64,000 nucleotides of DNA from assembly GCA_016932315.1 (NCBI GenBank), contig JAFGDD010000004.1:35457-99456 (forward strand). Reading direction: 5' to 3'. The position numbers and the translations under genes are program-made. This document shows positions 1 through 64,000 of this stretch, in pieces (position 1 is the stretch's first letter; each line of letters begins with the position of its first letter). The stretch comes from Candidatus Woesearchaeota archaeon (lineage in GTDB: Archaea; Nanobdellota; Nanobdellia; Woesearchaeales; SM23-78). The notes under the pieces are model-generated. The model was not told the origin of the DNA, made no database searches, and saw only the letters and a program-made list of their open reading frames with translations.

Positions 1-122
1 AGCAGGAGCTATGGTTTATCTATCCATAGGCAAATATCCTTGCAAGCCGTTTAGAAGATAAATCAAAATTATTTTTTCATTTATTTTTTTAAACTTTTCA
101 TAGAATTGCAAACTTGTTTAAT

Positions 123-1250
123 CTATTCCTTCTTCTTTGCTTCTTCTATTGCTTTTTCTGCTCGCTCAATTTTTCTTTTCTTCCTTTCAGCAGCCCTTGC
201 TTTCATGGTTTCGAGCTCATTAGCCACTAGTTCATCGAGTGCGTTGTCGCAGAATTCTACTGCTCCGTCATAATACTGCTTGACAGGGTCCTTGTCGTTG
301 CTTATGAGCACATCAAGAATCTTATAGGCTCCATCAGCATCCCTTGCAAGGTGGATGAGTTGTTTTAGTTCTGACTTGTCAAAAACATCCTTTTCAGATT
401 TGTTGAGCATATCCAACTTGTCTTTTATCTTCCTCAATAATTCTATTGCAAGTATTCTTCTCTTGTCATGAGGCTGGTTCTTTAATTCATTAATCTCATT
501 GTAATGCTCGGCATCTATACGTATCTTCTTCCTTAGATTGTCTGAGCCGCCGTGGTGGGTGCTATAAACCCTGCCGATGACTGCGTTGATGGCTTTGGCT
601 TTGTCTTCTATGCTGCTGACAAAGCTCTTCAATCCTTCATCGTCCAGTCTGACTATGAATTTTTCTTCTACCTTTCCCTCCTTGACTTCTTCCTTCTTCA
701 CAGTCTTTTCTCTTCTAAGAATACTATAATGTATTGTGAGTATAGCCTCAAATAATAAGCCAAAGATTATGTTAACGCTGCTCAATAACTTGTAATCAAT
801 GCCTTCAAGAAGGTGGGCGAGCCCGAGCATGAAGAGTATGCCTGTGAATACAAAGGGAAATATCATTAAGAATCCTGATTCCAAGTGATATTTATCTACC
901 AGAATATAAGTTACTATTATTGTCAGTAAAACAGGAGATAACCCTACTAATGTGTAGAATGGGTCTGAGTTGGTTATTATGCTAAGGAAGACTATGAGCA
1001 CAAACCAGACTACCAAGGCGATTATGCACGTTGCCCTGAGCACTTTGTGAACAGTATCAGACGGTAATCCATGATGTTCTGTCTTTTTCTCGCTAGTTTT
1101 GGTTTCAATAGAAGTCTGAATTCCGCCTAGCTCATGCTCTTCAAAAGCAGGCAATTCATTGTCCTCTGCCTTTAGAAAACCCTCTTCCAGCTTATTCTGC
1201 TTCTTATCATAAGGAACCGGCGGAATAATGACTTCTTCCAACAAATACAC
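123..1250 (-). CDS. Hypothetical multi-pass membrane protein with long C-terminal K/E-rich coiled-coil tail
   Basis: 375-aa ORF. Three hydrophobic helices (CIIALVVWFVLIVFLSII, LLTIIVTYILV, IIFGLLFEAILTI) are followed by about 190 aa of charged helical sequence. No family motif recognised. Confidence 0.45.
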   Translation of the reverse strand: MYLLEEVIIPPVPYDKKQNKLEEGFLKAEDNELPAFEEHELGGIQTSIETKTSEKKTEHHGLPSDTVHKVLRATCIIALVVWFVLIVFLSIITNSDPFYTLVGLSPVLLTIIVTYILVDKYHLESGFLMIFPFVFTGILFMLGLAHLLEGIDYKLLSSVNIIFGLLFEAILTIHYSILRREKTVKKEEVKEGKVEEKFIVRLDDEGLKSFVSSIEDKAKAINAVIGRVYSTHHGGSDNLRKKIRIDAEHYNEINELKNQPHDKRRILAIELLRKIKDKLDMLNKSEKDVFDKSELKQLIHLARDADGAYKILDVLISNDKDPVKQYYDGAVEFCDNALDELVANELETMKARAAERKKRKIERAEKAIEEAKKKE

Positions 1251-1349
1251 CTCTTTTTAATTGATATTAATAAAAGGGTTATATAAGTTTTATGCTTTTT
1301 TGATAATGTAAGCAAAGATTTTTTAACTCCTCTCGATTCCTAATCATTC

Positions 1350-1874
1350 GTGAAAAAAACTAATATTCCGCTCATCGAGGTAAGGAAGGGCAGCATCACC
1401 ACAGTTCAGGTGGATGCCGTTGTTAATCCTGCGAATAGCTTTGGCTTTATGGGCGGAGGAGTGGCTGGAGTGTTGAAGGCTGTGGGCGGCCAGATCATTG
1501 AGGATGAGGCTGTTAATCAGTCTCCTGTGCAGGTCGGGGAAGCCATTATTACTTCTGCCGGTGACTTGGTCTGCCACAAAATAATCCACGCACCTACCAT
1601 GCACAATCCTGGCGAGAGGACTGATGCTCACAAGGTTTTTTGCGCAGCAAAGGCTGCTTTGGAGCTCGCTGATAATGAAGGCTTCAGGAGCATTGCAATT
1701 CCTGGCATGGGAACAGGAGTTGGAGGCTTAAACAAGCCCGAGGCTGCCAGTGCTATGATGAAAGCAATTAATGATATTAAGTTTCACAACATTGAAAAAA
1801 TCATGTTAATGGACATCGATGATGATATGGTGGATGCTTTTAACAAAGCTTTGATAAAACTCAAAAACAAATAA
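1350..1874 (+). CDS. Macro-domain protein (ADP-ribose binding / O-acetyl-ADP-ribose deacetylase family)
   Basis: The N-terminal motif VQVDAVVNPANSFGFMGGGVAGVL and the glycine-rich IPGMGTGVGG loop are characteristic of macro domains. 174 aa is a typical size. Confidence 0.8.
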   Translation: MKKTNIPLIEVRKGSITTVQVDAVVNPANSFGFMGGGVAGVLKAVGGQIIEDEAVNQSPVQVGEAIITSAGDLVCHKIIHAPTMHNPGERTDAHKVFCAAKAALELADNEGFRSIAIPGMGTGVGGLNKPEAASAMMKAINDIKFHNIEKIMLMDIDDDMVDAFNKALIKLKNK

Positions 1875-1889
1875 GTAAGGTGAAATCAA

Positions 1890-2720
1890 ATGGGCAGCTG
1901 GTCAAAAGGTATTTTTGGAAAAGAGTACATAGGAAGAACCGGGATTATCGTTGCCGGGACAATCAGCCCGTATTATGAAAAAAATATTCTTAAAATGTTC
2001 GAGAAAGTGCTTGATAAAAAAGACCAGGTTTATCATGCCTATGTTGTAAAAAAAGGAAAGAATATTCACCCGTTGGTTTTTAATGTATTAGGCGCGCCTG
2101 CTGCTATTGACTGCGTCAGCATACTTCATGACGGCGGATGCAGAAATCTTGTTTTCGTAGGATTCGCCTATGGATTCAAGAATAAAGTTGGTGACGCAGT
2201 GGTTCCTAATAAATCATATCATTTTGACGGAATTTATCATGCATTGAAGATAGATAAGGATTTTAGCCTGCCGGATTATGAGTTGAATGAAAAGCTTAAG
2301 CAAATTCTAAGAAAGGAAAAAAATGATTTTTTTGAAGGCATAAATATAAGTGTGCCCTCTGTCACGCTTCAGCCAAAACACAAAAATAAGGATTATGAAA
2401 GAATAAAACCCACTACCTTGGAAATGGAGTATGCTGCTTTTCTTTCGTGGACCCGAGAAATTGGGATTAGAAGCGCAGGGGTCATGATTATCAGCGACAC
2501 CAAGAATGACAGTATTGGCGACGAAGGCAGAAGAAAAATTCGAAGGGAGAAAAGGGAAAGCGTTATTGCATCCATTGTAAAGAACATTTCTGATTTTGAT
2601 TTAAAACCTCTTAAAAACTCAGAGAAATTTAGTTTGGACCAATGCCTTGCAGAAATAGTTGAAATTGATGATAAAACACTAAGCATTTACAGAAGGAATG
2701 ATAAAAAATTAAAATCCTAG
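1890..2720 (+). CDS. Nucleoside phosphorylase family protein (PNP/UDP phosphorylase family 1, DeoD-like)
   Basis: GAPAAIDCVSILHDGGCRNLVFVGFAYG and LEMEYAAFLSWTREIGIRSAGVMIISD align by eye to the DeoD motifs GIPS..I...EL...G...IRVGSCGA and VEMEAAG...A...G.....C.VSD. Confidence 0.6.
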   Translation: MGSWSKGIFGKEYIGRTGIIVAGTISPYYEKNILKMFEKVLDKKDQVYHAYVVKKGKNIHPLVFNVLGAPAAIDCVSILHDGGCRNLVFVGFAYGFKNKVGDAVVPNKSYHFDGIYHALKIDKDFSLPDYELNEKLKQILRKEKNDFFEGINISVPSVTLQPKHKNKDYERIKPTTLEMEYAAFLSWTREIGIRSAGVMIISDTKNDSIGDEGRRKIRREKRESVIASIVKNISDFDLKPLKNSEKFSLDQCLAEIVEIDDKTLSIYRRNDKKLKS

Positions 2721-3932
2721 CGCCTCGTCAGCTTCCTTTTTCATCCTGGCCTCGTACTCGTACTTCTTTTCTCCTTCTTTCTGCTCCTCGCTCATTAATT
2801 GGATGAGTTTTTTTATTGTGCACTCTTCTTTTTCTGAAAGGAATACGGGTGCTCTGCCAAGGTGCTTCTTGATAAGCTCTTCTTCCAGCTGCTCTGCTGA
2901 GCCAGAGCTGACATTCACTTCCTCCATTTCCTTTGATGAAAGCTGGGATGTGTTTCTCATGACAAAATATGTTGACTTGTTGTATAATTCCCTAAAAAAA
3001 TTCTTGAAATCAATATCGCTAGGCTTGCCACTCTTAAGCTTTCCGCCGACTTTTAAGAGAACAATGGTGTGGTTGAATTCTTTCTGTTGAATCTTTGCTT
3101 CAAGCTCATGGTTTATTACTTCAGGCGTCTTGTTGTCTGCGCTTACCTCAATCTTGTAGGTGTTCTTGATATTAAGAGGTATAAATTCTAATTTGTTCTT
3201 GCCCGTCTGGTTTGTATCATCATAAACATAGAATCCTCCTCTGCCAAGCTTCCATAACTCTGCAAAATTAGCAGGGAACACAGGACCAGGATAGACGAGG
3301 TTATGATAATCCTCAATATCCTTGTGCTCTACAATATGAACGTGTCCGCCTGCGTAATAATCAAATCCTCTGGGCATCTCTGACGCAGGCATTGACTCCA
3401 TCTTCTCCATTTCTTCTGGCTTAAGCTCATCAAGCGATGTGTGGAACATGAAAATCTTGAAACCCTGCTCTTCTTCCAAAGGCTTGACGTCAAGAAGCTC
3501 AAAATCCTTTTTCTCCAAGCTACCCCTTTTTCCTCTCACACCTGTAATCTTTGCTCCTGTCTTCTTATCAACAGTAAACATTAGCCTGAGCTTGTTGCCA
3601 ATAACCTCACCCTGCATGACATTCACGAGAAGCTCTGCTTCTTCGAGAACATCGATAATAGTCCTCCCGCCAGGGCTATAGTCATGGCTTCCCGGAACAA
3701 CATAAACAGGGATGTTCTGCTTCCTCAGCCTCTTAAGCAATCCTACTGTCTGCTTCAAATGCTCCAAAGAAGGCATTGGTGTGTTGAACAAATCGCCGGC
3801 AATCAGGACAAAATCAACATTCTTCTCAAGAATCATGTGGATGGCGCGCCTAAAAGCCTCAAGGTTCATGTTCTTAAGCGCAGGATCCCTCCATGCTCCA
3901 ATGTGCACGTCTGCCAAGTGGGCGAATCTCAT
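2709..3932 (-). CDS. mre11: Mre11-like metallophosphoesterase nuclease (DNA double-strand-break repair family)
   Basis: Likely start at internal ATG (MRFAHLADVHIGAW...). Phosphoesterase motifs I (ADVH), II (GDLFN), III (GSHD, Ser in place of the usual Asn) and V/VI (GGHVHIV) are present. Size is about 407 aa. The ORF track extends 31 codons upstream. Confidence 0.65.
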   Translation of the reverse strand: MRFAHLADVHIGAWRDPALKNMNLEAFRRAIHMILEKNVDFVLIAGDLFNTPMPSLEHLKQTVGLLKRLRKQNIPVYVVPGSHDYSPGGRTIIDVLEEAELLVNVMQGEVIGNKLRLMFTVDKKTGAKITGVRGKRGSLEKKDFELLDVKPLEEEQGFKIFMFHTSLDELKPEEMEKMESMPASEMPRGFDYYAGGHVHIVEHKDIEDYHNLVYPGPVFPANFAELWKLGRGGFYVYDDTNQTGKNKLEFIPLNIKNTYKIEVSADNKTPEVINHELEAKIQQKEFNHTIVLLKVGGKLKSGKPSDIDFKNFFRELYNKSTYFVMRNTSQLSSKEMEEVNVSSGSAEQLEEELIKKHLGRAPVFLSEKEECTIKKLIQLMSEEQKEGEKKYEYEARMKKEADEALGF

Positions 3933-4021
3933 GAAATGAAGGAGTTTTATTGTTCTTATAAAGGTTGTTAAAAGCAAAAAAGAATTAACCTGATTAAAAC
4001 ATTCATTAAGAGAATTTGGGC

Positions 4022-4372
4022 TCATATTTTAGCGCATATTGCATTAATCATTTCTTCAGCCGATAGTATTTTGTGTCTATCGTTTCTGCATTGATTCAGT
4101 GTTTGGATTGCCTGTCTAAACTGTTCATCAAATTGAGCCAATACGCGTTTATCACAACTATGATATAAGCTCTCCAATGCGTGCAACAAAGCCTCATAAC
4201 GTTTCTTAGCGCTTTCTGCTTGAGCCTTGGATTCTTGGCTTTTAATCGAAGCAGGATTTTTTTCTGGGTAAATCTTTATAGTGCGGTTATAATCTTTTAT
4301 TCTTTTTGATTCTAAGTCTATCAATGAAGCCAACATATCCTGAGTTTTACCTAATAAAGACACTCTTGCCAC
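4022..4372 (-). CDS. Hypothetical small helical protein
   Basis: 116-aa ORF with charged, helical composition and no recognisable motif. Confidence 0.3.
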   Translation of the reverse strand: MARVSLLGKTQDMLASLIDLESKRIKDYNRTIKIYPEKNPASIKSQESKAQAESAKKRYEALLHALESLYHSCDKRVLAQFDEQFRQAIQTLNQCRNDRHKILSAEEMINAICAKI

Positions 4373-4488
4373 CTTAAAATTAAAACAATAGCTTTTACAA
4401 AGATTATTATATTTAAAGCTTTTCTTTCCATAACCAAAAACATTTAAACCATTGCATTCATAAGGCTCTTTGCAAAGGAGGGTTTAAT

Positions 4489-5349
4489 ATGAGGCACAAG
4501 ATTATTGCTCTTTACAAGAAGGCTGACAAGGGAAAATATGCTATAGGCGCTTTTAATTTTTCGACTAATGAGATTCTTAAGGGAATATTCGATTCTGCAT
4601 TCAAATTGAAGGCTCCGGTGATTATTGCAACGAGCCAGGGCGAAAGGAATTTCTTTGGCTGCGAAGAAAGCGTGGCTGTCTACAAGGCTCTTTACAGGAA
4701 ATACCCAAACATCATTCTGCACGCTGATCACACCAAGTCTTTTGAGGAGATAAAAAAGATAGTTGATGCAGGCTATCCTTCTGTGCATTTTGATGGCTCT
4801 GAACTGGATTTTGAGACCAATTTGAGAGAGACCAAGAAGGCTGTTAAATATGCTCACAGGCACGGAGTGTTTATAGAAGGAGAGCTTGGCGGAATAAAAG
4901 GGGGCTCAACCACGCATAAGGATAAAAGTTTGAAAGATGTTTTGACTGCAGATATACTAACCAATCCTGAACAGGCGGTTGAGTTCGTTAAGAAGACAAA
5001 AGTGGATTCACTGGCTATTAGCGTGGGCAATGCCCATGGCTTGTGGAAGGATTATAAGGCTCTTGATTTTGATAGGATTAAGAAGATAAAGGATAGCACC
5101 CGCAAGTTCCTTGTATTGCACGGAGGCTCTGGGATTACTCCAGAGGATTTCAGGAAAGCAATAAGCCTCGGAATTAATAAGATAAACATCAATACAGAGA
5201 ACAGGATTGCTTTTGTCAATGCGCTAGCCAAGGGATTAAAGGAGAGAAAGGATGATGTTCCTTACAATTATTTGAAGGATGTCAGTGCTGCAATATCAGC
5301 AGTTGTTGATGATAAGATAAAGACTTTCATTTCTGATGGTAAGGTTTGA
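4489..5349 (+). CDS. fba: Class II fructose-bisphosphate / tagatose-bisphosphate aldolase
   Basis: IGAFNFST...PVIIATSQG, ILHADHT, LVLHGGSGIT and NINTE are conserved class II aldolase (Zn) motifs. Size is 286 aa. Confidence 0.85.
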   Translation: MRHKIIALYKKADKGKYAIGAFNFSTNEILKGIFDSAFKLKAPVIIATSQGERNFFGCEESVAVYKALYRKYPNIILHADHTKSFEEIKKIVDAGYPSVHFDGSELDFETNLRETKKAVKYAHRHGVFIEGELGGIKGGSTTHKDKSLKDVLTADILTNPEQAVEFVKKTKVDSLAISVGNAHGLWKDYKALDFDRIKKIKDSTRKFLVLHGGSGITPEDFRKAISLGINKININTENRIAFVNALAKGLKERKDDVPYNYLKDVSAAISAVVDDKIKTFISDGKV

Positions 5350-6235
5350 AAAAAATAAAATGACTCTGGTAATTGGAATTGATTTGGGCGGCAGCAAGAT
5401 TAAGGGTATTCTTGTTGATGAGAAAGGCAATGTTATGAACAACTATGAGCGACTGACAGAATCAGATAATCCGAGAAAAGAAATCCTTGCCAACATATTT
5501 GAGGTCATTGACAAGCTAATGGTGCATGGCGTTGAGGCAGTTGGGTTTTCGACGCCCGGGTTTGAGCTGCCTAATGGCAAGATGACTTGCATGCCTAATA
5601 TCAAGAAGCTCGAAGGAGTTAAGCTCAGGAAGGAATTAGAGAAGAAAACCAAACTGAGTGTTTTTCTTGAGAATGACGCCAACTGCTTTGCCCTTGCAGA
5701 GCAGAGACAGGGTGCTGCAAAGGGTTGCAAAAATGTTATTGGAGTGATAATCGGCACTGGAGTGGGCGGCGGCATTATTATTGAGAGGAAGATTTATCGC
5801 GGTGCAGTTGGCGGAGCAGGAGAAATAGGGCACACAAAATTATTAGTTAACAATAATAACAATAACAGCGAATTAAAGGAAATCGAAGAATTAATCTCTG
5901 GTCCTGACCTCATTCAGAGATACGAGCTTCTTAGTGGAAAAAGAGCAGATAGCCCTGCTGTCTTGCTTGACAAGAAGGATGAGTTCGCAAGAAAAGTTTA
6001 TGATGAGTTTGTCTTTTACACTGGCGTGTTTTTTGCAAACCTTATCAACACATTCAATCCTGATATGATTGTTGTGGGTGGCGGAGTGAGCAACCTTCCA
6101 TTTTACAAGGAAGTTGAAAAGATTGCTAAAAAATATGCTCATCCAGAGCTTGGCAGGGTTTGCCGGATTGTGAAGAACAAGCTAGGCGATGATTCTGGCA
6201 CAATAGGTGCTGCTGAACTGGCTTTGGACCATTAA
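5336..6235 (+). CDS. ROK-family sugar kinase (glucokinase-like)
   Basis: IGIDLGGSKIKG N-terminal ATP motif. Sugar-kinase motifs (IGTGVGGG around residue 140, GGGVS near the C-terminus) are present but the canonical ROK zinc CxCGxxGC motif is absent. The true start may be the second ATG (MTLVIGIDLGG, nt 5360). Contains an Asn6 low-complexity insertion (nt about 5821-5840). Confidence 0.8.
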   Translation: MVRFEKNKMTLVIGIDLGGSKIKGILVDEKGNVMNNYERLTESDNPRKEILANIFEVIDKLMVHGVEAVGFSTPGFELPNGKMTCMPNIKKLEGVKLRKELEKKTKLSVFLENDANCFALAEQRQGAAKGCKNVIGVIIGTGVGGGIIIERKIYRGAVGGAGEIGHTKLLVNNNNNNSELKEIEELISGPDLIQRYELLSGKRADSPAVLLDKKDEFARKVYDEFVFYTGVFFANLINTFNPDMIVVGGGVSNLPFYKEVEKIAKKYAHPELGRVCRIVKNKLGDDSGTIGAAELALDH

Positions 6236-6388
6236 ATTTTTGATTGTCGTTAAACATTTAGAAAAACATATAAAAGACTTCTAATATAAGTTGATTATAT
6301 TGTAGGATTAGAATTTTGATAGTTGGAATTATAGAAATTATAGGAATTGTGAAACTTATTAACTGATTATGATTTGGGTGAGTAAGAG

Positions 6389-8254
6389 GTGGACTGGTTA
6401 ACAACTGCAGCAAATTTTTTTCTTGAGCCTAATTGGCTTTATGAAGTTAATCTTATATTCATATTCATCCTCCTCTATCTTATCAGGCCTAAGCCAAAGC
6501 AAAAGGTTATTCCTTCTCTAATGTTCTTGTTTAAGGACTTGGGCAGGGATAAGAAGATGACTTTTTTCAGGAAGCTGGTGCAAAACCTGTTATTCTGGCT
6601 ACAATTCTTTGCCTTATTGCTCTTATTGCTGGCTGCTGCAAAGCCTTATGTGAGCGTAGCCAAGGAATCATTGTTCAAGAACACAGTAATAGTACTTGAT
6701 GTTAGCTCTAGCATGAAAGCAGATTACAAGGGAGAAACTCGGTTTGAGGATGCTGTTGAGATTGCCAAGAAAAATCTTGGCGTAATTAACACATTGGTGC
6801 TTGCAAAGAAGACTCCTGAGGTAGTGCTGATTGAGGAGAGCAGCAGCAAGGTGCGTGATTATCTTAACAAGCTAAAAGCCGCAGACACCCCTACCAACCT
6901 GTATGAAGCTATAAGCACTGCCGGCAGCTATGCAAGGAGCGAGGCTCGCGTGGTTGTAATCAGTGACTTCATTGACACAGAAACAGATACGGGGTTGAAC
7001 ACTGCAAAGAAGACTCTTGAAGCCCAGGGAATTAAAGTTGATTTCATCAAGGTTTTTGAGCCTGTGCCTAACATAGGCATTGTTGATCTGGTGATTGATA
7101 ATGAAAAAACCAGTGCAGTAGTCAGGAATTATAATGCAGAGCAGGTAAGCATCAGTATAAAAGTTAATTCATTGGAAGAATCACTAACCATCCCTCCAGA
7201 TTCCCAGGAATTATTCACCTTCTCAACACCGCCTGGCACGAGCAAGATAGAGCTTGAATTAAAAGGGATAAAAGATGGTTTCAAAGCAGACAATGTTGCC
7301 TATCTCAGCACGCCTAGTGACGTAAAGAAAAAGGTACTGCTCATCACCAATAACCCTAATTATCAGAAAACTTACCTGTTTAATGCTTTTGACGTCATGA
7401 AGAAGGTGGAAATTGAAACCGCTATTCCTCCTAAGATTCCTGACCTGAAGAATTATGATGTTTTCATATTCAAGGATATTAACCCTAATCTTATACTGCC
7501 AGGCACATTTACAGGCGTAAAAAAAGAGGTTGAGGAGAAGGGCAAAGCATCCATAATTGCTGCACAGACTGACTTGCTGAGCGTGAATTATTACAGCTTA
7601 ACGCCAATCTGGGCTAATGAAACTAAGGCCTTATCTACTAACATCATCACTGGCAGCAGCGAAAGCCTGACATCAAACATAGAGTTTGGGATTACCAAGA
7701 AGTATTTCAGCATTCATCCTAATTACGGAATAAACCTTATCATAATAGCAGCAGCAGAGGATAACACCCCTATCATAACATTCAATGCCCTTGGCAACGG
7801 CAAGCTCTTCTTTTATGGCATACTTGATGAGGACAAGCAGGCAGACACAATATTTGCAAAGAGTCCTGCTTATTTTGTTTTCTGGAAGAGGGTAGTGGAT
7901 TTCGCAACCAACACTCCATCTATCAAAAACCTAAACTATAAGACAGGAAGCGCTCTTCACTTCAGCGAGGAACAAAACATACAGACTCCTGATGGGAGAA
8001 TAACCACCAAAAGCTTAAGCCTTGATGATGCAGGGCTTTACACTTTGAATGATAGGACTATAGCAATTAACCTTCTTGATGACAAGGAATCTGATGTAAG
8101 TAAAGAGGCAAAGCTTGACCAGGCAGGATTTAGCCAATCAAGCGAAAGGTTCAAGGAAAAAGTGCCTTATGAGCTCACAGATTATTTTATAATACTCAGT
8201 ATCATACTCTTATTCGCAGAATTCATTTATATAAAATTCAGGGGTGACGTGTAA
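6389..8254 (+). CDS. Membrane-anchored von Willebrand factor A (vWA) domain protein, BatA-like
   Basis: GTG start. N-terminal TM pair, then vWA MIDAS motif (VIVLDVSSSM...ETRFEDA), a long extracellular region and a C-terminal TM. The arrangement is typical of Bat/MoxR-associated vWA proteins. Confidence 0.7.
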   Translation: MDWLTTAANFFLEPNWLYEVNLIFIFILLYLIRPKPKQKVIPSLMFLFKDLGRDKKMTFFRKLVQNLLFWLQFFALLLLLLAAAKPYVSVAKESLFKNTVIVLDVSSSMKADYKGETRFEDAVEIAKKNLGVINTLVLAKKTPEVVLIEESSSKVRDYLNKLKAADTPTNLYEAISTAGSYARSEARVVVISDFIDTETDTGLNTAKKTLEAQGIKVDFIKVFEPVPNIGIVDLVIDNEKTSAVVRNYNAEQVSISIKVNSLEESLTIPPDSQELFTFSTPPGTSKIELELKGIKDGFKADNVAYLSTPSDVKKKVLLITNNPNYQKTYLFNAFDVMKKVEIETAIPPKIPDLKNYDVFIFKDINPNLILPGTFTGVKKEVEEKGKASIIAAQTDLLSVNYYSLTPIWANETKALSTNIITGSSESLTSNIEFGITKKYFSIHPNYGINLIIIAAAEDNTPIITFNALGNGKLFFYGILDEDKQADTIFAKSPAYFVFWKRVVDFATNTPSIKNLNYKTGSALHFSEEQNIQTPDGRITTKSLSLDDAGLYTLNDRTIAINLLDDKESDVSKEAKLDQAGFSQSSERFKEKVPYELTDYFIILSIILLFAEFIYIKFRGDV

Positions 8255-10693
8255 TTGATTAGCAACCTACTCAGACCAGGAGCACTCGTCTGGCTCATAC
8301 CGGTAATTCTCCTGTTCTTATTCTTGCTTTTCAGGAATTTTATCCCTGATGTTTTCGGCGATAAAAAGGAAAAAAAGAGGTTCAAGCTCATAATCATGGT
8401 TTCAAGGCTTCTCATCTTTACCTTGCTCATAATAGCACTAGCCAAGCCTTTTGGTGAGGTCAGAACAACCACGCCTGGCAATCCAAAGCTCACCATCCTT
8501 GTGGACAATACCACCTCCATGAATGTTATGAATACTGATTTCATAGCTGAGCTCATGGAAAACTTGGAACAGGAAGTGCCTGTGAGCGTCAAAACTCTTA
8601 GTTCTGGCTCGCGCTCAAGCCTTGGCGATGACATACTAACGCACCTGGAAAAAGATACCAACTTATTGCTAATCACGGACGGGAATGTGAATGAGGGCAC
8701 TGAATTAGGGGATGTGGCTCTCCTCGCGGCTAATCTAAACAGCACTATAAGCGCTGTTGAGCTCGATGACAAAGAATTAGAGGCAAGCGTGTACATTACT
8801 GGTCCGGAGACAGTGGTGGCTGGAGTTGAAAATTCTTTTGACGTCCACGTTATTAGCCTTAACAATCAGCAAGCACACCTAAAAGTAAGTGTGGGCAATG
8901 AGATTGTTGTGAATGAGTTTGCTGCAAAAGAGGTTTATTCATTCCAGAAAAAATTCAGTCAAGGAGACCACACAATAATAGCAGAGGTAAGCGCTTCAAA
9001 GGATTATTTCAACCAGAATAATGTGTTTTACAAGGTTGTTAGCGTGGTGAAAAAACCCAAGATTCTTCTGGTGTCAAATGCAGCAGACCCAATAGAACAA
9101 ATACTTTATGAACTTTATGATGTGACAAAACTCAGCTATATTCCTGATAATGTTAATGATTATTATGCAATTATACTTAATGACGTGCCGGGCAATGTGC
9201 AGGGAGCAGACAAGCTTTCTGATTATCTGGTAGACAAGGAAGGAGGCTATTATGGCAATGGATTATTCGCCATCGGAGGGTTTGACAGCTTTGACAGAGG
9301 GAATTACAAGGGTTCATTGCTTGAATCATATCTCCCTGTAACTGTGGGCAAGGCTGCTAGGAACAGGGGCAGCAGCAACATTGTGTTAACGATTGACTTC
9401 TCAGGCACCACTGGAGTGATTTATGAATGCAGAAAACCAGATGGCAAGTGCAGCAGCGGAGAATGGACAAGGGTAACCTCAAATATTCAGGACGTCAACA
9501 AGGCCCTTGCAGTGAGCGTGATTAACAGCCTCGGTCCGGATAATGGTGTCGGAGCTACTATTTTCAGCGACAAGAGCGCTACTGTGAACGAGATCCAGCC
9601 ATTATTCCTTATAAAGAAAGATTTGATTGACAAAATTTCAAGAATTAATCAGACTGCAGGCCAATCATACTTCTACGTTGGCTTGAGCGGAGCATATTCA
9701 TTGCTAAAGGACAAGCCAGGCACCACCAATAATATTATTATAATAACTGATGGACAGACAGGAAGCAGCACAGTAATACAGCAAACCTTGGACACTGCAA
9801 AGACTATTAATGCTCGAGGTGTCAAGATTTATGTTGTTGGCACTGGAAGGAATGTGAATGAGGCATTCCTGAAAAACATTGCTTATAATGGCGGAGGCAT
9901 TTATTTCCCTGCTAACCAGGAGAATAAGCTTAAGATATTGTTCGGTGAACCTGAGGAGAGCAAGTTTGGGGAGCTCTTTGATTTGTTCATCATAAACCCT
10001 TACCATTTCATAACTCAGGGATTAGAGCTTGATGCTAGTCTTTACGGCTTTAACCAAGTGATTCCTAAAAGCAGCGCCCAACTTCTAGTCACAACTCAGC
10101 ACGGAGAACCTGCCCTTACGGTCTGGAATTATGGTCTGGGAAGAGTTGCCAGCCTGAATGTTTTCAGCGGCAATAATAATCTTGGAGACTTGCTTAACAA
10201 AAAGAATTCTGTGCTGCTCACCAGGATTACTAACTGGGTTATTGGCGACCCTCAGAGAAAAGAGCCTTATTATGTCATAATATCTGATACAAGAATTAAT
10301 GCTCCTTCAGAAATCATTGTTAAGAGCGACAAGTATCCGAGCGCTGAAGGGCTTACCTTTACCAGGACTGGCGAGAACCAGTACCAATCAGATTTCATTC
10401 CTACAGCCACTGGCTTTAATCAGGTGCTTGGCAAGAGCTTTGCTGTTAATTATGAGAAAGAATATCAGCAGTTAGGGCTTAATCCTGGATTGGAGAGCGT
10501 GGTGGCTCAGAGTGGAGGAAAACTTTTTAAGCCGACAGACTCCAAGGGCATTGCTAATTTTGTAAAGAGCATTTCCAAGAGGAGCAAAGTTGAGAGAACC
10601 ACTATTCTCTGGCCTTTCCTGCTCGCTGCAGCCATAATATTTTTAATAGAAATCACCATCAGAAAGATTAGAGAGAGAAGATTGAATTCATAA
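8255..10693 (+). CDS. Membrane-anchored double vWA-domain protein, BatB-like
   Basis: Starts immediately after the previous stop, suggesting translational coupling. Two MIDAS-like motifs (LTILVDNTTSM and IVLTIDFSGTTG/IIIITDGQTGSS), an N-terminal TM and a C-terminal TM. Confidence 0.65.
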   Translation: MISNLLRPGALVWLIPVILLFLFLLFRNFIPDVFGDKKEKKRFKLIIMVSRLLIFTLLIIALAKPFGEVRTTTPGNPKLTILVDNTTSMNVMNTDFIAELMENLEQEVPVSVKTLSSGSRSSLGDDILTHLEKDTNLLLITDGNVNEGTELGDVALLAANLNSTISAVELDDKELEASVYITGPETVVAGVENSFDVHVISLNNQQAHLKVSVGNEIVVNEFAAKEVYSFQKKFSQGDHTIIAEVSASKDYFNQNNVFYKVVSVVKKPKILLVSNAADPIEQILYELYDVTKLSYIPDNVNDYYAIILNDVPGNVQGADKLSDYLVDKEGGYYGNGLFAIGGFDSFDRGNYKGSLLESYLPVTVGKAARNRGSSNIVLTIDFSGTTGVIYECRKPDGKCSSGEWTRVTSNIQDVNKALAVSVINSLGPDNGVGATIFSDKSATVNEIQPLFLIKKDLIDKISRINQTAGQSYFYVGLSGAYSLLKDKPGTTNNIIIITDGQTGSSTVIQQTLDTAKTINARGVKIYVVGTGRNVNEAFLKNIAYNGGGIYFPANQENKLKILFGEPEESKFGELFDLFIINPYHFITQGLELDASLYGFNQVIPKSSAQLLVTTQHGEPALTVWNYGLGRVASLNVFSGNNNLGDLLNKKNSVLLTRITNWVIGDPQRKEPYYVIISDTRINAPSEIIVKSDKYPSAEGLTFTRTGENQYQSDFIPTATGFNQVLGKSFAVNYEKEYQQLGLNPGLESVVAQSGGKLFKPTDSKGIANFVKSISKRSKVERTTILWPFLLAAAIIFLIEITIRKIRERRLNS

Positions 10694-10756
10694 TTAAAAA
10701 AGAATATTTATGTTTCAAAAAAAATTAAATAAAAAAATTATTGAGGTGCTATCAAG

Positions 10757-11272
10757 ATGACTGGGTTTATGGGTAAAAAGGTTAATTTGTTCCTGTTATT
10801 GATGCTCATGCTGGTCTTGCTCGGCTTTGCCGGTGTGAGCGTGTATTACCAGTATACTTTCAAGAACTTGAATTCTCAGTTTGAGAATGTGAGCGGAGTG
10901 CTTGGTTATTGTGAACAAAACCTTAATCAGACCACCAACTCTTTTATGAGTGCGTTGAAGAATCTTAACAGCACAGAAACAGATATAAGAAAATATGATA
11001 AAATATTTGAAGACAAAGTCAGGGAGCTTGAGCAAAAAAAATCAGAGCTTGCCAGCACCCAAGCTGACCTGACAAGAGTAACCATGCAAAAAGAGGTTTA
11101 TAAGAAACAGATTGATGAAGCTTATGCCCAGCTCATTTCGTTGAACAAGACAGTGACTTCGCTTAATACTCAGGTTAACAGCTTGAACAGGGAAGTGGAC
11201 AGGCTTAACACCAGAGTTGCTTGTTTAAGAAATACTGATGACACAGAAGAAGCATCTGATTGTTTTAGCTAA
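10757..11272 (+). CDS. Membrane-anchored coiled-coil protein (hypothetical)
   Basis: N-terminal TM (LFLLLMLMLVLLGFAGV) followed by heptad-rich helical sequence. Confidence 0.4.
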   Translation: MTGFMGKKVNLFLLLMLMLVLLGFAGVSVYYQYTFKNLNSQFENVSGVLGYCEQNLNQTTNSFMSALKNLNSTETDIRKYDKIFEDKVRELEQKKSELASTQADLTRVTMQKEVYKKQIDEAYAQLISLNKTVTSLNTQVNSLNREVDRLNTRVACLRNTDDTEEASDCFS

Positions 11273-11294
11273 ATAAATAAATAGGAGGAATATT

Positions 11295-12095
11295 ATGCCG
11301 CCGCCTTTTATCAAGGCATTGTTTAATGAGGTAAAATTGGAGATGCTGAAAATAGCTCTTATCAGCACGTTCCTAGATACAATTATGGTTTTCTTTGTGG
11401 TTTATTTTGTGGTTTCATTCTTTAATATAAAATTCATGTACCTGCTGCTTATTCCTGGATTGATGGCAGTGATATTCTTTTTTGTAAGCATATTAGTAAG
11501 AATAAAGAGGCTGCGCCTTAAATCCATGGAGGACGCAAACCCTCAGATTAAGGAGATGCTCAGGACTGCCCATGATAACATGGATGCAGAAAACAACATA
11601 ATGGCTGCTGCTTTATTCGCAGAGCTGAAGGAAAAGATGAAGACTGTATCTTCTGGCAACCTTCTTGAATCCAAGAAAGTGGTGACCAGGATTATTAGTA
11701 CTGTAATCATAGTCTTCCTCATCATTACTGTGTCTGCATTTAATGTTAACCTGAAAAAGATTGATATCCCTTTTGAAAAATTAAGGTTTATGGTGCCTGG
11801 CGCGGGCCCTGGAGTGATAGAGGGTAACCTGACAACGCTAGTGTTCAATGAGACCGATGTGGTTTATGGCGATGCAAGCATTGCAAAGCTTGGCAACGAG
11901 GAGATTGATCTTAACATGAATCCTACGATAAGCGAAATAGATTTTAACAAGATAAGCGAGGCAGAGCAGAATGAGTTGCGCGAAGGAGGAGTTCCGCAAG
12001 AAATAGGGGTTACTCCAGATGCTTTTAACAATCAGCAAGTGCTTGATGAGGCAGAGCAGGCTGCTAATTATAGTCAGAGGATAAAGAATATTTAA
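11295..12095 (+). CDS. Hypothetical membrane protein
   Basis: Two or three TM helices and an acidic C-terminus. Strong GGAGG Shine-Dalgarno upstream. Confidence 0.4.
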   Translation: MPPPFIKALFNEVKLEMLKIALISTFLDTIMVFFVVYFVVSFFNIKFMYLLLIPGLMAVIFFFVSILVRIKRLRLKSMEDANPQIKEMLRTAHDNMDAENNIMAAALFAELKEKMKTVSSGNLLESKKVVTRIISTVIIVFLIITVSAFNVNLKKIDIPFEKLRFMVPGAGPGVIEGNLTTLVFNETDVVYGDASIAKLGNEEIDLNMNPTISEIDFNKISEAEQNELREGGVPQEIGVTPDAFNNQQVLDEAEQAANYSQRIKNI

Positions 12096-12165
12096 TGTTC
12101 ATGAAAGAATAAAAAAAATTGTTTATGTATTAAATAATAAAAAAGAATTTTAGGAGGCGATTAGC

Positions 12166-13122
12166 GTGGGAAAAGAGATGGAAAGCGTTAAGAACATTGA
12201 GAAGCTAAAGGAGACTTTTAGCAATGTCACAAAGGAGATAAGCAAGGTCATTGTGGGGCAGGAAGAGGTTATTGAGCAGATACTCGTCGCGATACTCTGC
12301 GACGCCAATGCCCTGCTTGAAAGTTACCCTGGGCTTGGAAAGACCACTATGGTCAAGACTATTGCAAATGTTCTGGATTTAAAATTCAGCAGAATACAGA
12401 ACACCCCTGACCTCATGCCGAGCGATATCATAGGCACTTATGTTATTGAGGAGGATAAGGGTAAAAAGGTTTTCAGGTTTCAGAAAGGACCTGTGTTTGC
12501 CAATGTAATACTTGCAGATGAGATTAACAGGGCTACTCCAAAGACTCAGTCAGCCTTATTAGAGGCTATGCAGGAAAAGCAGGTAACTGTGGGCAACCAG
12601 ACTTTTGAGCTTGAAAGGCCGTTCTTTGTATTAGCAACCCAGAACCCGATTGACATGGAAGGAACTTATCCTTTGCCAGAAGCACAGGTAGACAGGTTCT
12701 TGTTAAAGATACTTGTTGGCTATCCTAAGTTTGATGATGAAATGGAAATAATTAACAGGTACACCAAAGCAAGTGCTGATGCTGGCGTCAGAGTTTTGTT
12801 AAGCAAGGAATCATTAACCTTATTGCAAAATCTTACCAGGCAGGTGCCTATTGCTGATGACATAAAGAAGAGGGCTCTTGAGATTGTGGCTAAGACCAGG
12901 ACTGCAAAAGATTTAATAGAGTACGGGGCAAGCCCTAGAGCCAGTATTGGATTGATACTCGCAGCCAAAGCTAAGGCTCTTCTTGATGGCAGGAAGTATG
13001 TTAGTGCCAAGGATGTTGAAGACATGGCTTATCCGGTGCTCAGGCACAGATTAATACTTAATTTCAAAGCAGAAAGAGATGGCAAGACCCCTGATGACGT
13101 GATAAGGGAGATATTGAAGTAG
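12166..13122 (+). CDS. moxR: MoxR-family AAA+ ATPase
   Basis: Walker A (PGLGKTT), Walker B (LADEINRA) and the TQNP...EGTYPLPEAQ.DRF sensor region are diagnostic of MoxR/RavA-type ATPases. GGAGG RBS precedes the GTG/ATG start. Confidence 0.85.
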   Translation: MGKEMESVKNIEKLKETFSNVTKEISKVIVGQEEVIEQILVAILCDANALLESYPGLGKTTMVKTIANVLDLKFSRIQNTPDLMPSDIIGTYVIEEDKGKKVFRFQKGPVFANVILADEINRATPKTQSALLEAMQEKQVTVGNQTFELERPFFVLATQNPIDMEGTYPLPEAQVDRFLLKILVGYPKFDDEMEIINRYTKASADAGVRVLLSKESLTLLQNLTRQVPIADDIKKRALEIVAKTRTAKDLIEYGASPRASIGLILAAKAKALLDGRKYVSAKDVEDMAYPVLRHRLILNFKAERDGKTPDDVIREILK

Positions 13123-13587
13123 GATATTGTTGAGCCCGACACCGCCCCCAGGTGCAAACTTCTTTGGCAGAAGAAGTTAAGCGCGTTAATTGGGGGATGC
13201 CCAAGCAAAAGAGCAGGGCTCTTTTGATGTGCGAAGAAAACAAAGTTTTCTAGCACAACGAAACAAGTTTCGTTTGTCCCAAAAACAGAGTTTTTGTGAC
13301 CATCCGGGAAGATAGCGCCCAAGAAAAACAGAATCAAAAGTTTGCAAGGCGGTTGGGCGGAAAAAAAATATTTGTCGAAATAAGCCCTACTAGCTCCGCT
13401 CGTCTCGCCATGCAAATTTGCTAAAGTAAACTATCGAATAGTTTACTCAAAATTTATTTAGTCAAATAAATTTTGTTGCATTTGAAGGTGCTCAAAAACG
13501 AGTTTTTGGCACACCAAAAGCTTTGCTTTTGATTGCTTCGCCGGTCTTATTTCGACCTGAAGAAACAAAAAAAATTGAAAACAAAAA
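13123..13587. other. Atypical 465-bp intergenic element, hairpin-rich and locally GC-elevated, between moxR and the DUF58 gene
   Basis: At least six short perfect palindromes are present. These include AGAAAACaaaGTTTTCT, ACGAAACaaGTTTCGT, CAAAAACagaGTTTTTG, CAAAAACgaGTTTTTG, GTAAACTATcgaATAGTTTAC and CAAAATTTATTTagtcAAATAAATTTTG. The segment at about 13130-13420 is clearly GC-richer than its surroundings. Confidence 0.5.
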
Positions 13588-14442
13588 ATGGCAATTGATA
13601 TTGGATTCCTAAAAGAGCTGGACAGGTTTAACCTCGTTATAAAGAAGAGAGTATTATCAAGGTATCAGGGAGAAAGAGCCAGCCATGCAGAAGGGCAAGG
13701 ATTAGTGTTTGCTGATTACAAGGATTATGTGCCTGGAGATGACTTCAGGGCAGTTGACTGGAGGGTTTATGCCAGGACAGACAAGTTCTTCATCAAGAGG
13801 TTTGAGGAAGAAAGGAACATGACAGTGCACGTCATAGTTGATGCTAGTGCAAGCATGGATTATGGCAGGAAGATAACCAAGTTTGATTATGCAAGCATGA
13901 TAGGATTAGGATTTGCTTACATGGCATTGAAGAATAATGAGAAATTTAATTTTTCCACATTCTCAGAAGGGCTGAATTATCTCAAGGCAAGGAAGGGTTG
14001 GAACCAGTTAATGAATATATTATCAATACTTGAAAAGCTCAAAGTCACTGGTAAGTCTGCTTTTACAAAATCATTTGATGAGTACAAGAAGTACATGCGC
14101 AGCAAAAGCTTCATAGTAATAATATCTGACTTCCTATATGATATCGAGGAAATAAAAGCTGCTCTTTCAAGATTTACAAAGCATGAGGTGATTATCATCC
14201 AAGTGCTTGATCCTGAGGAGAGAAGGCTTGCTCTTTACGGCGACTGCGTGCTTGAAGACAGCGAGTTTCACACCAAGCTCAGAACCTTTATCAGCAACAG
14301 ATTGATAAGCAATTACAGGAATAAGATAGAAACCCATATCAGAGCCATCAAGGACACCTGCGAGCACATGGACTATGATTTCATAAGCGTCACCACAGAC
14401 ACACCGATATTCGATACTTTCTATGCTGCGCTGAGGACTTAG
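13588..14442 (+). CDS. DUF58-family protein (MoxR partner, vWA-like fold)
   Basis: VFADYKDYVPGDDFRAVDWRVYARTDKFFIKRFEEERN...HVIVDASASMDYG is the conserved DUF58 core. Confidence 0.8.
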   Translation: MAIDIGFLKELDRFNLVIKKRVLSRYQGERASHAEGQGLVFADYKDYVPGDDFRAVDWRVYARTDKFFIKRFEEERNMTVHVIVDASASMDYGRKITKFDYASMIGLGFAYMALKNNEKFNFSTFSEGLNYLKARKGWNQLMNILSILEKLKVTGKSAFTKSFDEYKKYMRSKSFIVIISDFLYDIEEIKAALSRFTKHEVIIIQVLDPEERRLALYGDCVLEDSEFHTKLRTFISNRLISNYRNKIETHIRAIKDTCEHMDYDFISVTTDTPIFDTFYAALRT

Positions 14443-14461
14443 AATAAGCGGTTTAATTAAA

Positions 14462-15001
14462 ATGGAAGTAAAACAAGTTATTGATTATACATTCCGAAAA
14501 ATACTCAAGCGAAAAGAGATATTCGAGCTTGCGGTTGACAGAGGGTTAGAAAAAGGAATGCAGATAGAAGAGTGGTTATTGATTGAAATGCTTGCTAATT
14601 TGAAAAAATTAAAACACAATAAAAAATTATCGGCTGTTGAGGGCGAGCATAGTTATCATAAAGGAAAAAGCAGATTAAAATGCGATCTGTGGTGGAAAAC
14701 AGAAGACAAAGAGTTTTGGCTCGAAGTGAAAACAATTGTGCTAGCAAAAGACATTGAAAGAGGTTCTCTACAAAACATATCTAATGACTTGGATAAAATG
14801 AGAGAAATTAGAAGTGAAGGTGAAAAATATCACTTATCAATTGTTTTCCCGGTTGGAACAGATGAAAAACTGAAGTATTGGAAAAAAGAAATTTCAATTA
14901 AGTATCGTGATAAGGGGTTATTAAAAGAAAATGTTTGGAAATCATATGTCAAGATAGAGAATAAAAAGGAAATAATACTTTTTCTTCTTTTTAGAGAATA
15001 A
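14462..15001 (+). CDS. Hypothetical protein with PD-(D/E)xK nuclease-like motif
   Basis: GEH...RLKCDLWWK...EFWLEVKT fits the E...hhhD...hhE.K pattern of the restriction-endonuclease fold. No partner gene is present. Confidence 0.35.
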   Translation: MEVKQVIDYTFRKILKRKEIFELAVDRGLEKGMQIEEWLLIEMLANLKKLKHNKKLSAVEGEHSYHKGKSRLKCDLWWKTEDKEFWLEVKTIVLAKDIERGSLQNISNDLDKMREIRSEGEKYHLSIVFPVGTDEKLKYWKKEISIKYRDKGLLKENVWKSYVKIENKKEIILFLLFRE

Positions 15002-15008
15002 TTTTCTA

Positions 15009-15740
15009 TTAGTTATTTTTTTTCTTCTTCGTAACGAACCAATACCAGATGACTAACAGTATTATTGTGAATGCTGCCCCTATTAAGAACCATAATGCAA
15101 TGTTGGTTGGCTGCGTCTGCTGTATTACATTAATGACTGGCTGAACAACAGGCTCTGTGATGTTCTCAGTAATGTTCTGTGCGGCTCCCACCACTCCTTC
15201 TGCTGCTGTTTTCATTAGTAAAGGAGCTGCTTCAGTGGCTTCTGGAACAGCGTTCTCAACCACATCTGCAGATCTTTGAGCTACATAATCAAATGTGGAC
15301 GGCGCTGCTGCCATTAATTTAGCGCTTCCCATTCCTAACATCAACTTGTTGAATAGTTGTATTACTCCGCCAACTGCAAGAACAATAATGCTTATGGGCA
15401 GGATTGCCTTTAACTTGTCCTTGAAGCTTTCTGTCTTAGCGCCTTTCGGAGCAATAATAATCAGCTTATTGGCAAGGGAATAATGATTGACTTCTTTTCC
15501 TTTTTCAGAATAATGGAATTCCTCGGATTTGACAAGGTTAGCCTTGACTAACGCCTGCAAATTATAATGAACAGTTGAAAGCGGCAATTTCAGCTCTTTT
15601 GCAATATCGGTTTCTGTGGCTGACTCTTTCTTGCTGAGCAAGTCAAGAATCTTCCTTGCAGTATCATTGCTAATAACCTGAGCAAGAGCTTTGCTCTCAT
15701 TCTCTTCCAATGAAACAAGTAAAAAAGGGTCTTTTGCCAT
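15009..15740 (-). CDS. Membrane-anchored winged-helix (ArsR-like) transcriptional regulator
   Basis: N-terminal HTH (ARKILDLLSKKESATETDIAKELKLPLSTVHYNLQALVKANLV), then two hydrophobic TM segments and a K-rich C-terminus. Confidence 0.55.
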   Translation of the reverse strand: MAKDPFLLVSLEENESKALAQVISNDTARKILDLLSKKESATETDIAKELKLPLSTVHYNLQALVKANLVKSEEFHYSEKGKEVNHYSLANKLIIIAPKGAKTESFKDKLKAILPISIIVLAVGGVIQLFNKLMLGMGSAKLMAAAPSTFDYVAQRSADVVENAVPEATEAAPLLMKTAAEGVVGAAQNITENITEPVVQPVINVIQQTQPTNIALWFLIGAAFTIILLVIWYWFVTKKKKNN

Positions 15741-15802
15741 AAAGAAAGGATAATATTAGCAGGTATTTAAATGTTGATATAGCTTCGAGACAGATTAAAG
15801 TC

Positions 15803-16207
15803 TTATTTATGTTTCCATTCATAAATCAAAATGCCTGGAGGTAATTTGTCATGTTGATAGAATCTTCCTAACCTAAAATACTTGCCCCATTCAGGACCTG
15901 GCTTTATGACAGGCATGTTATACTTGCTCATGCCAGGCACAATAACATCCTTATCAGTGCCAAACCTGCTTAAGTTCGGGAATGTTACGTCAGGCATTCC
16001 TTCAAGCATCATATAATCCTTGCCTGTTCTTTGCATGTATTTCTGCAATGAGAAATAAAAAGGTCCATATCCTCTTATTAATTGGTGATGCATTGGCTTA
16101 AGGTTGAATCTTAATCTGTGCTCAAGCCTTTCCTGAGAGCCAAAAACAGAGCCCATACTAACTGCAGAGCATAAAAGAATTAATGCAATATCTTTCTTGC
16201 GCAACAT
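15803..16207 (-). CDS. Small secreted hypothetical protein
   Basis: N-terminal signal-like hydrophobic segment (ALILLCSAVSMGSVFG). No family motif. Confidence 0.35.
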   Translation of the reverse strand: MLRKKDIALILLCSAVSMGSVFGSQERLEHRLRFNLKPMHHQLIRGYGPFYFSLQKYMQRTGKDYMMLEGMPDVTFPNLSRFGTDKDVIVPGMSKYNMPVIKPGPEWGKYFRLGRFYQHDKLPPGILIYEWKHK

Positions 16208-16251
16208 AACAAGCAGTAAGTCATAATCATTATAAAAACTTTTCTAGCAAT

Positions 16252-17598
16252 TTGGCGAGAGTAAAAAGTTTTTTAAATCCTAACTCTAAGATTAAAGAGG
16301 TGGAAGTAGAAAAACTGGTTGAGGAAATCAAATCTCTGGAAATTTCTCCTGAGAATTCTCTTGAGTGGTGGAATAATGAAAGAATATCGAGAATTGAAAG
16401 AATAATCAACAAAATAACCAGCATAGAAAGTTTAATATCGCAAGGAAACCCCAAGCAACACCTTGAAGAGTTGCACAATTTCTTAAGGATTTTACAACAC
16501 AGCTACAAGATGCATGACAAAAATATAAGGGTGCACATCAAGACTATATGCAGACAAAAAGGCATTTCAAGCATGAAAGAGCTTGACGACTGGATTGATG
16601 GTGTTTGCAACGAAATAAGGAACAATATAAAACAAAATCCAAAAATCAGCTTGGTCGTATCTATGTGGAATGGAAGCAATGATATCATAGAGATGACTGA
16701 AAACATGTTCTTTAACAGCGTGATAAGGAGCGGGCTTCCAGAAATGGAGATAATAATTGTTGATGATGGATCTCCGCCAGAGTTCCAGCAGAAAGCAAAG
16801 GAAATGATGCAGAGAATAATTCCTAGATTAGAAGCGAAAGGTCATCATGTGCTTTTTATTCAAAGTCCTGTCAACTTAGGGTACACACACTCTTATAATG
16901 CAGGGTTGAGAAGAGCCACAGGAGATGTTGTGTTTGTTTCTAACACCGATATTATGGTTTCTCAAGGAGCAATGCAGGAAATGTTAAAACTCTTAATGAA
17001 AGACCCTGAGGTGGTGCACAGAAATCCTGAAATTGCAAATTTGAATGTGGGAATTGTAGGTCCAATGCTTACTGGCGTAGCCAATTATGCTCCTCAACAA
17101 GCGACAAGAAGTCTTTTCATAAACTCTTATGAAAAAGATGAGATTGAAAGAGTTGAAAAATACACTGCCGAATTTAACAGGCTTAACGCCAATGCAAAAC
17201 CTGCCATTGTGAAAGTAGTCATGGGATCTTTTATGGTTTTCAAAAGAGAAGTATTCAGTAAAACAGGATTTTTTGATGAAAAATTCAAGCAGGGCTATGC
17301 TGAAGAAACAGATTTTTGCTATAAAGCGCAGAAAAAAGGCTTTAGTGTTATTGTTGCTAGGAACGTCTTTGTATATCATGGAGGGGTTAACAGAAGCAAG
17401 CTTTCAGAGCAGATGGATTTCTCAGGTCAGAGCACCTCAAAAAAATTTTCTCATTTTAAAAACCAGGTGAGAGCTATATTGAATGAGAGACATTTTCTCA
17501 GAAATCATGGAATAAAGGCTTGGATAGAAAAAACCAGACTCATGCGTAACCCTAAATCTCACAAAGGACTAGACCAACCAATTCTGCCTAAAAATTAA
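16252..17598 (+). CDS. Family 2 glycosyltransferase with N-terminal helical extension
   Basis: IIVDDGSPPE (DxD-type motif region) and the GT2 core (VVFVSNTDIMV...GGV) are present. Size is 448 aa. Confidence 0.7.
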   Translation: MARVKSFLNPNSKIKEVEVEKLVEEIKSLEISPENSLEWWNNERISRIERIINKITSIESLISQGNPKQHLEELHNFLRILQHSYKMHDKNIRVHIKTICRQKGISSMKELDDWIDGVCNEIRNNIKQNPKISLVVSMWNGSNDIIEMTENMFFNSVIRSGLPEMEIIIVDDGSPPEFQQKAKEMMQRIIPRLEAKGHHVLFIQSPVNLGYTHSYNAGLRRATGDVVFVSNTDIMVSQGAMQEMLKLLMKDPEVVHRNPEIANLNVGIVGPMLTGVANYAPQQATRSLFINSYEKDEIERVEKYTAEFNRLNANAKPAIVKVVMGSFMVFKREVFSKTGFFDEKFKQGYAEETDFCYKAQKKGFSVIVARNVFVYHGGVNRSKLSEQMDFSGQSTSKKFSHFKNQVRAILNERHFLRNHGIKAWIEKTRLMRNPKSHKGLDQPILPKN

Positions 17599-17711
17599 GC
17601 AGCGTCCGTTAGAAAAATCTTGCATAGCTTCAACTCAGCTTAAAGACTAAAACATATTTAAATACAAGCTTTGATATATCAACCAGATAACAGCATTGAG
17701 AGGTGTAATTC

Positions 17712-18377
17712 ATGAAAGCACAATGGATTATTATTGGGTTAATCATTTGCATTGCATTGATAGCAGGCTGCACAGCCAAGCCATTATCTAACGATGAAAA
17801 AACAAACAATGAACAATTAGTAGGCAATGATCGCGATGAGCACGGATGCATACCAAGCGCTGGCTACACTTGGTGCGAGGAAAAGCAGAAATGTCTGAGA
17901 ACATGGGAAGAAAGCTGCTCAGATAAAGATGATGATAGCACACAAATCGCGAACCCCGCATCACAGTATTGCGTTGAGCAAGGCGGAGAATCAAAGATAA
18001 TTACAGCAGAAGACGGTAGCCAGAGCGGAGTCTGCGTATTTGCGGATGGCTCGCAATGCGATGAATGGGCTTATTTCAGGGGAGAATGCCCAAAATGCCC
18101 TGTAGAGCAGGTTATATGCGTTGAAGGCTCGGAAGTTATAACTTATACTGGAGATAATGGCTGCAAGCATACAACTTGCAAAGCAAGGACTTATTGCAAG
18201 CCAGATCAGAGAGGAGAAAACATAGCCTGCACCATGGAGTACATGCCTGTGTGCGGCTGGTTCAACCAGAGCATACAATGCGTCAAGTATCCATGCGCAG
18301 CTACTTATGGCAACAAGTGCACTGCCTGCGCAGACTCAAAGGTTGCCTACTGGACAGAAGGCGAGTGCCCGGAATAG
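17712..18377 (+). CDS. Secreted Cys-rich lipoprotein-like protein with DUF333-like and Kazal-like modules
   Basis: Signal and lipobox-like LIAGC. NPASQYCVEQGG...C.F.DGSQCDEWAYFRGEC resembles DUF333. C..EYMPVCGW...KYPCAATYGNKCTAC resembles the Kazal PVCG...TY.N.C motif. Confidence 0.5.
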   Translation: MKAQWIIIGLIICIALIAGCTAKPLSNDEKTNNEQLVGNDRDEHGCIPSAGYTWCEEKQKCLRTWEESCSDKDDDSTQIANPASQYCVEQGGESKIITAEDGSQSGVCVFADGSQCDEWAYFRGECPKCPVEQVICVEGSEVITYTGDNGCKHTTCKARTYCKPDQRGENIACTMEYMPVCGWFNQSIQCVKYPCAATYGNKCTACADSKVAYWTEGECPE

Positions 18378-18431
18378 TGTGCTGAAAAATTCTGTGCCTA
18401 CTCGCTCGCAATATTGGAACTAATAATTTTT

Positions 18432-20870
18432 TTATTTTATCCCCGACTGCTTTTCCTTTTCTGCAATTTGGAAAGTTGTTTTAATAACCGTGTCGGGGTT
18501 CAGGCTCATGCTATGAATGCCTGCTTCAACAAGGAATTCTGCAAAGTCCGAGAAGTCTGATGGCGCCTGGCCGCATATACCAACGTACTTTCCTTTCTTA
18601 TTAGCTATTTCTATGACTTGCCTTATTAGTTTCTTGACAGCTTCGTTTCTTTCGTCATAAATGCTTCTCACAAGCTCAGAATCCCTGTCCAATCCTAGAG
18701 TCAGCTGAGTCAAATCATTGCTTCCTATTGAGAAGCCGTCAAATATGTTCAGGAATTCTTCGGCAAGCAATACATTGCTTGGTATTTCGCACATTGCATA
18801 AATCTCTAAGCCGTTCTGTCCTTGCACCAAGCCATTCTCTTTCATTACCTGCACTACCTGTCTTGCTTCTTCAAGCGTTCTGCAGAAAGGTATCATCACT
18901 TTAATGTTCGTCAAGCCGAACTCATTCCTTGCTTTTAGCAAAGCCTTGCACTCCAGTGCAAAGGCTGGTTTGTACTCGTTGCTGTAATACCTTGATGCTC
19001 CTCTAAATCCTATCATTGGATTATCTTCTTTTGGCTCAAACAAATGCCCACCAATAAGATTGGCGTACTCGTTGCTCTTGAAATCGCTTGTTCGAACAAT
19101 TACAGGCTTGGGATAAAATGCTGCTGCAATCTTTCCAACTCCTCTCGCTAATCTGTTGATGAAAAACTCTTCCTTATTGGCGTAGCCATTTGCAAGTTCA
19201 GATATTTTTGCCTTCAGCTTCCTGTCCTTTATCTCGTTAAACTTAAGAAGAGCCAGCGGATGAATCTGAATTTCTGAATTAATTATGAACTCCTCCCTTG
19301 CCAAGCCCACGCCATCATTAGGTATAAAGCTCTCCTTGAATGCCTCGTCAGGATTTGCTATGTTCATCATAATTTTAGTCTTAGGCTTGGGTAATGCTCC
19401 AAGGTCTTGCTCTTCCACATCAAACTTGATAATTCCTTGATATACCATTCCTTCTGAGCCTTGACTGCAATCAACAGTAACATCCTGTCCTGTCTTTAAT
19501 AGCTCTGTTGCTTTTTCAGTCCCAACAATGCAGGGAATGCCCAATTCTCTTGAAATGATTGCTGCGTGGCAAGTCCTGCCACCCCTATTAGTTATTATTG
19601 CGCTGGCTATCTTCATGATAGGCTCCCAGTCAGGGTCTGTCATGTCAGTAACCAAAACTTCATTCTCCTTGAAATGATGGATGTGGCTTGCTTCTGCAAT
19701 CACCCTTACTTTTCCGCTACCAATCTTGTTGCCCACAGACTGACCTTTGAGAAGAACATTGCCTTGACCTTTAAGCACATACTTGACCAGCTTACTCATG
19801 TCCTTTAATGAATGAATAGTCTCGGGTCTTGCCTGCACAATGAAAAGATGACCTGATAATCCGTCCTTTGCCCATTCCATGTCCATGGGCTTGTGATGGC
19901 CTGCTTTCTGGGAGTAATGATCCTCAATAATGCAAGCCCATCTTGCAAGCGTCAAGATTTCATCATCAGTAATAACAAATTTTTTCCTGTCAGCAGAAGC
20001 AACTTTTATGTTCTTAGTGCTCTTCTTGCTGTCCTTTGACAAGTCATAAATCATCTTTATTTCTTTAGAGCCAAGCTTCTTGCCTATTATTGGCCTGAAG
20101 CCCTGGTTAAGCATAGGCTTGAAAACCACAAACTCGTCAGGATTAACAGCTCCCTGAACCACATTCTCTCCCAATCCATAAGCACCATTAATGAGAACAG
20201 CATCCTTAAAACCTGATTCTGTGTCAATGCTGAACATTACGCCTGAGCATGCCTTGTCAGAACGAACCATCTTCTGCACCCCAATGCTCAAGCCTATCTT
20301 GAAATGGTCAAATCCTTTGTCGACGCGATAGCTTATTGCCCTGTTAGTGAACAAGCTTGCAAAGCATTTCTTACAAGCATCCAAAACCTGCTTGTCACCC
20401 CTTATATTAAGGAAAGTCTCTTGCTGGCCTGCAAAGCTGGCATCAGGCAAGTCCTCAGCAGTAGCCGAGCTCCTGACAGCAACATCAATATCTTTCCTCT
20501 CCTTATCATAAGCCCCGCAAAGGTTCCTGTAAGCCTCAAGAATTTCTTTTCTTAAATCAGCAGGGATTTCTGCATTCTTTATGAGATCTCTTATCTTATG
20601 ACCTCTCTCCTGCAAATCATGAATATCTGAGGTGTCAAGCCCAGAAAGAACTTCCTTTATCTTATCCCTGATGCCTGCCTTTTCTAGGATATAAAAATAA
20701 GCCTTTGCAGTAATGGCGAAGCCGTTAGGAACGCTAACACCCCTGCGAGTCAGATTGGTGTACATCTCTCCAAGGCTGGCGTTCTTGCCGCCAACAAAAG
20801 GCACATCCTCTATTCCAAGCTGGTCAAACCAGAGAATAAAAGCACTAGATTTATCCAACTCTCGCTTCAC
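18432..20870 (-). CDS. ppsA: Phosphoenolpyruvate synthase (pyruvate, water dikinase)
   Basis: 812 aa. N-terminal LWFDQLGIEDVPFVGGKNASLGEM is the PpsA nucleotide-binding signature. The central phospho-His region (GGRTCHAAIISRELGIPCIVG) and C-terminal PEP-utilising TIM barrel are present. Confidence 0.85.
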   Translation of the reverse strand: MKRELDKSSAFILWFDQLGIEDVPFVGGKNASLGEMYTNLTRRGVSVPNGFAITAKAYFYILEKAGIRDKIKEVLSGLDTSDIHDLQERGHKIRDLIKNAEIPADLRKEILEAYRNLCGAYDKERKDIDVAVRSSATAEDLPDASFAGQQETFLNIRGDKQVLDACKKCFASLFTNRAISYRVDKGFDHFKIGLSIGVQKMVRSDKACSGVMFSIDTESGFKDAVLINGAYGLGENVVQGAVNPDEFVVFKPMLNQGFRPIIGKKLGSKEIKMIYDLSKDSKKSTKNIKVASADRKKFVITDDEILTLARWACIIEDHYSQKAGHHKPMDMEWAKDGLSGHLFIVQARPETIHSLKDMSKLVKYVLKGQGNVLLKGQSVGNKIGSGKVRVIAEASHIHHFKENEVLVTDMTDPDWEPIMKIASAIITNRGGRTCHAAIISRELGIPCIVGTEKATELLKTGQDVTVDCSQGSEGMVYQGIIKFDVEEQDLGALPKPKTKIMMNIANPDEAFKESFIPNDGVGLAREEFIINSEIQIHPLALLKFNEIKDRKLKAKISELANGYANKEEFFINRLARGVGKIAAAFYPKPVIVRTSDFKSNEYANLIGGHLFEPKEDNPMIGFRGASRYYSNEYKPAFALECKALLKARNEFGLTNIKVMIPFCRTLEEARQVVQVMKENGLVQGQNGLEIYAMCEIPSNVLLAEEFLNIFDGFSIGSNDLTQLTLGLDRDSELVRSIYDERNEAVKKLIRQVIEIANKKGKYVGICGQAPSDFSDFAEFLVEAGIHSMSLNPDTVIKTTFQIAEKEKQSGIK

Positions 20871-20957
20871 CTCTTTTTTTATTAATCTAACTAGTTGAAT
20901 CTTTCTGTGTTTAGAGAGTATATAAATCTTTCTTAATATCTCTTTAAAATAAGAATA

Positions 20958-21632
20958 CTAAAAGCCAGAATCTATTTTTTGGCAAAGGAAAATATGACCT
21001 GGGTGCTTGTTTCTTTTCAGAGATATAAAATCAGGGCATTCATAATTTAATACCTTCAATCCTGCTTCGTTCAGCAAGCTCTCTAATTCATCTTTCTTAA
21101 AATTATGCGTCCTGAACCATTCTGAGCCGTCATCGCGTTTTACAATAACAGTTCCGTACTCGCCTGTCATTTTTGCATGTTCAAGATAATACTGGTCCGC
21201 ACCCGGAAACCAGCCGAATTCTGCTATCTGCAATACTCCTCTAGGTTTCAAAATCCTGTAACACTCCTGCAATATTCTCGTTCGGTGCTCGATTGACACA
21301 CAAGCCAAAACTGCCTGCGATACAATCCCGTCAAAAAAATCATTTGCGAAATTAGTATTCGACGCATCTTGAACACTAAAATGAACGCGATCTAGTTCAT
21401 TATTTCTTTTTGCCTCCTCAATGGCATTCTTATTAATGTCGATGCCATAAGTTTCATATCCTCTTAAGACAAACATCCTTGACAATCTACCAAAACCGCA
21501 TCCAATATCAAGAGCCTTGCTTTGATGTCTTAAGTAATCAAAAATCTTTTCTGAAAAGCCAGATGAGGCAGGCACATCTTTTGCATCTAGATTTATCCAA
21601 CAATCGTCAATCATGCCTTTTGGTAAACTCAT
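20958..21632 (-). CDS. SAM-dependent methyltransferase (class I)
   Basis: Motif I ALDIGCGFGRLS and acidic motif II GIDIN are present. Confidence 0.7.
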   Translation of the reverse strand: MSLPKGMIDDCWINLDAKDVPASSGFSEKIFDYLRHQSKALDIGCGFGRLSRMFVLRGYETYGIDINKNAIEEAKRNNELDRVHFSVQDASNTNFANDFFDGIVSQAVLACVSIEHRTRILQECYRILKPRGVLQIAEFGWFPGADQYYLEHAKMTGEYGTVIVKRDDGSEWFRTHNFKKDELESLLNEAGLKVLNYECPDFISLKRNKHPGHIFLCQKIDSGF

Positions 21633-21717
21633 ATTCCTTAAAAATGTTATGAAGTACTATCTGCTAATACGCATAATCTGAATTTATGATGCGAAAAACA
21701 TTTAAACATTAATCTTC

Positions 21718-22302
21718 ATGAATTTTTTTGCTATGTCAAAAGATATCTTTGAAATCAGGTTCCACGGCAGAGGTGGCCAGGGAGCCAAGACTGCTGCTGC
21801 GTTGCTTGCAGAGGCTGCGATGGAGCAGGGCAAGTATGTGCAAAGCTTTCCTGAATATGGTGCAGAAAGGCAGGGTGCTCCTGTTAAAGCCTTTACCCGC
21901 ATAAGTGATAAGAAGATTTATTCTCATGCAGGCGTCACCAACCCTAATGTTGTTGTCGTAGTTGACCAGACTCTTATCAAGAGCATTCCTGTGACAGAAG
22001 GACTGGATGATGATGGGTTATTGATTGTTAATACAACGCAGAGCGTTGATGAAATCAGAAAAATCATTGGCTTTAATGGCAAGATAGTGGTTATTGACGC
22101 TATCAAGATAGCTCTTGAAGAATTAGGCAAAGCAGTAACCAACACTACAATGCTGGGCACGATTGAGAAAGTAACCAACATTGTTAATTATGACAAGCTG
22201 AAAGAGAACTTGTTCAATCATTTTGTTCACGAACTAGGACAGGATATTGCAACCAAGAACGTGAACTGCTTTGTAAGGGCTTATAATGAGACCAAAGCAT
22301 GA
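21718..22302 (+). CDS. porG: Pyruvate:ferredoxin oxidoreductase gamma subunit
   Basis: IRFHGRGGQGAKTAAALLAEA is the PorG signature. Alternative start at MSKDIF (nt 21733). Confidence 0.8.
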   Translation: MNFFAMSKDIFEIRFHGRGGQGAKTAAALLAEAAMEQGKYVQSFPEYGAERQGAPVKAFTRISDKKIYSHAGVTNPNVVVVVDQTLIKSIPVTEGLDDDGLLIVNTTQSVDEIRKIIGFNGKIVVIDAIKIALEELGKAVTNTTMLGTIEKVTNIVNYDKLKENLFNHFVHELGQDIATKNVNCFVRAYNETKA

Positions 22303-22353
22303 TTATTATGAGCATAGTTAATATGACTATTGCACGGGCATGAGTGAAATAAT

Positions 22354-22710
22354 ATGGTAGAAGAAGAAAAACTCAAAGGATGGAAAGATGTTCCAATAGG
22401 TGGGAAAATATTGGAAGCAGGCAACAGCCGCAAGTACAAGACAGGCGACTGGAGAACCTTCAGGCCTGTTCACAAGCCAGAGCTTTGCACCAATTGCATG
22501 ATTTGCTGGATGGTATGCCCTGACTCCTGCATCAAAGTAGGCAAAGTTGATGATCCAAACAAAGGCAAGAAAGGAGTGAGCAATAATCCCAAGCTAGGAA
22601 ATTTCGGAGGATTTGACCTTGACTTTTGCAAAGGCTGCGGTATCTGCGCAGAAGAATGCCCATTCAAAGCAATAGAGATGCGGGAAGAGAAAGAGTTTAA
22701 GGAGGAGTAA
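22354..22710 (+). CDS. porD: Pyruvate:ferredoxin oxidoreductase delta subunit (2x[4Fe-4S] ferredoxin)
   Basis: Two CxxCxxCxxxCP motifs (CTNCMICWMVCP, CKGCGICAEECP). Confidence 0.85.
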   Translation: MVEEEKLKGWKDVPIGGKILEAGNSRKYKTGDWRTFRPVHKPELCTNCMICWMVCPDSCIKVGKVDDPNKGKKGVSNNPKLGNFGGFDLDFCKGCGICAEECPFKAIEMREEKEFKEE

Positions 22711-22830
22711 GTAAGGCGCGCCGCCGATTGAGGCGCCTAAAAAAAAATTTATTTTCAAAATTTTATAATTAAAAACAATAAAAAAAAGACTAACTAAAAA
22801 ATTTAGGCTCTGTGAGGCCGACTAAAAAAA

Positions 22831-24015
22831 ATGGCTCAAAAGACTAAGCGTGCAATGACTGGAGCAGAGTGTTCTGCAGAAGCCATGAGACAAGTTAACC
22901 CTGACGTGGTAGCTGCTTATCCTATTACTCCGCAGACTGACATCATGCATGCATTCGCCCAGTTTGTGGCAGATGGAACAGTGGACACTGACCTTATAAC
23001 AGTTGAGTCAGAGCACAGTGCAATGAGCGCCTGCGTAGGAGCAGGAGCTGCTGGCGCAAGAACCATGACTGCGACAAGCGCTAATGGATTAGCTTTGATG
23101 TGGGAAATAATTTATGTTGCTTCAGGATTAAGGATTCCCATGGTTATGAACGTGGTTAACCGCGCACTAAGCGGGCCTATTAATATTCACTGCGACCATT
23201 CAGACAGCATGGGGTGCAGGGATTCTGGCTGGATTCAACTATATTCTGAGAATGGAGAAGAAGCTTATGAGAATACATTAATGGCTGTAAAGATTAGCGA
23301 GCACCCTGATGTACTGCTGCCAGTAATGGTTTGCCAGGACGGATTCATAACAAGCCATTGCGTTGAAACAGCAGAAACAATAGATGATGAGACAATAAAG
23401 AATTTCATCGGAACATACAATCCACATTATCCTTTGCTCGATGTTGACAAGCCAGTGACTTATGGAGCATTAGACTTGTTTGATTATTATTTCGAGCACA
23501 AAAGGCAGCAACTGCTTGCAATTGAGAACTCCAAGCCTGTAATCAAAAAAGTATTTGAAGAATTCGGAAAAATATCAGGTAAGAATTATGATTTCTTTGA
23601 AAGCTACATGCTCGAAGATGCTGAGAGGGTTATTTTCTGCTCTAACAGCAGCGCAGGAAGCGCCCGTGTAGTTGTTGATGAGCTTCGCGCAAAAGGAGAG
23701 AAAGTTGGCCTTCTAAAGATGAGAGTCTTCAGGCCCTGGCTTAATGAAATGGTTGTTGAAAAGCTAAAGAATGCAAAAGCAGTTGCTGTGCTTGACAGGA
23801 GCGCGAGCTTTGGAGCAATTGGCGGGCCATTATTCATGGAAGTGAGGAGCAGCTTCCACGAGTCAGCTCATAAACCTAGTATTATCAATTATATTTATGG
23901 ACTTGGCGGCAGGGAATTAGATTTAGATCAAATAAGGAAAGTGTTTTCAGAACTTGAAGACGTTAAGAATGGCAATACTGGAGAACTATTAAAATACTTG
24001 GGAGTGAGGGAGTGA
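22831..24015 (+). CDS. porA: Pyruvate:ferredoxin oxidoreductase alpha subunit
   Basis: The N-terminus (MTGAECSAEAMRQVNPDVVAAYPITPQT) and overall similarity are typical of PorA. Size is 394 aa. Confidence 0.85.
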   Translation: MAQKTKRAMTGAECSAEAMRQVNPDVVAAYPITPQTDIMHAFAQFVADGTVDTDLITVESEHSAMSACVGAGAAGARTMTATSANGLALMWEIIYVASGLRIPMVMNVVNRALSGPINIHCDHSDSMGCRDSGWIQLYSENGEEAYENTLMAVKISEHPDVLLPVMVCQDGFITSHCVETAETIDDETIKNFIGTYNPHYPLLDVDKPVTYGALDLFDYYFEHKRQQLLAIENSKPVIKKVFEEFGKISGKNYDFFESYMLEDAERVIFCSNSSAGSARVVVDELRAKGEKVGLLKMRVFRPWLNEMVVEKLKNAKAVAVLDRSASFGAIGGPLFMEVRSSFHESAHKPSIINYIYGLGGRELDLDQIRKVFSELEDVKNGNTGELLKYLGVRE

Positions 24016-24143
24016 ATTAAGAGAGAATTAAACACAGCGAAAATGGTTAATTGCAAAAACAAAGTTTTTGAATCAACAAAATCGAAGATTTTGGGTGCTA
24101 AAAATAAATTTTTAAGCATTCCCAAATTTTCAAAGGTGAAAAT

Positions 24144-25070
24144 TTGGTAAACATTCGTGAACTAGCATTGGACGGCGAAAGATTAGTATCTGGCCACAGG
24201 CTTTGCCCTGGCTGCGGATTAAGCATAATAGCCAGAGCAGTGATGCGGGGAACAAAGGATCCTATAATAGTATCCAATGCAACAGGCTGCCTTGAAGTAA
24301 GCACCACAATTTATCCATTCACTGCGTGGGATGTTCCCTGGATACACAATGCTTTTGAGAATGCAGCAGCAACCATCTCAGGAGCAGAATCTGCTTATAA
24401 TGTGCTAAAGAAAAAAGGAAAAATCACAAAAAACATTAAGTTCCTTGCATTCGGCGGCGACGGAGGAACATATGACATTGGCCTCCAATCATTATCTGGC
24501 GCATTAGAGCGAGGACACACATTCGTTTATGTCTGCGTTGACAATGAAGGCTACATGAACACAGGAATACAGAGGAGCAGCAGCACACCAATGGGAGCTT
24601 GGACTAATACTAGCGCTGTCGGCAAGGCTCATCAAGGGAAAGAGCAGTACAAGAAAGACTTGACTGCAGTTGTTGCAGGCCACCACATACCTTATGTCGC
24701 CCAAGCCAGCCCTCATAATTACATGGACTTGGTGAGAAAAGCAGAGAAGGCATTCAACACAAAAGGACCAGCATTCATTAATGTTCTCAGCCCCTGCGTT
24801 CCAGGATGGAAATACCCTGCGCAGCTCACAATAAAAATGGCAAAGCTTGCAGTCGACACCTGCTTCTGGCCATTGTATGAGATAGAGAACGGAGTATGGA
24901 CTCTAAACTATAATCCTGGCCCTAACAAGAAGCCAATCACAGAGTGGCTCAAGACTCAAGGAAGATTCAGGCACCTGATGAAGCCGGAAAACGCCCACAT
25001 TGTAGAAGCAATACAGAAGAATATTGATGAGCGCTGGGAAGAATTAAAGAAGTGGTGCGGGAAGAATTAA
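24144..25070 (+). CDS. porB: Pyruvate:ferredoxin oxidoreductase beta subunit (TPP-binding)
   Basis: LCPGCG, the TPP motif GGDGGTYDIG...N and the downstream NNE.YMNTG region are present. Confidence 0.85.
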   Translation: MVNIRELALDGERLVSGHRLCPGCGLSIIARAVMRGTKDPIIVSNATGCLEVSTTIYPFTAWDVPWIHNAFENAAATISGAESAYNVLKKKGKITKNIKFLAFGGDGGTYDIGLQSLSGALERGHTFVYVCVDNEGYMNTGIQRSSSTPMGAWTNTSAVGKAHQGKEQYKKDLTAVVAGHHIPYVAQASPHNYMDLVRKAEKAFNTKGPAFINVLSPCVPGWKYPAQLTIKMAKLAVDTCFWPLYEIENGVWTLNYNPGPNKKPITEWLKTQGRFRHLMKPENAHIVEAIQKNIDERWEELKKWCGKN

Positions 25071-25092
25071 ATTTTAAAAAAATAAAATTTTC

Positions 25093-26274
25093 TTAATTTT
25101 TTTTCTCAACCAACTCTTTAGTTTCACGTGCTATTTGCAATTCCTCATTCGTTGGTATGATAAAAATCTTGACTTTTGAATTGTGCTTTGAAGCAATTAC
25201 AGGGTTGCTCTTGTTGGTTTTATCATCGAGCAAAATGCCTATTGGCACTAGGTGGTCGCATATGGCTTTTCTTATGAACCAGGCGTTCTCTCCTATGCCT
25301 GCTGAGAAAACAACAGCATCCAAGCCTCCAAGCAATGCCATGTAGCCGCCAATATAGAACGCTACTCTTCTAGCAAACATATCAAGTGCTAGTTTTGCTT
25401 TCTTGTTGCCTTTTACAGCTGCTGTGTGCAAGTCTCTAACATCCCTTGTCAATTCTGATATTCCTAGCAGTCCTGATTTCTTGTTAAAATAATCCTCCAT
25501 TTCATGAACCTTGAATCCTTTGTGGACAGCAAGATAAATAGGAATAGTCGGGTCCATGTTACCTGTTCTAGTTCCCATGATTAATCCTTCTAAGGGCGTA
25601 AAGCCCATGGTAGTGTCTATTGATTTTCCGTTCTTCACAGCAGCAAGTGATGCTCCGTTGCCGAGGTGACAGGTTATTATTTTGCTCTCCTTTTTTCCGA
25701 GCAATTTTATTGCGTGCTCGCTAATGTATTTGTGGCTTGGCCCGTGGAAGCCGTACTTCCTTATCTTGTGCTTCTCATAAAGCTCATAAGGCAAACCATA
25801 AAGATAAGCCTCTGGGCTGAGAGTCTGGTGGAATGCAGTGTCAAAAACAGCGACCTGAGGTATTTTGGGAAGAATTTTCTTGCAAGCCAATATGCCTGCA
25901 AGGTTGGGCGGGTTATGAAGAGGAGCAAGGTCGTAAAGATCATGTATTGTCTTTATTACTCTCGCATTGATAAGCACTGGCTGGGAATATTTTTCTCCAC
26001 CATGAACCACTCTGTGTCCGATTGCGTCAATCTCAGAATAATTCTTTACAATCCCTTTTTGCTTTAATGACTTGAAAGCCAGGAGAACTGCATCAACATG
26101 GTCTTTAACAGTAATGCTCTGCTCGTCTTTCTGACCTCCAATATTTAATTTCAGAGCACACCTATCCAATCCTATGCCATCAACATTGCCTGAGATGAGG
26201 GCTTTTTCATGCGTCATATCAAAGAATTTATACTTCAACGAGCTACTTCCAGAATTTAATACCAGAATTTTCAT
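25093..26274 (-). CDS. ackA: Acetate kinase
   Basis: MKILVLNSGSSSLKYKFF N-terminus, plus HLGNG and GHRVVHGG motifs. Size is 393 aa. Confidence 0.85.
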   Translation of the reverse strand: MKILVLNSGSSSLKYKFFDMTHEKALISGNVDGIGLDRCALKLNIGGQKDEQSITVKDHVDAVLLAFKSLKQKGIVKNYSEIDAIGHRVVHGGEKYSQPVLINARVIKTIHDLYDLAPLHNPPNLAGILACKKILPKIPQVAVFDTAFHQTLSPEAYLYGLPYELYEKHKIRKYGFHGPSHKYISEHAIKLLGKKESKIITCHLGNGASLAAVKNGKSIDTTMGFTPLEGLIMGTRTGNMDPTIPIYLAVHKGFKVHEMEDYFNKKSGLLGISELTRDVRDLHTAAVKGNKKAKLALDMFARRVAFYIGGYMALLGGLDAVVFSAGIGENAWFIRKAICDHLVPIGILLDDKTNKSNPVIASKHNSKVKIFIIPTNEELQIARETKELVEKKN

Positions 26275-26322
26275 GCCAACAATCCCTCTTATCTCACTTT
26301 CATATTTGTTTATATTGTTTGT

Positions 26323-27309
26323 CTAATTACCCTGAGCTTCAACTGCTGTTATTATTGCAACATCCACCATATCCTGGACAGAACAGCCTCGCGATAAATC
26401 ATTGACAGGCATCCTCAAACCTTGCAATATCGGGCCTACTGCATGAGCCTTGGCTAGCCTCTCAACAAGTTTGTAAGCAATATTGCCAGCGTTCAGGTCA
26501 GGGAATATTAATACATTAGCATCTCCTTGGATTGGGAAGCCTGCGCATTTCTTCTGAGCAACTTCTGGCACAAGAGCAGCATCAACTTGTATCTCTCCGT
26601 CAATAACCAACTCTGGCTTCCTGTACTTGGCTATCTTGGTAGCCTCAATAATCTTATCAACCAAGGCGTGCCTTGCAGAGCCGTGTGTTGAGAAAGAGAG
26701 AAAAGCAATTTTGGGCTCAACACCAAACTTCTTAGCAGTTTCTGCAGTGTCCAAGCCGATCTCTGCTAAATCTTTTGCATCAGGGTCAATGATTGTGGAG
26801 CAATCAGCAAAGAACATAAGCCTACCGTCACTAGGCCATATCATAAGGAACAAGCCGCTGACTTTATGGAAAGTCTCCTTTGTTCCTATTATTTCAAAAG
26901 AAGGAACAAAAGGTTTGGTTTCGCTGTTAAGGCCTGATACCATACCATCAGCATGTTTCATACGCATCATCATGGCTCCAAAGTAGTGAGGCAAAAGCAT
27001 CTTCTCCTTGGCCTGCTCTGATGTTACCCCTTTGCCTTTTCGCAGGTATAAGTATTCATCAATATATTTTTGAAGATTATCATCAAATTTGGGGTCTCGT
27101 ACTTCGACGCCAGAAAGATTCAATCCTAACTCTCCTGACCTCCTGTCAATAGCAGGTCTGTCACCAATAAGGTAGGGGACGCATATCCTTTCCCTAAGCA
27201 AGGCTTCTGCTGCTCTGAGTGTCTTTTCCTCATATGCCTCTGGAAAAACAATTCTTTGAGGATTAGCCCTTGCCTTTTCCTTTAGATTATCCAGAATAGT
27301 CCTCATCAA
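26323..27309 (-). CDS. pta: Phosphate acetyltransferase (short, single-domain form)
   Basis: 328 aa. RIVFPEAYEEKTLRAAE and DAALVPEVAQKK...GDANVLIFPDLNAGNI are Pta motifs. Confidence 0.8.
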   Translation of the reverse strand: MMRTILDNLKEKARANPQRIVFPEAYEEKTLRAAEALLRERICVPYLIGDRPAIDRRSGELGLNLSGVEVRDPKFDDNLQKYIDEYLYLRKGKGVTSEQAKEKMLLPHYFGAMMMRMKHADGMVSGLNSETKPFVPSFEIIGTKETFHKVSGLFLMIWPSDGRLMFFADCSTIIDPDAKDLAEIGLDTAETAKKFGVEPKIAFLSFSTHGSARHALVDKIIEATKIAKYRKPELVIDGEIQVDAALVPEVAQKKCAGFPIQGDANVLIFPDLNAGNIAYKLVERLAKAHAVGPILQGLRMPVNDLSRGCSVQDMVDVAIITAVEAQGN

Positions 27310-27383
27310 AACTCACCTCTTATAATGAATCTCTTTATTTGTTATTTTTTATATAAGTATAAAAAAGTTCCTGTGTTTGCTCT

Positions 27384-28667
27384 TTATTTCCGCTTCCAAC
27401 TGACTTTCAAGAAGTGCGCGCTGCAGGAAAAGCAAGGATCATAAGCTCGTATCAGCTTTTCAGTTTCCAGGATAATTTGCTCCTTGCTCTTCTTCTTTCC
27501 AAGCATCTGCTCTACTAACTGCTTCACATTAGCCTCAATAGCCCTTAAATTCTGGGCGGTCGGTGTTATTATGTTGCATTTCTCAACAAATCCTTTGTCA
27601 TTAATTGTGTAGTCGTGAAATAATATTCCTCTTGGAGCCTCAACTGCACTCACTCCGCGACCGGTTCTCGCAGTAATCATTGGCAAGCCTTCAAATTTGA
27701 AATGATAGTTTAACAAGGCATGACCTTGCTCTATCCAGTGCACGAGCTCAACAGCCTGGCAGAAATTGTTATAAAATGGGTTGGTAAGCGGCAGTTTTAG
27801 CTTTGCCTGCTCAAATATTTTCTTGGCTTTCTTGCTTAAGTTCTTGTAATTGTTGTTAACCCTTGCAATCGCTCCTGCGCAAAAGGTTTTGCCTTTGAGC
27901 TTTGAGAACTTACCTATGGAGTACGGCATTACTTCCTCATCAATATAATTGGTGTAATCAGCTGGCTTTATCTTTAGCCCACTAAGTGTAATAATCTCAC
28001 CAGATATCAGCGGGGCTTCTTTTTCAGGGTTCAAGCTGATAAAGTCCATATCAGTGACAAAGCCAGGCGGTTTTAATTTCATGAAAAGCATTGCAGTTGC
28101 AATTGCTTCTGGCAAAGCCTTTTTCAATTCTTTCCGCAAGTAATCAACTGTTTTCTTGTCAGGAACATGAGTGAATCCTCCGACCACAGAAGTGAAGGGG
28201 TGCATTTCCTTGCCACCAATCAACTGCACCATGTTGTTACCTAGCTTCATCAAGTGCAAAGCAGTAAGTACTTCTTTCTTATACTTGCCAGCCATTGCAA
28301 GGGCTGATTCAAAGCCAAGGTAATCAGGAAGAGAAAGAAAGTAAAGGTGAGTAGCGTGGCTTCTTATTCTCTCGGCAATACTAAGCAATTCTCTTAATCT
28401 GCGCGTCTGCTCAGAAACTTTTATTCCCATAGCATTCTCAATTGCTTGCAAGCAAGAGACTGTGTGAGCACATGAGCAAATCCCGCAGATACGGCTAGTA
28501 ATCTCTTGTATATCATCGTATCTTTTGCCTTTGACTAATCCTTCAAAGAATCTTGCTCCTTCAACCACTTTAAGCTCGCACCTTGTCAACTTGCTGCCAT
28601 TAATCTCGACGTGCAGGCTGCCGTGCCCTTCTACCTTACAAATGTGGTGTAAATCAATCGATGCCAT
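27384..28667 (-). CDS. hydA: [NiFe] hydrogenase large (alpha) subunit, group 3b / sulfhydrogenase-like
   Basis: N-terminal RICGICSCAH and C-terminal DPCFSCSAH Ni-binding motifs, with a short C-terminal extension for protease processing. Start taken at MASIDLHH (internal ATG; ORF track extends 15 codons). Confidence 0.8.
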   Translation of the reverse strand: MASIDLHHICKVEGHGSLHVEINGSKLTRCELKVVEGARFFEGLVKGKRYDDIQEITSRICGICSCAHTVSCLQAIENAMGIKVSEQTRRLRELLSIAERIRSHATHLYFLSLPDYLGFESALAMAGKYKKEVLTALHLMKLGNNMVQLIGGKEMHPFTSVVGGFTHVPDKKTVDYLRKELKKALPEAIATAMLFMKLKPPGFVTDMDFISLNPEKEAPLISGEIITLSGLKIKPADYTNYIDEEVMPYSIGKFSKLKGKTFCAGAIARVNNNYKNLSKKAKKIFEQAKLKLPLTNPFYNNFCQAVELVHWIEQGHALLNYHFKFEGLPMITARTGRGVSAVEAPRGILFHDYTINDKGFVEKCNIITPTAQNLRAIEANVKQLVEQMLGKKKSKEQIILETEKLIRAYDPCFSCSAHFLKVSWKRK

Positions 28668-28677
28668 TTTTATTTTG

Positions 28678-29535
28678 TTATTTTTTATTATTAATGTTTG
28701 TTTTTTCCTCAAACTCCTTGAACTGCAAACTATTATACTTCGTCATTCTCTTGATGATCAGATCAACATCAAATCCTTTATCCTTAAGCACTTGTTTGCC
28801 TGATTCTAAGTTAGCGTCATCAAGCAATCCTCTGCAGCCTGTGCAAGGATGGTTGAAGCTTGGGCACAAAGCCCGGCATCCGCCATTAATCAGTGGTCCC
28901 AAGCACTCAATGCCCTGGTCAAGCAGGCAATAGTTTTCCTTGAGAGAGCATTCATGGCACACTGCCTTGTCATAAACCCTTAATCTTCTGCCTTGCAAGA
29001 AATGCTTCAGAACTTGGATTATCTCCTGCTTATCAGGAGGGCAGCCAGGAATGTAAAAGTCAACCTTAACATATTTGTGAAGGGGAACTGAAGTAATTGG
29101 CTTTACTCGCGGATCAGAAGGAAATTTTGCATATGCTGCGCTCTCAACCTCTTTTTCATTCATTAAATGCTTCATTGACTGCATGCCACCGTGGCAGGCG
29201 CAAGCTCCGAGAGCAACCAGAGCCTTAGTTTTTTCTCTCCATTTTAAAAGATTATCAAGGTCTTCCTGCGAGCTCACGCTCCCCTCAACAAAAAGCACGT
29301 CATAGCCTTCTTCCTCGTTCTGCTCTTTTATCATGGGAGCAGCAACAAGATTAATCTTATCAAGCAAATCAAGCAGAACATCCTCAATAAAATAGATGCT
29401 TAGCTGGCAGCCTGCACAACCAGTGATGCTATGAATGCCGATTCGTGGTTTAGAAACTGCTTTTTTCTGATTAATTATTTTTTTTATTTTTTTCCCTTTC
29501 CTAACATGAACTTTCTTCTTGGTCATCTTACTCAT
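28678..29535 (-). CDS. hydD: [NiFe] hydrogenase small (delta) subunit with Lys-rich N-terminal extension
   Basis: IGIHSITGCAGCQLS and ACHGG Fe-S cluster motifs. Preceded by about 28 K-rich residues. Confidence 0.75.
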   Translation of the reverse strand: MSKMTKKKVHVRKGKKIKKIINQKKAVSKPRIGIHSITGCAGCQLSIYFIEDVLLDLLDKINLVAAPMIKEQNEEEGYDVLFVEGSVSSQEDLDNLLKWREKTKALVALGACACHGGMQSMKHLMNEKEVESAAYAKFPSDPRVKPITSVPLHKYVKVDFYIPGCPPDKQEIIQVLKHFLQGRRLRVYDKAVCHECSLKENYCLLDQGIECLGPLINGGCRALCPSFNHPCTGCRGLLDDANLESGKQVLKDKGFDVDLIIKRMTKYNSLQFKEFEEKTNINNKK

Positions 29536-30343
29536 GCAAATTCTTTATCTGATCGTACCTGAATACAGGACCGTCTTTGCAAACATAAACGCCTGATATC
29601 ATACAGTGGCCACACATTCCGACCCCGCACTTCATCCTGCGCTCATGACTAATATAAATCTGTTCGTGCGAAAAGCCCATCTTTTCCAGTGATTGTATTG
29701 TGAATTTTATCATGACTGGAGGGCCGCAGATTATAACAGCTTTGTTCTTGCTGTCAAGACCAGATTCATCAACAAGCTTCGTAATTAAACCAATCTTTCC
29801 CTTGTAATCAGCGCCTGCCTTGTCAACTGTGGTGCGCAAATCAAAAATCCTGTTCCACAACTCCATGTCTTTCTTAAAGAGCATCTCTTCTGGGCTCTTG
29901 AACCCGAATAGCAAGTGGACTCTGTCAAATTCTGCGCGATACTTCTCAACATACTTGATTACTCCTCTGAGCGGAGCCACTCCTGTTCCTCCGCCAATAA
30001 TAATCAGGCTCTTGCCATGCAAATCAATCATTGGATAATGAGTTCCATAAGGTCCTCTCACCCAGAGATTGTCGCCAACATTAAGCTTGATAAGTTCGTC
30101 TGTAACATCACCTAATGCTCTGATGTTAAACTCGATGTAATCGTCTGCGTATGAGCAGACAGAAATAGGAGCCTCTCCAAGCCCAGGAACATTGAGCTGA
30201 TAGAACTGACCAGGCTGGTAGCTCAGCTTTTCCTTGTTCTTGGATTTTCCAGCTTTTGCCTTCTCAGCCCTAAACAAGTAAATATCGCCAGTCATCTGCT
30301 CCTTCCGGGTTATTCTAAAAGGCTCTAAATTAAGCGACATCAT
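29528..30343 (-). CDS. hydG: Sulfhydrogenase gamma-like subunit (FAD/NAD-binding, 2Fe-2S)
   Basis: Ferredoxin-reductase-like FAD/NAD fold motifs (GGGTGVAP) and C-terminal CGVGMCGHC...C 2Fe-2S. Confidence 0.75.
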   Translation of the reverse strand: MMSLNLEPFRITRKEQMTGDIYLFRAEKAKAGKSKNKEKLSYQPGQFYQLNVPGLGEAPISVCSYADDYIEFNIRALGDVTDELIKLNVGDNLWVRGPYGTHYPMIDLHGKSLIIIGGGTGVAPLRGVIKYVEKYRAEFDRVHLLFGFKSPEEMLFKKDMELWNRIFDLRTTVDKAGADYKGKIGLITKLVDESGLDSKNKAVIICGPPVMIKFTIQSLEKMGFSHEQIYISHERRMKCGVGMCGHCMISGVYVCKDGPVFRYDQIKNLHE

Positions 30344-30389
30344 TAGTAACCTCTTCTGAATTGATTAACTTTATTTAAACTTGTTAGTT

Positions 30390-31349
30390 TCACCTGAACT
30401 TATTAATTACTTCTGTAAAATCAATCAGTCTCGGGCAGGCTTCTATGCACCTCCCGCATCCAGTGCACATATCCATGCCAAACTTTTCCCTGAAATACTG
30501 AAGTTTATGATAAATTCTGTGCTTGAACCTTGAAAGCCTGTCTTTCCTGAAAATCGCTCCGCCAGCGACCAATGTGAAGTTAAGGAACTGGCAGGAATCC
30601 CATTCTTTGAAGCGCTTGCCTTTTTTCAAGTCAACTTCGAGCTCGTCCATGACATCAAAACACAAACAGGTGGTGCAGTGAGAAGTGCACTTTCCGCAGC
30701 TCAGGCACTTATCATTCTCTGAATTCCATGCAGGATTATCATAGTATTGCGTCAAATCCTTCCTAAAAAGCTTTTTGTCACACTTAATCTCAGGCATTAC
30801 AAAATCATAATCCTCGAGAGTCATAATCAATGCTTCGCCCTTAGGACTGCCTGCTTCTATATAATATTTATTACCCATATCGTGAAGCATTAAATCATAA
30901 TATTTTTCCAATCCCATTGACTCGCAGAAGCAGTACTTGCTCGGAGCAGGCACGCAGTTAATGCCAATGAGCAGGGTGTTCTCTCTTGCTGCTTTGTAAT
31001 AATCATCCTGATACTCCTTGGAATTAAAGAGCTTGTCAAGCCTCAGAAGCCCGTTAAAGTCGCAAAGCCTAGCTCCAAAGATTACTCTAGGCTTGAACCT
31101 GGTTTTTTCTTCTTCAAAAGGCTTTTTCTTGTCAGCCAGGTTAAGCTTCAGCAAGTCGTGCTTTGCAGGAGAAAAGAATTTCTTGATAGAAAATAAAGGC
31201 CTGCCTTCAAGGCAAATGTCATCAAAATAATTAATATTTATAATCTCAAACCTTAAAGTGCCTCTCTTTACAGGGGCGATGAGCTCCTTGCCCTTAGAAA
31301 CCTTTCCGAGAAATTCCTTTAACCTCTTTTTATCAAGCACCTTTCCCAT
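30390..31349 (-). CDS. hydB: Sulfhydrogenase beta-like subunit (2x[4Fe-4S])
   Basis: CLSCGKCTSHC and CTGCGRCIEACP cluster motifs. Its position at the head of the beta-gamma-delta-alpha operon matches Pyrococcus-type sulfhydrogenase. Confidence 0.7.
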   Translation of the reverse strand: MGKVLDKKRLKEFLGKVSKGKELIAPVKRGTLRFEIININYFDDICLEGRPLFSIKKFFSPAKHDLLKLNLADKKKPFEEEKTRFKPRVIFGARLCDFNGLLRLDKLFNSKEYQDDYYKAARENTLLIGINCVPAPSKYCFCESMGLEKYYDLMLHDMGNKYYIEAGSPKGEALIMTLEDYDFVMPEIKCDKKLFRKDLTQYYDNPAWNSENDKCLSCGKCTSHCTTCLCFDVMDELEVDLKKGKRFKEWDSCQFLNFTLVAGGAIFRKDRLSRFKHRIYHKLQYFREKFGMDMCTGCGRCIEACPRLIDFTEVINKFR

Positions 31350-31382
31350 GATAAAAAAGAAGAAGAAAACAGGTATTTAAAC

Positions 31383-31763
31383 TTATTGAAAAACCTCTTT
31401 AATAATATCTTTTACTTCTCTTAGGGCGCTTTTCTCATCATAACTCTTCGGAATGCCTATAATGCGAGCTTTCTTCAGCTTGCCTGTCTCTTTTAGTAGC
31501 TTCAAGAAAAAACTTAGATCAAAGTCATGCAAGGAGAAGATGACAGAGAACTCTAAGCTATCAATATTATCAAATGCAGTTACTGCATTAATGCCTTTAG
31601 CAACGTCAAGCATGACTGAGTTATTCAAGTCGTGACTTAGCAAATCATCTGGCTTAGCGCAAATAATAGTCTCGAACCCTTTAATATTAAGCTTCTTACC
31701 TATCTTTATTGCAAGATTATCTTCTTTTAGGTAAGGATTGCCAAAAACCAGTATTTTTCTCAT
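31383..31763 (-). CDS. Hydrogenase maturation endopeptidase (HycI/HybD-like)
   Basis: 126 aa. MRKILVFGNPYLKEDNLAIKIG N-terminus, VMLDVAKG and SLHDFDLS resemble protease motifs. Position fits. Confidence 0.5.
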   Translation of the reverse strand: MRKILVFGNPYLKEDNLAIKIGKKLNIKGFETIICAKPDDLLSHDLNNSVMLDVAKGINAVTAFDNIDSLEFSVIFSLHDFDLSFFLKLLKETGKLKKARIIGIPKSYDEKSALREVKDIIKEVFQ

Positions 31764-31847
31764 ATCGCAATGTATTTATATGGGTGCTTATTTAAACCTT
31801 ATCATGAATAAAAAGGGTTATGGCTGGTTCTGGGGGCAGCAATAATA

Positions 31848-32015
31848 TCAGGAGCATCCATATTCATGAACAAGTTCGGGGTGACAGGAATTGACTCTTC
31901 TGTTTTCATATTTGCAAAGAACATTCTTGTGGCTGTTTTCCTTTTCTCCAGAATAATCAATAGTTGCAAAGCCCTTTTCGATCTTCACAACTTTACCAGG
32001 TATAGCTAGGCACAT
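31848..32015 (-). CDS. hypC: HypC-like hydrogenase assembly chaperone (short, possibly truncated)
   Basis: Internal start gives MCLAIPGKVVKIE, the HypC/HupF N-terminal MC(L/I)(A/G)(I/V)P signature. Only 55 aa and lacks the conserved C-terminal helix. Confidence 0.45.
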   Translation of the reverse strand: MCLAIPGKVVKIEKGFATIDYSGEKENSHKNVLCKYENRRVNSCHPELVHEYGCS

Positions 32016-32111
32016 AAAATAAGCCTCCTTGAAAAAGCATAGTGAAATGTAAACTGAAAAACAATGATAAATAGGACACATAAAAAAAAATTAAAAATCG
32101 GCATCCGCAAA

Positions 32112-33941
32112 TCAACAACTTCCTGATGCAGTTGATGAAGTCGCCCCTAAGTTGGTGCTGCACTCATTTGGAGCAGCATCATACTTCTCGCACAAGGCAG
32201 TCTTGTAATTCTCAGGTGTTCTGCCTCCGTTGTAGGCTTCACCGTCAATAAATACTGTTGGGCTGCCGCTCACACCAAGCTTATCACCAAGGGCTTTTTC
32301 TGCAGTTAGCAGAGCAACTGCTTCGTCTGCTTGGCATTTCTTTATTTTAGCTACGTCAAGCTTGAGTTTTGTAGCTACTGCTTCCCAGCAGGTGTCTGCG
32401 TTCTGATAAGTGCATTCTGAATTCATTGCAAGGGCAAACTCAAACCACTTGCCAATGCCCATGTGCTTGTTCACACATAACTCCCTAACGTCCTGGTTAA
32501 GCTCTTGGATACCATGCATCGAACATAACTTGCCACTATCAATGCAATAGTTAGCCCCGCCGCCACCATAATTTTCATAAATAACATATCGAGGGTTAAA
32601 GATAGCTTTATCCTTAAGCAGCTGATAGGCTGGCTCTATGCCCTCCTCTGCCTGGTTGCCATAAGGGCAGTAGCTCATGACAAAGAAGTCTATTTGCGGC
32701 TTGTTGTCGCCGAGTACAACGCCGATTGAGTCATAATAGGCTTTTCTCTTTTCCTCGCTAACAAAGTAAGAGGCGCCCGCGGCATCATCAAGAATCTTGT
32801 ACTTGTCATCTTTAAGCTCAAATACAGATTGCAAGTCCGTCCTTGCCTGCCAGGTGTTAGTCTGAGTTATTTCAGTTTCAAAGAGGAATGCAGGCACTAC
32901 TTCAATATTATACTTCTGCACAAGAGCTTTTCCTTCTGAACTGTCAACATCCACTATGCTAGGTTTTGCACCCAGGAATAGCTGCTGGAGTGCTGTAACA
33001 ATATTGGTGGTGTCGCAGGCACTTCCACACTTAGCAGATGTTAAAATTATATAATTAACCGGAACTGGTTCTCTGTATTCGCAAGCAGCGTTCTTCATCC
33101 CGGGATTAATGCAATAACCCTCCTTCCCTTCTTGCTCTGTGCAATCAGCATTGGTTGTGCACTTAGGAATTTCTGCACAGGCAGGTGAAGTTGATAACTG
33201 GCAGATTGCTCTTTGGAATGATGTTGAATCCCTCTGGCCTTGATAAGCAGAGTCTGCTATGTACATTGTAGGGCTGCCCCTTGCATTCCTTGCAGTGGCT
33301 CTTTGCATTGACTCTCTCAGCAATGTCTTGCCTTCCTCTCCTTCAAGACAAGTCTTAAGCTTATTAACATCCATGCCATTCTGCTGAGCACAACTAACCC
33401 AGTTAGTATCCACATTAGTTGCATCCTTGTTCTGGCACAGTATGAAGTCTATGTACTTATAATTTGTTGGGTAATACTTCATTGCGCATAACTGCACAAT
33501 GTTGCCTGTTACTTCCTTGGCTCCGTGCAGGCTCTGGAAAGTTCCTGGGCTGGTTTCTGACACAATAAAATCAAGGTGGAAGTCAACTGCATCACCCATG
33601 GATTTTAATACAGGAGCAATGGCGTTCTCTACCTGGGTTCCATAAGGGCACTGGCTCATCACATAGAATTCTACCTTAACCTTTTCCCCAGAAACAGGAG
33701 GCGTAGTTGGCATCTGCTTCCTCATCAGCATAAAAATTACTGCCAGCAGGATGATGATTAAAATGAATGCAGATATTAAGAGATAAGTGCTGCCTGGCAC
33801 TTTCTTATCAACAGCTTTTTCCTCTTTTTTATTAATAGCAGACTCTGCTGTCTTTGACTCGCGTTCATGTTGTTTGTGCTCAGAATGAGCCTCGTGTTGT
33901 TCATATGTATGCTTTCCTTTTGTTTTCAAGAGAAAACCACC
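32112..33941 (-). CDS. Secreted / membrane-anchored protein with two thioredoxin-like modules
   Basis: Two repeats are centred on F(Y/F)VMS(Q/Y)CPYG(T/N)Q(V/A)E. Single N-terminal TM (LLISAFILIIILLAVIFML). Probable TTG start with GGGAGGTGG RBS (nt about 33941). The ORF track extends to 34088 and overlaps the upstream permease. Many Cys. Confidence 0.4.
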   Translation of the reverse strand, partial: GGFLLKTKGKHTYEQHEAHSEHKQHERESKTAESAINKKEEKAVDKKVPGSTYLLISAFILIIILLAVIFMLMRKQMPTTPPVSGEKVKVEFYVMSQCPYGTQVENAIAPVLKSMGDAVDFHLDFIVSETSPGTFQSLHGAKEVTGNIVQLCAMKYYPTNYKYIDFILCQNKDATNVDTNWVSCAQQNGMDVNKLKTCLEGEEGKTLLRESMQRATARNARGSPTMYIADSAYQGQRDSTSFQRAICQLSTSPACAEIPKCTTNADCTEQEGKEGYCINPGMKNAACEYREPVPVNYIILTSAKCGSACDTTNIVTALQQLFLGAKPSIVDVDSSEGKALVQKYNIEVVPAFLFETEITQTNTWQARTDLQSVFELKDDKYKILDDAAGASYFVSEEKRKAYYDSIGVVLGDNKPQIDFFVMSYCPYGNQAEEGIEPAYQLLKDKAIFNPRYVIYENYGGGGANYCIDSGKLCSMHGIQELNQDVRELCVNKHMGIGKWFEFALAMNSECTYQNADTCWEAVATKLKLDVAKIKKCQADEAVALLTAEKALGDKLGVSGSPTVFIDGEAYNGGRTPENYKTALCEKYDAAPNECSTNLGATSSTASGSC

Positions 33942-34047
33942 TCCCAATTCATTTCCTAATAAAAATATATTTTTAGTCAATGTTAAAGGCTTGTATTTAA
34001 AAAGTTTATTAAAGAAACAAAAATAACGTGTTTTTATTATTTTTTTA

Positions 34048-36075
34048 TTATTCTTCTTGAGAGGGTTGTTTTTTCTCTTCCATTTCAATGTCTTCTGAGA
34101 GAACTTTCACAGTGTCTTTCCTATTGGCAGACTTTCTCAGCTTGGAAGCTAGTTTCTTTTCCTTTAGCTCCTTCTCAACCCAGTCTGCTATTTTATTCTC
34201 GTATTGCGTGACGTTATCTTCAAACTCTGAGCGCGTCATATCAGAAACTAATTTCAGCAGCTCTTGCTTGTTAGAAGCCTTTTTCTCTCCCACAACAAAA
34301 CCAGCTACGCCAGCTTTTGCATTGCCAGGTTCTCTTTTGGCTGAAGCTGAAATTTCAGAGTCCTGGTTTATTGCTTCATCCTGTTGTTTTGAGGCTTTCA
34401 CCTTTTTCTTGTTCCTCAAGCTGACACCAAAGATTATTAGTAAGAACATTATTAGAGCTGCTCCTCCTAGGGTTATTAATGTAAGAAGGGCTTCTGTCAT
34501 GATGTTGACGTTGAAGAGCAATGATTTTCTTAAAAGCTCAGATGCAAGAACATAAGGGTTATACTTTATTATGTTGGTAAGGGCGGGAGCAAGGCTTTCC
34601 AAAGGCACTACCAGGTTTGAGAGGAAGAGGAATATTGAACCTAGAACAATTGATGCCATAATTGCACCTTCCTGGGTTGAAAATAGGTAGCCTACTGCCA
34701 TTCCTAGAACAATAAAGAAAGCAGACGTCAGGATTACAAGTATGGCTGTGCAAAGAGCATTCTTGAATAAGGGTATTTGCATGAAATAATTAGCCAAGCC
34801 AAGTATGATTAGAGTTTGCATAACAATTACTATAAAGCTGGTAATAAAGGTAGTGAATACAAAGAATTCCTGCCTTATAGGGGTAATGTGATTCCTGAAA
34901 AATGATTTTGAGCTCTTCTCAAACATTACAAGTGTGCTTGAGAGCAACAATGCTACAAACATTATTACCAATACTAAGAGGAAGGGGAAGGTAAATGTTA
35001 GCTTGGATGTTTCAGACACAACAGGCTCAATCTTTGTATTAACAGGACTGACAATTGTTTCTACATTTGTAATATCAATGCTTTCCAGCTCTTGTCTTGT
35101 TTTTTCAAGATTGGTTTTGAGTCCCACAATATTGGTTTGTATGCTTGCAACTCTCGTCTTGGCAGAATCTATTAATTTCTGGTTTTCTGTGTTAAGCTGC
35201 CTGTTAGCTGCCAGGTCTGACTCCAGTTGCGTCAGCGAGTTGGACAAAACATTCAAATCATCTATCAACTCCTTTATTTGGTTGGGTGTAAGATTGTATA
35301 AGTTAAGAAGTTCATCTCTTAAAGCAGCGAATTCCTCTCTAATATTAGATACATTCTCATAAACCCCCAAGTCATCTATCCATTCATCTGTGCTGTTAAT
35401 CATTAAGCCGCCCTTTTCAATTATCATCATTATAGTATCATTCAGGGTAATGACAGAAGAGTTCAAGGCATTCAGGTCAACTTCTTGCAGTTCAAGCTTC
35501 ATTGATTCAGTATTAGCTTTTGCCTTTTGCAGGTCGAGCACTAAAAGGTTAAACTGAGGGTTCAGGTTGGCAACCAACACGCTTTCTTTGCTTAAATCCT
35601 TAACAGTTGAGTTAATCCTTGAAAGCAATGCTTGAGTTAAGGAGTAGCTAACCTCTTCAGACTTCAGGTCCAAAATCCCAGATACAGACTCTATTACTTT
35701 GTAAACAAGATTCATGCGGGAATAATCCACGAGGAATCTTAATTCACTGCTCTTTTCATTGCTAACCTGAAAGTTTTCAGGGAATATAATGCAAGTATGG
35801 ATTATTCCTTGTTCTACCTTTTTCACACAATCCTGCTCATTATTGAATTCCTGTACATAATAATGGCTTTGCTTCAGCGAATCCACAAAATTGTTTGTTA
35901 GATTAGTATGCTGCGACGCGTAATAGCCTAAACTTAGCTCATAACTTGCCTTGCCGCTAAAAGCCAACCCTACTAAAAGGATAACCAGCAGAGGACCTAT
36001 TAGCACAGTAAACGCAGATGCCTTGGCTCTTATTAAGAGCTTGAAATTCTTCTTTATTATCGAAAAAAGCTTCAT
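34048..36075 (-). CDS. ABC-2 type transporter permease with large extracytoplasmic coiled-coil domain (YhgE/Pip-like)
   Basis: One N-terminal TM, then an extracellular helical domain of about 330 aa, five C-terminal TMs and a charged C-terminal tail. Overlaps the upstream ATPase gene by 4 nt. Confidence 0.6.
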   Translation of the reverse strand: MKLFSIIKKNFKLLIRAKASAFTVLIGPLLVILLVGLAFSGKASYELSLGYYASQHTNLTNNFVDSLKQSHYYVQEFNNEQDCVKKVEQGIIHTCIIFPENFQVSNEKSSELRFLVDYSRMNLVYKVIESVSGILDLKSEEVSYSLTQALLSRINSTVKDLSKESVLVANLNPQFNLLVLDLQKAKANTESMKLELQEVDLNALNSSVITLNDTIMMIIEKGGLMINSTDEWIDDLGVYENVSNIREEFAALRDELLNLYNLTPNQIKELIDDLNVLSNSLTQLESDLAANRQLNTENQKLIDSAKTRVASIQTNIVGLKTNLEKTRQELESIDITNVETIVSPVNTKIEPVVSETSKLTFTFPFLLVLVIMFVALLLSSTLVMFEKSSKSFFRNHITPIRQEFFVFTTFITSFIVIVMQTLIILGLANYFMQIPLFKNALCTAILVILTSAFFIVLGMAVGYLFSTQEGAIMASIVLGSIFLFLSNLVVPLESLAPALTNIIKYNPYVLASELLRKSLLFNVNIMTEALLTLITLGGAALIMFLLIIFGVSLRNKKKVKASKQQDEAINQDSEISASAKREPGNAKAGVAGFVVGEKKASNKQELLKLVSDMTRSEFEDNVTQYENKIADWVEKELKEKKLASKLRKSANRKDTVKVLSEDIEMEEKKQPSQEE

Positions 36076-37070
36076 GGGTTTTTCTTTTCCTCTCCTGTTA
36101 TTTTCATGAACAATTCATCCAAGCCAGGCCTTGAAACATTAATATCAATGAGCTCCTCCTTAAGCACTTCTAGAGTGTGCAACAATTCGTGAATTACTGC
36201 TTGGGGCTGGTCAGAAAATATTATGAGCTCACTGCCCCTTATCTGAATATCAAAAACATTGCTACCAGGCCTCTTAATGGCTTTGGCAATATTGCTGTAA
36301 CGCCCAGGGTATGTTTGGATTCTTATTTCCTGGGATTCGGCATACTTGGTCTTAAGTCTAGCGGGGCTTGCAACATCAATTATTTTTCCATCTTTTATAA
36401 TGGCGAGGCGCGAGCAAAAATTCTCAACCTCAGAAAGATGATGGCTTGCAAGGATTATGGTCGTGCCTTTCTTGTTAATTTTCTGCACAAGACTCCATAT
36501 ATGGTCGCGAAGAATTGGGTCAAGGTCAGATGTTGGCTCATCAAGGATAAGCACTTCTGGGTCATGTATTAAGGCGCAGGCAATGTCCAGTCTTCGCTCC
36601 ATACCCCCTGATAAGTCACCGGCAAGAGTTTTTTCAGCATGCCTCAAATCCATTAATGAAAGCAGAATGTCAATATTTGAATCCAAGGCTTTCTTGTGCA
36701 TATTGTATAAAGAGCCAAAGTATTTGAGATTTTCCTTCACAGTAAGCTTTTGGTAAAATGATGGCTCCTGGCTTGCAAAACCAAAAAGATTCTTAGCTAA
36801 CCTTTGCTGCTTGAAAACAGAAGCATACATGGGCTTGCCGTCTTTGCTCTTCTTCTTGACAAAATAATCATACCTGAATTTCACATCACCTTCTTCTGGC
36901 GCCAGATAACCGATAAGGTTTTTGAGAAGCGTGGTTTTGCCGCTGCCACTGGAGCCTATCAACCCAAATATTTCTCCCTCATAAATATCAAGGCTTATGT
37001 TCTTGAGAACTTTCTTCTTCCCAAATCTCTTGCTAATGCGCTGAATCTTCAAGATGGGAGGGCGATCCAT
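36072..37070 (-). CDS. ABC transporter ATP-binding protein
   Basis: Walker A GSSGSGKTT, signature LSGGMERR, Walker B LILDEPTSDLD and H-loop. Confidence 0.85.
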   Translation of the reverse strand: MDRPPILKIQRISKRFGKKKVLKNISLDIYEGEIFGLIGSSGSGKTTLLKNLIGYLAPEEGDVKFRYDYFVKKKSKDGKPMYASVFKQQRLAKNLFGFASQEPSFYQKLTVKENLKYFGSLYNMHKKALDSNIDILLSLMDLRHAEKTLAGDLSGGMERRLDIACALIHDPEVLILDEPTSDLDPILRDHIWSLVQKINKKGTTIILASHHLSEVENFCSRLAIIKDGKIIDVASPARLKTKYAESQEIRIQTYPGRYSNIAKAIKRPGSNVFDIQIRGSELIIFSDQPQAVIHELLHTLEVLKEELIDINVSRPGLDELFMKITGEEKKNP

Positions 37071-37189
37071 GACAATCTATAACTAAAAGTCGAGATATAT
37101 AAAGTTTGCTAATGAAAATGAAATCAAATCACTATATTAATAAAATATTAAAAACAAACAAAGTTTCTCTTAACCAAAAAAAACGAAAA

Positions 37190-37591
37190 ATGAACTTTAT
37201 CATTAGCACCAATAAAAAGCAGGAATTAATTGACATCACAGACCAGGTTAATGCTCTTGTTGTAAAAAGCAGAGTAAAGGAGGGCTTGTGCCATGTATTT
37301 GTGAAGCACGCCACTGCAGCAGTAATCATAAATGAGAATGATGACCCGAATATATGTATTGACCTCATTAATGCGCTTAACAAGGCTTTCCCTGACAACG
37401 CAGGCTATTTGCACGACAGTATTGATGGCAATGCAGGCGCTCATATCAAAGCAGCAGTGCTTGGCCCCAGCGAAACAGTGCCTGTAACTAATGGAAGGCT
37501 TGATCTTGGAAGGTGGCAGGCAGTAATGCTTGTAGAGCTTGATGGCCCTAGACAAAGAGAGGTTTTTGTGAGCATTCTTAATAAGAAATAA
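37190..37591 (+). CDS. YjbQ/UPF0047 family protein (secondary thiamine-phosphate synthase-like)
   Basis: GLCHVFVKHATAAVIINENDDP...HIKAAVLGPSETVPV.NGRL.LGRWQAV.LVELDGPR.R is the conserved YjbQ core. Start taken at internal MNFIIS (ORF track starts 28 codons earlier). Confidence 0.75.
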   Translation: MNFIISTNKKQELIDITDQVNALVVKSRVKEGLCHVFVKHATAAVIINENDDPNICIDLINALNKAFPDNAGYLHDSIDGNAGAHIKAAVLGPSETVPVTNGRLDLGRWQAVMLVELDGPRQREVFVSILNKK

Positions 37592-37640
37592 GCTTTAATA
37601 AGCAAAAAATATTTTATATGATCGTCTTCTGGCTTTTAAT

Positions 37641-38138
37641 CTATTTTTTACAGATGTCAAGGGTGATTTCCATTTCGCCAGGATAAAGTGGCAGGAAAAC
37701 CCATCCTTGCTCCCTGTTTTTTATTTTAGAGGTGCAGTTCAAACTAATGAAAGTAAGGTTGGTTTTCTCAAGAGTGAGGTTGAAGCTTATACTCCAGTTA
37801 ATCAGGGTCTTGTCCAGTATCTTGATGAGGGTAAGATTAACCATTTGGCAGCTGGTGTATTCATTGCAAACATATGAGTGGTATGTTTTGGCGCAATCAG
37901 TTATGAGTTCTGACAAGGCAATGTTGTGGCATTCCTCGACGCTTGTTTTGGTCAGGCTTATCAGGAAGTTGGTTGCCATTTCCTTGTCAATGTAAATCTT
38001 CTGAATATTTTTGGCAGGGTTGCTAAGCTTGTACACCAGAAAAAAGAGCATTCCTGTAATTACTATTATTACAATAATAACCAGCCCTATAATTTCCATC
38101 TGGGCTTTTGAATTTTGATGCTGTATAATTTTGCTCAT
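37641..38138 (-). CDS. Type IV pilin-like protein (archaeal class III signal peptide)
   Basis: MSKIIQHQNSKA|QMEIIGLVIIVIIVITG has a charged n-region, [KR][AS]Q, then a hydrophobic helix, as in archaeal pilins with Q at +1. ORF track start is at 38177. Confidence 0.5.
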   Translation of the reverse strand: MSKIIQHQNSKAQMEIIGLVIIVIIVITGMLFFLVYKLSNPAKNIQKIYIDKEMATNFLISLTKTSVEECHNIALSELITDCAKTYHSYVCNEYTSCQMVNLTLIKILDKTLINWSISFNLTLEKTNLTFISLNCTSKIKNREQGWVFLPLYPGEMEITLDICKK

Positions 38139-38178
38139 AAATTCTTGCTCACATAATTCTCCCTGAGTCTCGCACAAC

Positions 38179-38712
38179 TTATTCGTATACTTGCAGTTCC
38201 ATAACTCCTAAGGCATATGCCTTGGTTAATGGATTGTAAAGGCTTACAGGCACGCGCACCATATCTGCAGTCTTGGTTTTGCCTGCGTTCTCCCATAAAA
38301 TCCAATAATCCGTGCCTAAAGTTCTTGAATCAGACGGGTAAATTTCTACTACACTTATCTTTGAGTTTCTTAGCAAGTCAAAATAATAGTTAAAGGAGTA
38401 AGAATTATCCTGTTTAGTCTGATTAATGAAGCTGCCAAGCACCATTAGCTTTGTAATGTCTAAACACATAAATTCTGAGGTTCCTATTTCTGAGCATTCG
38501 AGCTCTGGCCAGAAGCTAAGCCTGTGCGCAATTTCCACAACTCTTGCATTCCTAAGCTGCCTTTGCTTCTCCTTTATGCTTACCTCCTGGAATTTTGAAT
38601 AGAAGACAACACTGAGGACAATAATAATTATTATTATAAAAACTACAAATATCGTTTCAGTCATCTGAAGCTCTGCTTTCTTTGCAACTGTTGTTTTATT
38701 GTTTTTTCTCAT
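38179..38712 (-). CDS. Type IV pilin-like protein
   Basis: N-terminal VAKKAELQMTETIFVVFIIIIIIVLSV (charged, then long hydrophobic stretch). Stop abuts the next gene. Confidence 0.4.
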   Translation of the reverse strand: MRKNNKTTVAKKAELQMTETIFVVFIIIIIIVLSVVFYSKFQEVSIKEKQRQLRNARVVEIAHRLSFWPELECSEIGTSEFMCLDITKLMVLGSFINQTKQDNSYSFNYYFDLLRNSKISVVEIYPSDSRTLGTDYWILWENAGKTKTADMVRVPVSLYNPLTKAYALGVMELQVYE

Positions 38713-38784
38713 TTTCAGCTCATTAAAAAATTTATATACTTTTTTAATTCTTTAATCTTCTAATTCTTTAATCTTTTAATACTT

Positions 38785-39870
38785 TTAATATATTCTTGGG
38801 CAATTAGTTTTCTGTAACAAGTAATTGTTAAGAGTTCTCAAATCATTAACTGCCAAGAATAATGAATATATGTCGGGTAGCAGAGGTTCTTTTTTTCCAG
38901 AATATTCCTGAATATTTGCCAGGTAAAGGGCTGCGCTGTTCTCTGCCCCAATATAAGCATCTGAGCAGCTCTCAACTGTGTTTTCAGAGTAATAAATCAT
39001 TCTTTGCTGATAAAGCTGCGCTAGGAGTTCTAGGCGCAAAAGGCTTTTCTTAAAGTTGTGTTCATAAATGGTCTTGTCATGACTTATCACGCCGCCAAGT
39101 ATAGAATCCAAGCCTAAATACAGAGCTGCATCTGCGTTGTTGCCTACAAATCCTGCTTCAGGGGAGTAAGTAGAAAATATCATCTCGCCATAATCCAGCA
39201 ATACTCCTTGTGCTGGCTTTATGACGACTGCAAATAACCTTTTATCACCATTAACAAAATTTAGCTGACCGACTCCGAGAGGAGCATATTCATCATCAAA
39301 AATAAAAACTGTATGTTCATAATTATTATCTTCATAAACGGCAACTTCTGATGTGTCAATGAATTTCTTGGTTGCGTCCTCTGGCATGGCATCAAAAACA
39401 GCATTCAACAAAGGAGAATCTAATGAACCAACAAAAACATATTCTATATCTTTGTCAGTAATATAAACGAAAGGCATGATTTTGAAGGGGGCATTAAAGA
39501 TTCTGGTAAGAATAACCAGCTCGTCACTCTTAATCTCTGAAGGTGAAAAAATAACATTATAATCATACCGGCTTGACTTAAGAGCTCCTTCAACATAATA
39601 CTCTGACGTTACATCGGAGGTGAAGAATATTTTTTTGCCTGCTTTGTCAAAAAGAATGCTCCTTTGGGTGTTCTCTGAAGCAGAACTGATTTTTAGAAGG
39701 TTATCAAGCTCAAGCGTTGCTTCCTGCGCTGAGCTTTTATCAGCACTAGAGCTCTGGTTGGCTATCACGCTGAAGAAGAAACCTAAAAAGACTGCTCCTG
39801 CTATGAGCACAAATATCCAGTTGAACTGAAGAGTAAAACCCTTCCTATTAAAAAGCCTCTTTTTAAGCAT
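38785..39870 (-). CDS. Type IV pilin-like protein with bacterial-type G|FTLxQ motif
   Basis: MLKKRLFNRKG|FTLQFNWIFVLIAGAVFLGFFF resembles the prepilin G|FTLIE consensus, with Gln at +5. Confidence 0.45.
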   Translation of the reverse strand: MLKKRLFNRKGFTLQFNWIFVLIAGAVFLGFFFSVIANQSSSADKSSAQEATLELDNLLKISSASENTQRSILFDKAGKKIFFTSDVTSEYYVEGALKSSRYDYNVIFSPSEIKSDELVILTRIFNAPFKIMPFVYITDKDIEYVFVGSLDSPLLNAVFDAMPEDATKKFIDTSEVAVYEDNNYEHTVFIFDDEYAPLGVGQLNFVNGDKRLFAVVIKPAQGVLLDYGEMIFSTYSPEAGFVGNNADAALYLGLDSILGGVISHDKTIYEHNFKKSLLRLELLAQLYQQRMIYYSENTVESCSDAYIGAENSAALYLANIQEYSGKKEPLLPDIYSLFLAVNDLRTLNNYLLQKTNCPRIY

Positions 39871-39948
39871 TTCATCACCGCGTTCATCGCACTCCTCGCA
39901 CTTAGTGTGTGCCTTTGAAACTCTTTTTAACCTTTTTTTAACCTCTTT

Positions 39949-40464
39949 TTAATTCCAGCCAGATTCTATCTGAACTTTGCTGCCCAGCCCTGTGAAGACA
40001 AGCTTGAAGTTGCCATTTCTTGCTTTGAAGCATTCTAAATGCGAGGTTGTGGGAATGCTTATCTTTTGTGAAAATTTATTTACATTTTTCAATGGCTCTG
40101 TAAACTCTGCCTTGACAAAAATATTGGCTGTACATGCACTAAGATAGTTTCTAATTTCCACTTCAGCAGCAGGGAGACTGTCAATTGAAAACAATGAACT
40201 TTCTCTTGGGCAAAAATCAGAGTCTGCAAAACAAACCTCCTTAACATTGCAAGCCGCTTTAAGAGTTTCTTCGTGCACAGATCCTGCATCTGTGTATTCG
40301 TCAATAAAATTAAGGATAGAACGCTCAAAAACAATTCTTTGGTGTTCGCACTGCGCATTCATGATTGAGGATATGCCTTTGTAACCTACCACTATGAGCA
40401 CTCCAACAACCAGTAACACCATGATGTAAATGAAGACTTGGCTTATCTGAGCTCTTTTTTCCAT
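39949..40464 (-). CDS. Type IV pilin-like protein (class III signal peptide, Q at +1)
   Basis: MEKRA|QISQVFIYIMVLLVVGVLIVVG. Confidence 0.5.
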   Translation of the reverse strand: MEKRAQISQVFIYIMVLLVVGVLIVVGYKGISSIMNAQCEHQRIVFERSILNFIDEYTDAGSVHEETLKAACNVKEVCFADSDFCPRESSLFSIDSLPAAEVEIRNYLSACTANIFVKAEFTEPLKNVNKFSQKISIPTTSHLECFKARNGNFKLVFTGLGSKVQIESGWN

Positions 40465-40592
40465 AAAAAACCTCGCAGGAATTGTGATAATCGTTATAAG
40501 TTAGTATAAACATAATAAACATAATAAAATAGTATAAAATTATAATAAAATAAAGTATAATCATTAATGCTTCCTAATATGAGCGCATTATT

Positions 40593-42515
40593 TTATTTTT
40601 TTGAATCTTTTTTCTTCTTATATGAATCAGATAATGTCTTTAGCTTATCAAATGTGGCGCTCGAATCCTTTTTTGGCTGGCTAGCTTTCTCAGTTTTTTC
40701 TTCTTTTTGTTCCTTGGCCTGACCGGGCTTCTTGCCCAGCTCAGATAATGGTATGAAATCTTCTTCCTCCCCCTCTTTACCAACAGCCTTAGCTGCAATT
40801 GCAGCCCCAGCTCCTTTACTCTGCTCTGCAGGAATTCCTGACTTGACTTTTGTAGTATCAAATCCTTGCAGCAAAGCCTTTCTTTCTCCTTGTTTCTGGG
40901 CAATGGCAGGAGGTGTTAATCTTCTTGGCTGAATAAGCTGTTGTTGAGCTCTGGCTTGTGTAGGTCTCTGTACACCAGCACCTGCTGGCTGAGTTTTTTT
41001 CTGAGGCATTAATACCTTTCTGTAATAAACCAAGAACCCAGCACTGCCAAGCATTAAGAGTAATCCAATTATTAAAAGAATAATTTGTAATGTTCTGTTT
41101 TTTGAACCGCAGTCAGGAATCTCGCTTGTTGGATCGGTTTCTTCATAATACTCATCGAGATTAGTGCAGCCATCCTTGTCAGGGTTTTCATCAGCGTCAT
41201 CATTATCCTTGTCCAAACCATATTTGTCCTCCCACCAATCAGGCATGCCATCTCCGTCACTATCAAGTTCCTTGTCTACAACGCATATGCCTGCTTCGCA
41301 AATGCCTGAAGTGCAGTCATTGCCAGAAAGGCATTTTTGACCTGTTTCACATTTCTTGCTGCATCCTCCGCCACAGTCAATGTCAGTTTCGTCACCGTTT
41401 TGAAATTTGTCAGAACAACTAGCAACAGAACATTTTTTGGTTGTGGGATGACAGAAATTAGAAATACAATCATTGTCTCTGTTGCAACTCTTGTTTATAT
41501 CGCAGCCAGGGCAACTGGCGCCGCAATCCACATCACTCTCAAGACCATTCTGCAAGCCATCAGTGCAACTGGGGGCAGAGCATATTCCTGCTTTGCAATA
41601 GTATGATGCGCAGTCTTCATTAACAAAACACTTTTTGCCGTCAGCACAACCTAAACAACTGCCTCCGCAATCAACATCAGTTTCATCACCGTCTTTGATG
41701 CTGTCAAAACAGGAAGTATTAAAGCTTGAATTAGCGCCTACTATGCATGAGCTCGTGTCAAAGTGGCAATCAGCACTGCATTTCAAACTGCCTCCTATAA
41801 ATGCAGTGAAGCTTTTGCAGTCATTAATACTGCCCCAATCATTCTTGTCGCATAGTTCTGCATCATTCAACACATAATCACCACATTCTCCGCTCTCATT
41901 TACTGAGATGCAATTCCTAACGTTAAATGTGCAATTGCTGTTGCAGCTTAATGTGCCATTAATAAAAGCACCAATAGTCCTGCAACTTTGGCCATTAAGA
42001 TTGCTTGACTCGCATTCTTCTCCGGCGTCAATTCTCTTATTGCCACAACTCTCCAGCTTGCAATATGCGCTGCAGCCATCACCATCAATGTTGTTGCCAT
42101 CATCGCATTCTTCGCTTCGATTTACTTTCCTGTCACCACAACCAGCAGGATAGACTGGCTTGATTTCAAACATCTTAGAATCATTCCTTTTGTTACCGAC
42201 CCTGTCCTGAACCATGATGATGTAAGTATAAGTGCCTGCTGGCAAGGTGCTTCTGGTGGTAGTAACAAAAGTCTTGCCATTATTCAGAGTGTCGGTATCC
42301 AGACTAAAGCTCTGATTATTTGAATCTATTATTTTAGCACTCACCAAGCTTACAGACTCATTATAGGTGGCATTAATTCTCACACTCGTCGAATTAATGG
42401 TAATCCATTGCGAGCTGACTGCTTCAGCAGAAAAAAGGTTTATAAAAAAAAGAAAGCAAAAAAGCAACAATGACAATAGTATAACTCCTGAAAAAATACT
42501 TACTCCTTTACTCAT
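40593..42515 (-). CDS. Type I membrane surface protein with Myxococcus-type Cys-rich repeats, TSP3-like Ca-binding Asp repeats, a TM and a disordered cytoplasmic tail
   Basis: Sec signal (MSKGVSIFSGVILLSLLLFCFLFF...AEA). CGDRKVNRSEECDDGNNIDGDGCSAYCKLE matches the Myxo-disulfide repeat consensus. There are three copies of DGDETD(V/I)DCGG.C..C and a DSDGDGMPDWWED Asp-rich run. TM LQIILLIIGLLLMLGSAGFLVYY. The cytoplasmic tail of about 140 aa is K/Q/A/E-rich. Start taken at internal ATG 42515 (ORF track 42605). Confidence 0.6.
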   Translation of the reverse strand: MSKGVSIFSGVILLSLLLFCFLFFINLFSAEAVSSQWITINSTSVRINATYNESVSLVSAKIIDSNNQSFSLDTDTLNNGKTFVTTTRSTLPAGTYTYIIMVQDRVGNKRNDSKMFEIKPVYPAGCGDRKVNRSEECDDGNNIDGDGCSAYCKLESCGNKRIDAGEECESSNLNGQSCRTIGAFINGTLSCNSNCTFNVRNCISVNESGECGDYVLNDAELCDKNDWGSINDCKSFTAFIGGSLKCSADCHFDTSSCIVGANSSFNTSCFDSIKDGDETDVDCGGSCLGCADGKKCFVNEDCASYYCKAGICSAPSCTDGLQNGLESDVDCGASCPGCDINKSCNRDNDCISNFCHPTTKKCSVASCSDKFQNGDETDIDCGGGCSKKCETGQKCLSGNDCTSGICEAGICVVDKELDSDGDGMPDWWEDKYGLDKDNDDADENPDKDGCTNLDEYYEETDPTSEIPDCGSKNRTLQIILLIIGLLLMLGSAGFLVYYRKVLMPQKKTQPAGAGVQRPTQARAQQQLIQPRRLTPPAIAQKQGERKALLQGFDTTKVKSGIPAEQSKGAGAAIAAKAVGKEGEEEDFIPLSELGKKPGQAKEQKEEKTEKASQPKKDSSATFDKLKTLSDSYKKKKDSKK

Positions 42516-42683
42516 TCTAATAAGCCCAGCATGATTAAATTTAATATTATTAAATTTAATATTATTTTTTTTTATATTGCTAACCTTGTTGCTTTTCCCC
42601 TTCATAATATAAACCTCTTTTTTAATTCTGCTCTTAAAATTACCATCTCATCAATGTCAAGTTACATTAATTTTATGTGGTTG

Positions 42684-45600
42684 TTATCTGTTTGGCGCGA
42701 TAGTAATGATTGGCTCATCTGGTGGCTCAATATCATATAATATTCCTAGTAATGTGTTGCTGTAGGTGTTGCCTGCAAAGTCCTCTGCATAGAATAATAC
42801 ATCTGTAAAGTTGGTTCTGTTGCCAATATTAATACTAATTGCAAAGATGCCTGTATCGTTTGAGAAGCAGGGCTGCTTCTGACCTGTGAGTACACAATTA
42901 TTAATGCAACTGGCTTGGTTGTTTCTCGTGTTCTTAGCACAAACATATCTTGAGTCTGTTGAAGTAATGCCTTGCGCAGGAACAATCTGTAGATTAGTCG
43001 GGAAGTTTGAAGCATTAGACGGACTGGTCAGGTCAATGAATGGTTTTTCTGCATCCACTCTGATGGTAGTGTTCTTTACCTGCTCCAAGTTCTTTGCAGG
43101 GTCCTGGGAATAATAATAAATCTGATAACTCCCAGATACAGGCAGCTTCTTTGAGTATTCGCTGTTTCTTCCTAATTCATCAGGATAGCAATAATTGCTC
43201 GCACTGACTATGCAAAACGAGGTGTTAATAAGATTTGATGGATAATTATCAGTTGCAGTGTATTTAATATTAACAGTGGCTGGGTAAACTCCAAATCCTG
43301 AAGGAAGTATGGTTGTTGTTGGGCTGGAGAAGTCTGCCTCGCAGTAACGGTCTCCTATTGGGCAATCTCTTCCCGTATTGGTTATAAAGTTTATTGGATT
43401 ATTATCTGCATCTCTAAAGCAGTAAAGCCCTGTCCAATAGCATTTTCCTAGGCGCAATGAATCGCTGCTTGCAGGAGCGAGCTGATGAGTTCCGCCAACT
43501 CTTATAGTGTTATTATATGTCGCATCCACGTGCACTGGCTGTCCGCCTGTACAGTTCTGCTGAATAAGATAATCAAGGCAAGAGGCAGTGGATTGTTTTG
43601 AGCAGGATTGGGCGCTGATCAAAGAAGAAGTGCCCTGGTAATAACATGATCCAAATAATTTGCATACTTCTGGAGTGCAGCCAGGACTTAGCCAATTGTA
43701 TTGGCTAGAATCACAGAATTCACACTTATGCAATTGAGGATTAGTAGGTCTGCATAACCCCCCGAGGGCATGCTGATCTTCATTCAGCCACACCCATTCG
43801 CAAATCTTGTTCTTGGCGCAAGGGTCAGCAGGGTCAGTGCAAGCTGCTTCTGACTTATAATCATAACAACTGGCAATGTTAGCACAATAATCAAATGCAT
43901 TGAATAAGCTTAGAGTTCTGTCAATGTAACACCCTTCAATCAAGTCTCTTTCAGGGCGGCCATTTTCCTTGCAGAACTTGGTAACCCTATAACCGCCTTC
44001 TTCTACAGTAACATTAAGGTCCAGATGAGCAAACATACCAAACAAGCCATTGCAGCTATCGCAGATGCTTTGATTAACGCACTTAGTTTCACCATTATCA
44101 TTTGGTCCCATGCAGTGCTTGCCGCCAGGGGTGCAATCCTCTATTGTCTCAAGATTATTGTTGGCGCCACATTTTTTCCTGGCGTTATTCATGCAGAACT
44201 GCGGAGGATGAGATTCCATGCAATAATAATTTCCTGTGGAAGTGCATTTTATCTGGGAAGCTCCTACCTTGGAAGTGTCTGTTATGAAGTAAGCGTTCAG
44301 GTAGTAGCAGTACTCTGAGTTCTGGCTTAGAGGGCCGTCTGAATAAGTTGTAGTAAATTTAGGAATGCTTGCATCAATTGGATTGAATTGAGTGGGCGAA
44401 CTGCATGCAACAGTTGTATTTTTTTGGCAGCGAAATAATGAGTAACTTGATATACTTGGGGCACAAGCACTATGCGTACTCCAGGATAGATTTATTTTCT
44501 TTGATAGGGAGTCAAAATTTGAGGAAAGAACTGGCTTCATGGTTATGGCAGTACAATTTGCAGGCCCGCACATGCAATCCTCACATTCTACGCCATTAGG
44601 GCACATCATGCCTATTTCGCAGGCTTCTGTGGGTGCAAGAACAAGGTCTCCGCAGCCAGATATTCCTTTGCAATTGCAAGCCCCTATCTCACCAAGATTA
44701 GCGCAATCATTGGCAGAGCATAAGCTGAATTGTCCTGAACCAGCAAGAGTATCTTCGCACGTCTCATAAGGATAAGTAACTATTCCATCGCCACAAACAG
44801 GACTGTAAACATTGCAATCAGCATCATTGTCAGCAGTACAACCAAGCGGGCAAACACCATTTGGAGTTGATGAGCAAACACAATCAGAATCATAATTAAT
44901 GTCTTCTGGGTTTGAAGAGCAGGCAACAGGGCAGTCTGCATTGTTATCAATGCATATTATTGAACCACAGTCATCAGGGTCATCAGGTCCGCAATAGTTG
45001 CAATATTCAGCTTTATGTACCTCTACTGTAAGATCATAAAACTTCCATATTGAGTTAACGCAATAAGCATTTGCAGAGGCATTGCAGCTTTCATTTGTAC
45101 ATTGACAATTAAGCTGAATATTTATGTTGGATGCGTCTGACGCGAGGTTTGCAATGGTTATGTTAGATGGTGCGCATCCTGGCTTTGAAGCAGCCACGAT
45201 AACATTTGTTCCGCCATCTACATTGTTAAGAATGAAAGAGCCATCTATTTTTGAATAATTCGCCACCCCTTTTGCACTAACAAAAGCCCTGCTTATAGAA
45301 CTGCCTGATGTCGACTGAATACTTCCTGAAACTGAAAATCCTGCGCCTGAGCAACTGCATGGCGCACCAGGGGTAACTTGTGAAGGGAAAAAGGTGCTGG
45401 GGGGTTCACAAGAAATATTAATGCTTCCAACACTAGTACCTGCTGGTGGGCAACAACATCCTAGAGCACATTGGGAAACTTCAGTGGTACAAGATTTTTC
45501 ATCAAAATAAAGTACACTGCCGGTGTTACAATTGTCTTGAGATGCTACTGTTGAACACGACTTTGCTTGCAAATCAACGCAGCAACCAGTTGCCATGGCG

Positions 45601-45689
45601 AGGTCTGCAAATAAAAGACTGAAAATCATTCCTGACAGAAACAAAATGATAAATAATAATTTTTTTTCTTTGAGCATTATATTCACCAC
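42684..45689 (-). CDS. Giant secreted cysteine-rich surface protein (1001 aa)
   Basis: Sec signal. A carboxypeptidase-regulatory-like beta-sandwich segment (GSFILNNVDGGTNVIVAASKPG). Dense Cys spacing and many N-x-S/T sequons. No TM anchor. Confidence 0.55.
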   Translation of the reverse strand: MVNIMLKEKKLLFIILFLSGMIFSLLFADLAMATGCCVDLQAKSCSTVASQDNCNTGSVLYFDEKSCTTEVSQCALGCCCPPAGTSVGSINISCEPPSTFFPSQVTPGAPCSCSGAGFSVSGSIQSTSGSSISRAFVSAKGVANYSKIDGSFILNNVDGGTNVIVAASKPGCAPSNITIANLASDASNINIQLNCQCTNESCNASANAYCVNSIWKFYDLTVEVHKAEYCNYCGPDDPDDCGSIICIDNNADCPVACSSNPEDINYDSDCVCSSTPNGVCPLGCTADNDADCNVYSPVCGDGIVTYPYETCEDTLAGSGQFSLCSANDCANLGEIGACNCKGISGCGDLVLAPTEACEIGMMCPNGVECEDCMCGPANCTAITMKPVLSSNFDSLSKKINLSWSTHSACAPSISSYSLFRCQKNTTVACSSPTQFNPIDASIPKFTTTYSDGPLSQNSEYCYYLNAYFITDTSKVGASQIKCTSTGNYYCMESHPPQFCMNNARKKCGANNNLETIEDCTPGGKHCMGPNDNGETKCVNQSICDSCNGLFGMFAHLDLNVTVEEGGYRVTKFCKENGRPERDLIEGCYIDRTLSLFNAFDYCANIASCYDYKSEAACTDPADPCAKNKICEWVWLNEDQHALGGLCRPTNPQLHKCEFCDSSQYNWLSPGCTPEVCKLFGSCYYQGTSSLISAQSCSKQSTASCLDYLIQQNCTGGQPVHVDATYNNTIRVGGTHQLAPASSDSLRLGKCYWTGLYCFRDADNNPINFITNTGRDCPIGDRYCEADFSSPTTTILPSGFGVYPATVNIKYTATDNYPSNLINTSFCIVSASNYCYPDELGRNSEYSKKLPVSGSYQIYYYSQDPAKNLEQVKNTTIRVDAEKPFIDLTSPSNASNFPTNLQIVPAQGITSTDSRYVCAKNTRNNQASCINNCVLTGQKQPCFSNDTGIFAISINIGNRTNFTDVLFYAEDFAGNTYSNTLLGILYDIEPPDEPIITIAPNR

Positions 45690-45872
45690 CCTCTTTTCAT
45701 TTTGAAATCTTACTTAAAACTATATAAATGTTATTATTATGACACGATATTCCACTATTGACTTTTTTAACTTTTTTAACTCTTTATTCTTTTTAATTTG
45801 TTCTTTAATTTGCGTATATATCTATTTTATCTTAATTTATTTATTATCTTTTTCCTTTCATTTATTTTAAAT

Positions 45873-47900
45873 TTATTTTGTAATTATATATGCAGGTCGT
45901 GATACTTGACTTAATGAAGTATCATTATAACAGCTCTCGACAAAAGTATTGGTAACCGTGTCATTTTGTCTGACCCAAAAACAATCAGGCATTTTTCTTA
46001 TGCAAGTATTCTTGTCAGTAATGGAAAAGCAATCTCTGTGTGCTTGTGGGTCGCCAGAGTGCGTAATCGCATAAACACAACTCTGGCAGCTTCTTTTCTG
46101 TTCATTACCATTATCAGGATAGCAAGCCCAACCGACATAACTGTCAGGATCACAGAAACTACGGCATTGATTGGCTGCTGTCTTACACCAAGCACCTCTA
46201 CAGTCATGAGCAGGGTTCTCATTTGAACCTAATACTCCTGAAAAATCGCATTTAGAAATATCACAAGGATTATCATTGGCATCAGGTTTGCATTTGCCAT
46301 CGCCACATAAATTACATTGCTCTTTCTCTTTTGCATAATTGCAGCATGCTTCTAAGATGCATTCACCAATACAATTATCCTGGGGGGGATTATTTGTAGA
46401 AGAATCAGTTATGTTAATCCAGAACTGCTGATAATCAAATAGACCGTTATCGTCAAGAGCCAGTATGCCTACTGCATGAGTTCCTGAATCATATTGGTTG
46501 ATGGACGCCCAGAGTTCTGAGTAAGTCAAGCTGGCTTGTACTCGCATATCTGCTTCGCACCATCCTTGCCCTCCAGTAAGAATGGTAGTGCTAGAGCTTA
46601 TCTCTTCTGAAGGAATGATAAAAGTTCCCGAACCTTGGCATTCTGAACGACCAAAATTATAAGATAAAAAATAATAGGTGATTTTAGAGTCATCGGGGTC
46701 GTGAGCATTTAGTGGGATTTCTATTGTTTGAGTGTTTGCAACATCTATCTCCCTCCCTTCCATCCAATCCAGGGCTGGTCGCCTGTCTTTTATTGATATT
46801 CTAAACAACAAAGGCCTGCCATTAACAATTGATTTCCTATCGATTACTTCTAGAATATCATCATATTTGTAAGGCAAACTACAAGAGGTACACGGGTCTT
46901 TGACTCTTTTGACTTCTAACCCTGATTTCCAATATGGCGAACTTACAAATTCCTCTTCAATATCAAATTCTATATTTTTTGAATCCAAGGATAACAAATT
47001 ATAGATGAAGTTGTAAACCCTGCCAAGTCTAATGTTGGTTGTTGTCTGATAATCTGTTACCTTGGTTACTGGCTCCTTGTCAGGATAGGTTATCTTAATT
47101 GGATACTTTATGGCAAGCAGCATGTCTGAATCGTGTATGCTAAGTTCTGCTATTGGCGGCACCTCCGTGCTAAGCGTTGCTCCTGTTTTGTCTGAAAATT
47201 GAGTTAAGTCAACGCAAAGTGGGAGCTTCTTGATAATATAATCTTCTAGTTGCTTTTGTATTGTAAAGCCCACGTTTGCTCCTTTGGCAAATGGCTCGCA
47301 GCCAGAAGCTCTCATAGGGTGGCAGAGCTTGCTCATTACGTTTTCTCCGTAAAACCCATCATATGCAGCGTAGAATGAATTAAAGAGACAATTTTCATTA
47401 TAAATAACGTCAAGCTCAGAAAGAGAGGTGTTTGTGTAAGGATAATCTGGGCTTGCATAATTAATTTCAGAACAAAGGGCATTATCTTTTAATCCGTAAC
47501 TAACAAAATATGGTTTGGTAAGATGGGTGTAGTTAAGATAATCCGATCCAAGTGTTAAGTCCTTGAAAGGAATGTTTCCCCCTTCAAAATCATATATTGT
47601 GCCTCCATTGGCACTAATTTTTTCTAAGCCATCCATGGTTACTCTAAGAGCGCAATCAACAATATGGTTCTTTACTCTGCCTGTTTCGAGTTCGTTTAAT
47701 ATGTTCTGAGCAGTAACTGGCTTTGGCTTTATGCTTTGCCTCATCGCTAACATGATAATTACGAGTATTAATAGAACCAAACCTATTATGACGAAAAGCG
47801 TTATCTGGGATTTCTTTTGATGCTTTAGATAGTTCATCTTATAGCTAAGCTCATATGTATTGTATTTGACTAGTATGTGATTCGCACTAATCTTAGTCAT
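45873..47900 (-). CDS. Large surface protein (675 aa) with pilin-like N-terminus and C-terminal Cys-rich module shared with the 1530-aa protein
   Basis: N-terminal ...KHQKKS|QITLFVIIGLVLLILVIIM resembles the [KR][AS]Q class III signal of the adjacent pilins. The last 167 aa are a Cys-rich domain homologous to an internal segment of the 1530-aa protein. Confidence 0.55.
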   Translation of the reverse strand: MTKISANHILVKYNTYELSYKMNYLKHQKKSQITLFVIIGLVLLILVIIMLAMRQSIKPKPVTAQNILNELETGRVKNHIVDCALRVTMDGLEKISANGGTIYDFEGGNIPFKDLTLGSDYLNYTHLTKPYFVSYGLKDNALCSEINYASPDYPYTNTSLSELDVIYNENCLFNSFYAAYDGFYGENVMSKLCHPMRASGCEPFAKGANVGFTIQKQLEDYIIKKLPLCVDLTQFSDKTGATLSTEVPPIAELSIHDSDMLLAIKYPIKITYPDKEPVTKVTDYQTTTNIRLGRVYNFIYNLLSLDSKNIEFDIEEEFVSSPYWKSGLEVKRVKDPCTSCSLPYKYDDILEVIDRKSIVNGRPLLFRISIKDRRPALDWMEGREIDVANTQTIEIPLNAHDPDDSKITYYFLSYNFGRSECQGSGTFIIPSEEISSSTTILTGGQGWCEADMRVQASLTYSELWASINQYDSGTHAVGILALDDNGLFDYQQFWINITDSSTNNPPQDNCIGECILEACCNYAKEKEQCNLCGDGKCKPDANDNPCDISKCDFSGVLGSNENPAHDCRGAWCKTAANQCRSFCDPDSYVGWACYPDNGNEQKRSCQSCVYAITHSGDPQAHRDCFSITDKNTCIRKMPDCFWVRQNDTVTNTFVESCYNDTSLSQVSRPAYIITK

Positions 47901-47912
47901 ATCGTGTTCTTA

Positions 47913-48776
47913 TTATCTGAAGACAAGACATGCATAACTCACGCTGTTCGCGTAATCGTTAGTTAAGTCACCAGAGGTATAATACTGCTCCAAAGCAGCA
48001 TTTTTGAAGGTAATAGTTTTCAAAAGCAAAGTTATTGGAAGCTGACCACAAATGGTGGCTCCTGTTTTGTAAACATAATCAGCAAATTCATTTGCAGAGC
48101 CTTTTTTTATCAAATCAATGGCATCACTGTCTAGCTTGTAAATCCTCTGCTTGATATCAGTGGAAAAAGGCACGTAGCCATAATTCATGCCATAATGAGT
48201 GAAATCACTGCTCACAATAAAAGTAACCTTTCTTTTAAGCTCTGCAATCGCATCTTTTAAGTCAGATGCAACTTTGTCTAGGTCAATATCTTCGGAAACA
48301 AGAATGGGCAGAATCTTTATGTGGTCTGCTCTTTTTCCGAGTGAAAACTGAAGAAAAGGCAACTGAACCTCAATGCAATGCTCATTGGCGTGTAACTCAT
48401 CATTAATCTTTAAGCTGCCCTTTTTTGCCAAAAGCTTTGCCAACTCCTGGTCTACTCTGACAAAGCCAAAAGGAGTTTCAAAGGATTCTATTGCAATGCC
48501 AGAAGCACCTCCTCTGTGACTTGGGCCCAACATTATAAACACCTCTGGCAAAGGAGCCTCTGCTAATGCAGCAAACCCCCAGGCAGCAGCCATGCCGCTA
48601 TAAATATAACCTGCATGAGGGTTTATTATGGCTTTGATTGGCAGAGCATCTGGCTTGGTCTTGGTAACAGGCAAATCTCCTGGACCTCTAGAATCATTAA
48701 AGCAAGCCTCTATTTGCTTGGTTAAAGCATTAACTGTTTTAGGATAGAATGACCCTGCATATGCTGGCTTTCTCAT
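47913..48776 (-). CDS. Memo-family protein (MEMO1 / AmmeMemoRadiSam system protein B-like)
   Basis: MRKPAYAGSFYP, INPHAGYIYSG and the conserved His/Asp/Cys positions are typical of the Memo/extradiol-dioxygenase-like fold. Size is 287 aa. Confidence 0.8.
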   Translation of the reverse strand: MRKPAYAGSFYPKTVNALTKQIEACFNDSRGPGDLPVTKTKPDALPIKAIINPHAGYIYSGMAAAWGFAALAEAPLPEVFIMLGPSHRGGASGIAIESFETPFGFVRVDQELAKLLAKKGSLKINDELHANEHCIEVQLPFLQFSLGKRADHIKILPILVSEDIDLDKVASDLKDAIAELKRKVTFIVSSDFTHYGMNYGYVPFSTDIKQRIYKLDSDAIDLIKKGSANEFADYVYKTGATICGQLPITLLLKTITFKNAALEQYYTSGDLTNDYANSVSYACLVFR

Positions 48777-48913
48777 AACACCACCTTATTATCTTGTATT
48801 TTTTCATTTTAAATGTTAGGTTTTAAATATTAAAAAAATAAATGACATTTTAAAAAATTCAGGTATTTGCTTAGCTAATTAGCTAATAGTTTAATACAAC
48901 TTTTACTATTTTA

Positions 48914-51900
48914 CTATTCTTCTGGGTTTCTGAGAAGTGTTAGCGTATTCCAAGCGCCTGCTGGCGGATTCTTAAGTGAGACGCTAACAACATTGGCTTG
49001 TGATGATTCGCTAATGTTCAAAAAGCTCAGCTCAGAAACTGAAAATCCTGTGTAGTTGAAAGAGTAGAACCATGCTGGCTGGGCAGAAGCTTTGCAAGCA
49101 TTCTCTCCTACTCCAAATATCTTCTTGTTATTCAGATTGGTTGCATACAGCTTATTAAAGAGCTGAAGCCCCTCTAGATTGCTTTGAAGAGAAGCGGGTT
49201 TTGGGCAAAGCCAGCCCATCCAGCTCAGCCAAGAAGGCAAGCTAGAGCAAACACCATTCCATAATGAAGGAGTTAATTCATTAATTTTTTGATCACTAAA
49301 AACAATCATTTTTGATTTGCTGTCATAATAGAGCTTCAGATAAGCATTATCTACGCACAAAGTAAAGCCGGGCTCGTTCAAACATTCAGGCTTAAAGTTA
49401 AATTTAGCTCCAGGATATGATTGGAGGAAATTTTGCTCAACAGTTGTTATGAAATCAGTGTGATTAGTAGCATTGTAAAACTGCTGATTAATGGTTGTGC
49501 CTATTATTCTTTGACCATTGAGGTTTAAGACACAATAATTATTGGTTTTGCCGGCTGCAAAAGGCAAGTCAATCAGCACATCCTCCTTTGTTCCGCACGT
49601 TAAAGTGAATTTGTCTGTGTTTTTTGTCAGAGAAACGAGTTCCATTGCCAAAAGCTTAGTTCTGCTCGTCCAATTTCCGCTCTGGCAAAGACTGTCTTTA
49701 ATGTATTGGGTGTTATTGATGCATTGCGGGTTGCCATCGACGTTGCCGTTATCAGCGGGATTGCCTGCGATATTATACAAGCATTGCGTGGCATTGGAAC
49801 AGAAGCCAGCATAACAGCCATTAGGCGTCTTCTGACCAGCACCCATTATATTAACCCACATTCCTTGCAAACACTTATAGATTGCGGTCTCATTAACCTT
49901 ATACTGAGCATTATAGGCTAATTGCTCAGCAATACAAGCACCGATCCCGCCGCCAGCAGTCGGATCCCAGCACTGATTAGGCAAGCAACAACTAGCATTT
50001 CTCAAGTTATTATTGCTGGTTACATTCTTGAAATAATCCATCAAAGGCTTCGGGACCTCTGATTTGTGGGATAAGTTCTCATAAGTTTGAGTCCAAGCGC
50101 CACTAACATAAGAGCAATAATAATCCCCCCTAGGGGTGTTTAATATAGTGCAATAATCAGAACGCTCAATCAAAGCTCCTTTTGCAGTTAAACCTCTGCC
50201 TGTTCCGGGGTCTGGCCAATCAGTAACAGCCTTTAGGCATTGCCTGCTCAGACGCTGGCTATAATCGCAGAAATCATTGGCGTGAGTGATAGGAGAGACG
50301 CATTGCCTGCACTCGCTAGGCCTATCTTTATCAGCCTTATAACAGGTAACTCCTACGTATTGGTCTTCTTTACAAACATCGCTACAGAATTCCCTTGCTG
50401 CAGCGCACCATGCATTTTCACAATCCTTATAAGGATTAGCATCGGACGACAATGGCAAGAAGAAATTGCATTTTGAAGCGTCACAACCAGGATTGTCTGG
50501 TTCACAATTATTAATGCATTGAGGCTGGCAACCCCACTTATCTGGTTCACAAGCATAGCTAGAGCAAGCCTCAATAATGCATTCCTTCACACAATTGCTC
50601 ATCTCAGTAGGACCAACAATAGGCTCGTCACGAGGATCTTCCTCGAATGCTGCTCCAGTTATCTCAATTAAGTTATTATTAATATATTCGGGTAATGATG
50701 AGGATTGAGATGAAGAAAAAGTAACAGGATCTAAACCGCAACCATAGAACTTGCCGTTCTGAACATAAACTTCATTATAAGTATAGGCTGTGCCACTGCT
50801 TCCTTTGTAGAGCAAGAAGTTATTGTTAGGCTGGAACTGACCCTTAAAACAGGCACCTGATGTGCTGCCATAATCATTATATGACTCATTACCCCAAGGT
50901 GTAAAATCCTCTTTTTCAGAGCAGCAATAAGTTCCAGTGGCCTTTAAACCGGCTTTGGTACAAGCATTCTGCAAAGTAGGGCCGTCAAGATTAGAACTAA
51001 AAGTCCCATCATCCAAACAATAAAGAGTTTTATTATTCATTACAATATACTGGCCGGGATTAAGTGTTTTAGTCACACTAGAATCCCTGCTTCCAGGAAT
51101 ATCGGTGCATCCCTTAATTCCACAGCAAATGGCAATCTTGGCTCGCGAGGAGTCTAATCCTGGTTTTTTTGTTTGGCTGTAATCAGTATAACATATATAA
51201 TTATGATCACTAACATTGCCCATGATTGAACCATTAGCAATCACGTAGTCTAAAGCGTATAACCCTGCTTGCCAACCATCGTCCTGCTGACCTGGTACGC
51301 AAAGCTGGGCATGAGTTAATCCATCCATCGCGCCATATACATAAATGCCATGAGCATTAGGTGAAGGAGAAATGAGTTTTTTGCCAGGGCAAGGGATAAG
51401 AGCGTCATTCACCACGCTCACATCACGCCCACTTTTGTACTCCTCCCATTCCAGAATTGGCGCCGGGCAAAAAGCACTCGAATCTGTTCCTTTTGTAAAT
51501 TCCATGTTCTTAAAAGACAAGCCTCTGGCTCCTGTACTTATGAGACTTGCAAAACCAAAAGGACTATCGCCAGTACAAACAAGATAACCGCCAAGAGAAG
51601 CAGTATTGAAACGATTACTATCAGTAGTAGCGTGCAAACCACAACCAGGCTCTAAAGCCGCACCCACAACAGAGCCATGAACTCTCACAGAAGCGCCCTG
51701 ATAATAACCAGCAGGGCAAGAGTACTGCCAGCTGCCTGTTGACTTCCAAGTAGTGCTGCCCTCCGAAGCACCACCATAAGCAAGTACTTTTGTAAGAATC
51801 TCAGGATTCCTGTTAGGATCAACTTCAAATAATTTTAAACATCCATCAGTGTCATAATCAACAATGTGGGTAATGTAGTCATCATACTTGTCCTCATCAA

Positions 51901-53506
51901 TGCACTTAACAAATTCGCCGCCCATATTAACTATTGGGAAAGAGTTAAAGCAGCCTGCAGTTTTGAAAACCTCGCCTGATTTAGTCTCATCAGAAGCCAA
52001 GTGCCAGCTTGTTCCATCACAAATCTTAGTGGTATCACAAACAGCTTTGCCATCAGAACGGCATTTATTATTGCCGCAACAACCAACCCCTTCTGTAAAG
52101 GTTCCTCCTGCAGCAGCGCAGGCAATAGGGTTAGTGTCAACAGCATCATAAGAGAAAGCAGGAGTATAACCAGCAGCCTCAATATTGGCCTTGCAACCAG
52201 TAGCAGGATCACAAGTTACATCATAAGGCTGATAATAAGGATTAGTGTTAGAATGCAAGTCCCTATAAGCTTTTGCAGAATCAGCAGCGCCATCATTATT
52301 AATCCCAACACAAACCTTATTCACGCAAAAAGGAGTGTCTGCCTTACAGAATCCTCCTTCTGTTCCAGTAAAGTACTTGTGAGTGCCACCATCAGTAAAT
52401 CCACAGCCACCGCAATTAAAAGGGTCAATGGTCTTATCAACACAAGTATTTCCAAAGGTTACCGTCCCCACGCCCTCAATGGCAACCGCAGAAGTGGTTG
52501 AAACTGTGACTTCTTGATTAGGCAATACATAAGGATAAACAGAGCCATCAGGCATTAAAGGAACAGGGCACCAAGCACAATTGGAAGCAGCTCCTTCTAT
52601 AGTGCAAAGTTCAGGAGTATCACGCAAATTACAAGGAGGCGAGCAAGTATCTGTGTAATTTACACAAAGAGTCACGCCTTTGAAACCATTAATTCCGTCT
52701 TTCAATATTATTGATGAGCTACCAGTATCATAAGTAAATGTTTGTTTAACAAAGCCATCAGGACACTTTAAATCACACATAGGGATGAGTCCCACGAAAG
52801 GGCATGTATCCGATAATAAAGTTACATTATTCACACCTTTATTTCCTGTTTTCGTGCTGCAAAAACGATAACAAATATTGGAATAGCCTATTGATCCTTC
52901 CTCATCCCAACCTGAAACGCCAGAAGGATTACAAGAAGGAGCGTTACAGGTGCCTCCATTAGGATACGGGTTCCAAGTTAATTTTAGGTCCTTCATTTCG
53001 TTCTGATAACCCTTCTTATAACAAATTCGCCATTGATTAACATCATCTGAACTTCCCGCGTCTATCCACCCCTCAGGACAAGAAGTTGTAAACATATGAA
53101 TATCATTAATACAACCAAAAGAAGATGCTGGCGGGGTTTCTGAAGATGGGCAACAGGCATTACAATCTCCATCTGCGACACTAGAGCAAGCTTTTTCTGT
53201 GAATGTTTCGTCTGATTTAGTACAACAAACCATATCTATATTACATACAGGATTACAATTACCCCCTGGATTCCATCCATTTTTAACATCGCAAGCAATT
53301 TGGCATTGTGCTTGCTCATCAGAATAGTAATCACAACACTTTGCACAATCGCCGGAATTATCCAAACAACCGCCACAAACAAAGGAGTTTGTTCCAGAAC
53401 ACGTTCCTAACACTAAATCAATAGATGTTAATAGCAATGCTGATGCAAAAACAAAAAAAAGTAAAGAAAAAAATTTCTTGTTACTATTGAAAATCATGAA
53501 CTCCAC
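48914..53506 (-). CDS. Giant secreted cysteine-rich surface protein (1530 aa)
   Basis: Sec signal (FFSLLFFVFASALLLTSIDLVLG). Well over 100 Cys in irregular spacing and numerous glycosylation sequons. Carries an internal module of about 125 aa homologous to the C-terminus of the 675-aa protein. No TM anchor. Confidence 0.55.
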   Translation of the reverse strand: MEFMIFNSNKKFFSLLFFVFASALLLTSIDLVLGTCSGTNSFVCGGCLDNSGDCAKCCDYYSDEQAQCQIACDVKNGWNPGGNCNPVCNIDMVCCTKSDETFTEKACSSVADGDCNACCPSSETPPASSFGCINDIHMFTTSCPEGWIDAGSSDDVNQWRICYKKGYQNEMKDLKLTWNPYPNGGTCNAPSCNPSGVSGWDEEGSIGYSNICYRFCSTKTGNKGVNNVTLLSDTCPFVGLIPMCDLKCPDGFVKQTFTYDTGSSSIILKDGINGFKGVTLCVNYTDTCSPPCNLRDTPELCTIEGAASNCAWCPVPLMPDGSVYPYVLPNQEVTVSTTSAVAIEGVGTVTFGNTCVDKTIDPFNCGGCGFTDGGTHKYFTGTEGGFCKADTPFCVNKVCVGINNDGAADSAKAYRDLHSNTNPYYQPYDVTCDPATGCKANIEAAGYTPAFSYDAVDTNPIACAAAGGTFTEGVGCCGNNKCRSDGKAVCDTTKICDGTSWHLASDETKSGEVFKTAGCFNSFPIVNMGGEFVKCIDEDKYDDYITHIVDYDTDGCLKLFEVDPNRNPEILTKVLAYGGASEGSTTWKSTGSWQYSCPAGYYQGASVRVHGSVVGAALEPGCGLHATTDSNRFNTASLGGYLVCTGDSPFGFASLISTGARGLSFKNMEFTKGTDSSAFCPAPILEWEEYKSGRDVSVVNDALIPCPGKKLISPSPNAHGIYVYGAMDGLTHAQLCVPGQQDDGWQAGLYALDYVIANGSIMGNVSDHNYICYTDYSQTKKPGLDSSRAKIAICCGIKGCTDIPGSRDSSVTKTLNPGQYIVMNNKTLYCLDDGTFSSNLDGPTLQNACTKAGLKATGTYCCSEKEDFTPWGNESYNDYGSTSGACFKGQFQPNNNFLLYKGSSGTAYTYNEVYVQNGKFYGCGLDPVTFSSSQSSSLPEYINNNLIEITGAAFEEDPRDEPIVGPTEMSNCVKECIIEACSSYACEPDKWGCQPQCINNCEPDNPGCDASKCNFFLPLSSDANPYKDCENAWCAAAREFCSDVCKEDQYVGVTCYKADKDRPSECRQCVSPITHANDFCDYSQRLSRQCLKAVTDWPDPGTGRGLTAKGALIERSDYCTILNTPRGDYYCSYVSGAWTQTYENLSHKSEVPKPLMDYFKNVTSNNNLRNASCCLPNQCWDPTAGGGIGACIAEQLAYNAQYKVNETAIYKCLQGMWVNIMGAGQKTPNGCYAGFCSNATQCLYNIAGNPADNGNVDGNPQCINNTQYIKDSLCQSGNWTSRTKLLAMELVSLTKNTDKFTLTCGTKEDVLIDLPFAAGKTNNYCVLNLNGQRIIGTTINQQFYNATNHTDFITTVEQNFLQSYPGAKFNFKPECLNEPGFTLCVDNAYLKLYYDSKSKMIVFSDQKINELTPSLWNGVCSSLPSWLSWMGWLCPKPASLQSNLEGLQLFNKLYATNLNNKKIFGVGENACKASAQPAWFYSFNYTGFSVSELSFLNISESSQANVVSVSLKNPPAGAWNTLTLLRNPEE

Positions 53507-53589
53507 CCTCTCTTTTAGTTTATTTTATAGCTTCTTGATAGTCACGCTTATTTATATTTTTCTACTTTAAAGAAAATCATAAGAAAATA

Positions 53590-54420
53590 TTATTTAATCA
53601 ATAGATATTTCTTCATTTCATCCTGAATTTCTTCCTCTGAGAATGCTATCAGGGGCATTAATATGAACATATTAATAGGGTGTTGCTTTATGTTGGTGAG
53701 TGTGTCTGAGGTAATGATTGCTTTGCAGTCAAGTTTCTTTGCTATTTCGTCTATTTCAGGAATTTTTTTTATTTTATGAAGAATTAATTTATAAGGGCAA
53801 AATTCTTGTAATAAGGAATAATTTGTGTCTGAAGAAGCCACTAATTCAACTGCGCATCCTCTCCTCATAATCAGGAGCGCTGCTAGGATTGACTTCTCAT
53901 CAGAAACTAACGCTAACACCTTGCCTTCAACGCCCGCGGGCAATCCTCCAAAGCAATTAATGGTTTTTGTGAATAAGAATGCTTCATCATCAATTATTTC
54001 AACACATATATCAAGATCTGGCTTTTCCAAGTCCACTTTCCAGCCTTTCTTCTGCACTATAAATGCTCCTATTTGCTTGTTAAGCTCCAAGGAGGAAGAG
54101 AAGCGTTCTTTGGTTAGTCTTCTGGCACTTATCTTGAAACTGGTGGTTTTCTCGTGGTTTTCAGCTTGTTTTAAGGCTTCTGAACAAATTGCTTTAATCT
54201 CAGCGCTGGTTTTGGTGCAGGGGCTGTAGGAAACATTTCCAAAAACTCTGCGAAAATCAAGCTCATGCTCTGCTTCAACTAATAATCTGCCTGGAAGCTG
54301 TTTTATTCTTGGCTTGAAAGCTGAAAGCTGGCTTCGGATGTTAGTCATGAGCCTTTTCTCAAACTCTGACCTATTCTTGCCTTTCAGTGCAATTTCTGCG
54401 TATCGCACAAGGTAAATCAT
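53590..54420 (-). CDS. ThiI-like THUMP-domain protein with degenerate PP-loop
   Basis: The N-terminus (YLVRYAEIALKGKNRSEFEKRL) matches the ThiI ferredoxin-like/THUMP region. Where ThiI has SGGIDS, this protein has LALVSDEKS. The protein is about 110 aa shorter than ThiI. Confidence 0.5.
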   Translation of the reverse strand: MIYLVRYAEIALKGKNRSEFEKRLMTNIRSQLSAFKPRIKQLPGRLLVEAEHELDFRRVFGNVSYSPCTKTSAEIKAICSEALKQAENHEKTTSFKISARRLTKERFSSSLELNKQIGAFIVQKKGWKVDLEKPDLDICVEIIDDEAFLFTKTINCFGGLPAGVEGKVLALVSDEKSILAALLIMRRGCAVELVASSDTNYSLLQEFCPYKLILHKIKKIPEIDEIAKKLDCKAIITSDTLTNIKQHPINMFILMPLIAFSEEEIQDEMKKYLLIK

Positions 54421-54510
54421 TTTTCAAAGCAAGAAAAAAAATTGTGTTTATTAATTTATTTAAAATTTTTAACAAAAAAAACTAGAGAGCTTCAAAAATT
54501 GAAATAAAGC

Positions 54511-54562
54511 CCGTTATAACGTGTTATAACGCATTATAACGCCCGTTATAACGTGTTATAAT
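54511..54562. repeat. Tandem array (5 copies, 10/10/12/10-bp phasing) of the palindromic octamer GTTATAAC
   Basis: GTTATAAC at 54513, 54523 and 54545. One-mismatch copies ATTATAAC at 54533 and GTTATAAT at 54555. Lies about 90-140 bp upstream of the ThiI-like start and 14 bp past the stop of the wHTH regulator gene. Confidence 0.8.
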
Positions 54563-54575
54563 GTTTAGAATTTTT

Positions 54576-55256
54576 TTAGAGGTTATAAAGTTTTTTAACT
54601 TTGGCTTTGTGTCTGAGGCTAAAAAGTTTAACGCCGTTTGGAAGAGTGCTTTCATCAATAAAACCTTTGAATTTGAGCTGGTTCATATAGACGCGAATAG
54701 TGCTCAAAGTCTTTCCAGTGCGTTCTGCTATCTGATTATATGACAAAGGGTTTTCTGCATTGAATAAAACCCCTACAAGCCATTTCTCTGGATTAGAGAG
54801 GGTATCATAAAAAGGCTCAGGCATTATGGCTTTAACATTATTAACATTAGAAATATTAGTTTCCTTGGGTTTTTGCCTTGTTTCATTCATAAAAACCTCG
54901 ACTTCCTTTAAAATCTCTTTTTTTATGGTCTGAGCATCCTTAATGTTCTTGGTATATGCCTCTTTGAAGAGGTTGAGAGAGGCTGTACTTAAAGCTTCAA
55001 ACTCTTCATCCAGTTTCTTCTCTAAAACCTTCAGGTCCTGATCCAACCGTCTAATTGAACCATCAAAGTGTTTTATCCAGTCAGCAATTCTTTGGTGATT
55101 AAGAAAAGTTGTCTGCTTAAAACCATGATGATTTATGTAAAGCTCTTCCAAAAGCTTTTTTTGCGACGAGAAATCTTCCCTTATCTTGGCAAATGCATCT
55201 GTTAGTCCTGAGTTCATCTGCTCGAGCCTAATTCTCTTTCTAATCCAACCCAACAT
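54576..55256 (-). CDS. Coiled-coil / winged-helix DNA-binding protein (putative transcription regulator)
   Basis: Helical N-terminal two-thirds. C-terminal HTH (SYNQIAERTGKTLSTIRVYMNQLKFKGFID). Confidence 0.45.
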   Translation of the reverse strand: MLGWIRKRIRLEQMNSGLTDAFAKIREDFSSQKKLLEELYINHHGFKQTTFLNHQRIADWIKHFDGSIRRLDQDLKVLEKKLDEEFEALSTASLNLFKEAYTKNIKDAQTIKKEILKEVEVFMNETRQKPKETNISNVNNVKAIMPEPFYDTLSNPEKWLVGVLFNAENPLSYNQIAERTGKTLSTIRVYMNQLKFKGFIDESTLPNGVKLFSLRHKAKVKKLYNL

Positions 55257-55514
55257 CCTCTTTTCCTCGTTTCCTGTTTTATTTTTTTCTTTGTGTATTT
55301 ATAAATTTTTTTAAGTCACAAAAACTACTCAAACAAAAAAAACAAGCAAAAAAAAGGTTAAAATGAGCTTTTCTCCAGTGGAAATGATGGGGTGTGCCGT
55401 GAATTAAGACTTTTCAATCTTGGTTCAACACGTTCAGAAGCCTTAAAAAAAAGGTTTTCAAAGGAAATCAAGGAGGCTTATGTTCTGAAACATAATCTTT
55501 GCAGGATAAAAGCA

Positions 55515-55560
55515 TTTATAAATAGCTTATAATTCCGTCCTTTATAAATGGTTTATAAAG
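55515..55560 (+). promoter_or_regulatory. Cluster of four TATA-like boxes upstream of tbp
   Basis: TTTATAAAT (55515), CTTATAATT (55527), TTTATAAAT (55541) and TTTATAAAG (55552). The last is about 35 nt upstream of the ATG, which is preceded by a GGGGGA Shine-Dalgarno sequence. Confidence 0.5.
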
Positions 55561-55591
55561 TTCTCGACTAAGAGGACAAAGGGGGATTCAT

Positions 55592-56299
55592 ATGGCAAAG
55601 AAGAAAGTAAAAGCAACGAAGAAAAAAATTCTCAAGAAAACAATAAAGAAAAAAATTAAGACGGCGCCTAGAATAAAAAAAGTAAAGAAAATTAGGGACG
55701 CCAAGAAGAAAAAGCTTGTAAGTAAGGCTATTAAAACTAGCCCTGAGAAATATGCTGATGCTGGCCCGAGAGATATTCGTGTAGTTAATATTGTTGTATC
55801 AACTAGTTTGGAACATGATATCCCTTTAGAAAAAATGGCTGCTACTCTAAGCAATACTGAATACAACCCAGAACAATTCCCTGGTTTGGTTATCAGGATT
55901 AAGGATCCTAAGACCTCTGCATTAATCTTTAGCTCTGGCAAGGTGGTTTGCACAGGAGCTAGGAGCATGGAAAAAGTGCATGAGAGCATTGAGAGAATTA
56001 TTGAAAGCCTGAAGAAAATAGGAATAAAGATTACTATTACACCAAAAATTAATATTCAAAATATTGTGGCGAGCGGCAACATAGGCATGGACCTGAACCT
56101 TAATGTTTTAGCCATGAAACTTGACAATACAGAGTATGAGCCAGAACAATTTCCGGGCTTAGTTTACAAACTAATGGAAGCCAAGGCAACATTCTTGTTG
56201 TTCAGCAACGGAAAGGTAGTATGCACAGGCACCAAGTCAGAGCAAGAAGTGCATGCTGCTCTGGATAAACTAGTGGAAACCCTGAAAGCAGTAAAATAA
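55592..56299 (+). CDS. tbp: TATA-box binding protein with 58-aa Lys-rich N-terminal extension
   Basis: Two direct repeats of the TBP fold (NIVVSTSLEHDIPLEKMA..EYNPEQFPGLVIRI and NIVASGNIGMDLNLNVLA..EYEPEQFPGLVYKL). The N-terminal residues MAKKKVKATKKKILKKTIKKKIK... are about 45% Lys. Confidence 0.9.
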   Translation: MAKKKVKATKKKILKKTIKKKIKTAPRIKKVKKIRDAKKKKLVSKAIKTSPEKYADAGPRDIRVVNIVVSTSLEHDIPLEKMAATLSNTEYNPEQFPGLVIRIKDPKTSALIFSSGKVVCTGARSMEKVHESIERIIESLKKIGIKITITPKINIQNIVASGNIGMDLNLNVLAMKLDNTEYEPEQFPGLVYKLMEAKATFLLFSNGKVVCTGTKSEQEVHAALDKLVETLKAVK

Positions 56300-56344
56300 C
56301 AAAAACTCGCTGCTCGCGCTCGTCCCTATCCTGAAGGGAGGATA

Positions 56345-56374
56345 TTGCGGCACTCGCTTAACCGCAAGTTTTTG
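56345..56374 (+). terminator. Hairpin followed by T-run downstream of tbp
   Basis: TTGCGG cactcgcttaa CCGCAA GTTTTTG. Confidence 0.4.
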
Positions 56375-56376
56375 AA

Positions 56377-56397
56377 TTGACAAGCTTCGCTTGTCAA
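56377..56397. promoter_or_regulatory. Perfect 9-bp inverted repeat TTGACAAGC ttc GCTTGTCAA between tbp and mcm
   Basis: Seen directly. Followed by an AT-rich stretch leading into the mcm promoter. Confidence 0.5.
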
Positions 56398-56457
56398 TAA
56401 ATTTTTATTAATTTTTTATTAGTTCGCATAATCGTAATATATTGTGGGTGGTGTTTT

Positions 56458-58473
56458 TTGGAGGTTTCAGAACAAATAAACCTGTTTTACAAGCTTATAG
56501 AATCAGAGTACTATAAGGAACTTATCAAGCAGGTGAGTAAAGGGCAAAAATTCTTGAAAATAAACTTTAATGCTTTATCAAAATATAGCCCTGAGCTTGC
56601 AGAAATGCTTCTTGAAGAGCCAGAAGAAGTGATAAAAGCAGCTGAATTAGCCATTGACAGCTTTGACATAGAAGGAGATACAAAAAACTTTAAGGTCAGG
56701 TTCTTTAACCTCCCTAAGTCCCAAAAAATTCAGATCCGCAATATCAGAAGCCAACACATTGGCAAATTCCTTGAAATACAAGGCTTGGTCAGACAAAAAA
56801 GTGATGTCAGACCTCAAGTAACGAGTGCCAGGTTTGAATGCCCTAGCTGCGGCAACATAATTAATGTTCTTCAACTAGACACTGCGTTTCGTGAACCCAG
56901 CAGGTGCAGTTGCGGAAGGCGTGGCAAGTTCAAGCTCATATCAAAAGAACTTGTTGATGCCCAAAAAATAGTTTTAGAAGAAGCACCTGAAGATTTAGAA
57001 GGAGGGGAACAACCTAAGCGACTAAGTGTTTTCTTAAAAAGCGATTTGGTAAGCCCTATAAGCGACAAGAGGACTAACCCTGGAAGCAAAATCCTGGTGA
57101 GCGGCATTATAAAGGAGATTTCTCTTGAAGAAAGAGGAATAAAAACAACCAGGTATGATTTGTTCAGCGATGCCAACTATGTGGAGCCAATTCAAGAAGA
57201 CTTCTATGAGATAACCATAACTGAAGAAGAAGAAGAAAGGATTAAAGAGCTTGCAGATGACAAAAGGGTTTTTGAAAAACTTACTGCTGTGCTGGCACCA
57301 AGCATTTACGGCCATGAAAAAGTCAAAGAAGCCATTCTGCTCCAGATGTTTGGCGGCGTAGTAAAAAAAAGAAGTAAAGGAGACATCACAAGAGGTGACA
57401 TTCACATACTCTTAGTTGGCGACCCTGGCAGTGGAAAATCTCAGTTATTAAAGAGAGTGAGCGAGGTTGCACCAAAGAGCAGGTATGTGAGCGGAAAAGG
57501 AGCCACAGGAGCCGGCCTCACAGCAACTGTTGTAAAAGACGAATTCATAAGAGGGTGGGCTTTAGAAGCAGGAGCTCTAGTTCTAACAAACAAAGGCATT
57601 TGCTGCATAGACGAGTTAGACAAGATGACGCCTGAAGACCAGAGCGCAATGCACGAAGGACTAGAGCAACAAACCATTACTATCAGCAAAGCCAATATCC
57701 AAGCAACCTTAAGGGCAGAAACCACTGTACTTGCAGCAGCCAACCCTAAGTTTGGTAGATTTGACCCTTTTGAACTGATTGCAAAACAAATAGAAATTCC
57801 AACAACCCTTCTGACTCGTTTTGACCTTATATTCCCTGTTCGCGACTTGCCTAACAAGGAAAAAGATGAGAAGATGGCTGATTTCATCCTTAAACTTCAC
57901 CAAAGCGCAGAAAAAAAAGAAACTCCCATACCTGATGATGTCATAAAAAAATATCTTTCCTATGCAAGAAGAAACATTACTCCTAAACTTACTGATGCTG
58001 CTCTTAAGGAAATCAAGGACTTCTTCGTAAGCATGCGAAATGCCAGTGAAACAGATGAGGCCATAAAGACCATACCCATCACTCCTAGACAGCTAGAAGC
58101 ACTTGTCAGATTAAGTGAGGCGAGCGCGCGAGCAGAGCTGCGAGATAAGGTAATAAAAAAGGATGCTCAACGAGCCATCGAACTAGTCCATTATTGCTTG
58201 TCACAGATAGGGTTTGATCCTGCAACAGGCAAGATTGATATAGATACTTTAACTACAGGTATTAGTGCCTCACAGAGAAGTGAAATCAGCGTGATTAGAG
58301 AACTGGTAAATGAGCTTGAGAAAGTGCTCGGAAAGGAAATACCGATTGAGGATGTGCTAAGAGAAGCAGAGATTAGAGGCATTCAAAAAGATAAAGCAGA
58401 AGAGATTATTGAGAAGTTAAAGAGAACTGGTGACTTATTCAGCCCCAGGCACGGAACCATATCTAAAATCTAG
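56458..58473 (+). CDS. mcm: MCM replicative helicase
   Basis: C4 zinc finger (CPSCGN...CSCG), Walker A GDPGSGKSQLL, Walker B CCIDELDKM, arginine finger SRFDLIF and C-terminal winged helix. 671 aa with no intein. Confidence 0.9.
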   Translation: MEVSEQINLFYKLIESEYYKELIKQVSKGQKFLKINFNALSKYSPELAEMLLEEPEEVIKAAELAIDSFDIEGDTKNFKVRFFNLPKSQKIQIRNIRSQHIGKFLEIQGLVRQKSDVRPQVTSARFECPSCGNIINVLQLDTAFREPSRCSCGRRGKFKLISKELVDAQKIVLEEAPEDLEGGEQPKRLSVFLKSDLVSPISDKRTNPGSKILVSGIIKEISLEERGIKTTRYDLFSDANYVEPIQEDFYEITITEEEEERIKELADDKRVFEKLTAVLAPSIYGHEKVKEAILLQMFGGVVKKRSKGDITRGDIHILLVGDPGSGKSQLLKRVSEVAPKSRYVSGKGATGAGLTATVVKDEFIRGWALEAGALVLTNKGICCIDELDKMTPEDQSAMHEGLEQQTITISKANIQATLRAETTVLAAANPKFGRFDPFELIAKQIEIPTTLLTRFDLIFPVRDLPNKEKDEKMADFILKLHQSAEKKETPIPDDVIKKYLSYARRNITPKLTDAALKEIKDFFVSMRNASETDEAIKTIPITPRQLEALVRLSEASARAELRDKVIKKDAQRAIELVHYCLSQIGFDPATGKIDIDTLTTGISASQRSEISVIRELVNELEKVLGKEIPIEDVLREAEIRGIQKDKAEEIIEKLKRTGDLFSPRHGTISKI

Positions 58474-58493
58474 AAAATAGAGTAAAAAACAAT

Positions 58494-59105
58494 ATGGCAC
58501 AGATAAAGAGAGAAACCGCAACAATATGCAAAGTTAATGACTTGCTTCAGGGAAGCTTTGTCAAGACAGAGGGGTGGGAACCTAGTTATTTTGAAACTGA
58601 TTTAGGAGAAATATCCAGAGTTAATGTTGTTGGTGTAGTCATCAATAAAGATTCTACAGGAAGCATCCTCCTGGATGACGGCAGTGGAAGAATCCTCCTA
58701 AGAAGCTTTGAAGGGGATAAATTTACCACAGTGGATACAGGGGATTTGGTAATGATTATAGGAAGACCTAGAGTTTACAATGAGCAAAAATATGTTCTTC
58801 CTGAGATTATAAAGAAAATTGATCCTAAATGGGGAGAATACAGACAAATACAGCTTCAAATCCTGAGAAAAAAAATAATTCCTGTAAAAAGAGAAGCAAG
58901 AATCACAATAGAAGAAGATACGCCTATTAATTATTTCCAAAAAATCATGAATTATATCAAGGATTTGGATACTGGAAGCGGAGCAGACGTTGAAGAGGTA
59001 ATAAAGCGGAGCGAAAGCCCAAAAGCTGAAGAACTAATAAGAAAGCTAATTGAAGAAGGAGAACTCTTTGAGCTCAAGCCCGGCAAATTAAAAGTATTAG
59101 AATGA
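58494..59105 (+). CDS. OB-fold plus winged-helix protein, RPA32/Stn1-like (possible replication accessory factor)
   Basis: Central OB-fold-like beta-rich segment (VNVVGVVINKD...GDLVMIIGRPRVY). C-terminal wH-like ADVEEVIKRSESPKAEELIRKLIEEGELFELKPG. Located 20 nt downstream of mcm. Confidence 0.4.
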   Translation: MAQIKRETATICKVNDLLQGSFVKTEGWEPSYFETDLGEISRVNVVGVVINKDSTGSILLDDGSGRILLRSFEGDKFTTVDTGDLVMIIGRPRVYNEQKYVLPEIIKKIDPKWGEYRQIQLQILRKKIIPVKREARITIEEDTPINYFQKIMNYIKDLDTGSGADVEEVIKRSESPKAEELIRKLIEEGELFELKPGKLKVLE

Positions 59106-59155
59106 AAAAACATAGTACTTAAACATTTAATAATTTAATATTTACGCACCTTATT

Positions 59156-60016
59156 CTAGCCAAAAACTATGGGAGTAACAAACACTTCTAGCAAAGCAGC
59201 CACGAATAACACGCCTAAGCTTAATAAAAGCAAATCCGCAGAATCAAGAAGTATGTGTTCAAATTTGGTGGAGCCAAAATCATGCCTTATAACTGCTATA
59301 CCTATTATGCCCCCTGCCAAACCACCTATGAAATAAGCCAATATTTCAGGTATTCCGTGAATAGAGTACCTTAGCAACCCTATGCTTATGATTTGAAAGT
59401 AATGAGCAACCTTGTCAAAGCCAACAAAATTAGCCACTCTTGCCAATTCACTCCTCATAAAATTGCCGATTGCTGTGCCGATAACTGAAGCATTCCATAT
59501 AAGAATGAAAATAGCTCCTGCTCCATAAACAAATGAGAATAATATGCAGAATATTAAAACCTTGACGTTGTTCAAAAATATCTTTGAGAAGAAAGCCATG
59601 TTGCCGTTAAACCCGAAATGACCTGTGATTCGGCCATTAATTGCATTAATGGTGCTTGACTGGGATTGAAAAAGAACACTCACTGTGCTGGTTGAGAGAA
59701 GAACATACCAGAAGGCGTAAGCTACTGTGGCCCCTAAAAACAAGAAAATAAAGGCCCGCAAAGCCTTAGTGTGCTCTTTTAAAAGCCATTTTTCCTCCAT
59801 CCCCTCCAAATCCTTTTCCTCCTCCATAATTATTGTATTATAAACTAAAGGAAGGGCCGCCATGGCGGTTAGAAAAACCATTACCAGGCTTGATTGAGAC
59901 TTAAAAATCCAGAGGCTAAGAAAGATGGCTACTGTACAAAAAACTACTCCTAGAAAGAACAGTCTTCCTGGTCTTTGCTCTGCTTTGAATGGGGTAACTA
60001 ACGCCTCAAGGACCAT
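59156..60016 (-). CDS. Multi-pass membrane protein (SpoIIM/DUF95-like)
   Basis: Six or seven TM helices. Weak resemblance to stage-II-sporulation-M-like archaeal membrane proteins. Confidence 0.35.
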   Translation of the reverse strand: MVLEALVTPFKAEQRPGRLFFLGVVFCTVAIFLSLWIFKSQSSLVMVFLTAMAALPLVYNTIIMEEEKDLEGMEEKWLLKEHTKALRAFIFLFLGATVAYAFWYVLLSTSTVSVLFQSQSSTINAINGRITGHFGFNGNMAFFSKIFLNNVKVLIFCILFSFVYGAGAIFILIWNASVIGTAIGNFMRSELARVANFVGFDKVAHYFQIISIGLLRYSIHGIPEILAYFIGGLAGGIIGIAVIRHDFGSTKFEHILLDSADLLLLSLGVLFVAALLEVFVTPIVFG

Positions 60017-60060
60017 GAAATAATTCTCTTATTTATTTCTTTATAAACCTTTTGGCTGAC

Positions 60061-60113
60061 ATTACATTTCATTACATTTTGAGGCCCTCTGCTAAAAAAC
60101 AAAGAGTTTATAT
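60061..60113 (+). promoter_or_regulatory. Divergent promoter region with tandem 10-mer (ATTACATTTC ATTACATTTT) and TATA box TTTATATA about 30 nt upstream of the aIF2-beta ATG
   Basis: Seen directly. The TATA centre at about 60110 and the ATG at 60140 imply a leaderless or near-leaderless mRNA. Confidence 0.4.
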
Positions 60114-60139
60114 AACCTGCTTTTTTTCTAAAAATAAAA

Positions 60140-60550
60140 ATGGATGCGTATGAGGAATTATTGGAACGAGGAAAAAATGCCCTTCCTGAGACAACTCAAC
60201 TAAGAGAACGATTTGAAGTACCTAAAATCAGAGGGCATATACAAGGTAATAAAACTGTTCTAAGTAACTTCCTCCAGATCGCAGAGCATTTTGGCAGGAG
60301 ACCAGAACACGTCTTGAAGTTCATTCTAAAGGAGTTGGCGACGCCAGGAGAGATAAAAAAGCAGTTTGTTATACTCGGAACTAAAGTTCCTGCTGGGCGC
60401 GTAAATGAAAAGATACAGCAATACGCAGATACCTTTGTTATCTGTAGGGAATGCGGAAAACCAGACAGTAAAATGACCAAAGAAGGTGATGTTTATTTTA
60501 TAAAGTGTCAAGCCTGCGGAGCTAAGTACTCTGTTTATTCAAAAATTTAA
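60140..60550 (+). CDS. eif2b: Translation initiation factor 2 beta subunit (aIF2-beta)
   Basis: Conserved central helix and C-terminal C4 zinc ribbon (CRECGKPDS...CQACG). 136 aa. Confidence 0.85.
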   Translation: MDAYEELLERGKNALPETTQLRERFEVPKIRGHIQGNKTVLSNFLQIAEHFGRRPEHVLKFILKELATPGEIKKQFVILGTKVPAGRVNEKIQQYADTFVICRECGKPDSKMTKEGDVYFIKCQACGAKYSVYSKI

Positions 60551-60557
60551 GCATCAT

Positions 60558-63500
60558 TTAAGCACTAAGCCAAGCTCCCAACATTTCCTGCCTCTCTTTT
60601 TCCTTGCCAAAAACACTTTCTACCCTTTGTTTCAAAAGCTCCAAGCTTTGGCGCATATAAACAGGCACATGATATTTCTCAGCTAATCTCATGCTGAGCT
60701 CAAGGTATTTTACCACGAAACCTTCTGAAACAGTAAATATTATCTTCCCGTTACATTCTGAACATTTGCCGTTTAAAGGCGGGCGTCTGAACTTCTCATT
60801 ACAATCAACACACCTGAACTCTTGTTGCGAAAATTTTCTTAAGTTGCCCTTTGTGTCCTTCATAAAGTGCTTATCAATTACCAGCCTCGCAACATCAGAG
60901 ACATCAACTGCCCTTATCTTCTCTGCGATCTCCATCTGACCCTTTAGCTTTTCCTCCATGCTCGGGAGCATTTTGTAGGCTGAAAGCAGGACTCCTTGGT
61001 TCATGTCATTCGTGTCGTGTGTAAAACCCATGCCTTCGTATTGTGCTGGTGTTCCTAGTAAGGGCTTGACTTGCCTGACCTTAACTTCGCCCGGGGCTTT
61101 ATACTCTTTGCAGGCTTTATAAAATTCCAAAGGATACCTCCAAGCCACATCCATATTAAACACCATATCATCTACTTCCATGGGATTAAGCAAATAAGTC
61201 AGGACGAGAGGCGCATCCATTGTGCTGCCTCTGCTCTCAGGCAAATATTTTTTTGAAAAATTAAGTAAAGCATCCATGAGCAATAGCATGCATCCCTCGT
61301 CACCGTCACAGTCGCGCCTCATAGCGGCATGAATGTATGGGTGGGCCACAAAGCCTTGAGTCTTAGAAAAGCCTATTATTCTGCATAAAATACCTGCTGA
61401 GGTGTGAGGAGCTAGCCCAATCACTAAATGACCTATAAGATCTTCCTTCGATCTAAGATTATAGTATGGTTTGAGGTCATAAAGTTTTTCCAATAATTCA
61501 TCAACAAAAGCAGCTGCTCTAAATAAAACCTCATCAGCAGGTTCTTCAGGAGCTCCTGGACTGCAAGGAAGCAGGATATCCTGCGGCTTTAACTCAAGGA
61601 TTTGCTCCTCTGATTTTAATTCTGCTCCTTTTATATCCTTTCCATATCCTAACTCTTTAAGCTTGGTCACAGAAGTGTTTATTTCCTTGGGTTTAAAATG
61701 AGTGAGAGGAATTTCTGAGCAGTCATACCTTATGGTGCCATCTTTATTAACATAAACCCTGTGCTTAGCTCTTAGTATGCCTTTACTTAAATGTTCAGGT
61801 ATGTGCTCTTTGTTGCTCGTACCTTTTACTCCTTTGATTAAGTCTGGAAATATGCTTGTGTTAAGTTTTTTTAGAATGGCATTAAGAGTTTCACCGATAT
61901 TAATAGTCATCACCTTATATGGGAGGGGCTCGTGAGGACAATCCTTGACAAGTCCGCATTCTTTACAAAAATTTAGTTTTTCAGTGGGTTTATCACACAA
62001 CTCACAAATGCTTAGCGCAGTTTCCCTTTTGCATCTTTTGCAATAGAATGGAGCAAACTGCGCTGTTATTTTTCCTTGTTCAAGCGCAGACTGAATTGAG
62101 CGGAACTTTCCTCCTTCCTTTCCCACTGGAAATAAAAGATGAGGGCTGCCTGTTAATTTTCTCATCTTTGCTTTTTCAGGCCTGCCCATCCTGGCGCCGA
62201 TAAAGGTTCCGCATTTATCCCTTATTTCAATATCAGCAAGCAAATTTATTAATTCCAAAGAGGAGGTGTTTTTTCCAGCGACCTCATACTCTTTTAACTT
62301 CTCTTTGAGATGATTTAGATGCCTAACAAGATCTCTTCTCTCTTTTGAGTCTATGTTGCCCAAAAGTGCTTTTGCAATATCTTTCTCAATTACTACAAAC
62401 TCTTTGTTAATAAGAGAATGAGGCAAGCCGATAAGCTCCAAATAGCGCTTTTCCTCGCTGAATGGAATAATGATCTTGATTATATTATCCTTATCTTCTT
62501 CTTTAACTATTTCTGCCTTGTCAGAAAGCCATTTTAATAGTTCCTGAAGCTGCTCTGGAGTGATGCTGTTCCAATAAAATATGTGGTTTGGATGCAAAGG
62601 TATTTTCAATCTCTTGCTGAGCTGGTATGCGGCATCAAAAGATATTTTTGTTGTGAGTGGCTTTTCAAATAATACACTAAGTTTTTCTTCATCAATGTCA
62701 ACGAGCTCTGAAAGCTTTTCATTAGAAAATGAACCAAACAATTCAATACATGCTTTCTCAAGTTCAAGAATCCATTCTTCAGGAACATAGCCAGCAGGCA
62801 CTAAAGGATGAGCCCTGTCAAAAAAATCTCCATAATTGATTAGAACATCCCCGAGGTAAAGTATTTCTTCAATATCATTTCTTATTTGTTTGGCTTGCTT
62901 ATCATTTTCTAAATAAACAACAGATCCATCACGAAGCTTAACGATTGGGCCGTCGACAGTATCGCAAGAGGTGAAAGCTGCTGCTTTTCCTGGGCGTTCG
63001 ACCTTTAATTGAGTGGCAATAGCTATGAAATCATTCAGTACTTGCATAGTAGCTGGGTGAATGGCTTGAGCAGAATAGCCAGACGTCCTTGCCCTTCCAT
63101 ATCTCAGTCGAAAAGCGCCATTAGATAATGGGTGACCAAAAACAGGTCTGCCTGCTACAAGGTCTGAGATAAATGTAAAGTCTGGTTTGATTTTGACAAT
63201 TCCTTTTTTCTCCTCAGACTGGGCATCCTTTTTCTGATTAAGGCTCTCCCTTGCCTTAACTGTTTTTTGTATTTTAAGGAACTCATCCAAGAATCCCCAG
63301 TGACTTAGTTCCATGTCTGCCCCCCATTTGCTGAGTTTAGACCATACTTTGGGTGCTTTTAACGGAAGACATGCACTGTAAATCAGGCAATAGCCGCTCC
63401 TTATCTTATTGGTGTTTACTCGCGGCAAGTCTTTTAGTGTAACGTTTGAAATTTCAAAGTCTTCAGAGGGGTCTCCTGATATCTCAACAGGCATGTGCGC

Positions 63501-63938
63501 AACTAAGAAATCAAGTTCTTCTTTTGAAGGAAAATACTGAAGATTAGTAACAAACTCATGATAATCAGATATTTCTGCATGAGCCCTCCTAGTCTCCTTA
63601 TCATCAGGGTCATAGGGGGCATAGCCTGTTTTTTTTCTTACATAATCTGCTATTAGTACGCACACTGCTGCAGCAGTACCTCCTGCTGCTCTCACAGGGC
63701 CTGCAAAATAAAGACAGAAATATTCCCCCTCACCATCATTTCTCTTCTTAATCTCAAGTTTTGTGAATCCTTCAAGTGGAGCAGATACTGCCCCTAAAGT
63801 TACATAAGCAAACCCCGTCCTTATTCCAACCTCCATAGCTTCTTTTTTATCATTAAATTTACAGAATTTCTCCTGAGCAATCTCCAGGGCAATTTGAAAA
63901 GCCACTCTCCAATCTAAAACACCGTATTGTTTTTCCAA
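60558..63938 (-). CDS. DNA polymerase D (Pol II) large catalytic subunit DP2
   Basis: 1126 aa. Catalytic double-psi-barrel motif RRDCDGDEGCMLLLMDALLNF and zinc-finger clusters (CKRCKRE...CELC, CKECG). Size and organisation are typical of DP2. No intein. Confidence 0.85.
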   Translation of the reverse strand: MEKQYGVLDWRVAFQIALEIAQEKFCKFNDKKEAMEVGIRTGFAYVTLGAVSAPLEGFTKLEIKKRNDGEGEYFCLYFAGPVRAAGGTAAAVCVLIADYVRKKTGYAPYDPDDKETRRAHAEISDYHEFVTNLQYFPSKEELDFLVAHMPVEISGDPSEDFEISNVTLKDLPRVNTNKIRSGYCLIYSACLPLKAPKVWSKLSKWGADMELSHWGFLDEFLKIQKTVKARESLNQKKDAQSEEKKGIVKIKPDFTFISDLVAGRPVFGHPLSNGAFRLRYGRARTSGYSAQAIHPATMQVLNDFIAIATQLKVERPGKAAAFTSCDTVDGPIVKLRDGSVVYLENDKQAKQIRNDIEEILYLGDVLINYGDFFDRAHPLVPAGYVPEEWILELEKACIELFGSFSNEKLSELVDIDEEKLSVLFEKPLTTKISFDAAYQLSKRLKIPLHPNHIFYWNSITPEQLQELLKWLSDKAEIVKEEDKDNIIKIIIPFSEEKRYLELIGLPHSLINKEFVVIEKDIAKALLGNIDSKERRDLVRHLNHLKEKLKEYEVAGKNTSSLELINLLADIEIRDKCGTFIGARMGRPEKAKMRKLTGSPHLLFPVGKEGGKFRSIQSALEQGKITAQFAPFYCKRCKRETALSICELCDKPTEKLNFCKECGLVKDCPHEPLPYKVMTINIGETLNAILKKLNTSIFPDLIKGVKGTSNKEHIPEHLSKGILRAKHRVYVNKDGTIRYDCSEIPLTHFKPKEINTSVTKLKELGYGKDIKGAELKSEEQILELKPQDILLPCSPGAPEEPADEVLFRAAAFVDELLEKLYDLKPYYNLRSKEDLIGHLVIGLAPHTSAGILCRIIGFSKTQGFVAHPYIHAAMRRDCDGDEGCMLLLMDALLNFSKKYLPESRGSTMDAPLVLTYLLNPMEVDDMVFNMDVAWRYPLEFYKACKEYKAPGEVKVRQVKPLLGTPAQYEGMGFTHDTNDMNQGVLLSAYKMLPSMEEKLKGQMEIAEKIRAVDVSDVARLVIDKHFMKDTKGNLRKFSQQEFRCVDCNEKFRRPPLNGKCSECNGKIIFTVSEGFVVKYLELSMRLAEKYHVPVYMRQSLELLKQRVESVFGKEKERQEMLGAWLSA

Positions 63939-64000
63939 ATCTTCTATACGTTTTATAGCACCTGACCCTTGAAGTTGAGGAGCTACAACACTAATGAGAC

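Follow-up and report, generated by a model that had tools for sequence, protein, structure and literature searches.

A helically phased palindrome array at the 3′ end of a coiled-coil winged-helix gene beside a probable archaeal replication origin

Introduction

In the plasmids P1 (incC - repA - incA) and F (ori2 - repE - incC), iterons flank the gene of the replication initiator. Plasmid centromeres, too, adjoin the gene whose product binds them: sopC follows sopB in F, parS follows parB in P1, and parC is paired with ParR (R1 and pSK41) and tubC with TubR (pBtoxis). Here we describe an array of short palindromes directly 3′ of the gene of a predicted DNA-binding protein, in a 64-kb stretch of woesearchaeal DNA (the window) and in related DPANN loci.

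In the deep-branching loci L027, L028, L033 and L034, phased repeats are on both sides of the presumed binder's gene, as are the P1 and F iterons, whose upstream set is at the promoter and origin. These four loci have 2-3 further units at the promoter of the gene; in three of the four (L027, L028 and L033) these upstream units adjoin the origin recognition box ORB1. Also shared are a larger downstream set that is not at a promoter and a 22-bp super-period, which is that of the 42-bp core of the array. The units here are 10-bp palindromes instead of 19-22-bp direct repeats, and the protein combines one winged helix-turn-helix (wHTH) domain with a long coiled coil where the Rep fold has a tandem WH1-WH2; Pfam matched no Rep family in the 226-aa protein. 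Unlike the plasmid iterons, the locus is chromosomal and its probable origin has ORBs for Orc1/Cdc6, and the upstream set is absent from the window and has been lost from its clade.

The likeness to plasmid centromeres is that short phased repeats adjoin a gene whose product, a small DNA-binding protein, covers them cooperatively on one face, as is predicted here. TubR is also a wHTH protein, and the array is 3′ of the gene, as in sopB-sopC. The locus thus has the phased repeats next to the gene of a (predicted) binding protein that a partition cassette has, but the partition cassettes (ParABS, ParMRC, TubZRC, SegAB and AspA-ParBA) also have an adjoining motor NTPase gene. No adjacent ParA/SegA, ParM or TubZ gene was found in any locus examined, and a Pfam scan of ORFs of at least 110 aa in the window, which covered all those taken as genes, detected neither a ParA family member nor orc1/cdc6. 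The neighboring genes across the loci encode TBP, MCM, ThiI-like, RNase P component 3-like, NFACT, AAA_18 kinase-like, ThyX and PGM proteins. The array protein furthermore differs from the centromere binders in not being RHH or ParB-like. A mobile-element origin was considered and rejected, there being no homologues in plasmids, phages or IMG/VR; the two viral matches to the 18-mer are unrelated, L029 being a sigma-70-type bacterial promoter context and L030 an AT-rich repeat.

Among archaeal proteins, the 111-aa UBP at Sulfolobus oriC1 binds a single 11-bp ucm motif between ORBs, together with hundreds of other genomic sites (PMC12141716). Both cases represent an archaeal, sequence-specific (here predicted) binder that is not an initiator, with a site within or next to an ORB-containing origin. 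However, UBP is unrelated, and the present site consists of several phased units and is tied to the gene of its own predicted binder. The MarR/ArsR/Lrs14 regulators have the same DNA-binding fold and palindromic sites with half-sites one helical turn apart, but in the array protein dimerization would use a helix of ~125 residues N-terminal to the wHTH, and the 4-10-unit array is 3′ of the gene whereas those regulators use a single operator over a promoter. No operator overlapping a regulated promoter is seen in the window, where the array ends outside the TATA region of the ThiI-like gene. Finally, ORB and mini-ORB elements are likewise repeated at or near an origin, but the units of the array are TTATAA-based, and between positions 54500 and 54570 no match to the ORB, a TTCCAGTGGAAA-type dyad with or without a G-string, exceeded 8 bits for the full element or 13 bits for the dyad by itself.

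Results

The array in the window

An initial annotation of the window had reported five copies of the palindrome GTTATAAC, three perfect and two with one mismatch, at spacings of 10, 10, 12 and 10 bp, and the sequence confirms this. The octamers begin at 54513, 54523, 54533, 54545 and 54555, and each is the center of a 10-bp palindromic unit with the pattern C-R-TTATAA-Y-G. With the two letters before it, the array (54512-54563) reads cc-CGTTATAACG-TGTTATAACG-CATTATAACG-cc-CGTTATAACG-TGTTATAATG (Table 1). Along the coding strand of the wHTH gene, the order of spacings becomes 10, 12, 10 and 10 bp. Tandem Repeats Finder returned CGTTATAACG, itself a 10-bp palindrome, as the consensus unit. The placement of the array just downstream of the wHTH stop codon and ~90 bp before the ThiI-like ATG also holds, the measured distances being 12 bp and 91 bp.

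Exact copies of GTTATAAC number 4 in the 64 kb against 0.58 expected, a count reached by 0 of 100 shuffles, and three of the four fall inside the array. When one mismatch is allowed the octamer is not enriched across the window (22 found, 20.3 expected), and the signal of the array is therefore one of clustering; no other cluster occurs in the window. Within the window, phased pairs of 10-bp units are confined to a single place, and none arose in 100 Markov shuffles; over the 249 kb scanned (the window together with the related loci) they are restricted to the flanks of the wHTH gene. A sixth near-match, at 54582-54589, is within the wHTH coding sequence, where it corresponds to LYN codons; being out of register by 27 bp and not conserved, it is excluded from the array.

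Directly after the array is a T-rich run, which is found at this position in most close relatives and precedes the array in L005, L007, L021 and L022. Since the position of the run varies, the array is not consistently within the transcript. The ThiI-like promoter has a TATA/BRE region that is kept in related loci, ~30-40 nt before the ATG.

Table 1. Features of the array and origin region (window coordinates)
Feature	Coordinates	Strand	Sequence	Remarks
TATA/BRE region of ThiI-like promoter	54445..54462	-	AAAAATTAATAAAC-type	Conserved; separate from array
T-rich run	54493..54509	-	TTTATTTCAATTTTT (minus-strand letters)	Directly after array; candidate oligo-T terminator of wHTH transcript
Array unit 1	54512-21		CGTTATAACG	
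Array unit 2	54522-31		TGTTATAACG	
Conserved 42-bp core	54522..54563	-		Unit pair, 2 extra G/C-rich bp, second unit pair
Array unit 3	54532-41		CATTATAACG	
Insert, 2 bp	54542-43		CC	
Array unit 4	54544-53		CGTTATAACG	
Array unit 5	54554-63		TGTTATAATG	
Coiled-coil + wHTH gene	54576..55256	-		226 aa; presumed array binder
A/T-rich tract	55318..55366	.		Between ORB1 and wHTH promoter; candidate DNA unwinding element
ORB1 (canonical origin recognition box)	55370..55396	+	TTTCTCCAGTGGAAATGATGGGGTGTG	34.5 bits vs ORB weight matrix
ORB2	55453..55479	+	GGTTTTCAAAGGAAATCAAGGAGGCTT	31.3 bits; same orientation, 83 bp from ORB1
TBP gene	55592-56299	+		Pfam; transcribed away from ORBs
MCM helicase gene	56458-58473	+		Pfam; transcribed away from ORBs

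Conservation of the array

The array is conserved in relatives. In all 24 of the non-redundant loci with a readable 3′ flank, the wHTH stop codon is followed by 4-10 CRTTATAAYG units; the identity of the array-bearing homologues to the window protein ranges from 87% down to ~31%. The pairing of gene and array spans four unrelated neighborhoods: TBP/MCM/ORB, NFACT with AAA_18 (L031), AAA_18 with PGM (L032) and ThyX with CCG (L035). The homologues P0056, P0064 and P0049 enter this comparison through their gene order only. The family-wide unit consensus is CATTATAATG, and in the logo, C-R-TTATAA-Y-G, the flanking C is conserved at 85% and the G at 92%.

The initial annotation had placed the copies on one face of the helix, and over the 24 arrays the best-fit period is 10.5 bp (mean resultant 0.889), which would put all units on the same face; in five-unit arrays the mean spacing is exactly 10.5 bp. 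Most related loci have the 10,12,10[,10] architecture with varying linker bases. The exact 42-bp core was found in 15 loci, with CC, GG, CG, GC, GT or CT as the central dinucleotide. The array of L020 is a perfect 42-bp palindrome.

The array is 1-21 bp from the stop codon of the wHTH gene in 16 of 21 loci, and 59-405 bp from the next ATG. For the 16 loci in which the ThiI-like gene comes next the latter distance is 59-147 bp, and it extends to 187 bp in L007. The gene downstream of the array may be the ThiI-like gene, an RNase P component 3-like gene, a decayed pseudogene (L021) or a convergent gene. The gene that follows is co-directional in almost every locus; in L031 and L037 the array is between convergent genes.

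The coiled-coil + wHTH protein

The 226-aa protein comprises a long N-terminal helix (residues 2-127, a presumed coiled coil), a disordered linker of N-V-x repeats (128-145) and a C-terminal wHTH (150-226). Its AlphaFold2 model (pLDDT 85) likewise has one wHTH and a long helix. Pfam gave a marginal match to HTH_24 (22.3 bits, cut-off 21.9) and none to the MarR, HTH_5 or HTH_20 profiles, matches to NCBIfam were far below the cut-offs, and a sequence search of the PDB returned coiled-coil noise only. When the model was compared with the PDB by Foldseek, the C-terminal domain matched MarR/ArsR/Lrs14-type wHTH structures at E ~1e-4. All 27 matches at E ≤1e-3 are MarR/ArsR/Lrs14-like wHTH regulators or uncharacterized putative DNA-binding proteins; for those confined to the C-terminal domain, RMSD values are 1.6-3.3 Å over 66-84 aligned columns. 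The predicted fold of this domain is that of a MarR/ArsR/Lrs14-like DNA-binding wHTH.

The close family, whose 66 members are exclusively from DPANN archaea, is part of a wider superfamily of 184 clusters. Two motifs, T[IV]RV[YN]MN.LK of the recognition helix and PNG.K.F of the wing, are retained in every homologue whose locus was read and has a TTATAA-type array. The distant paralogue P0137 has a different recognition helix, TVKNRLYRIRK, and at its locus (L037) the 180-bp 3′ spacer to the convergent gene holds all 24 of the GTGACAC-type matches (one mismatch allowed) in the 6.7-kb locus. The GTGACAC repeat occupies the same 3′ position as the TTATAA-type array. The co-variation of helix and motif is that of one divergent lineage, represented by L037 and L038 from the same species.

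The origin context

A weight matrix built from 42 ORBs found only two matches above 12 bits in the 64 kb, ORB1 and ORB2 (Table 1), and ORB1 agrees with ORB consensus sequences from the literature (PMC4153887, Table 2). In all 22 of the related loci in which the upstream intergenic region is covered there is a pair of ORBs with a separation of 82-88 bp, and in 20 of the 22 the proximal one is ~100-140 bp upstream of the wHTH ATG. The order OB-fold, MCM, TBP, ORBs, wHTH, array is kept in all main-clade loci for which the DNA extends far enough. To the left of the ORBs 21 of 22 genes are on the minus strand, and to the right the TBP, MCM and OB-fold genes are on the plus strand. The two ORBs beside the TBP and MCM genes probably mark oriC, and the A/T-rich tract next to ORB1 is, by its composition, a candidate DNA unwinding element. 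GC skew follows the gene strand and is uninformative; the cumulative skew has only a local minimum at ~54 kb. The ORB pair, ~0.8 kb from the array in the window, and the family-wide unit consensus were both lacking from the initial annotation.

Because no recognizable ORB occurs within 3-5 kb of the distant modules L031, L032, L035 and L037, proximity to the origin may be peculiar to the clade of the window. A stretch in L032 that looks ORB-like by eye did not score with the ORB matrix.

Discussion

The suggestion of the initial annotation that the adjacent wHTH protein binds the array has gained in plausibility. We pair the protein with the site because the two co-occur in all readable loci, because the recognition helix is conserved along with the motif, and because in the paralogue both helix and repeat are different. 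On these comparative grounds we have considerable confidence that the array is the cognate binding site of the coiled-coil + wHTH protein. Since the array keeps to the 3′ end of the protein's own gene and not to a promoter, and since some lineages have convergent genes around it, we take gene and site together to be an architectural module and not a classical operator.

In our model the long N-terminal helices would dimerize, and the dimer would set its two wHTH domains on adjacent units 10 bp apart, i.e., in successive major grooves. Two dimers would fill the 42-bp core (a pair, 2 extra bp and a pair), and further units would extend the complex. Alternating spacings of 10 and 12 bp (or 9, 12 and 21 bp) average 10.5 bp and would make the sites face one side of the helix, which would favor cooperative, filament-like binding. 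The bound array may constitute an origin-proximal nucleoprotein complex that acts through titration, handcuffing or anchoring in the control of replication or in segregation. Where a locus has upstream units, looping would add autoregulation. Overall, the reading of the array as a dedicated cis-acting site of the wHTH protein is likely. The chance that the role of the array is something other than promoter regulation is put at slightly below even, and a role specifically in origin control or segregation, suggested by the setting of the array, is possible but doubtful.

The alternative closest to the initial annotation, which spoke of a cooperative operator, is that the wHTH protein regulates the following gene, here the ThiI-like one, with the array serving the promoter of that gene as a classical operator or an upstream activating site. 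The domain does resemble the MarR/ArsR/Lrs14 transcription factors, and in the window and most loci the array is upstream of a co-directional gene. However, it does not overlap the conserved TATA region, its distance to the ATG varies several-fold among loci (59-405 bp), the downstream gene changes or is convergent (L031 and L037), and the distance that stays fixed is the one to the wHTH stop codon. What survives of the earlier proposal is a specific, non-random array linked to the wHTH gene; an operator tied to the ThiI-like gene is not supported, as distances and genes vary, and we regard the operator reading as unlikely. Beyond the 64 kb scanned, however, the genome may contain further arrays that form a regulon. 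A somewhat less probable reading is that another factor (Orc1/Cdc6, MCM or a nucleoid protein) binds the array as part of the origin and that the wHTH gene is merely syntenic. Within the main clade ORBs, wHTH gene and array are always together and synteny cannot separate them, but the pairing of gene and array survives where the ORB/TBP/MCM synteny is broken (L031, L032 and L035), the motif changes with the HTH (L037), and the units are unlike ORBs, the array region scoring below 8 bits everywhere with the ORB matrix.

Two further readings are very improbable, and to the same degree. If the repeats formed a hairpin or cruciform, either in RNA (a structure at the 3′ end of the wHTH transcript, or its terminator) or as extruded DNA, it would account for the good folding of single-strand arrays (z-scores -3.9 to -6.1), the perfect palindrome of L020 and the T-run that follows the array in many loci; but the predicted folds pair in different registers between loci, half-to-half complementarity at variable positions is 0.617 within loci and equally 0.617 between unrelated loci, with no compensatory change, and the T-runs precede the array in four loci. 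The 10.5-bp phasing would have no meaning for a hairpin, and an Rfam search of the window and four loci gave no match. In the other, the units would be clustered TATA-like boxes, either a sink for TBP/TFB, as the initial annotation had offered, or a driver of transcription. The TTATAA core is a substring of the local TATA boxes TTTATAAAT at the TBP and wHTH promoters, and the TBP gene is ~1 kb away. The sink is nevertheless contradicted by the conserved C and G flanks, by the three of five window units that have only six A/T base pairs between G/C, and by the GTGACAC repeat of the paralogous array, which is not TATA-like. A BRE-like purine tract is absent, strict 10.5-bp phasing with a 2-bp insert is not a promoter feature, and the units do not show the combination of an A/T-only box of ~8 bp, an upstream purine-rich BRE and a fixed start-site distance. 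The probability of chance low-complexity repetition in AT-rich DNA is negligible: the one-mismatch octamer is indeed not enriched overall, but the window has ~40% G+C, the shuffles contained no phased pairs, and an array of the same geometry is conserved in the 24 non-redundant loci.

A literature search did not find the motif or the gene-plus-site module described, and the evidence points to an undescribed module of this kind rather than an ordinary promoter operator. We propose, with more reserve than for any part of the preferred reading above, that the coiled-coil + HTH superfamily and its 3′ arrays could represent an unrecognized DPANN chromosome-maintenance system, either a motor-less centromere or an origin handcuffing/titration locus, with a function like that of P1 incA or F sopC. 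Within the clade of the window it would be part of oriC, beside ORBs and MCM in a region without orc1/cdc6.

The DPANN archaea are uncultivated and have genomes of ~1 Mb, and to our knowledge nothing is known experimentally about how their chromosome replication is started and controlled or how their chromosomes are segregated. The locus provides a well-delimited candidate oriC that is conserved across many lineages, with two canonical ORBs next to the MCM and TBP genes. With it comes a lineage-specific DNA-binding protein whose predicted cognate site is unusually clear from the phasing, the 42-bp core and the joint change of motif and helix. Outside this family, such a layout is known from the copy-control and partition loci of plasmids. 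If the protein should prove to be only an autoregulated transcription factor, the result would still be a clean new protein-site family, although of modest interest. We know of no archaeal origin-associated factor of this sort described so far other than UBP with its ucm motif, and a 226-aa protein with 52 bp of DNA would offer a handle on such factors.

A phased array fixed to the 3' end of a winged-helix gene

The array reads CGTTATAACG TGTTATAACG CATTATAACG cc CGTTATAACG TGTTATAATG, five units spaced 10, 10, 12 and 10 bp start to start as the initial annotation had described, and it lies where that annotation had placed it, 12 bp past the stop of a coiled-coil plus winged-helix (wHTH) gene and 91 bp before the ATG of a ThiI-like gene. 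Tandem Repeats Finder gives the unit as the 10-bp palindrome CGTTATAACG. The exact octamer GTTATAAC occurs four times in 64 kb against 0.58 expected, a count reached in 0 of 100 shuffles, and three of the four copies are within the array. When one mismatch is allowed, the window shows no overall enrichment of the octamer (22 against 20.3 expected), so the signal is the clustering rather than the word itself. A single place in the window, and none of 100 shuffles, has phased pairs of 10-bp units. The concern that an octamer equally dense throughout AT-rich DNA had been repeated by chance is answered by this clustering and by a G+C content of about 40%, at which the window is not extremely AT-rich.

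The array is conserved. Related loci (25, denoted L0xx) were taken from genome and metagenome collections, and more were found by exact look-ups; every locus with a readable 3' flank has 4-10 units of the form C-R-TTATAA-Y-G after the wHTH gene. The family-wide unit consensus is CATTATAATG, of which GTTATAAC is a local variant. In a logo of 106 units, 85% have the flanking C and 92% the flanking G, and the bases between units are variable; the TTATAA core does not vary there because the unit search required it. Spacing in the gene direction is mostly 10,12,10(,10), with other loci showing 10,12,21,21 or combining intervals of 9 and 12. The proposal that the units share one helix face held across 24 arrays, which fit a period of 10.5 bp best (mean resultant 0.889; 0.75 for 10.0 bp and 0.79 for 11.0 bp). 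Since the four intervals of the five-unit arrays span exactly 42 bp, the 2-bp G/C-rich insert is a phase correction that keeps all units on one face of B-DNA. In 16 of 21 loci the wHTH stop and the array are 1-21 bp apart. The interval between array and next ATG ranges from 59 to 405 bp, and within the 249 kb of window and non-redundant loci phased unit pairs are found only at the flanks of the wHTH gene.

Coordinates of the array and of the features associated with it
Feature	Sequence	Position	Strand	Remark
Gene-strand switch	Window	25093-59105		At the ORBs
Cysteine-rich protein gene	Window	48914-53506	-	1530 aa
ThiI-like/THUMP gene	Window	53590-54420	-	Separated from wHTH gene by array
Array	Window	54512-54563		Five units
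wHTH gene	Window	54576-55256	-	226 aa; presumed binder of array
wHTH linker codons 132-141	Window	54834-54863	-	
ORB1	Window	55370-55396	+	TTTCTCCAGTGGAAATGATGGGGTGTG; between wHTH gene and TBP
ORB2	Window	55453-55479	+	GGTTTTCAAAGGAAATCAAGGAGGCTT; 83 bp from ORB1, like orientation
TBP promoter region	Window	55515-55561	+	
TBP gene	Window	55592-56299	+	Beyond wHTH gene
MCM gene	Window	56458-58473	+	Followed by an OB-fold gene, also +
ThiI-like remnant	L021	5095-5526		
TBP	L034	2305-3518		Region with TBP called as two ORFs (110 and 92 aa) and with two extra small ORFs
Non-coding stretch	L031	5766-6701		
Non-coding stretch	L032	2420-3339		
Non-coding stretch	L035	3748-4452		
Repeat-filled spacer	L037	3707-3885		
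Repeat-filled spacer	L038	868-1045		

The wHTH protein and its neighbours

The window derives from a Candidatus Woesearchaeota MAG, and its wHTH protein is identical to NCBI JW756_01500. The AlphaFold2 model of this protein (pLDDT 85) shows residues 2-127 as a long helix and 128-145 as a disordered linker, followed by a C-terminal winged helix-turn-helix, a DNA-binding fold whose closest structural matches are MarR, ArsR and Lrs14-type domains (Foldseek E ~1e-4). Pfam returned HTH_24 only, marginally, and NCBIfam and PDB sequence searches gave no useful match. About 66 close relatives are present among 5.8 billion clustered sequences, and all those with an organism name are from Woesearchaeota or "Nanoarchaeota"-type DPANN archaea.

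The linker contains a nearly invariant N-V-x-N-V-x-N-V motif written as AAT GTT nnn repeats, with Val encoded by GTT in 52 of 52 codons (46% elsewhere in the gene) and Asn by AAT in 83% (63% elsewhere). The corresponding DNA, AATGTTAATAATGTT, is similar to a variant unit, GTTAATAATG, found within some arrays. The codon bias could reflect a constraint at the DNA level, namely an internal site, or else a 9-bp coding repeat that has been homogenised.

SpoIIM, aIF2-beta and the PolD large subunit come after the TBP, MCM and OB-fold genes. On the other side, the ThiI-like protein is short (276 aa), and its match to the ThiI model, well below cut-off, is confined to the model's N-terminal ~200 positions; its gene looks decayed in L021 and several lineages lack it after the array, which makes it a dispensable neighbour. 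The cysteine-rich protein is apparently secreted and has no Pfam domain, and divergent copies lie downstream in most related loci.

One case of joint change in repeat and recognition helix

Homologues of 31-32% identity, P0065 (L031), P0066 (L032) and P0071 (L035), do not adjoin TBP or MCM but still precede CATTATAATG-type arrays within 0.7-0.9 kb of non-coding DNA, and the 10,12,10 core is present in the L031 arrays. Their N-terminal halves are strongly diverged. Conservation along with the motif is seen in the predicted recognition helix (T[IV]RV[YN]MN.LK) and in the wing (PNG.K.F). Such non-coding stretches are unusually long for compact DPANN genomes (75-81% A+T in L031 and L032), and each of the three holds several separate motif clusters. 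The L031 spacer repeats an element resembling the wHTH promoter, ATCAAATTTTACA.., and in L032 the inverted repeat TTTTTCCACCAA/TTGGTGGAAAAA adjoins the largest array.

A profile search of 1.84 billion representatives recovered a wider unnamed superfamily of like architecture (184 clusters at E <=1e-3, 69 at <=1e-10). P0137, a distant member that aligns along its whole length, has a different helix, TVKNRLYRIRK (Pfam Sigma70_r4_2). Directly 3' of its gene in L037 and L038 is a 180-bp spacer, followed by a convergent gene; the spacer is filled by ~10-12 copies of TGTGACAC/GTGTCACA, among them the 16-bp palindrome TGTGACACGTGTCACA. No copy of this repeat lies outside the spacer in the 6.7-kb L037 locus, where the spacer holds 24 of the 24 GTGACAC/GTGTCAC matches with one mismatch allowed. 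A change of helix is thus accompanied, in a like layout, by a change of repeat. This joint change, seen in a single divergent lineage, gives the strongest computational support here for the binding of each protein to the array 3' of its gene, which we consider probable.

Neighbours are shared among the distant modules: an NFACT_N gene by L031 and L037, an AAA_18 kinase-like gene by L031 and L032, relative to which the wHTH-plus-spacer unit is inverted between the two, and a 170-200-aa protein starting 'MFVRTK...RNxWTKKG' by L032 and L037.

Other explanations for the array

The initial annotation had proposed a cooperative operator, plausibly bound by the adjacent regulator. The array is unlikely to be an operator of the ThiI-like gene: it is fixed to the wHTH stop while the next gene and its distance vary, from ThiI-like in the window's relatives to a divergent RNase P component 3-like gene in L004, L005, L022, L028 and L034 and a decayed ThiI-like remnant in L021. 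The ThiI-like gene has a promoter separate from the array (conserved AAAAATTAATAAAC, ~30-40 nt before the ATG), and the arrays of L031 fall within a 940-bp spacer (81% A+T) that separates convergent genes, although the promoter-like repeat there makes an unannotated transcript possible at that locus. The unit logo and the GTGACAC array of P0137 both speak against the alternative suggestion of a TBP/TFB sink; TATA-likeness is not the conserved property.

A hairpin or cruciform would account for the good single-strand folding (z -3.9 to -6.1), but the registers differ between loci, and half-to-half complementarity of the 42-bp core (two unit pairs and the insert) at variable positions is 0.617 both within and between loci. 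Folding potential is therefore a by-product of the palindromic units. For a terminator, the T-runs are inconsistently placed, after the array in close relatives and ahead of it in L005, L007, L021 and L022. The array matched no Rfam family. A mobile element was also rejected, with no homologues among plasmids, phages and IMG/VR.

A probable origin beside the module

In the window's clade the module lies beside two origin recognition boxes (ORBs), which the initial annotation had not mentioned, both matching the published consensus (archaeal CTTCCAGTGGAAACGAAAGGGGT; Methanomassiliicoccales GTTCCAGTGGAAATGG-AGGGGTA; PMC4153887, Table 2). A weight matrix from 42 instances scores ORB1 at 34.5 bits and ORB2 at 31.3 bits; the next best site in 64 kb reaches 9.5 bits. 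Two ORBs in the same orientation, 82-88 bp apart, are present in all 22 related loci with DNA over the upstream intergenic region, and in 20 of the 22 the proximal ORB precedes the wHTH ATG by ~100-140 bp, a T/A-rich tract separating ORB1 from the wHTH promoter. Transcription diverges here: the minus strand carries 21 of the 22 genes from 25 kb to 55.26 kb, and the plus strand carries TBP, MCM and the OB-fold gene. Near 54 kb the cumulative GC skew shows no more than a local minimum. No Pfam match to Orc1/Cdc6 was found among the scanned window ORFs of >=110 aa (all those taken as genes). Motif identity and context make this locus a likely chromosomal origin. No recognisable ORB lies within 3-5 kb of the distant modules L031, L032, L035 and L037, and the link between the module and an ORB origin is therefore seen in the window's clade only.

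Tandem TATA-like boxes, three or four in number (TTTATAAAT, CTTATAA, TTTATAAAT, TTTATAAAG), lie in the TBP promoter region; three are invariant over 11 aligned loci, and the arrangement may represent multi-TATA autoregulation of TBP. In L034, two additional small ORFs, of 67 and 129 aa, separate the ORBs from the wHTH gene, and the three upstream units go with the wHTH promoter, not with the ORBs.

Four loci of 40-53% identity (L027, L028, L033 and L034) have 2-3 extra units 20-45 bp upstream of the wHTH TATA box, at spacings of 22, 22, 42 and 10+10 bp; in the first three the first upstream unit abuts ORB1 or is within ~10 bp of it. Presumed sites thus flank the wHTH gene, a small set at the promoter/origin and a larger set downstream.

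A proposed gene-plus-site module

Iterons flank repA in P1 (incC/incA) and repE in F, and sopC sits after sopB. The deep-branching loci with two sets of sites resemble the iteron arrangement, and the 3' array alone resembles sopC. The wHTH protein does not belong to the Rep, ParB, ParR or TubR families, and no motor NTPase gene adjoins the module; the resemblance is therefore one of possible working, not of membership. The nearest archaeal precedent for a sequence-specific origin-accessory protein, UBP/ucm of Sulfolobus (PMC12141716), is unrelated in both protein and site architecture. We found no description of the array motif or of the module in the literature searched.

We envisage that coiled-coil dimers would set two wHTH domains on adjacent units, that two dimers would fill the 42-bp core and that binding would be cooperative on one helix face. 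Where upstream units exist, looping could provide autoregulation. As judged from sequence, the array and the wHTH gene form a gene-plus-site module, a putative DNA-binding protein with its phased and probably cognate repeat array, which is real, well defined and directly testable. The complex may serve a non-promoter role, a reading we hold tentatively at somewhat under even chances, and such a role might lie in segregation, in anchoring, or in control of the origin through titration or handcuffing; origin control or segregation specifically is a less likely proposition still.
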